Shown here: positions 1-17,431 of the stretch, one piece after another | Numbering within the stretch: position 1 is the first letter of the stretch | Layout: every line of letters begins with the position of its first letter | Assembly: GCA_965233585.1 (NCBI GenBank) | Contig: CBDDTI010000284.1 | Coordinates: 1-17,431 of the forward strand | Source: a bacterium | Lineage (GTDB): Bacteria > SAR324 > NAC60-12 | Length of the DNA: 17,431 nt | Direction: 5' to 3' | The notes under the pieces: generated by a model | Database searches by the model: none | Told to the model about the DNA's origin: nothing | Seen by the model: only the letters and a program-made list of their open reading frames with translations | Made by a program: the position numbers and the translations under genes

Positions 1-1
1 A

Positions 2-235
2 ATGAAGTTCTTACGGCCTTGGATAGAAAAAAACTCATTCAAAACAATTCTGTCTTATTCCGTTCAGGATTTTCGTTCTTTGTTTTGCGGCTGGTACGTG
101 ACCGCTTTCTGTTTATCCGTGGGCAACAATTTAATGTCTCCTCAACAATTTGTTAAAATTTTTGTAAAAAAACCCAAAATAAAAAATGATGAAATTGTAA
201 CTCATTTTATAAAAAAACTTGAAAATAAACGATGA
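2..235 (+). CDS. Adenain-like (Polinton PRO) cysteine protease, C-terminal part, probably truncated by the window edge
   Basis: VQDFRSLFCGWYVTAF...F...F...ND fits the Q-x(5-6)-CG-x-Y/F catalytic Cys region and C-terminal ND motif of adenovirus/Polinton proteases; consistent context. Confidence 0.75.
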   Translation: MKFLRPWIEKNSFKTILSYSVQDFRSLFCGWYVTAFCLSVGNNLMSPQQFVKIFVKKPKIKNDEIVTHFIKKLENKR

Positions 236-252
236 CATATATTTTACTTTCA

Positions 253-1098
253 TTATAATTTCGGGTATTTTCCCGGAAAAAGTAATTTTTTTTTAACAGC
301 ATCTGCATCAGTTGTTGAAAGTTTTTTTGATTTAGATCTAGTTTGTACGGGAGAAATAGTAAAAGTTTTCTTTTTTGCACCTCCTGATCCTGTTTTGAGG
401 GATGACATTGAAGCCGAAGGCGATTTTGATGCTTGTGAAGAGACCGAGGCTATATCTTTACCAATTTTTTCTGTGTCAAATATGGACAATTCTTTCATAT
501 GATCTCTTACAAGGTGTTTGCCGAATTGCGCATCGTCAACATACTGCTTCCCGCATGCGGTAAAAGGACAAACTATTTTGCCGTCTGAATTTTTTTGTGT
601 CAATGCCTTTATAACAGGCGAATTTCGCCATTCTGGCACGTCAGGAGTTGAAGTATCGTCCTTGCTTTTTGGTCTTGAAGCGGTATAAAACAAGTCTGGA
701 TCGGGTTCCCTCTCCATAACGGGAGTAGTGGGCAAAAACTGAGCGGTATTTTCTTTTTGTTGGGGAGTTTGAGCGGTTGTTGATCTTGAAATAGATTGAT
801 ACGTACGACCCGTACTGCTATCGACTTGTACTGGCGGCATAACATTTGATATATTATCAGAACCAAAACGGTACAATTTATCACCGCTTTGATTCATTTT
901 TTGCCTGTCTTGTAAATTTTTAAAATTAATGGCATTTTCAATGTAATTAGACGTGTTTGGTTTTTCATTCATAGAAATAAGTTCTTTTTTTGTTTCATTA
1001 TCTTCTATATTTTTTATTAAAGAATGATATAGCCTTTTGGGGACTAAAAACATGGAGTATATTTCATCATTTGTTTTTCTTTTCACGCCTGAACTCAT
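253..1098 (-). CDS. Hypothetical 281-aa protein with one C2H2 zinc finger and S/T/K-rich low-complexity regions
   Basis: Intact ATG ORF; CPFTACGKQYVDDAQFGKHLVRDH is a C2H2 finger; starts 3 bp after the 1102..1476 stop. Confidence 0.75.
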   Translation of the reverse strand: MSSGVKRKTNDEIYSMFLVPKRLYHSLIKNIEDNETKKELISMNEKPNTSNYIENAINFKNLQDRQKMNQSGDKLYRFGSDNISNVMPPVQVDSSTGRTYQSISRSTTAQTPQQKENTAQFLPTTPVMEREPDPDLFYTASRPKSKDDTSTPDVPEWRNSPVIKALTQKNSDGKIVCPFTACGKQYVDDAQFGKHLVRDHMKELSIFDTEKIGKDIASVSSQASKSPSASMSSLKTGSGGAKKKTFTISPVQTRSKSKKLSTTDADAVKKKLLFPGKYPKL

Positions 1099-1101
1099 CC
1101 T

Positions 1102-1476
1102 TTAACGACGACGTTGTAGGCTCTTTTTTGCAATAATTTGAGCCAAAATAGGGACGATAATGCTGGCAATTGCCGATAAAGTTCCTAAAATTCCGCCCCT
1201 TTGTAGTATTGTTCTTTTTTTTGAAATGTCGGAAGAGCGACGAGGCGGCGTGGCAAGACGTCTGAACTCCCCTAAATGAGCTCTAATTTTTTTCTGAAGT
1301 CGTGTTCGCACTTCGCCATGTAAGGGCAATTCGCCGTTCAAAACGTAATGTAAAATACGACAAAGCAATTCAACGCCGCGATCGTCCAAATAATTTAAAA
1401 AATTAGCGCAATCTTTATGTTTTAATTTTTTTATTGCATTAAAAAGCGAATTAGCTTTTTCTAATTTTTTTGACAT
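1102..1476 (-). CDS. Small basic Polinton-type protein with QRGG motif and hydrophobic/amphipathic C-terminal helix (putative virion protein)
   Basis: Pattern ...VLNGELPL...RRLA...KKRTILQRGGILGTL...IVPIL resembles small ORFs found beside Polinton ATPases (recognised by eye). Confidence 0.7.
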   Translation of the reverse strand: MSKKLEKANSLFNAIKKLKHKDCANFLNYLDDRGVELLCRILHYVLNGELPLHGEVRTRLQKKIRAHLGEFRRLATPPRRSSDISKKRTILQRGGILGTLSAIASIIVPILAQIIAKKSLQRRR

Positions 1477-1522
1477 TTTAACAGTAATTATTTTTAATTT
1501 TTCTTAAATAGATATGAAATTT

Positions 1523-2218
1523 TTAAACAGTAACGTAGGCTTTCATTAATCCTTCATAAGGAAAGATGTTACTTCGAATTCTGACTTTATCGTCTTGCTG
1601 TTGATGAAAATCTAGAAGAAGATATCCGTGACTTCGACCGTTAACTGCTTCTCTATACGCTTTATTTAAGATTCCAACACGACCGGGAAAAATTTGTTTT
1701 GCCAAATGTGTGACGGCGCTTCTGTCCCGCGGATTGTTAAAAAGGATCATGTATTGCGTATTTATGCTTAATGTCCGTAAATCGCCTTTTTTGTCAAATA
1801 AATTTTGACAAAGAAAAATGGTGAAACAATTGTAATGATGGGTCAAAACCGTAAAAAAATGTTTTAATATTTGCCCAACATCGTCTAAATAATCGTCAAA
1901 AACAATCAATTTGGGCATTTTTCTCGGATATAATTCTAAAATATCTTTCAACTCTTCAATTGAATTTGGAATATTTTTGAATTTACGAAAAGACGGAAAT
2001 TGTGTGTCAGAACCTCTGCCCTCGTTCATGTCGTCTTCCATGTACTGATATGCTTTTTGCGGTTCCTTGTAAAACAACAACATTGTTTCAGGCGGAGTTG
2101 CAAAATATTCGTGCCGACGAAGCACTAAATGTTTTAGCCACGTTGTTTTTCCGCTTGATGTTGGACCAACAACCAACATGTTGGACGGAATATTAAACCT
2201 CAAATCAAAACCGTTCAT
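1523..2218 (-). CDS. A32/FtsK-HerA-like genome packaging ATPase
   Basis: Walker A GPTSSGKT, Walker B LIVFDD, then THHYNCFTIFLCQNLF and RTLSINTQYMILFNNPRD, typical of Polinton ATPases. Confidence 0.93.
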   Translation of the reverse strand: MNGFDLRFNIPSNMLVVGPTSSGKTTWLKHLVLRRHEYFATPPETMLLFYKEPQKAYQYMEDDMNEGRGSDTQFPSFRKFKNIPNSIEELKDILELYPRKMPKLIVFDDYLDDVGQILKHFFTVLTHHYNCFTIFLCQNLFDKKGDLRTLSINTQYMILFNNPRDRSAVTHLAKQIFPGRVGILNKAYREAVNGRSHGYLLLDFHQQQDDKVRIRSNIFPYEGLMKAYVTV

Positions 2219-2284
2219 TTTATTAATTTTAAAAAAGAAATTACAAAATTTTCTTTTAAATAAAAGTAATGATTTAATTATTTT

Positions 2285-5200
2285 TTATTTACAAATTTGA
2301 CATTTAGACATTTTGTTGTTAACAATAAGACTATTTCCTAACGATAAAGTGTGACATCCGCAATTTAAAACATATCTTTTGGAATCCATTGCCGACAACG
2401 CAATTTTTCTTTGAAAACACGTCCGGATTTTGTGATTCTTTGATCTTAAATTTTTAAAAGATTTGTAAATTACAACAGTTTGCTTTAAGCACTTTTTGTA
2501 ATCTGCATAAGTTAATTGCTTTTTTATACTAGATTTTTTTAAACCTTTGCATACTTTTTTCTCATCAGTTTTGTTTTTGTCCAAAAAATCGACTATTTTC
2601 ATGGAATAACATTTTGGACGTAAGCCTATAAAATCAGTAATAGCCGCTCTACCTTTTAATTCGTCTTTGAAATAAAAAAGTTGATTGGCTTTACTGTCGT
2701 CAAAAAGTGGATGTTGTTTAGGGTACTTTGAAAAATCAAACATGTGTTTCAATCTCTCCATTTCCCTTTCCAAATTGTTGCATTTAACTTTTAAAAGAAA
2801 AGAATCCGTGTCCGAAAAACACAAAGATACATTGTCTTTGCCGAAATGTTTTTGAATGGTGTCATAGTATGATCTGTACATAAACAACTTGGACAACTCT
2901 AGAATGGAAAATCCGACGGCTAAAGGCTTTCTAAGTTCTATCATTGCCGGCTTCTTGTTGACAGCCACCAAATTCTCATTAATGATTTGAAAATTGTTGA
3001 TGTGTTGACCAAGACTGGCTTTCCTCAGACTTTTTTCATCTCCACAAAGGACCACTTCGATGTAATTTCGAACATTTTCTAAAAATATAAAATAAAATAA
3101 ATATTCTATAAAAAATTCAACATTTTTATAAAAATTCATTATTAAGTGTGTAGGAGTTTAGAGATTTGTTTTTTAAAAACTTCCCAAAACCATGTGGTAA
3201 TTTTCAAAACAAACTTGAAGCAGAAGGAGGAGGAGGAAGAAGAAAAAGGAAAATGATGATGATGGAGATGAGGAGGGGGTACAGGAGGTTAAAGGAGGAA
3301 AGGGAGGAAGATGAAGAGCCGCTTTTAACAGCGAAGAAGAAGGAGGAGGTGGAGGAGAAGAGGAAGAACCGGAGACCGGGCCTGATCCGGCGGATCCGGT
3401 CGGCCGTGGCCGACATTTTTGATGCTCCGCCGTCCGCTGCCGCCTCCGCCACCGCCAGCGCCGCTGCTGTTGCACTCTCTGTTGGCGTTGCTGTGCTCGC
3501 CGCCAACGGTGCTGGCGGCGGCGGAGGCGGCAGTGGTCGCGCTGTCCGAGGCCTTCAAAACGAAAATTTTATTGAATTTGACGTGCCCACCGACATTCTT
3601 GTCGACCTCCCCACCAACGCCCCCACCGAGTCCCCCATCGAGATGCTCATTGAGGTCCCCACCGCCGAAATTCCCTCTAACGTCCCCACCGAGGCGCTTA
3701 TCGAAGCTACCACCGAATCCCCCATCGAGATGCTCATCGAAGCCCCCACCGACGAAATTCCCTCCAACGTTCCCACCGAAATGCTAATCGAGGTCCCCGT
3801 CCCCACCAAGATGCTCATCAAAGCCCCCACCGCTGAAATTCCCTCCAACGTCCCCACCGAGGTGCTAATCGAGGTCTCCGTCCCCACCGAGGCGCCCATC
3901 GAGGCCCCCACCGAGTTCCCCGCCGAGGCGTTTATCGAGTTCCCCATCGAAATCCCTACTGACGACCCCATCGAGGCTCCCATCCCCTTTAGACTCCCCG
4001 CCGACGACAGATCTATTGCCGCCAGACGTCGGGCAACGGAGATTGTCCGCCTGGCTAAAATCCGGGCAGCGGAAAACCGGATGGCGGATTTCAGCGGGGA
4101 GGTTATCACCGTGGAGGCCGAGATCCACGCGCCCCCCGACAACAACGAAGATGCGGATGAGCGTGTGGTGTGTACTGCCAACACATTCTGCACGAAATAT
4201 TGGCAGTACCACCGCACGCTTGTGCAAATATAAAAATATAAAAAAGATTTTAAATCTGAGTATTTACTTACCGATAAACTTTCCAAAAGTAGAGTTGGCA
4301 AAAAGCTTAAAAAGTCGAAGTTCAAAATCGTTGCGGGCGTTTGATCGTAGCATCGTGACCTTTTCAATAAACTCCTTCAAAAAAGCTTTTTGCCGAAACT
4401 TTACGGCTCTTCTTATCCTCAACAGCTTCATGCCTTTTTTCAAGTAGTATTGTAGATTTTCCAGATGCACCACGTACTTTTTTCGATCATAAAAAGTGCT
4501 CAACAGTTTCTTGCTTCGGTATCTTTTGTTCTTATAATCTCGAGGGTTGAGATGTTTTAGTAAACGGCGATTATAAGGAGACAGATGTTTGTAAGAAACC
4601 GTGTCTGTATACGGAGCCAGCGGAAATTGATCATGTGTCTGTAAATATTTTACCGTTTATCAAAAAATGCAAAAAACGTGTTAAAAAGATCAGATTTACC
4701 GGGTGAAGATGAGAAGGATAATGCAAATCAACTTCAAATGCGTACCCGGTCTCGTCTTGAGAAGGAATCTTGATAATATCTTTGGCAGTCCATTTTTCAA
4801 GATCTTTTTTTGCAACCCACTCGAAATCAGAAACTGGCAATTTTAAAGTTTCCATGCTCCCGTACAAGTTGTTTGCTAAAAAGTCACCGATTTTAAATAA
4901 ATAGATTAATCAAACGATGCAGTATAAAATTACCGTCAATGTAAAGTAAATGATCGCCGCTTTTTCTCGGATTGCTGTTTCCTTTTGCATAACGCTGAGA
5001 GATAAAGCTTTGTCCGCCTCTGATACCCTTTGTAAAAAACTGCTCCATTTCAGGATCGGAATAGATATCCAGAGATCCTGGAGGTTTGGAAGATTCACCC
5101 GCGAGGTTATCTTTTGTTGTTGTAGCTCGTTCAGAGTTTTGATAAAACATAAGCATAACATCAAAACTTAGTCCAGGAATTCCTAAAATTATACGAAATA

Positions 5201-7061
5201 AATTTTATATTCAAACTTTATATGTCAAGCAACAGAAAAGGAAATTTACCTAAGTAATAGATCGGATCCAATTGAAAGTGTTCCATAACCATTTTCCTGT
5301 ATTGAAGAAACGCTTCACATAGCAGGATGACATCCAAAGAACAATAAAGCATCATGTAATCCGCCACATTCTTGCACTTGAACAGTTTGAAGACTTCTTG
5401 CGCATGAGAATAATCCGTTTCCGAGATGTGTTCTTCATTCAATTCGGAATAAAAAGCATCTTTGGTTGGGAGGTTTCGACTTTTTTTCATTTCTTGTAAT
5501 GATTGAAAATGCTCGTAACAAAAAATGCCTTTTCTTTTTAAAAGTTTAAAAGCTTTTGATTTTTGACGGATAGGAATTTTTTGAAATCTTTTCATCTGTT
5601 GTAAAATAGGGAAAGAAAAGTTTGAAGTTTGATTCAAATCTTGGACAAGAGCGTCTAAGCTGGCAGATATGTGCTCTAATGAATCTTGGATTTTAAATTT
5701 GCCCAATGTAAGAGTGCGAAACTTTTCACTGTTTCTAGCCAAGACTTCCGGCATTCTCTTGAATCGGCGAATGTTTAACTCTTCTATGATTAAATGCAAA
5801 TCGTATCTGAAACATTCAATTTGTTAAAAAATTAATTAAAAATAAAGTTAATAAAAAATTTTTACCCTTGAGCGTTGTGGAAAAAAATTGGCGTGTGATA
5901 GGGTCCGGATCTTGTCAAATTACACAGCGAATGAGCCGCACCCATTATTTTTCCTGTGACATGATCGTGATCCAAAACTTTTCTATACTTTTTAGGATGG
6001 GTAGCAAATCGAAGACCGCATATATGACAAACGGTTGCTTTTCGAAACATTTGCCATTCCTCATGGGTGGCTTGAGTTTTGAGAACATCTCTAAATTTTT
6101 GTTTTCTTTCTTCAACCACTTTTTCGTAAAGAGGTATCCGATCCAAAAAACGTTTGGCCGCATCCTCTCCTAAATATTCTTCTTGAAAGAATACTTCATT
6201 TTCGGAGTCCACAAAAATCAGGCTGTAGCCTACCGGTCTATGCACATTTATATCGTCACTTGTGGGAAAAGCACACAAGCATTCCAATTTAGAACAAAGT
6301 CGACATTTAGATCGTTCCTTGTTTCTTTGAAGCACACTTTCAAAATCACAAAATCCCACAACAGGTGCTTTAAACTTATGTTTGTGGTTAGAAAAACTTA
6401 TAGCGGCATTTTTGCCGGGATAGATGGTGCGTTGCTTATCGTAGCAAATCCGCTCATGCTTTTCTTTCTTGGATTTTGATCGGAAACGCAGCAGACATTT
6501 TTCACAGTGAATGTACTTCTGTTGACCCGCTTTGTTAAACGACAACAGTCCGGCCCGATTATTCAAAAAACCTTGGAGTTTTGTAATTTTAAAGAAATGA
6601 TGCTGTTGATTTAAATCTTTGATTTTTTTAGGAAACTTGGAAGGAAAACTCGATTTTTTGGGGCGGGAATTACTCGAAGTTTTATCGGAAGAGATTTTAG
6701 GATCATGTTTTATCATTAACAAATGGAGAGTATTTTCTCTTATATCATTGTTTTTGTTAGTAATAAACCCTAAATTTGAAACGTGACCTTCACTCTCATA
6801 AAGTACGGAAATTGAAATTGGTAAATGACGATTTCTACACAAAAATTTTTTTATGTCACAAAATTGAAGAGGAAACGTAAAACCTTTTATGTTAAATTTT
6901 TTAAGATATTTTATTGGCATTTGACGAAAATCTGTAATGGAAGCAATTTCTGGAAAAAGATGTCTAATGTACAGATAAAGAAAGTTGAATTTATCATATC
7001 GAGTATTCCATTCCAAGCAGTTAGATCTTTTTATATCTCGTGTAATTTCTATAAAATCCAT
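2285..7061 (-). CDS. polB: Protein-primed family B DNA polymerase (pPolB), spliced; exons 7061-5866, 5806-5250, 5182-4934, 4875-4700, 4638-4272, 3078-2285; 1112 aa
   Basis: Exons total 3339 nt and all splice phases agree. Motifs: ExoI FCDFES, EndoVII-like CHICG...DHDH...GAAHSLCN, ExoII HNAQGYD, ExoIII YCSLDVILL, IRGG, motif A YIDANNLYG, motif B KLFANSTFGK, motif C SDTDS, LRPKCY, KG. Confidence 0.93.
3253..4233 (+). CDS. Nested intronic gene: 326-aa protein with charged N-terminus, Ala/Val hydrophobic segment, Gly linker and P-T/I-E repeat stalk
   Basis: Uninterrupted GC-rich ORF (first in-frame ATG at 3253; frame open from 3166) lying wholly inside pPolB intron 5 on the opposite strand. TATAAAAA-like boxes at ~3107 and ~3127. 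Confidence 0.72.
   Translation: MMMMEMRRGYRRLKEEREEDEEPLLTAKKKEEVEEKRKNRRPGLIRRIRSAVADIFDAPPSAAASATASAAAVALSVGVAVLAANGAGGGGGGSGRAVRGLQNENFIEFDVPTDILVDLPTNAPTESPIEMLIEVPTAEIPSNVPTEALIEATTESPIEMLIEAPTDEIPSNVPTEMLIEVPVPTKMLIKAPTAEIPSNVPTEVLIEVSVPTEAPIEAPTEFPAEAFIEFPIEIPTDDPIEAPIPFRLPADDRSIAARRRATEIVRLAKIRAAENRMADFSGEVITVEAEIHAPPDNNEDADERVVCTANTFCTKYWQYHRTLVQI
3623..3975 (+). repeat. Coding tandem repeats (units of ~87 nt, PIEMLIExPTxEIPSNVPTE, built from short PTE/PIE motifs)
   Basis: Near-identical blocks start at 3634 and 3721 (87 nt apart), with a further copy near 3811. Confidence 0.85.
4639..4699 (-). other. Spliceosomal intron 4 of pPolB (61 nt)
   Basis: GTAAAT...TTACAG; removal restores YPSHLHP|THDQFPLAP. 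Confidence 0.9.
4876..4933 (-). other. Spliceosomal intron 3 of pPolB (58 nt)
   Basis: GTAATT...TTTTAG; removal restores motif A YID|ANNLYG. Confidence 0.93.
5183..5249 (-). other. Spliceosomal intron 2 of pPolB (67 nt)
   Basis: GTAAAT...TTTTAG; removal restores LDPIYYLG|IPGLSFDVML. Confidence 0.92.
5807..5865 (-). other. Spliceosomal intron 1 of pPolB (59 nt)
   Basis: GTAAAA...TTTCAG; removal restores HNAQG|YDLHLII. Confidence 0.92.
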
Positions 7062-7111
7062 TTCCAAAGCTTACTTGAATTTTTCATATACAACAAAATA
7101 AGTCCTTAAAA

Positions 7112-7873
7112 TCAAATATTGGTAATTTGGATGTCGCTAAAAGACAGAGATTCGAATCTCCATCCGGAACCTCTCATCAACAAATCCTCTTCTCGAGTTA
7201 TTAAATTGTTCAATAATTTTTGAACTTTACCTTTTAACGAGCGAGAAGAATCAAAAGACGTGAATTGAATATAGCCGGTTCTTAAAGCAAAGACATCTCG
7301 ATCGCTAGGCATTAATTCATGTGACGACTGATCAAAACTTTTTTCAGTTGAATCATCAATGTTGCTAACAACCGTTTGAGGCTGTGATGAAGTATTATCA
7401 ACAACAGCTTCCGTCTCAGTGTCTTTGTCTTTTGTAGCTGAATTCAAATCAGGAATCTGATACGCCGCTGATAAAATTAAAGCAACTTTTACTGTAAAGG
7501 TTTTACTTAATTCATGACGAATAACATCAACAATTTCTTGTCTATTTGTTCTATTAACAACAAAGGCGTGAAGCGTTTCTGTAGAAAATATATGTTTCCG
7601 AAAAATTTTGATTTTACCGTTTAAAGCAGATTTAAAAAGAGAGTAATTTAAGTCTTCTAAATGAGAGGAATCGATGTGAGAGACCAAATCATTTCTTGAT
7701 TTAAAGGAACTTAATTCATTCTTACAAAACGGGCACTGAAGCGATTGATTTAATGGAGTCCGATTTCGGAATTTTGACGATGTTTCACGATGACGAAACA
7801 ATTCATGTTTGTCTCGGGAAGATTTTCTAGTAAACGATTTTTGGCATTCGCGGCAGATGTAGGATTTTGGCAT
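7112..7873 (-). CDS. Putative stand-alone terminal protein (pPolB N-terminal region) with two N-terminal C2H2 zinc fingers
   Basis: CRECQKSF...KHELFRH and CPFC...SHIDSSH fingers. The C-terminal EEDLLMRGSGWRFESL matches the GSGW motif of the N-terminal (terminal protein) region of Polinton pPolBs. Ends 50 bp before the polymerase ATG. Confidence 0.7.
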   Translation of the reverse strand: MPKSYICRECQKSFTRKSSRDKHELFRHRETSSKFRNRTPLNQSLQCPFCKNELSSFKSRNDLVSHIDSSHLEDLNYSLFKSALNGKIKIFRKHIFSTETLHAFVVNRTNRQEIVDVIRHELSKTFTVKVALILSAAYQIPDLNSATKDKDTETEAVVDNTSSQPQTVVSNIDDSTEKSFDQSSHELMPSDRDVFALRTGYIQFTSFDSSRSLKGKVQKLLNNLITREEDLLMRGSGWRFESLSFSDIQITNI

Positions 7874-7973
7874 TTCTGTTAAAATTCTGAAACAAAATTT
7901 ATTGACGCGTGAAATTTAGAAATAATATATACAAACACATTAAAACTATATAGCTCAGACTAATTAATACAAA

Positions 7974-8804
7974 TCATTCTTGTCTAAAATGACGCAACAA
8001 TCTTTGATATTGAGCACGTAAGCGTTCGCGTTCACGCTCAAGCGTTTGAATGCGTTGACGCAATACGTACTCAGCATAACGATTGAACAAATCATAAGGT
8101 GAGCCTCCTTCTACATCAATTAAATCAAGAATGAAAGAGGCTAAACGACCGTCACTCGATCTTTCTAAATTTGAGGGTGCAGGGAAATAATTTTCCTCTT
8201 CTATTTCTTCTTCTGCTGATCGAGTTGGACGTTGATAAGGAGAAGAATATCTTCCACCCCTACCAACACCGCGTCTGACCTCTCGTCCAATCGAGGCTGA
8301 AGTCGTTTGATTGAAGGGGCGAGAAATATTTTGACCCCGACCAACACCACGACCAGCGACCGAAGTACTCGAGGTGTTGCGCTCAGCAAAAATTCTTTGA
8401 GACATGGGACTCGATGTTGAATCATCGACAGCGTTGTTTGATGATGGCGATGTTAATTCATCGGCGGAGTTATTGGTCGATGTTAAATCATCGACTAAAT
8501 TGTTATTGATCCGAACCATAATTCCAAATCCTTCGGGGTTTACAACTATCGGTTCAGATACTCGACCCCGTTGATTAAACGAGGAAGATGTTGTTTGGCC
8601 CCGACCAACACCACGAGCGGGGAGAGAAGAACTTGGGCCATCATTTGACCTCAAATCTCCTCGACCTCGTCCAATCGGCACAACCGGTGGAGATGGCGGT
8701 GATGTTAAATCATCAGCGTTCCTTAGATGAAATCTTATTCTTAACCCTGCAGGGCCAAGAAAAACTTGGCGAGGGTTGTTTGAGTCATTTGGTAAATTAG
8801 ACAT
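7974..8804 (-). CDS. Hypothetical 276-aa disordered RG-rich protein with a C-terminal helical/coiled-coil segment
   Basis: Intact ATG ORF; repeated RGVGRG/GRGRG and DDLTS motifs; ends LRQRIQTLERERERLRAQYQRLL. Confidence 0.75.
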   Translation of the reverse strand: MSNLPNDSNNPRQVFLGPAGLRIRFHLRNADDLTSPPSPPVVPIGRGRGDLRSNDGPSSSLPARGVGRGQTTSSSFNQRGRVSEPIVVNPEGFGIMVRINNNLVDDLTSTNNSADELTSPSSNNAVDDSTSSPMSQRIFAERNTSSTSVAGRGVGRGQNISRPFNQTTSASIGREVRRGVGRGGRYSSPYQRPTRSAEEEIEEENYFPAPSNLERSSDGRLASFILDLIDVEGGSPYDLFNRYAEYVLRQRIQTLERERERLRAQYQRLLRHFRQE

Positions 8805-9560
8805 TTTAATTACCTTTGATAGCGAATGGCAGAAGATCTTCTTTCAACGAATGTTCAAACTTATAATGAATGAATTTGAAAATATGACCGCGTTTTTATA
8901 CAATTTTTGGTGGGAAATAGTTTGGCGCATTTACGAGCCAATTGCACGAGAAAAAATTAATGACAAATTAAGCACAAAAAATTAAAGATATCCACAGCAA
9001 ATTACAAATCTTGAGCATGAGAAACATTAAGTACTTAGAAAAATTAATGGTGATTTGATCGAGTTTTGACAAATATAATTTGTTACAAATATGAACTAGT
9101 TGAATGAGAAAAATTGATGGAAAATACACGCACACACACTCACACACACACCATGAGCACTCATTTTCCGTAATTTTCTTGAACCATTGTTTAATTCACA
9201 ATTTAACATGTTCAAAAACACAAATTATCCATAATTTCCTTGGGGCATTGTCTGTTAACGACTTGACGCGTTATAATTTAGGATGAACCAAAAACATTAA
9301 TAAGAATTGACCTCAAACGCGTTCAGCATCGTTAAAATTTACAACCATTAGCGCCATAGCTTATTTATGCTGTGTAACCAATTAAAATCGATGAAACTTA
9401 TCAGCTACTTGCCCGCGCATGTGGAATTGAGAGCCCCTTAGAACATTGCCATACTGACACTCCCTTAAACTCAAGAAGGTTTAAAAAGAACCTACATTCG
9501 ATGACAAACGTCAGTGCAGATTTATTGTCAGAATAAATCACCCGCATTTAAAGCAATAAA

Positions 9561-10778
<1,218 letters not shown>

Positions 10779-10882
10779 AATAAAACGAGCAAAAATGTAC
10801 ATAGGCATGAATGTATTTTGAGAAATAAAATGAAATGCGCATTTATTTTATTCAAATAAAAATAAAAACTAGATTATATGTA

Positions 10883-11905
10883 TTATACGGGAGTAGACAA
10901 ATTTAGCCTGGTAGAAAGAGAAGGGTCAACGGTTATTGAAGAATCCGCTGCAGGTTCCGTCCGAGGCATGTTGAATAACGGAGGAATCATGCTTGAAAAG
11001 TACGGTCGTCTATGATAAACCTAAAAAATAATTTATATATAATAAGCGATTTAAAAATAATAATAAATTTCCTACCGTATACTCGGTGTTGGTCGCTTTA
11101 TCTACTTTTTCGGGAATTGGCAAAAAAGTAGTTGCATCGGACGGCAACGCCGATGCAGTTGACTCAAACGGCAAAATTTCGACGCTTGATTCTTCCACAG
11201 CCTCGTCGTTTGCCGATGAATCTGCAGCAGCTTGTATTGAAATCATTTCAATAGGCTAAAAAAAAAAATAGAGTAGACAAAATATTTTATAAAATGCAAT
11301 AATCATACTTCGACATTAGACGGTTGTTGGTGGTGATGGCTCAGTCTTCTTAATTTGTACATTATTATGGCGAACGTTACAAAAATGAAGACGAACACCG
11401 ATCCGACAAATATCTTGAAGACATCTGAAAATAATGAGGTATTTGTATAAAATGTTGACTTGAAAGAAAATAATCAATACTTACTGTCAAAAATTGCGGA
11501 GTCAAAACCCGCAAAGGAGAAACTATTATGTATTGTTGATACATTAGGCGAAGCGGAAAAGGTCGGTGGATTAAAAGTGGTGGCAGAACCGGTGCTTGTT
11601 TCCAACACAGGCGCGGGTGAAGTGACAGTCGTGGTTGAGAGAGTAGAGCTCGTCAAAGTGGTAGCAACGGTAGTGGGCGGGACGGTGGTAGTACTGGTAG
11701 AAGTCGTGGTGCTTGAAGTGGAAGAGGCGGTTGTAGTGGTTGATGCAAAGTCAGTCGTAGGCGTGATGGTTGTTTCAGAAGAATTGGAAGATGCGACAAT
11801 TTTAGCGAGGAGATTTTTTAGTAAAGTGATGTCTTCCTCGCATGAAATTTTTTGTGCCAAATAAAAGGCCCAAATAACGAAGACGATGATAATGTTGAAG
11901 TTCAT
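10883..11905 (-). CDS. Spliced 284-aa type I membrane mucin-like protein (exons 11905-11485, 11424-11309, 11255-11076, 11020-10883)
   Basis: Introns of 60, 53 and 55 nt (GTAAGT..TTTCAG, GTATGA..TTTTAG, GTAGGA..TTTTAG) give 855 nt in frame. Signal peptide, S/T-rich ectodomain, TM IFVGSVFVFIFVTFAIIMY followed by KLRR, tail ending LSTPV. Confidence 0.87.
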
Positions 11906-12216
11906 TATGACGGAATTGGAAATTTACTTTAAAGTTTGAAATGTCCAAGAATTGAAAATGAAGTGAAGTATTTGAATCGCAAACTTGAAATTATTTATTT
12001 TCTATAATAAAAGCGGGCGGTCAAACACGCGAACATTTGTACATTTATTATAAATAAAGTTAGAAGTTGTTGTCTAAATTAAATAATAAGAACTTTTTTA
12101 TACAATAAAATGCTTTGAAAGATTCTTTATGAAGAACACTTCGCAAAGGGAGGGTTGAGCGAAATTTACGCAAAGAAACGGGAAAACTCACGCTGAGAAA
12201 GTAAAACACACCGCGC

Positions 12217-12474
12217 TTACAACACATTTGTATTTTGAGGGGTAGAAAAATCTACAGTTTTGTTGTTAACATTTATATTCCTCCATAATTTGTATTCATG
12301 TTCAAATAAAGCGTATAAACCGAGCAGCATTAAAAAAGACCAAAGAAAAATTAAAAGCCAAGGGGAAATGGTGTCTTTTACAAAATAAATATATTTAAAA
12401 GGATCTTCTCCATCTCTGTTTCTTCGGACACAATTACGGCGATTGGCGGGAGGCGAGTCGTGGCTCCACATCAT
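12217..12474 (-). CDS. Small hypothetical single-pass membrane protein (85 aa)
   Basis: ATG ORF with hydrophobic ISPWLLIFLWSFLMLLGLYALF; overlaps the upstream ORF by 41 nt. Confidence 0.5.
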   Translation of the reverse strand: MMWSHDSPPANRRNCVRRNRDGEDPFKYIYFVKDTISPWLLIFLWSFLMLLGLYALFEHEYKLWRNINVNNKTVDFSTPQNTNVL

Positions 12475-12778
12475 TAAAAATATCGTTGTTTTTCGAACAA
12501 AACGTTTTAGACAAAAACTTGATGGTTACTTTTTTATAATAATGGTACACTCGTAATTCTTTTTGAATGGCAAAAATGATTCGCGCGCGTGTTTCGGAAT
12601 CATATGTTGGAATATAAAAGAAACACGTGCGGTCTTTAACGTTTTTACGATACGCAAATACTCGTTGATCCAACGACTTTAGGATTTTGTTGATTCTGTT
12701 GAGAAGAATTGAGATATTTCGCAACAAAGCGTGGGAATTTTTAAAATGTCGATACGTAAGATTGTTGTTGATGACCAT
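12434..12778 (-). CDS. Hypothetical basic 114-aa protein
   Basis: ATG ORF in AT-rich DNA, same strand as its neighbours; no recognised motif. Confidence 0.45.
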   Translation of the reverse strand: MVINNNLTYRHFKNSHALLRNISILLNRINKILKSLDQRVFAYRKNVKDRTCFFYIPTYDSETRARIIFAIQKELRVYHYYKKVTIKFLSKTFCSKNNDIFNDVEPRLASRQSP

Positions 12779-13292
12779 GAAGTTGCAGCAAATGTTTATA
12801 CAAAGACGTGTGATGTATTACTGAAATAGTTTATGACATAAAAATAATAAATTTTAAATTAAGCGCGCTCTTTTATTTTAAAATTAAGGATAATAGTCTG
12901 CTACTTAAAAATTAGACACAGCAGCAGAAAAATCATCCAAAAAATCAAAATAAAAACAAACGTGATTTTTTCTGTTAATAAATAATTGCGACATTTGGTT
13001 GAGTTGAGAATCTTTTCGTAAACACCGATAAACAATAACTGTTGAAAAGTTGAACATGTATATATTTTTGATAAAATTATCGAGCGGAAATTATTGTTTA
13101 TGACAATAGCTTTGGTGCGAGTTATGATTTGTTGACGCAAAACGAGTTGCGCTTTAATTTGTGTTTGTTTTGGAAAACGGAAATTCAAACATTGTCGTTC
13201 TCAGAACCTTTCTTCGCGCCCCCGAACTGATTCAAGACGTGGAAAGTGGGAAAAATTGAGGTTGCAAACGGCTTGCAATCGGCTTGCAACAG

Positions 13293-13550
13293 GCCGATTG
13301 CAGACGAAAACAAGCCGATTACAGGCTCGATTGAGCCTGTTGCAAGCCGATTGCAGACGAAAACAAGCCGATTGCAGGCTCGATTGAGCCTGTTGCAAGC
13401 CGATTGCAGACGAAAACAAGCCGATTACAGGCTCGATTGAGGTTGTTGCAAGCCGATTGCAGACGAAAACAAGCCGATTGCAGGCTCGATTGAGGTTGTT
13501 GCAAGCCGATTGCAGACGAAAACAAGCCGGTTGCAGACGATTACAAGCCG
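13293..13550. repeat. 53-bp tandem array (~4.5 copies) with internal hairpins
   Basis: Unit gccgattgcagacgaaaacaagccgattRcaggctcgattgagSYtgttgcaa starts at 13293, 13346, 13399, 13452 and 13505. An inverted partial copy lies at ~13275-13293. Confidence 0.95.
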
Positions 13551-13752
13551 ATTTCAGGTTGAAACAACCTTAATGTAGATGCCATCAAGGTGTTTTGAGA
13601 GCGCATCAAGATGGTTTTTATCGGTAAACGGATGGTTGAAAGACGGTTTCAGCCTGTTTTAAGGTGTTTTGAGAACGTTTTAAGGTGATTTTAGAGCGTA
13701 ACAAGCTCGAATGAGAGTGACAAGAAGCACTTCGCAGAAGATGTCAACAGGG
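13551..13752. repeat. Degenerate 10-11-bp periodic tract ending ...TGTCAACAGGG; candidate outer part of a terminal inverted repeat
   Basis: aaggtgttttgaga at 13587 and 13661, ttttaaggtg at 13657 and 13678; periodicity stops at the G-run at 13750-13754. Confidence 0.5.
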
Positions 13753-13790
13753 GGTCTTGGGGATCTTTTACATGTGACATGAATATCCTT

Positions 13791-14040
13791 TCAAGTCAAC
13801 TGACATCTTCACTAAATAAGCATTACATAAATTTCTTGAAGAGCTATTCATATTCATGATTTTTTTTCATTTTAAAAGATATTCAAGTCAAGTGACATCT
13901 TCACTAAATAAGCATTACATAAATTTCTTGAAGAGCTATTCATATTCATGATTTTTTTTCATTTTAAAAGATATTCATGTCAGCTGACATCTCAACTAAA
14001 TATGCACGGCATAAATTTTATGAAGATTCCTTCATATTTA
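13791..14040. repeat. 92-bp tandem repeat, two near-identical copies plus a diverged partial third
   Basis: tcaagtcaaStgacatcttcactaaataagc... at 13791 and 13883; diverged copy at 13975. Confidence 0.9.
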
Positions 14041-14591
14041 CGAAGAAATTATTTTCACATGTGCAAAAGAGCCCTTAAACTTTTGTGTCAGACATCCTTG
14101 TCACTCTATCAACCAGGAAAGTCATCTTGATCTTCTTGATCATGATAACAGCAGCCCTGTCAGTTCTCTGCATCTTGGGGTTGGAATTGATTTGAAGGAA
14201 GTTCTGGAGGAGAAAAGTGAAGGTCAGATTTTTTGCATTGATTTCTTGGGACATTCCCTGAAGCGAGCTCCAATAAGGTGCTCATGTCTTTCAGTGTGAT
14301 GACAGCTCATATCTGGCTGTAGTCTTGGCCTTACCCTGTAACGAGTATGTTGTGTTCTCAGTTGCAAGAATTACAGGAGTTGCCAACCTTTCCACCGAGT
14401 ATGTGGTCTATCAGATGGGCATAAGCTTCAACTTACCTGAAATCCCAAAGGCATTTCCCCATGAGAATGATCTTTTGGTATCCGCCTGGAACCTACCAGT
14501 AGTTGAACCCAGGTCCCAGATAATATAAAGCTGCCCTCTACCATTGAGCTATCCACACACATCCACCCCAGAAAAGGGGTAGCCCGGCCAG

Positions 14592-14671
14592 GTCCCCATC
14601 ACCTATGGTCCCTATTTAGTATTCATTATTATACTAAATAGAATAACATAGGGACGATCGGTGATGGGGAC
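14592..14671. repeat. 80-bp foldback (24-bp inverted arms), possible MITE remnant
   Basis: gtccccatcacctatggtccctat pairs with atagggacgatcggtgatggggac (2 mismatches); inner ctatttagtat/atactaaatag inverted repeat. Confidence 0.75.
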
Positions 14672-16143
14672 ATGCCAGGCTCCCAGGAAAGGCCTACAAA
14701 ACCTAATAGATATTTAAGGCAATAAAGCACTATGTTTCTTTGAAGAATTGATATCTGTTCGATGGCAAATGCACACTAAGAAATTAAACAATAGGCACGT
14801 AGCTGTTACTCTTTGCACAATACCACTTGAAGCTAGCCTCTTGTTGGCACAGCAATCCCCTTGATGAAAGTTCCTGTCTCAGCACAAATCAAGGTCATGT
14901 AATCCTCCTCTCCAAAGTCACCAAAGCGGTTGACATTCTAAGGGATCTACACCATGTAGTCTGAGAAGTTGGTCTTCTGGAGCCTCAGCTTCTTGCTCCC
15001 GGGACACACATATAACAAACACTCATCTGAGGTTCCATGGATACCAGGTCAGCTAATTCCCAAATCTCCACATTATCCCTATCTTCAGTCTTTTCCGAAA
15101 AACCCTCTTTGGTCTTGTCAATGAAGCTGGCATTCTTTATGCTGTCTACCTTGCATTTTTCTACATCCTAGACCAGGAAGTAAGTGCCGAAGAAGAACTG
15201 GGACTAGAAATTCCGGGAGATAGGGAGATCTATCTCTGGGGTCAATTTCAGTAGTGTGACCCTGATTGAGATCCTAAATTGGAAATTCCAGATTTTCCTG
15301 ATCTCTGGGAGTGTCCCAGAGCTGGAGGGGAATGGAGCTATCATATGTTGCTGTCCGGGTCCACAGTAACACCAACTGCTACAGCCCTGTCCTTGGAGCC
15401 CGCGGCAAACCCATGCTTAGGAACAAACTCACATATGTGGAAAATTTTCGAGATTGAATCGCTTCAATCTCGAAAATTATCCTTTACCAATCTTTCAGAA
15501 TGTTCTCTACCCAAATTCATGGATAACGGTTTTGGTGAATCGAATTGTTGTCCCTCAGGTGTGCCCAATTCTCTTGTTTATGGCATGCAGTTTTGTTGTC
15601 CAGTCGGGAATTGTCACCCCTGCCTGGACGGATTAGAAGTTTCGGTTACGACCCCCAGGAAAACTGCATCGTTATAAGGCAGATGTTTCCGTCGGACCGT
15701 TAGGTCGCGACATTTATCTCATTAAGAGATGAATAGTAAACGAGACTTTCCCCACCCCCAAAGGGTTGGAAACTGGAAACTGTTTGTGAGAAAACAATCA
15801 TAAAATGAGTTGTTTTGCCCCTCGAAATACCAGGTCTTTCGAGGGGTAACGGTTTCCGACTTGGCTTCTCTTTGGGGATGAGAACAAAATGCGCACTTGT
15901 ATTCTAGGAACCACGGTGATAACTGGTCCGAGGTTTTCACTCGTATATCCGACCTTAAAGTTTGTAATAACTCTAAACTATCTTGCTCTCGAAAATACAA
16001 GGCCGGCTCTGTTAAAAAGATCTCTGGTTATAGTCTCTTCAAATTTGGCTAGTTCTTGTTTGACTCCCTTCGGTCATTAAAGTGAAGGCTGTTTGATCGT
16101 CTGGTCCGCTTTGTCGAAGAAGCGTCCGCCAGACTTTTGACAT

Positions 16144-16164
16144 TGGTGCATCGTCCGGAAATCG
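16144..16164 (+). promoter_or_regulatory. Primer-binding site complementary to the 3' end of tRNA-Gly
   Basis: TGGTGCATCGTCCGGAAATCG versus the recalled reverse complement of invertebrate tRNA-Gly(GCC) plus CCA, TGGTGCATCGGCCGGGAATCG (2 mismatches). Confidence 0.75.
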
Positions 16165-16312
16165 CATAAACCTCCCGGACTACCAACGATGCTGAAGAGC
16201 TCAGGATCTAGAGTCGTTGTATATAGAGTGTACAGTAGTTAGTGTTAGTGATAAAACTTTTTATTTTTGTGTTAGTATTTTTACAGACAATCGAAACAAT
16301 CTTTATTACAAA

Positions 16313-17431
16313 ATGGATCAAAGACTTAAAGTAGCTGAAAATCAGGGTGAAGAAGACGCCAACATGGTCACCGCCGTGGAGGACACCCGGCTATTGGACA
16401 GAGATGTCACAATGGTCCGGGAGACCGAAACGCCATGACCAGCAACGGCCCCTACAGGAATCGCAAGACCGACGGTGAGGGACAGTCCAAGTCTGTCGGA
16501 ACAACATCTGCAACACCGACAACAGCCTCACTACTCTAGTCAAGGGTCAAACTCCGAGCGGGAAAGTGCGGACGAGGAACTTCAGACCGAAGTCAGGATC
16601 CGGCGAGCTATGGAAAGAAACGGTAGGTTGGTCGACCTCACCGAAAGAATGACAACAGAAAGGGACAAAGCGATGAGGAACCCAACACATTGGAATCGCT
16701 CGGTGTTGGAAGCTTTCGTCCTGGACAACGCCAACGCCTTGGTGAAGTCGGCCGCCGACCAAAGCGTCAATTTCAGGCTCGCAGGACCGGAACAGGAGGT
16801 GATTCTGTCACCCCTCCTCGACGACAGCCTCGCTCGCGAACGAATGATCCTGATGGCGCGGATGGATCAAAACATCAGGATATCCCAGGTAGTGCGAGTT
16901 TACTCAAGGGAGGACAAGGATTTGTATTACTTCATGGCCATGGAAGCGGGGATGGAGATGCTAAAACGCAGGGAGTACCGGATTGACGACTGGTACCGGA
17001 GGAGGACTGAGACGTGGGGAACACTCGACACGTTCCTTGATCAGCTCAGAGAATCCATGACCCTAGCCGGAGGCAACCCCGAACAACTCCAAAGGTTCAT
17101 GACGAGGTATACAGGTCTGGCCAGAACCCTCTTCTTCGAAGGAGTAATTTCGTGCATCTTGGCGGTCCTTGGACATCCCGGTAACTTCGAACATTTCGTC
17201 CGGGACCGAGAGATAAAACTGATGGAGTCACCGCACGCACCCGTCCGCGTCATGCTACAGTGTGTGGAGCTGATGCATCAGGCTGGACTGCACGTCCCTC
17301 TACTCCACCGGGACTACTTTCTTCGCGCAAGGGACCAGGCACGTTATCTCGCGGAGCGGAAGACGTTGGCCAACAAGGTCTTGGAACAAGAGAGACAGAG
17401 AGAGGAGCAGAGGGAACGTCAAATTACCACC
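16313..17431 (+). pseudogene. Gag-position ORF of the retrotransposon with one in-frame TGA (16436-16438); runs off the window
   Basis: The frame from ATG 16313 stays open for 331 codons after the TGA to the window end (MDQRLKV...ETP*PATAPTG...EQRERQITT). The downstream part is absent from the ORF track because it has no stop. No diagnostic Gag motif seen. Confidence 0.55.

Follow-up and report, generated by a model that had tools for sequence, protein, structure and literature searches.

The window analysed here covers positions 1 to 17,431 of contig CBDDTI010000284.1, which begins within a protease gene. Its minus strand carries, in the order of transcription, a stand-alone terminal protein (TP) ORF (7112..7873), the gene of a predicted protein-primed family B polymerase (pPolB; 2285..7061) and, directly downstream of it, the single ORF of an A32/FtsK-like packaging ATPase (1523..2218; Pox_A32, E 0.0027). 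A terminal inverted repeat (TIR) lies at 13190..13720. As the contig opens inside the protease gene and the TIR is short of its final ~20 nt, the window copy may be incomplete.

Five diverged families (A-E) of this polymerase gene were found in the assembly. The TIRs of the two-ended copies C77 and C30, which span 22,850 and 22,886 bp, are 541 bp long and 98.7–99.4% identical, and TIR-bounded elements with this polymerase range from 20.6 to 23.9 kb and contain putative capsid genes as well as protease, ATPase and integrase genes. The rve integrase was recognized in family B, outside the window contig (PF00665, E 2.6e-9), and is a single ORF with 90% identity in the family-A copies C77, C30 and C670. 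The Pox_A32 match and the Peptidase_C5 match of the Ulp1/adenain-type protease (E 0.0064) both fall under the Pfam cut-offs, and the corresponding single ORFs are conserved in five families. The conserved ORFs at the capsid position (444–484 aa and 508–583 aa) gave no Pfam match; on the basis of known motifs they are labelled as putative genes of the double jelly-roll major (MCP) and single jelly-roll minor (mCP) capsid proteins. The putative capsid genes and those for protease, ATPase, integrase, TBP and TFIIB each consist of a single ORF, and ten other core genes of families A and B (about 8.3 kb) contain zero introns as against five in the polymerase. If five introns were placed randomly and independently, the chance that all of them hit the polymerase would be about 0.002, bearing in mind that gains need not be independent.

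A clean target-site duplication of 5–6 bp was found in none of the eight two-ended elements; their ends are ragged, so that the true termini are uncertain and the paired ends may not represent single insertions. Missing duplications and ragged ends are atypical of integrase-driven insertion. No promoter motif common to the late genes was apparent by eye. The host of the element is likely a marine animal.

Exon-intron structure of the polymerase gene

The pPolB gene consists of six exons (3339 nt in total, that is 1112 codons and a stop) with no internal stops, and of five GT..AG introns with lengths of 59, 67, 58, 61 and 1193 nt and phases of 2, 1, 1, 0 and 1, all on the minus strand. Exon 1 (5866..7061, 1196 nt) encodes a vOTU domain, ExoI, an endonuclease-VII-like insert and the start of the ExoII motif, which is interrupted by intron 1 (5807..5865). 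Exon 2 (5250..5806, 557 nt) provides the remainder of ExoII as well as ExoIII and is followed by intron 2 (5183..5249). Polymerase motif A starts at the end of exon 3 (4934..5182, 249 nt) and is interrupted by intron 3 (4876..4933), behind which lie exon 4 (4700..4875, 176 nt) and intron 4 (4639..4699). Exon 5 (4272..4638, 367 nt) carries motif B, intron 5 (3079..4271) lies directly past this motif, and exon 6 (2285..3078, 794 nt) contributes motif C and the stop. The donor and acceptor pairs, the phases and the stop-free 1112-aa product agree exactly with an earlier sequence-only reading of this DNA. Of the three introns that it placed in or beside core motifs, two lie inside ExoII and motif A; the third, intron 5, follows motif B and does not lie within it.

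A search of the 15 nt around each boundary gives no second GT/AG pair that would keep the frame, and if any single intron is kept, a stop follows after 1–22 codons. The GC content of the four short introns is 12–25% compared to 32–41% in the exons; that of intron 5 reaches 53% because of an antisense ORF inside. With their GT-AG ends, their frame-keeping position and ends that are conserved over the interior, the five segments resemble U2-type introns, and they are likely to be excised by the host spliceosome. Introns 1 and 3 split catalytic motifs and failed splicing would therefore be costly, a point we count against the spliced-gene reading.

ExoI-III and polymerase motifs A-C are all found in the spliced product, which is predicted to be the protein-primed family B polymerase of a Polinton. 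It does not correspond to a canonical pPolB in full, since the terminal-protein portion is encoded upstream by an ORF of its own, and the gene also departs from the single uninterrupted ORF of canonical pPolBs. No Pfam match to the PolB family was obtained with any exon ORF, nor did the exon 6 sequence match any PDB entry. For the analysis of colinearity, an X was placed at each junction and the residues across it were counted in 35 single-ORF homologs, to which the polymerase shows 31–36% identity across about 950–1150 columns. All 35 homologs agree in this count at junctions 1, 2, 3 and 5, and 30 of them at junction 4.

The ORF nested in intron 5 (3253..4233, plus strand, antisense to pPolB) encodes 326 aa with a charged N-terminus, a hydrophobic stretch, Pro/Thr/Glu/Ile repeats and a conserved Cys-containing C-terminus, the last of which is homologous to a family-B nested ORF (0/1000 shuffles). 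In six of ten comparisons its pN/pS is about 0.2–0.3; the pooled value of 0.64 was set aside, as it is inflated by a one-codon indel that misaligns four of the ten rows in the ungapped count. The nested ORF is disrupted in 5 of 11 family-A copies.

Intron conservation in families and public relatives

The intron positions and phases are identical in families A-E, a comparison of related elements that the earlier reading had proposed as a check. Among the 191 introns of these families 190 are GT-AG, the sole exception belonging to a copy that also has stops and a frameshift, and their lengths are indifferent to frame (48, 77 and 66 in the three classes modulo 3). Six alignment rows with poor anchors, namely four from the intron-less group with gaps of 7–21 nt and two from family B, were not counted as introns. 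Two families each lack one intron exactly: intron 2 is cleanly missing from all ten family-C loci and intron 4 from both family-E loci. The intron sequences themselves have diverged to 45–63% identity between family A and C, D or E, and introns of one gene are unlike each other (17 of 19 pairs with z < 2 against shuffles, the highest being 2.9). Intron 5 measures 55–74 nt in families C, D and E, 1.08–1.35 kb in A and 0.9–2.3 kb in B. In exon 1 of family E one MITE was found inserted, the GT-AG span of which equals the inserted length.

Synonymous sites are saturated between family A and C or D (pS 0.84–0.86, pN 0.29). Exon dN/dS amounts to 0.03–0.10 in ten comparisons within family A and to 0.115–0.116 in two A-B comparisons, and the exons are under purifying selection. 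Internal exons are stop-free and in frame in 38 of 39 loci, while exon 1 or 6 is short in eight of the 39 owing to contig ends, decay or read errors. Colinearity, conservation of position and phase across families, purifying selection and exact intron loss all argue for the intact spliced gene that had been proposed. The suggestion that the element is potentially functional is borne out by the presence of the motifs, by six full exons in all 11 family-A copies (which differ by a dS of 0.03–0.15 and have different flanks) and by the near-identical TIRs, but does not extend to the completeness of the window copy.

In a tree from a quick search, which has long branches, the spliced families form a single clade (SH-aLRT 100) beside the single-ORF homolog P0002. 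This clade is split into (A,B) and (C,D,E), and each of the five introns occurs on both sides. The ancestor of the clade would have possessed all five introns, two of which would later have been lost exactly, probably via spliced cDNA.

In public protein sets, the relatives of this clade are fragments of ~400 aa: all 39 that reach ExoII end at or just past intron 1, 36 of them at the same residue. The position of intron 1 is hence implied for these relatives as well, and it appears to be retained in no fewer than 16 clusters formed at 70% identity. As the fragments terminate at intron 1, they also demonstrate the mis-scoring by ORF-based surveys that had been foreseen. In at least one such survey (PMC8097293), GeneWise 'introns' were counted as decay and intronless ORFs were demanded for 'intact' elements. 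Related loci were found neither in viral contigs nor in GTDB contigs, and the sole metagenome match (L018) was rejected as a bacterial gene read off-frame.

Terminal protein and vOTU domain

The TP ORF (253 aa) contains two C2H2 fingers and a TP domain of the PRD1/adenovirus type and matches the N-terminus of P0002 (E 1.7e-5). Its AF2 model has a pLDDT of 77 (33 when modelled without an alignment) and shows a disordered insert together with the C2H2 fingers. Y-family polymerases account for ten of its 12 best fold matches; against the little-finger region of 4ir1 a Z of 8.3 was obtained (rmsd 2.6, 95 aligned), a value of about 8 being middling when taken alone. The model shows the LF/PAD-like fold described for terminal proteins in 10.1101/2024.03.18.585575, in which a Ser or Tyr is situated between alpha2 and beta4; the position of the linking residue was taken from the same source. 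By this analogy Ser236 in the alpha2-beta4 loop is predicted to be the linking residue, and the free TP is predicted to prime DNA synthesis covalently.

In canonical genes, as in the control C492, a single-ORF element of the same genome, TP is fused to the polymerase. In the window, TP and the polymerase ATG are separated by a spacer of 50 nt (7062..7111, minus strand) with stops in three frames, and in every listed locus of the spliced families the TP ORF closes ahead of a new polymerase ATG. Its length, between 2 nt and about 100 nt, and its frame differ from copy to copy and from family to family. Stand-alone proteins of 210–325 aa that match the whole TP profile fall into at least 13 clusters when grouped at 50% identity; the profile search is crowded by multi-zinc-finger proteins and covers the best 150 matches with regard to fused TPs. 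P0151 (610 aa) was rejected as a TP-polymerase fusion, since it is a TP/minor-capsid-like chimera.

At residue 26, the position of the catalytic Cys of the vOTU domain, exon 1 encodes Asn; His155 is retained. The Cys is present in all 17 single-ORF homologs examined and in C492. Asn is found in 7/7 spliced representatives; of the 39 loci, 32 have Asn and the remaining seven are unscorable; and among the 37 of 44 public clade relatives in which the site is visible there are 33 with Asn, four with other residues and none with Cys.

No conserved acceptor was found before the polymerase ATG across families. An acceptor-like site lies 12–29 nt ahead of the TP ATG in families A, B and C and exceeds the background in C only (0–0.7% vs 11–20% of windows). 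Family E has no such site before this ATG, and in family D it was not located. A spliced leader common to TP and polymerase is a lead for further work.

Origin and significance of the putatively spliced polymerase

Our analysis suggests, with a probability of roughly 85%, that the gene is the pPolB of a multi-copy Polinton (Maverick/adintovirus-type), that its five conserved GT-AG introns are likely spliced out, and that the polymerase is paired with a separate upstream TP gene. Introns of spliceosomal type would imply that the integrated element relies on host Pol II for nuclear transcription, and the polymerase would use the terminal protein from the separate gene. The split of TP would have made the vOTU protease dispensable, paralleling adenoviruses. 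As no enzyme can be made from unspliced polymerase RNA, splicing could gate replication, and in families A and B intron 5 would provide room for accessory genes.

With animal Polintons/Mavericks (Polintoviricetes, adintovirus type; PMC8097293, 10.1101/2022.07.12.499685) the element shares pPolB, an rve integrase with chromodomain, an adenain-like protease, an A32-like ATPase, capsid-like genes, TIRs of about 540 bp and a size of 21–24 kb. Unlike them, it has five conserved polymerase introns, a separate TP, a vOTU without Cys and a TBP-TFIIB pair, and a clean TSD was not found. According to the same two sources, the core genes of vertebrate and nematode Mavericks are intronless and introns are confined to cargo genes. 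The sequence-only reading had referred to intron-bearing pPolBs as known from some lineages; our literature search did not confirm this for conserved introns, as no report of them in Polinton polymerases was found, only introner insertions in dinoflagellate Polinton-like elements (10.1101/2025.03.18.643946). Full-length copies of these elements likewise carry spliceosomal introns, but their introns are young transposon copies and mostly post-integration insertions, whereas the present ones are old, mutually unrelated and inherited with the element, and form no repeat family.

A separate TP gene and a vOTU at the polymerase N-terminus are also described for the Stylophora coral adintovirus (StCAV; 10.1101/2024.03.18.585575), so the split TP is already known, but alongside an active vOTU: StCAV retains the catalytic residues, and in the present clade the Cys is replaced throughout. 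The likeness is drawn from the description of StCAV, and the available part of that paper makes no mention of introns.

Adenovirids share the stand-alone TP and a polymerase with an inactivated N-terminal vOTU. Adenoviruses depend on host splicing for their replication genes; this splicing of pol and pTP joins short leader exons and is not known to involve introns within catalytic motifs. Adenovirids do not integrate and have neither an integrase nor the FtsK-type ATPase; the present element has both, which places it outside the Adenoviridae. The adenovirid TP bears a large helical insertion, that of the present element a disordered insert and C2H2 fingers. As the tree contains neither adenovirus nor StCAV sequences, the case for convergence with adenoviruses is based on the identity of 35% that the polymerase shows at full length to Polinton pPolBs.

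There are several other ways in which these observations might be explained. The introns could be real but neutral passengers, chance gains in one gene of a long-resident transposon with no regulatory role and no early/late programme. The loss of one intron in each of two families without visible harm and the drift of intron sequences fit this explanation, which deserves serious weight while staying short of probable; the restriction of all five introns to the polymerase, the apparent persistence of intron 1 in the public clusters and the intact putative capsid and protease genes speak against it. It is unlikely that TP and polymerase are made as one protein via a sixth intron, ribosomal frameshift or read-through. 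An uncleaved product as in bidnavirids, which combine a fused TP with an inactive vOTU, would explain the dead vOTU; moreover, shifting by one base at a T run would bring the two frames together in C93 and most family-C loci, and a single in-frame stop separates the two in family D. Against such a fusion stand the spacers of families A and B, where stops block every frame, the spacer of 2–3 nt in family C, shorter than any intron could be, the inconstant spacer frame and length within families, the stand-alone TP proteins of at least 13 clusters, and the polymerase's own ATG, which most public relatives have about 20–26 residues ahead of the vOTU site.

That a host gene was domesticated from a captured Polinton polymerase, gained introns later and no longer serves the element seems very improbable: introns in viral regions have been interpreted as incipient domestication (PMC10675990), but the gene lies between TIRs in elements that also carry putative capsid genes and genes for protease, ATPase and integrase, and this idea is largely refuted by the multi-copy context with its differing flanks. 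Least credible is a decayed element in which MITE or introner insertions after integration mimic introns. The dinoflagellate introners and the MITE of family E provide a precedent, but intron positions are common to families with saturated synonymous sites, the exons are under purifying selection and the introns within a gene are dissimilar.

The multi-copy Polinton with a spliced polymerase can be extended to a broader proposal, which we put forward tentatively and would not call probable. The clade may be an undescribed, diverse group of animal polintoviruses with an independently evolved adenovirus-like nuclear programme, comprising a free TP, a dead vOTU, splicing as an on/off switch of replication, intronless late genes under the element's own TBP and TFIIB, and an intron as an antisense accessory-gene cargo bay.

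Ancient introns in catalytic motifs would couple replication to the host nucleus and run counter to a cytoplasmic, giant-virus-dependent cycle. The exact intron losses and the MITE with its GT-AG span may serve as a small system for viral intron gain and loss. Filters for intronless ORFs would reject this whole intact lineage. In 10.1101/2024.03.18.585575, the step proposed to follow StCAV en route to adenoviruses combines a split TP and a dead vOTU, and as the present clade has this state, the transition becomes testable in it. If the broader proposal is true, the clade would offer a living model of how polintons gave rise to adenoviruses, one that has stayed hidden because ORF-based surveys truncate the polymerase at intron 1.

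Structure and conservation of the predicted spliced polymerase gene

The pPolB gene was translated exon by exon from the minus strand, with exons 1 to 6 at 7061-5866, 5806-5250, 5182-4934, 4875-4700, 4638-4272 and 3078-2285 (-). Its introns of 59, 67, 58, 61 and 1193 nt are all GT-AG with phases 2,1,1,0,1, and the joined exons comprise 1112 codons and a stop without an internal stop, which reproduces the introns and the 1112-aa product proposed in the sequence-only reading. Each boundary offers a single frame-keeping GT/AG pair inside 15 nt, and retention of any one intron leads to a stop after 1-22 codons. The predicted protein contains ExoI-III and motifs A-C and, with X placed at the junctions, is 31-36% identical to single-ORF pPolBs among the best 20 matches, the closest being the homolog P0002 (residues 227-1294). 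The alignment proposed as a check is colinear, residue counts agreeing over junctions 1, 2, 3 and 5 in 35/35 homologs and over junction 4 in 30/35. The interrupted polymerase gene is a real observation. An endonuclease-VII-like zinc domain (PF02945, E 1.8e-5) lies at 5913-6068 (-) inside the exonuclease region of exon 1, and several single-ORF homologs also carry this insert.

Within the assembly, at least one junction could be placed in 52 pPolB loci and all five in 39 of them. In the comparison of related elements that the sequence-only reading had proposed, intron positions and phases are common to families A-E (11 loci in A, 17 in B, 10 in C, 2 in D besides a partial one on contig C93, and 2 in E); intron 2 is missing from family C and intron 4 from family E, both as zero-length gaps. 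Among nine more distant loci, six have junction 1 placed and five have junction 5 placed, in each case with a zero gap. GT-AG borders are found in 190 of 191 well-anchored introns, the sole exception coming from a copy that has stops and a frameshift. In 38/39 loci exons 2-5 are intact, as are all six exons in 11/11 family-A loci, with exon dN/dS of 0.03-0.10 inside family A and about 0.115 for A versus B; synonymous sites are saturated between family A and families C and D. A quick tree places the spliced families in one clade beside P0002, split internally into (A,B) and (C,D,E). Since each of the five introns is represented on either side of this split, the simplest history is that all five were ancestral and two were later lost exactly, and the exactness of these losses suggests a spliced cDNA intermediate.

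A public protein search with family-C exon 1, covering lengths of 219-699 aa only, returned 52 proteins, 44 of them in the clade. All 39 clade relatives that reach ExoII end there, 36 at the identical residue, and the 28 relatives scored by pattern represent 16 clusters at 70% identity. A longer-length search with exon 6 yielded no full-length protein above 44% identity. Both family-E polymerases carry in exon 1 a 220-nt inverted-repeat element (G000:C98:7387-7606 and G000:C212:69454-69673, its only two copies in the assembly) with a 3-nt target duplication and a GT-to-AG span of 223 nt, equal to the inserted length, as in introners.

Intron 5 measures 55-74 nt in families C-E and holds one antisense ORF in family A and two in family B; no homolog of these was found in the C-E contigs. 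The nested ORF is unbroken in 6/11 family-A copies, and its C-terminus, common to families A and B, is under purifying selection in the 6 usable of 10 comparisons. Its start (3190-3260, +) lies within purine-rich and ATG-repeat tracts of copy-variable length, so that its frame varies against that of a conserved ATG further upstream.

The element and the source of the DNA

Sister copies of the element are 22.9 kb long with 541-bp TIRs and encode integrase, protease, ATPase and capsid-like ORFs (MCP, mCP and PW serve as provisional gene labels), as well as homologs of TFIIB (PF08271, E 3e-8) and TBP (PF00352, E 2e-16). Each of the five spliced families has the latter two genes side by side (DNA stretch L011:6256-7696, with homologs in 35 contigs), and the pair was not detected in 9 intron-less-group contigs checked. 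Major-capsid-like genes number two in tandem in families C, D and E (stretch L012:2953-5718) and one in A and B. A second spliced gene (11905-10883, -) has three introns at 11484-11425, 11308-11256 and 11075-11021 (-; 60, 53 and 55 nt), GT-AG in 8/8 full copies, and stop-free exons; its predicted product has a signal-peptide-like start, a Thr/Ser-rich stalk, a transmembrane segment and an acidic tail. The integrase, protease, ATPase, capsid-like, TFIIB and TBP genes each align as one stretch in undamaged copies of families A-E.

At its terminus the window copy is about 20 nt short, and the contig start falls within the protease gene. No flush TSD was found at the 8 paired element ends (0/8). 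Element ends (e.g. G000:C77:2501/25350) carry variable TGT repeats and are ragged among copies, despite an intact integrase ORF. Tandem repeats of 53 nt within the TIR and of 92 nt just beyond the element occupy 13237-13554 and 13790-14065. A different repeat at 15436-17431, with a 331-aa open ORF (16439-end), is 90-95% identical to parts of contigs C224 and C328, each beside related elements.

The window is all of contig C284 in an assembly of 12 Mb and 747 contigs. Small-subunit rRNA genes there are of bacterial size (about 1510 nt), and tandem histone clusters are also found. These clusters, together with an H2B whose 90% cluster has bivalves as its named animal members, make it probable that the contig represents animal DNA in a bacterial bin. 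A mollusc is the likely source and the putative host of the element, judged from histone genes of the assembly. Near-identical DNA occurs in runs from two studies under two organism labels. The bacterial bin, rated at 92% completeness and 2% contamination, contains Polinton copies by the dozen as well as the animal histone clusters.

Terminal protein and a possible role of splicing

Single-ORF homologs extend about 200 residues further at the N-terminus than the spliced polymerase, and a separate TP ORF (7873-7112, -) corresponds to their N-terminal residues. At every spliced-family locus listed its stop falls soon after a conserved Gly-Ser-Gly-Trp loop, the polymerase ATG following 2 to about 100 nt further on. 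The TP model (pLDDT 77, 30 sequences) has four strands and two helices, and Y-family polymerase entries account for 10 of its 12 best fold matches (Z 6.4-8.4), the result by which 10.1101/2024.03.18.585575 defined PRD1-type terminal proteins; among viral proteins, Foldseek ranks an adintovirus C2H2 protein highest (E 5e-7). An acceptor-like site at 7886-7900 (-), 13 nt upstream of the TP ATG, has counterparts in families B and C, exceeds background in family C only and could mark an untranslated leader intron.

The vOTU Cys is kept in 17/17 single-ORF homologs examined (anchor motif in 17/36) and in C492, the assembly's own TP-fused element, whereas the position is Asn in 7/7 spliced representatives and Cys in 0/37 public clade relatives showing the site. 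As far as the text available to us goes, 10.1101/2024.03.18.585575 describes a coral polinton with TP split as in the spliced clade, in which however vOTU is active, and reports split TP with inactive vOTU for adenovirids only, a state resembling the split TP and Cys-less vOTU found here. No Polinton polymerase with spliceosomal introns at conserved positions, and no polinton combining split TP with dead vOTU, was found in the consulted main-text passages of openly accessible literature including that paper, 10.1101/2025.03.18.643946, PMC12220804, 10.1101/2023.08.22.554363, PMC8097293, 10.1101/2022.07.12.499685, 10.64898/2026.10.13.758929, 10.64898/2026.07.28.741278, PMC10675990, PMC5718144 and PMC10294476.

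Most likely, the integrated element would be transcribed by host Pol II, as the sequence-only reading had supposed, and the polymerase pre-mRNA would then be spliced. The polymerase would copy the linear element from the separately made TP, linked via Ser236, and vOTU cutting would no longer be needed. The pPolB introns might be real but neutral passengers, their splicing having no regulatory role, to which we give somewhat worse than even odds. Introns are limited to the polymerase and to one or more accessory genes for a membrane protein, and are absent from ten core genes. This confinement suggests that the early genes of these elements are spliced and the late genes intronless.

Follow-up and report, generated by a model that had tools for sequence, protein, structure and literature searches.

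A candidate antisense gene within an intron of the DNA polymerase gene of a Maverick/Polinton-like element

The DNA polymerase (pPolB) gene of a Maverick/Polinton-like element is interrupted by a predicted intron of 1193 nt, which is almost filled by a GC-rich open reading frame (ORF) on the opposite strand. This arrangement is found in a stretch of DNA of 17,431 nt, which was analysed as a whole and is called the window. We hold with moderate confidence that a foreign, intronless gene was inserted in antisense orientation into a short intron of pPolB and has been carried since then as cargo. The observation made in the original prediction is confirmed and its interpretation is partly supported. 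The insertion event, an independent transcription of the nested gene and selection on its ORF are what we infer.

Results

The pPolB gene and its exons

Spliced as predicted, the minus-strand pPolB gene has six exons with 3336 nt in total, which form 1112 codons with zero stops. Its exons and introns are as follows:

7061-5866, minus strand: pPolB exon 1, with an Endonuclease_7 match (E 1.8e-5)
5865-5807, minus strand: short intron 1, 59 nt
5806-5250, minus strand: pPolB exon 2, with the best PF03175 score among the single exons of the window (E 0.17)
5249-5183, minus strand: short intron 2, 67 nt
5182-4934, minus strand: pPolB exon 3
4933-4876, minus strand: short intron 3, 58 nt
4875-4700, minus strand: pPolB exon 4
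4699-4639, minus strand: short intron 4, 61 nt
4272-4638, minus strand: pPolB exon 5, terminating with KLFANSTFGKFI
3079-4271, minus strand: pPolB intron 5, 1193 nt, phase 1, read directly as GTAAGT...TTTTTAG
2288-3078, minus strand: pPolB exon 6, the last one, carrying CFSDTDS and followed by the stop codon at 2285-2287

We take KLFANSTFGKFI at the end of exon 5 to be polymerase motif B and CFSDTDS in exon 6 to be motif C. The pPolB strings FFHNAQG-YD, YIDANNLYG, KLFANSTFGK and FSDTDS are all seen in the window. No window exon alone reaches the PF03175 threshold, exon 2 being the closest with its E value of 0.17. Relatives score 5.8e-23 (P0045), 1e-11 (P0048), 5.9e-6 (P0116, which is 93% identical to exon 5) and 2.3e-6 (P0126) against this family, and exon 6 has 106 longer relatives, many of them with a precomputed PF03175 annotation. 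Through these relatives, the polymerase of the window is classified as a predicted protein-primed family B polymerase (PF03175).

The donors of the four short introns are GTAAAA, GTAAAT, GTAATT and GTAAAT, their acceptors are TTTCAG, TTTTAG, TTTTAG and TTACAG, and their GC content lies between 0.12 and 0.25. Ten further introns of 52-67 nt had been claimed for the element. The four in pPolB (59, 67, 58 and 61 nt) are confirmed, and a pattern scan gave five further candidates of 51-61 nt elsewhere in the window. One of these, at 1986-1936, is probably spurious, as it is located within an uninterrupted ORF.

A long intron behind motif B

The polymerase frame had been predicted to break as FGKFI|ENVR at a GTAAGT donor and to return 1193 nt later, and the coordinates agree exactly. 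Exon 5 ends in ...NSTFGKFI plus a G at 4272, and the donor GTAAGT occupies 4271-4266. The acceptor side reads ...TATATTTTTAG with the AG at 3080-3079, and exon 6 starts at 3078. The codon divided by intron 5 is G|AA, encoding Glu, after which the frame continues with NVRNY.... Both the donor and the pyrimidine-rich acceptor resemble those of the four short pPolB introns.

The colinearity of the two exons was counted in 106 longer pPolB relatives, 105 of which aligned to both. The gap between exon 5 and exon 6 is exactly one residue, corresponding to the split Glu codon, in 92 of these 105, a better fit than chance would give; the remaining gaps are 3 (seven cases), 2 (two cases), 5, 7, 11 and -10. 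P0126, which is intronless here, has a PF03175 match running continuously over the junction (profile positions 303-435, E 2.3e-6). Sequence evidence of this kind supports that the 1193 nt behave as a GT-AG U2-type spliceosomal intron of pPolB, and next to introns of 58-67 nt an intron of this length might splice poorly.

An intein or read-through was ruled out, because the polymerase frame meets stops within the insert. A group I or group II intron with a homing endonuclease was rejected as well, based on the GT-AG ends, the lack of an Rfam match and the lack of an endonuclease match in the ORF. No Rfam family reached its gathering score anywhere in the window, and no tRNAs were found there.

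The same codon was compared in 43 relatives of exon 5. Six of them have an intron of 70-104 nt that is read through at this codon and are 66-72% identical in exon 5, and three (P0126, P0142 and P0156) are intronless and read FGKFI-ENV... uninterrupted. The rest comprise 23 that enter an intron of unresolved length, two that are frameshifted and nine that stop short of the site. It had been proposed to look in related elements for an empty short intron at this codon, and the six relatives show one, which supports the insertion of a cassette into a short intron. Since relatives already carry a short intron at this codon, the intron is likely older than the cassette. P0116-P0118, which are 87-93% identical in exon 5, have a different intron start with the tail GKF versus GK in the window, and the nested gene cannot be claimed for these closest exon-5 relatives. 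The exon-5 ORFs of the relatives with 87-93% identity are intact up to the donor site.

Position and composition of the nested ORF

One opposite-strand ORF had been predicted to fill nearly the whole intron, and it was found at 3253-4233 as claimed. The features of the intron on this strand are:

3079-3252, plus strand: 5' margin of the nested ORF, GC 0.24; read on the minus strand, it is the intron's pyrimidine-rich 3' end
3080-3092 (left) and 4231-4243 (right), plus strand: 13-nt direct repeat, the right copy including the nested stop codon
3107-3115 and 3127-3134, plus strand: TATA-like strings in the 5' margin, with a putative promoter role
3253-4233, plus strand: nested ORF P0001, 326 aa, intronless, wholly within 3079-4271
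3448-3504, plus strand: Ala/Val-rich hydrophobic segment, residues 66-84, a possible membrane anchor
3633-3913, plus strand: tandem repeats with an 81-nt period, 3.4 copies and 84% matches, encoding acidic Pro/Thr/Glu/Ile units
4234-4271, plus strand: 3' margin of the nested ORF, 38 nt, GC 0.16, separating the stop codon from exon 5
4366-4371, plus strand: first canonical AATAAA 3' of the nested ORF, inside antisense exon 5, a putative poly(A) signal

The ORF starts with the first of four ATGs at 3253 and stops with the TAA at 4231-4233. Its GC content is 0.60, with 0.62, 0.46 and 0.72 at the first, second and third codon position. In 300-nt segments, GC is 0.50-0.62 for starts 3151-3901 compared to 0.25-0.39 immediately outside. 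A different origin had been proposed for this ORF, and its codon usage is indeed foreign to the element: GC3 is 0.72 versus 0.28-0.34 in five element genes, and the RSCU of the nested ORF is anticorrelated with that of the five genes (-0.22 to -0.31), which correlate with each other at 0.51-0.74. The AT-rich margins and upstream TATA-like boxes that had been described are also present, with GC contents of 0.24 and 0.16 and the two strings listed above.

The length of the 13-nt direct repeat was reached by 5 of 2000 mononucleotide shuffles, and the repeat may be an insertion footprint. Terminal inverted repeats of the cassette were not detected, the longest inverted match between the margins being 9 nt, and there is no second copy of the cassette within the window. 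Only 38 nt lie between the stop codon and exon 5, and the AATAAA is inside exon 5, which weighs against the explanation as a cargo gene.

Relatives and coding evidence

Nine relatives of the nested ORF were found, with 43-86% identity and a common N-terminal start region and/or C-terminal end. Frameshifts in sister copies had been named beforehand as speaking against the gene. Six of the nine relatives look frameshifted (P0003, P0004, P0007, P0008, P0009 and P0186) and three look intact (P0005, P0006 and P0241), so that this objection applies in part. The alignment of P0008 covers 3560-4444 and that of P0007 covers 3238-4341; both include 4234-4271 and extend into antisense exon 5, which places the nested ORF at the same position in at least two sister copies. 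P0007 also aligns to 3192-3344 in another frame, thus the 5' margin is conserved in a sister copy.

Over their aligned parts, P0005 shares 63% identity with the window protein and P0006 61%, and both keep an open frame up to the same stop. A simulation with random substitution of 20% led to 61% identity and left the ORF open in 0.95% of 2000 trials, a rough figure that is based on uniform substitutions and no indels. This rough simulation favours selection on the nested ORF. The order GC3 > GC1 > GC2 holds in three of four ORF sections (N-terminal, repeat and C-terminal), the exception being the Ala/Gly block. Between the three copies of the 81-nt repeat, synonymous and non-synonymous codon differences are 7:5, 5:7 and 2:6, without a synonymous excess. 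On the minus strand, one frame of the GC-rich block is interrupted by just one stop and has 225 codons open; with another frame nearly open, the ORF length alone is weak evidence for a gene.

A profile search with alignment A2 against 1.84 billion representatives gave 428 matches at E <= 1e-3. Among the 150 of these matches that were listed, the best stretches are nearly all in the repeat block (profile positions ~100-235). Four listed matches were inspected, of which P0186 and P0241 are true relatives, while P0159 and P0168 are unrelated repeat proteins and were rejected as homologues. P0241 is a divergent short member with both ends kept and the middle replaced. A scan for a bacterial or archaeal origin gave no support: peptide patterns occurred at 156 places in 185,579 species genomes, and none was confirmed by tblastn.

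Features of the nested protein

From the N- to the C-terminus, the protein has a charged helix, a basic stretch, the Ala/Val-rich hydrophobic helix, an acidic repeat stalk and a C-terminal segment. The last of these, about 80 aa with two cysteines, is non-repeat and the best-conserved part. Besides the 81-nt repeats there are 12- and 36-nt periods, reaching 3982; the repeats account for about 45% of the ORF, and the length of the block differs between relatives.

The Kyte-Doolittle maximum over 19 residues is 1.99 in the window protein, 1.85-2.12 in five relatives and 1.04 in P0241, which is without the hydrophobic segment. The maximum is thus 1.85-2.12 in six of the seven members tested, with a +3 stretch directly upstream of the segment. 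AlphaFold2 gave a mean pLDDT of 36.3 for the whole protein (3-sequence alignment), with a low-confidence helix at residues 60-86, and of 53.0 for the C-terminal 84 aa (8-sequence alignment); both values are too low for a fold search.

The sole Pfam match of the protein, to the PT repeat, stays below threshold (E 0.0053; 16.7 bits, cutoff 26.2). There were zero matches in PHROGs, nothing under E 0.25 among the PDB sequences and no usable match in the ESM Atlas. The nested protein is lineage-restricted and mostly disordered. Our best guess is a mucin-like surface protein with a signal anchor, belonging either to the element or to the host cell, with a presumed topology and role.

The surrounding element

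Six co-oriented minus-strand genes extend over 8843-253 and are spaced just 3-100 nt apart. The label Polinton had been given to the element. It is based on the pPolB gene and a weak packaging-ATPase match, and integrase or capsid genes were not found within the window. None of the 22 ORFs scanned against Pfam matches the rve integrase, which may lie beyond the window, as this is cut inside the element at its left end, and the ORFs scanned have no Pfam or PHROGs match to capsid families. The ORF at 1523-2284 on the minus strand contains the P-loop string GPTSSGKT and has sub-threshold matches to Pox_A32 (E 0.0027; 17.7 bits, cutoff 22.8) and to FtsK_SpoIIIE (E 0.0053). The plus-strand fragment at 2-235 has no Pfam match at E <= 0.05; by eye, it resembles a protease and may be an adenain-like cysteine protease.

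Terminal repeats were not found in the window, which holds at most one element end. The tandem repeats seen at 13237-13575 and at 13790-14065 are possibly subterminal. The flanking ORF at 16439-17431 has no match in Pfam, PHROGs or the Atlas.

Discussion

Origin of the arrangement

The events that we consider rather probable would have started from an intron-bearing Maverick/Polinton-like element with a short spliceosomal intron at this pPolB codon. Within this sub-lineage, a GC-rich cassette of about 1.15 kb with foreign codon usage would have landed in the short intron. The cassette would have comprised an intronless gene on the opposite strand, flanked on both sides by AT-rich margins of its own. 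The insertion would have left the polymerase intact, because splicing takes the intron out of the polymerase mRNA, and the extra gene would since have been carried along with the element as cargo. That the genes of the element are only 3-100 nt apart supports the idea of the intron as a safe harbour.

A much more specific proposal goes beyond this and is, in our judgement, improbable. The nested gene would be a working accessory gene for a mucin-like surface protein with a signal anchor, which would be part of an enveloped particle or modify the surface of the host cell, and its head-on placement would be functional: transcription of cargo and polymerase would be exclusive or form double-stranded RNA, resulting in a switch between a quiescent state with cargo expression and a replicating state. 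For such a switch, the 3' end of the nested transcript would need to extend into antisense exon 5. The frameshifts in six of nine relatives, the nearly open other frame and the repeat copies without synonymous excess weigh against reading the ORF as a functional gene. The same three points, together with the variable repeats that make up about 45% of the ORF, the low confidence of the predicted structure and the missing family match, would fit a non-functional passenger, that is GC-rich host or repeat DNA expanded as a minisatellite and tolerated since it is spliced out. Its ORF would be open because GC-rich sequence is poor in stops and the copies share a recent common descent. We regard such a passenger as rather unlikely, though as the most serious competitor, given that P0005 and P0006 keep the start region and the exact stop at 61-63% identity (open in 0.95% of 2000 simulated trials), that the non-repeat C-terminal 80 aa are the best-conserved part, that P0241 retains both ends despite its replaced middle, and that GC peaks at the third codon position in three sections of the ORF (N-terminal, repeat and C-terminal).

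The contrast of 1193 nt with the 58-67 nt of the other four introns, and the decay of many family members, could also mean that the insertion made the intron too long to splice in a host with introns of about 60 nt, the polymerase is dead and the copies are non-autonomous relics using polymerase from others. We give this little credence, as all 1112 codons of the six exons are intact and the splice sites consensus-like, the exon-5 ORFs of relatives with 87-93% identity are intact to the donor, and the arrangement was kept while the nested proteins diverged to 43-65% identity, which is hard to square with an immediate death of the lineage. It is very unlikely that an introner-like or other mobile element made or filled the intron and that the ORF is its own gene. 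Introners do populate dinoflagellate Maverick-Polinton-like elements according to the available text of PMC11957031, and the cassette is bordered by the 13-nt direct repeat (a length reached in 5 of 2000 shuffles), but there is no terminal inverted repeat (longest inverted match 9 nt), no transposase-like or other family match and no second copy in the window, and a short intron at the codon is already present in relatives. The abrupt change in composition at both edges would be expected as well if GC-rich DNA from elsewhere had been fused with the polymerase gene in a chimeric assembly. This is extremely unlikely, since P0007 and P0008, on two independent contigs, continue beyond the nested gene into exon 5 in antisense and the break coincides exactly with consensus splice sites, at a codon with an intron in relatives.

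Significance

Mavericks/Polintons are usually treated as intronless, and the short introns in the genes of this element are unusual. In the text available for each source, intact vertebrate Mavericks/Polintons are described as being without introns (PMC8097293), a survey of integrated viruses in protists used a prokaryotic gene finder since the elements 'do not contain introns' (PMC10120064), and a pan-eukaryote Polinton survey required pPolB ORFs of >= 900 aa (PMC10748475). A lineage with a six-exon polymerase would be missed or labelled as degraded by such pipelines, and its cargo would be overlooked.

Nematode Mavericks are presented as vectors of horizontal gene transfer in the available part of 10.1101/2022.07.12.499685. 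If the favoured explanation is true, the intron of an essential gene would be a second route of gene uptake, a safe harbour in a tightly packed genome. The arrangement would further be a natural case of sense and antisense genes in a mobile element with which transcriptional interference can be tested. The gain, loss and growth of introns could be studied in the relatives, in which the intron at this one codon is absent, short or filled, as in a small natural series.

Comparison with known systems

The original prediction knew of no described nested intronic gene in a Polinton pPolB, and a literature search likewise found none. In eukaryotic nested genes, a full transcription unit is located in an intron of a second gene, frequently in antisense orientation, and transcription of the two may interfere. 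The nesting is the same here, but the chromosomal cases involve a large gene with long introns, whereas here it is the replication polymerase of a compact virus-like element.

In adenoviruses, the E2B genes for the polymerase and the terminal protein lie opposite to the major late unit, within its leader introns. Adenoviruses are relatives of Polintons with a protein-primed polymerase, and in both systems a gene on one strand sits inside an intron of the other strand. The adenovirus polymerase lies inside the intron, while the polymerase of the window owns it. In the searches made, no adenovirus protein was found to be related in sequence to the nested ORF. Viral family B polymerases can also contain homing-endonuclease ORFs in group I introns, or inteins. 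These are alike in having an extra ORF within the polymerase gene that is removed at the RNA or protein level; unlike them, the ORF of the window is on the opposite strand, has GT-AG ends around it and is not continuous with the polymerase frame.

The dinoflagellate introners, as far as the available text of PMC11957031 describes them, are similar in that foreign DNA in Polinton-like genes is tolerated through splicing. They are transposons that are short and non-coding and create the intron, whereas here the intron pre-exists in relatives and the insert holds an ORF of 326 codons and has no terminal inverted repeats that could be detected.

The cargo of nematode Mavericks consists of wasp proteases and krma kinases, which are GC-high and taken by the authors to be host-derived and exchanged between species, and it lies between the terminal repeat and the integrase and has introns, according to the available part of Widen et al. 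(bioRxiv 10.1101/2022.07.12.499685). The ORF of the window is unlike this cargo (10.1101/2022.07.12.499685) in having no protease, kinase or ubiquitin-like domain match. The layout also differs from that in the accessible part of 10.1101/2022.07.12.499685, with the gene of the window being intronless and placed antisense in a polymerase intron. Both are alike in being a non-core extra gene with a GC content above that of the rest of the element (10.1101/2022.07.12.499685, same part).

Structure of the polymerase gene

Six exons of the gene for a protein-primed family B DNA polymerase (pPolB) were read from open frames; intron 5 holds the nested ORF.

7061-5866, minus strand: pPolB exon 1
5806-5250, minus strand: pPolB exon 2
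5182-4934, minus strand: pPolB exon 3
4875-4700, minus strand: pPolB exon 4
4638-4272, minus strand: pPolB exon 5
3078-2288, minus strand: pPolB exon 6, stop at 2285-2287
3079-4271, minus strand: pPolB intron 5, 1193 nt, phase 1, start G/GTAAGT, end TATATTTTTAG
3253-4233, plus strand: nested ORF, 326 aa

Introns 1-4 measure 59, 67, 58 and 61 nt (GC 0.12-0.25), with the donors GTAAAA, GTAAAT, GTAATT and GTAAAT and the acceptors TTTCAG, TTTTAG, TTTTAG and TTACAG. Splicing the six exons by script gave 3336 nt, which are 1112 stop-free codons. Taken singly, the window's own exons fall below the Pfam thresholds, because they are too short and too divergent. Exon 6 retrieved 106 longer relatives, many with PF03175 and PF02945, and local blastp aligned both exon 5 and exon 6 in 105 of them. 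In 92 of these 105, exactly one residue, encoded by the split Glu codon, lies between the projected end of exon 5 and the projected start of exon 6; the other projected distances are 3 (seven cases), 2 (two cases), 5, 7, 11 and -10. PF03175 scores are 5.8e-23 in relative P0045, 1e-11 in P0048, 5.9e-6 in P0116, which is 93% identical to exon 5, and 2.3e-6 in P0126, which is intron-free at the exon 5/6 site and matches profile positions 303-435 continuously across the junction. From the colinearity of exons 5 and 6 and the PF03175 matches of the relatives it follows that the split gene at 7061-2288 encodes a protein-primed family B polymerase, which can be read only once the 1193 nt are taken out.

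The one relative without both exons, P0010, begins within exon 6, and its C-terminal half is unrelated. Among the long relatives of exon 6 it is also the closest (64% identity). Past the polymerase end follows an unrelated 250-aa region, which by eye we take to resemble a retrotransposon gag and which suggests that this copy has another element next to it or within it.

In the exon 1 ORF (5865-7070, minus strand) the polymerase has a long N-terminal extension, with an Endonuclease VII (HNH-type) match at residues 335-386 of this ORF (E-value 1.8e-5; 25.0 bits, the cutoff being 23.6). C2H2-like zinc ribbons are also found in this extension, and PF02945 is common to many relatives. HNH domains are discussed for one class of Polinton polymerases in passages of PMC10748475.

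A short intron at the same codon in relatives

The exon 5 ORF found 43 relatives of 71-228 aa, which we sorted by the sequence after FGKFI. Most of them (23) enter the intron and soon stop, so that reading ends before an intron length is visible, two have a frameshift within exon 5 and then enter the intron, and nine end before the intron site. Six, which are 66-72% identical, traverse a whole intron and then read exon 6 out of frame; the intron lengths are 104 nt in P0124, 77 in P0131, 71 in P0133, 74 in P0135, 73 in P0136 and 70 in P0147. The remaining three (P0126, P0142 and P0156; 72-81% identical) are intron-free and run straight into ENV. As read from these sequences, the intron at exactly this codon predates the cassette, the GC-rich insert with the nested ORF, and is short and empty in more distant relatives. 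The original prediction that a cargo gene was inserted into a short pPolB intron, for which just this comparison had been proposed as a check, is thus supported, with an intron of 70-104 nt at the same codon in six relatives. The closest exon 5 relatives, P0116-P0118 (87-93% identical), have a different intron start, with the tail GKF compared to GK in the window.

A 13-nt direct repeat at 3080-3092 and 4231-4243, a length reached by 5 of 2000 shuffles, leaves a 42-nt GTAAGT...TTTTAG intron when collapsed. The repeat may be a trace that the insertion left behind; we give it little weight because the margins are of low complexity.

Intron presence varies within the polymerase family, as seen in the three relatives without the exon 5/6 intron. 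P0135 is continuous over the exon 4/5 junction, without the 61-nt intron (4639-4699), yet has its 74-nt intron at exon 5/6.

The nested ORF and its protein

Over most of the first 8 kb the GC content is about 0.25-0.40, with one sharp exception, the 300-nt windows starting at 3151-3901 (GC 0.50-0.62). At 40-nt resolution the GC-rich stretch reaches from about 3281 to 4160. At 3107-3115 and 3127-3134, TATA-like strings occur in the margin upstream of the nested ORF (174 nt, GC 0.24). Between the stop of the nested ORF and pPolB exon 5 lie just 38 nt (GC 0.16), and the first downstream AATAAA (4366-4371) lies within antisense exon 5. The GC content by codon position is 0.62/0.46/0.72, compared to a GC3 of 0.28-0.34 in five element genes. 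The RSCU correlation of the nested ORF with these five genes is -0.22 to -0.31, that of the element genes among themselves 0.51-0.74, and that of the nested ORF with a GC-rich ORF at the right window end +0.25. That the nested ORF is long says little by itself about a gene, since the GC-rich block is nearly open in a minus-strand frame too, where 225 codons are open and one stop occurs.

The nested protein starts with a charged region, followed by a basic stretch, an Ala/Val-rich segment (hydropathy maximum 1.99), a Gly run and acidic tandem repeats of Pro/Thr/Glu/Ile, 3.4 copies with a period of 81 nt. Residues 101-245 carry a net charge of -28, and the C-terminal ~80 aa are non-repetitive with two cysteines. 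No match was found in Pfam, PHROGs, PDB or Atlas, and AlphaFold2 confidence is low, with a mean pLDDT of 36.3 over the full chain and 53.0 over the C-terminal 84 aa. The protein could be a signal-anchored, mucin-like surface protein, a membrane role being much less certain than the intron and cargo gene reading given below.

Inside the ORF an inverted repeat (3431-3466 / 3504-3539, 36 nt, 86% complementary) has one arm in a GCC-type run coding for Ala and the other in a GGC-type run coding for Gly; the two arms could pair into a strong DNA or RNA hairpin.

Relatives of the nested ORF and alternative explanations

Seven relatives of the nested ORF, P0003-P0009, came from a word-indexed search; they are 43-86% identical and lie on contigs of 8-37 kb. 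Two further ones, P0186 and P0241, came from a profile search across 1.84 billion representatives, in which almost all other listed matches are confined to the repeat block. No relative was found in the prokaryotic whole-genome collection. In a tblastn of the nine relatives against the window, P0008 covers 3560-4444 and P0007 covers 3238-4341; each alignment passes the nested ORF stop, crosses the 38-nt margin and enters antisense exon 5. The position could be read for these two of the nine, and their alignments therefore place the nested gene in the identical location in at least two other copies.

What is observed directly is the anatomy together with the comparative series, and the reading we favour, with some reserve, is that of a real intron with a cargo gene that was acquired and that works or at least once worked. 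The polymerase pre-mRNA would be spliced over the 1193 nt, the nested ORF would be transcribed from its own upstream margin and its transcript would end in or beyond the 38-nt margin, resulting in an antisense overlap with exon 5. Between 8843 and 253 six co-oriented minus-strand genes are separated by spacers of only 3-100 nt, and the nested ORF is the sole plus-strand gene. Because such tightly packed genes offer few other harmless sites, the intron is one of few places where 1.1 kb could land.

The strongest competitor, still considerably less probable, is a tolerated, non-functional passenger. Six of the nine relatives switch reading frame somewhere, and three seem intact: in P0006 the frame is open all the way from the Met cluster to an identical stop, P0005 has a shorter N-terminus and P0241 is a short variant with both ends kept and a different middle. 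In a rough constraint test, a crude model of uniform substitutions without indels, 20% random substitution gave 61% amino acid identity, near the aligned identity of P0005 (63%) and P0006 (61%) to the window protein, and just 0.95% of 2000 trials kept the ORF open. Among the three 81-nt repeat copies synonymous changes are not in excess (synonymous to non-synonymous differences 7:5, 5:7 and 2:6). That the insertion killed the polymerase is improbable, beside a spliced frame that is open throughout. We consider an introner-like mobile insert more improbable still; passages of PMC11957031 describe introners in dinoflagellate Polinton-like proviruses. An assembly chimera is hardly credible, the arrangement being found in more than one copy.

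Other features of the window

The ORF at 11474-11923 (minus strand) resembles a secreted mucin, with a hydrophobic N-terminus and, after it, a long stretch rich in Thr/Ser. It sits in a local GC-rich patch (0.43-0.49), with a candidate 60-nt intron at 11484-11425, and is a second low-complexity gene of the element, possibly surface-related. Two tandem-repeat arrays (13237-13575 and 13790-14065) lie at the transition from the AT-rich gene block to GC-richer DNA. One has six copies at 53-nt spacing with 21-nt perfect inverted repeats, the other about 2.6 copies of a 92-nt unit, and they may represent the subterminal region of the element. The right end, 14100-17431 (GC 0.43-0.56), may belong to the host flank or to a different element, or may be a cargo region rich in GC as in nematode Mavericks. 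It includes the plus-strand ORF 16439-17431, 331 codons, open at the window end, with a GC3 of 0.64 and no match in Pfam, PHROGs or Atlas.

ORFs 1102-1503 and 253-1101 (minus strand) share a frame with one stop between them, the next ATG following 3 nt on, and the ATG of ORF 7112-7915 (minus strand) has a TTTCAG 13 nt upstream. The 253-8843 layout looks operon-like, and trans-splicing in this block is a guess. The very acidic ORF 9791-10333 contains an (ATG/GAT)n run of 15 units at 9999-10044 (plus strand), coding for a poly-Asp stretch, and a candidate 57-nt intron (10319-10375) joins it to ORF 10376-10624.

Element identity and comparison with known systems

A P-loop ATPase adjoins pPolB, with A32/FtsK matches below threshold. 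The label Maverick/Polinton-like is reasonable and not proven, because no integrase or capsid gene was found within the window, whose left end cuts inside the element. Intact vertebrate Mavericks are intronless according to passages of PMC8097293, and survey pipelines, as parts of the respective papers state, presume intron absence (PMC10120064) or require long ORFs (PMC10748475). Full-text searches, of a literature from which most subscription journals are missing, turned up no account of a gene within a Polinton/Maverick polymerase intron. Cargo carriage by Mavericks is known; what appears to be new is the location of the putative cargo, in an intron-bearing lineage. In nematode Mavericks GC-rich cargo genes lie between the terminal repeat and the integrase (passages of the Widen et al. 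preprint), whereas the putative cargo in the window lies inside a polymerase intron.

Follow-up and report, generated by a model that had tools for sequence, protein, structure and literature searches.

The window, i.e., the whole stretch of 17,431 nts that was analysed, contains six ORFs in the same orientation, separated by gaps of 100, 50, 66, 46 and 3 nts, with the genes for a terminal protein (TP) and a DNA polymerase on the minus strand throughout. The explanation that we regard, as a whole, as probable is that the window carries part of a eukaryotic Polinton/Maverick (adintovirus-like) element, in which a separate TP gene is accompanied by an intact protein-primed family B polymerase (pPolB) whose vOTU-like domain lacks the catalytic cysteine. 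Polinton membership was judged on a pPolB together with an RVE integrase, a DJR capsid, an adenain-like protease, a packaging ATPase and terminal inverted repeats. The pPolB itself is present, and the ATPase ORF (2284..1523) gave sub-threshold Pfam matches only (Pox_A32, 17.7 bits for a cut-off of 22.8; FtsK, 16.7 bits for a cut-off of 24). None of the scanned ORFs could be recognised as an integrase or a capsid gene, and no long inverted repeat was found; the element continues past the left end of the window.

The upstream gene of the pair (7112..7873, minus strand) runs from an ATG at 7873 to a TGA stop at 7114-7112 and encodes 253 aa, in which two N-terminal C2H2 fingers are followed by a putative TP (D1) domain, as judged from the AF2 model and a family alignment (A1). 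The first finger (C7, C10, H23, H28; 7790..7855) and the second (C47, C50, H66, H71; 7661..7735) are both visible in the translation and conserved in A1, with Pfam matches below the curated cut-offs (zf-met, E 9e-4, and zf-Di19, E 2e-3, respectively). The TP (D1-like) core (7118..7642) was delimited by AF2 secondary structure and Foldseek matches. In the model (pLDDT 83.3, pTM 0.69), it consists of E78-83, E88-97, H101-122, E127-139, E192-198, E202-205, H210-232 and E239-252, with a disordered insert at residues 140-188. The topology described in section 7 of PMC11071308 puts the linking residue, a Ser or Tyr, into the loop that connects helix 2 to the last strand, close to a Gly or Pro. Residues 78-252 of the predicted structure adopt the TP/D1 fold, i.e., a four-stranded sheet, an optional extra strand and two helices, and the loop 233-238, containing Ser236, lies between H210-232 and E239-252. 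This loop carries the GSGW motif (7160..7171), of which G235, S236 and W238 are invariant in all 23 rows of A1, and the ORF ends 15 residues past the motif, directly after the last TP strand. From the A1 invariance, the AF2 model and the published topology, the upstream ORF is predicted to be a terminal protein with Ser236 (codon 7168-7166) as the nucleotide-linking (priming) residue. The claim of a separate TP ORF, made in an earlier note on this DNA, is thus borne out by a confidently modelled fold and an invariant Ser in the loop preceding the last strand.

In BFVD, Foldseek returned two matches to the TP model at E <= 1e-3, one of them unnamed; the best is a C2H2 protein of Drosophila-associated adintovirus 2 (E 2.7e-7), and the next viral matches include three bidnavirus-like polymerases (pPolBs; E 3e-3 to 7e-3). 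No PDB match reached E <= 1e-3; ranks 1-26 among the matches listed are all Y-family polymerases, weak as these matches are (best E 0.021), and Y-family polymerases are named in PMC11071308 as relatives of the TP fold. The earlier note had expected a PRD1-like TP. The modelled topology agrees with this expectation, but neither the PRD1 TP nor the adenovirus pTP is among the best 50 viral structure matches.

Read from its sequence, the downstream gene is an intact protein-primed family B polymerase with its motifs in order. It comprises six exons, all on the minus strand. Exon 1 (5866..7061, 399 codons, supported by 46 sister ORFs) covers the vOTU-like domain together with a C2H2-like zinc ribbon, DFES (residue 239) as the Exo I motif and, in the exonuclease region, an HNH/endonuclease VII-like insert (5913..6068; Pfam PF02945, E 1.8e-5, 25.0 bits for a cut-off of 23.6), which is shared with the fused relatives P0001-P0003. 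Exon 2 (5250..5806) and exon 3 (4934..5182) follow introns of 59 nts (5865-5807) and 67 nts (5249-5183), respectively. Exon 4 (4700..4875), preceded by an intron of 58 nts (4933-4876), starts with the Pol A motif (NNLYG, residue 669); exon 5 (4272..4638), after 61 nts of intron (4699-4639), carries the Pol B motif (NSTFGK, residue 841), while exon 6 (2285..3078), with DTDS (residue 938) as its Pol C motif, includes the stop codon and is separated from exon 5 by an intron of 1193 nts (4271-3079). The motif names are those of Jeong et al., the assignment of these four sequences to Exo I and Pol A, B and C being our own. All five introns read g/GTAA ... TTTnAG, and four of the five measure 58-67 nts. 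A GC-rich block of 1.1 kb in the polymerase locus lies entirely within intron 5. Once spliced, the six exons form an open frame of 1112 aa. A tblastn search with the fused relative P0002 (1195 aa) covered its residues 170-1192 with six colinear pieces. Single exon pieces gave no match to PF03175, whereas P0001 and P0003 do match this Pfam family.

The two genes are separated by a spacer of 50 nts from the TP stop to the polymerase ATG (7062..7111, minus strand), which is closed in all three frames and contains no AATAAA. Its length fits the spacing of the other co-oriented ORFs of the element. The end of the GSGW ORF (motif at 7171-7160) at 7112 and the restart of the polymerase at ATG 7061 in another frame, as reported in the earlier note, were both reproduced. 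Between 7160 and 7040, stops occur in the frame of the TP ORF (TGA 7114, TAA 7108 and TAG 7051), in that of the polymerase (TAG 7139 and TAA 7073) and in the third frame (TGA 7086), hence neither readthrough nor a -1/+1 frameshift is able to fuse the ORFs. The break lies after the last strand of TP and ahead of the first strand of vOTU, which is where section 9 of PMC11071308 locates the proposed cleavage of TP.

The N-terminal vOTU-like domain of the polymerase (residues 1 to about 175; 6537..7061, minus strand) was identified from its AF2 model (pLDDT 79.2, pTM 0.74), from column counts and from weak PDB matches. In OTU enzymes, the catalytic Cys belongs to a DxxC box at the start of helix 1; here the corresponding position, at the N-terminus of helix 26-35 in the AF2 model, is occupied by Asn26 (codon 6986-6984). 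The gapless alignment that had suggested this substitution was obtained again by MAFFT with the three fused relatives P0001-P0003. Across the 32 aligned members of the split clade, the column holds N in 18, Q in 4, Y in 3, E and K in 2 each, and G, A and H in 1 each, and never Cys, whereas Cys is found in all three of P0001-P0003; these counts uphold the claim of an inactivated vOTU. The model and the alignment place His155 (6599-6597), in strand 153-159, at the catalytic His position, which in OTU enzymes belongs to strand 4. This column reads H 19, Y 9 and F 4 (n=32), an assignment that hinges on the choice of one column and may be off by one, since the adjoining column 154 holds His in 30 of the 32 sequences. 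The nearby Cys15 of SNCLEW lies in a variable column (C 8, S 11, A 12, V 1; n=32) and consequently cannot serve as a conserved substitute nucleophile, in agreement with the earlier reading. Y22, L28 and H34 are invariant (32/32), and the mean pairwise identity of the domain is 45%. OTU enzymes head the PDB matches of the model, with OTU proteases (Taggert, Wolbachia, CCHFV, Hazara) accounting for 7 of the 10 first listed chains, but the matches are weak (best E 0.37, TM 0.14-0.30; none at E <= 1e-3). Pfam also gave no match to an OTU domain, neither for the window nor for its fused relatives. Hence, of the expected OTU fold with Asn at the nucleophile site, the position of Asn26 at the helix start was reproduced in the model, while the fold was recovered weakly.

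The break is shared by the relatives of both ORFs. A phmmer search of the whole library with the TP ORF gave 41 matches at E <= 1e-3, none of which is fused to a polymerase; only four are longer than 404 aa, and each of these matches the zinc-finger residues alone. Among the 22 of these matches that were aligned, 21 end 15 to about 43 residues past the Trp of GSGW and the remaining one is cut just past the motif. In some sisters, the ORF extends 10-25 Lys-rich, unconserved residues beyond the last strand, which could represent read-through into an intron in those lineages. On the polymerase side, 30 of the 46 sister exon-1 ORFs (39-97% identity) start with a Met located 0-6 residues ahead of the F-x-I-P strand, the other 16 begin further downstream and none extends upstream; 31 of the 32 aligned sequences share M1. 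One of these ORFs, P0045, is 97% identical to that of the window and represents 58 member sequences. All sister copies are database ORF translations and the library holds no spliced models of the split clade, so the lack of fused database proteins does not by itself exclude splicing; a search for longer relatives retrieved only three distant proteins. The break is more than chance, since the TP ORF ends and the polymerase starts with Met at these same places even in relatives with as little as 25-43% identity. Conservation of the break in sister copies, which the earlier note had proposed to verify, is therefore observed at the level of ORF translations, and the comparisons support the view that a split TP and a cysteine-less vOTU are a property of the whole clade and not of one copy.

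Could the two ORFs nevertheless belong to one gene, in which an unconventional intron or another RNA processing event removes the stop and the frame offset to yield a fused TP-vOTU-polymerase? The polymerase gene does have five spliceosomal introns, and the exon-1 database ORFs likewise break off at a conserved point, in their case an intron donor (NAQG/GTAA), which means that a shared ORF end alone does not establish a genuine stop; the variable tails past the last strand in some sister TP ORFs are compatible with the same idea. Enumeration gave 92 open intron joins, 64 of which consist of no more than an AT..AC dinucleotide pair. Five GT-AG joins keep GSGW, all from the donor at 7145 (ct/GTCTTT) to acceptors from 7027 to 6739, and each of them costs half of the final TP strand and 11 or more residues from the start of the polymerase. 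The statement that no GT-AG intron keeps GSGW therefore holds in substance but not literally. A further nine joins are of the GC-AG type from 7137, e.g., those to 7070 (68 nts) and to 7049 (89 nts), which restore the frame. These two donors are the only ones whose frame-restoring joins keep GSGW, but the GC donor (tta/GCGACA) is poor and, like that at 7145, lacks the g/GTAA found in 5/5 of the real introns. Candidate acceptors are not T-rich, except for the TTTTATAG site at 7049, and conserved residues of TP or vOTU would be lost in any of the joins. Because there is no AG in 7070-7051, no acceptor is able to retain M-D-F-I, and the near-universal Met at the first residue would not be expected at the start of an internal exon. 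The clade-wide loss of the Cys also fits a real split. To judge from these sites, no credible intron joins the two ORFs, and we consider a single gene quite unlikely. A defect of this copy in a lineage that is normally fused, be it an error of the assembly or a mutation (frameshift or nonsense) in an insertion that is decaying, is more improbable by far. Integrated Polintons are often degraded and the GC-rich block lies within the polymerase locus, but this block is confined to intron 5, the polymerase is open over its full length after removal of canonical introns, and the shared ORF end and Met start in distant relatives, together with the close match of P0045 and the many members it stands for, largely refute this reading.

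The identity of each protein has also been weighed. The upstream ORF might be a non-priming zinc-finger DNA-binding or regulatory protein, comparable to the 'Oncoid' ORFs of adintoviruses, with priming achieved otherwise; we view this as unlikely. Such a role would suit the two N-terminal C2H2 fingers, and Starrett et al. (PMC8502044), in their account of these elements, read paired-CXXC ORFs, typically upstream of PolB, as oncogene-like; in addition, the best viral structure match is annotated just as 'C2H2-type domain-containing protein'. Against it, residues 78-252 model as TP/D1, the invariant Ser lying in the loop where a linking residue would be expected, and the structure matches include bidnavirus-like pPolBs and Y-family polymerases. 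Moreover, in the fused P0001 these fingers together with GSGW make up the N-terminal part of the polymerase itself, while the polymerase of the split clade has no TP domain of its own and begins at the vOTU strand. As for the vOTU-like domain, its retention and good conservation, as well as a His in 30/32 (His154) or 19/32 (His155) of the sequences, would be compatible with an enzyme, e.g., a deubiquitinase with another nucleophile or with host targets. This is very unlikely, however, given eight residue types in the nucleophile column that include neither Cys nor Ser, the variability of the Cys15 column, and Tyr or Phe in 13/32 at the aligned His column.

The preferred reading, a stand-alone TP and a polymerase with an inactivated vOTU, can be compared with known systems. 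As stated in PMC11071308 and PMC11161782, and as the earlier note had set out, polinton pPolBs are typically TP-vOTU-polymerase fusions in which vOTU is proposed to release TP, while adenoviruses have a separate TP and an inactivated vOTU. The canonical polinton pPolBs (Polinton-1 of C. briggsae in PMC11071308; P0001-P0003) share the domain order and motifs of the gene described here, and P0002 is colinear over all six exons; yet they have a continuous ORF with the DxxC Cys (3/3), where the gene pair described here has a stop followed by a new Met in another frame, and lacks the Cys. The nearest fused relative, P0001 (31% identity), shares the pair of C2H2 fingers at its N-terminus as well as GSGW, and retains the Cys. 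Section 10 of PMC11161782 describes TP/vOTU splits that arose independently in several polinton groups, therefore the TP split itself is already published for polintons and is less new than the earlier note implied. In the Stylophora pistillata polinton/coral adintovirus presented there (Fig. 5D), TP also has its own gene and vOTU is fused to pPolB, but that vOTU is catalytically active by the description given, whereas the Cys is missing here in 32/32. Relative to the splits described in that section, the pairing of a split TP with a cysteine-less vOTU in a polinton appears to be new.

The arrangement is otherwise known from adenoviruses, and this lineage may have reached it independently, as suggested in the earlier note. 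Similar to the E2B pair of Adenoviridae, TP is separate from the polymerase, the polymerase retains an N-terminal vOTU-like domain with a replaced active site, and a Ser with a neighbouring Gly lies in the loop before the last TP strand. Unlike in adenoviruses, TP is small (253 aa), has N-terminal C2H2 fingers and lacks the adenovirid large helical insert and extensions, the polymerase has an HNH insert and spliceosomal introns, and the element has a packed cassette with a putative A32/FtsK-like ATPase. The Bidnaviridae pPolB (PMC11071308 section 9) likewise has a replaced vOTU active site, and bidnavirus-like polymerases are among the structural matches of the TP model (E 3e-3 to 7e-3), but there TP stays fused and the whole polymerase remains on the DNA, while here TP is detached.

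By analogy with adenovirus pTP and Pol, the free zinc-finger TP would pair in trans with the polymerase and offer Ser236 of the GSGW loop to accept the first nucleotide, and TP would then remain on the 5′ end of the DNA. With a separate TP, no proteolytic release would be needed, which could have made the vOTU protease dispensable and allowed its nucleophile to be lost; the His may have been lost as well in 13/32, subject to the choice of the His column. The vOTU-like domain, with Y22, L28 and H34 invariant, is presumably retained as a structural or docking module. As a guess, the polymerase cistron may be expressed through a leader or trans-splice to an acceptor in the spacer, or from an internal promoter.

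The idea that vOTU cuts TP has so far been based on modelling and one natural contrast, that of adenoviruses with their split TP and dead vOTU. A second diverse lineage would provide an evolutionary replicate, in which the split goes with loss of the nucleophile in all sampled members and the nearest fused relatives keep the Cys. This adds weight to the connection of the protease with the release of TP. It is conceivable, but in our view improbable, that the clade is the polinton/adintovirus lineage which, among those surviving, stands nearest to the adenovirid ancestor, and that it has both the detached TP and the inactivated vOTU in common with Adenoviridae by descent while keeping a polinton-type cassette. 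If such a descent were true, the clade would be the missing intermediate having both derived states, and the lineage is a candidate source of adenovirus-type replication genes. In addition, the 253-aa zinc-finger TP and the polymerase would form a compact two-protein system for polinton protein priming. For annotation, it is worth considering that, where an adintovirus-like element has a small C2H2 ORF upstream of PolB, this ORF may code for a TP and not for a regulator.

In the window, the terminal protein (TP) and the polymerase (pPolB) are encoded by two separate minus-strand ORFs. The 253-aa TP ORF runs from ATG 7873 to a TGA at 7114-7112, its GSGW motif lying at 7171-7160 and the stop 15 residues further on, while the polymerase ORF starts 50 nt downstream in another frame, at ATG 7061, and begins MDFIEITRDIKRSNCLEWNTRYDKFNFLYLYIRHLFP. 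The end at 7112 and the restart in another frame, both reported in the earlier note, were confirmed, as was its reading of an asparagine at codon 6986-6984, which is Asn26 of the polymerase.

The polymerase gene itself is spliced. In a tblastn comparison with the 1195-aa P0002, one of three fused TP-vOTU-polymerase relatives (P0001-P0003) fetched from the protein library, six colinear, frame-changing pieces cover the window. GT/AG pairs were searched at the five junctions; two solutions remained and the better-scoring one was adopted, which places introns on the minus strand at 5865-5807 (59 nt), 5249-5183 (67 nt), 4933-4876 (58 nt), 4699-4639 (61 nt) and 4271-3079 (1193 nt). All five have the donor g/GTAA and the acceptor TTTnAG, a pattern that sets the standard for any intron between the TP and polymerase ORFs. 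The spliced frame is open over 1112 aa and contains DFES, NNLYG, NSTFGK and DTDS, hence this copy is not decayed.

Fusion of the two products by stop-codon readthrough or by -1/+1 ribosomal frameshifting is excluded from the sequence alone because every frame is closed: at least one stop is present in each of the three frames between 7160 and 7040, and those between 7139 and 7051 suffice. Splicing was addressed by enumerating all GT-AG, GC-AG and AT-AC pairs that join the TP ORF stop-free to the polymerase frame, which gave 92 joins, including 64 bare AT..AC dinucleotides. The earlier claim that no GT-AG intron joins the two ORFs with GSGW kept holds in substance but not literally, as such joins exist from a sole donor, ct/GTCTTT at 7145. 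All of them remove conserved parts: the last TP strand loses half its length and the polymerase at least 11 residues. The GC-AG joins use the donor tta/GCGACA at 7137. Since there is no AG acceptor within 7070-7051, no acceptor keeps the conserved M-D-F-I start. None of the candidates resembles the five polymerase introns, and a canonical intron joining the ORFs is ruled out by the enumeration together with this contrast.

The same arrangement recurs in relatives. A phmmer search with the 253-aa ORF against 1.84 billion representative proteins (E <= 1e-3) returned 41 matches: 4 long proteins (633-1121 aa), in which zinc-finger residues alone matched, in many repeated stretches, and 37 of 40-404 aa, the 404-aa protein (P0041) having three matched stretches. 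The TP family alignment took in 22 of the 41, leaving aside the long zinc-finger arrays (4) and the matches that were short or confined to the N-terminal or middle part (15), and its members are 25% to 79% identical to the window's protein. GS[GN]W is found in 22/22, with G235, S236 and W238 invariant, and the ORF ends 15 to ~43 residues past the Trp of this motif in 21/22, the remaining one being cut just past the motif. On the polymerase side, a word-indexed search with exon 1 gave 46 ORFs (226-420 aa, 39-97% identity), of which 30 have a Met start 0-6 residues ahead of an F-x-[IL]-P strand, 16 have a later start and none reaches further upstream. The search for longer relatives found only the three distant fused proteins, P0001-P0003 (27-31% identity).

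The relatives of this split clade are evidently known as ORF translations, the library being without spliced models of the clade, and the conserved end of the exon-1 ORFs is the intron donor NAQG/GTAA. Consequently, a conserved ORF end is by itself no proof of a true stop, and the case for a real break rests on the conserved initiator Met and on the absence of splice sites in the window. A mutation specific to this copy is ruled out as the origin of the split by the sister ORFs with the same TP end and polymerase start, from which the break is judged to be a property of a clade, not of one copy. Scanning genome contigs with the exon-1 and TP alignments yielded 42 and 24 pattern matches, respectively, none of which was confirmed as a relative.

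The AlphaFold2 model of TP, built on the family alignment (pLDDT 83.3, pTM 0.69), contains two C2H2 fingers (C7/C10/H23/H28 and C47/C50/H66/H71), followed by strand, strand, helix, strand, a disordered insert (140-188), strand, strand, helix 210-232, the GSGW loop and strand 239-252. The modelled topology is that described by Krupovic, Koonin and colleagues for D1, the TP domain of polinton pPolB (PMC11071308). In that source the linking residue is a Ser or Tyr, next to a Gly or Pro, on the loop that leads from helix 2 to the last strand, and Ser236 of the model fits this position. The TP ORF stops directly past the last TP strand, and the linker past this strand is the proposed place of vOTU cleavage (PMC11071308).

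In a Foldseek search of predicted viral structures, the best match was a "C2H2-type domain-containing protein" of Drosophila-associated adintovirus 2 (E 2.7e-7), followed by one unnamed protein (E 3.2e-5) and three bidnavirus-like DNA polymerases (E 2.8e-3 to 7.2e-3). The expectation of a PRD1-like TP fold for 7112..7873 was borne out in part: the topology is that of D1/TP, but neither PRD1 nor adenovirus TP is among the best 50 viral matches, and the PDB matches are weak, with none at E <= 1e-3. The first 26 PDB matches listed belong without exception to Y-family polymerases (eta, kappa, Dbh/Dpo4, Pol IV, iota), Rev1 comes further down, and the little finger of these polymerases is presented as a relative of the D1/TP fold in PMC11071308. 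The adintovirus 2 protein is 560 aa long and annotated C2H2-type alone; stand-alone zinc-finger TPs may already sit unrecognised in adintovirus records. Starrett et al. (PMC8502044) describe "Oncoid" ORFs with Cys motifs, located as a rule upstream of PolB, and some of these may be proteins of this kind.

The N-terminus of the polymerase (residues 1-185) was modelled on its own alignment (pLDDT 79.2, pTM 0.74). An OTU fold with Asn at the nucleophile site had been anticipated; Asn26 forms the N-terminus of helix 26-35 and OTU proteases are 7 of the 10 first listed PDB chains, but none of these is significant (best E 0.37, TM 0.14-0.30). No Pfam OTU domain was detected in the window or in P0001-P0003, and a Protein Atlas look-up gave unnamed clusters alone. 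Given these PDB and Pfam results, the putative OTU assignment is drawn for the most part from homology to fused pPolBs, in which the literature identifies D2 as vOTU.

The catalytic Cys column (window residue 26) parts the split clade cleanly from the fused relatives: Cys is present in 3/3 fused proteins and in 0/32 split-clade sequences (N 18, Q 4, Y 3, E 2, K 2, G 1, A 1, H 1). The aligned catalytic His column (155) holds H 19, Y 9 and F 4 in the split clade and H 3 in the fused relatives, and the column beside it (154) H 30, Y 1 and C 1 against Q 2 and G 1, so that the assignment of the His column is subject to a possible one-column alignment shift. Y22, L28 and H34 are invariant, and the alignment indicates that the domain is retained while its chemistry is not. 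Cys15, of the SNCLEW motif, is rejected as a substitute nucleophile because its column is not conserved (C 8, S 11, A 12, V 1 in the split clade; A 1, V 1 and one gap in the fused relatives). A predicted complex of this domain with TP scored 0.00, giving no call and evidence neither way.

According to PMC11071308 and PMC11161782, polintons encode a TP-vOTU-polymerase fusion with conserved Cys and His, adenovirids a separate TP and an inactivated vOTU, and bidnavirids a fused TP and an inactivated vOTU. Repeated, independent origins of the TP/vOTU split among polinton groups are already described in PMC11161782. Its example, the polinton of Stylophora pistillata, has a separate TP, as in the clade described here, but its vOTU is catalytically active, whereas that of the window's clade lacks the Cys. 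The core of the adenovirus-like reading, a separate TP and a dead vOTU, is supported by the clade-wide TP end and Met start, the cysteine distribution and the TP-like topology of a model with weak PDB matches (best E 0.021). Sequence and models support a stand-alone zinc-finger TP and a polymerase whose vOTU has no nucleophile, an arrangement conserved over a diverse clade. No polinton lineage pairing the two was found in the portions of the literature searched, including Jeong et al., Starrett et al., the Oxyrrhis paper and a 2026 preprint, and this lineage is of interest for polinton and adenovirus evolution.

Six co-oriented ORFs are packed on the minus strand between 1099 and 8804, in the order 276-aa RG-rich protein, TP, polymerase, A32/FtsK-like ATPase, 124-aa ORF and 281-aa ORF, with spacers of 100, 50, 66, 46 and 3 nt. 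Given this packing, the 50-nt TP-polymerase gap, in which there is no AATAAA, is normal for the element. Just upstream of the TP ATG, AATAAA is followed by TTTGTTTCAG and 13 nt, which resembles a poly(A) signal with a 3′ splice acceptor (for a leader or a trans-splice) behind it, a hint that polycistronic transcripts may be resolved by splicing. The 276-aa ORF upstream of TP (7974-8804, minus) is of low complexity: GRGVGRG units recur in it, a 63-nt stretch is directly repeated within it (at 8307 and 8571), and its Arg/Glu-rich end looks like a coiled coil. No family was matched, and Pfam gave nothing usable on the flanking ORFs.

Within the polymerase gene, intron 5 (3079-4271) is 1193 nt long, the other four being 58-67 nt. 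A GC-rich block occupies ~3154-4263 of it (53% GC vs ~33% around it), and the plus strand of this block holds a 355-aa ORF (3166-4233) with 81-87-nt tandem repeats encoding Pro/Thr/Glu-rich units. The block looks like a foreign insertion, tolerated because it is inside an intron. The exonuclease region carries an HNH / endonuclease VII-like insert (5913-6068, minus; Pfam PF02945, 25.0 bits, cut-off 23.6), which is also found in P0001-P0003; an HNH domain is reported by Jeong et al. to mark the pPolB2 of nematodes and oomycetes. Against PDB sequences, the exon-1 profile and exon 6 reached chance-level matches alone (E 0.3 and 0.43).

No terminal inverted repeat of a Polinton-like element was found within the window. 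At its left edge, an open 77-aa ORF (2-235, plus) has a Q...CGWY-type motif and may resemble the C-terminus of the adenain-like Polinton proteases; it had no Pfam match at E <= 1. Between the AT-rich element side and the GC-richer right part of the window are two tandem-repeat arrays, 13237-13575 (~six copies, 53-nt period) and 13790-14065 (three copies of 92 nt). The right part (14000-17431, 43-50% GC) includes a plus-strand frame of 331 aa (16439-17431) whose 3′ end is open and which has no Pfam match at E <= 1. This part probably represents host flank or another element.
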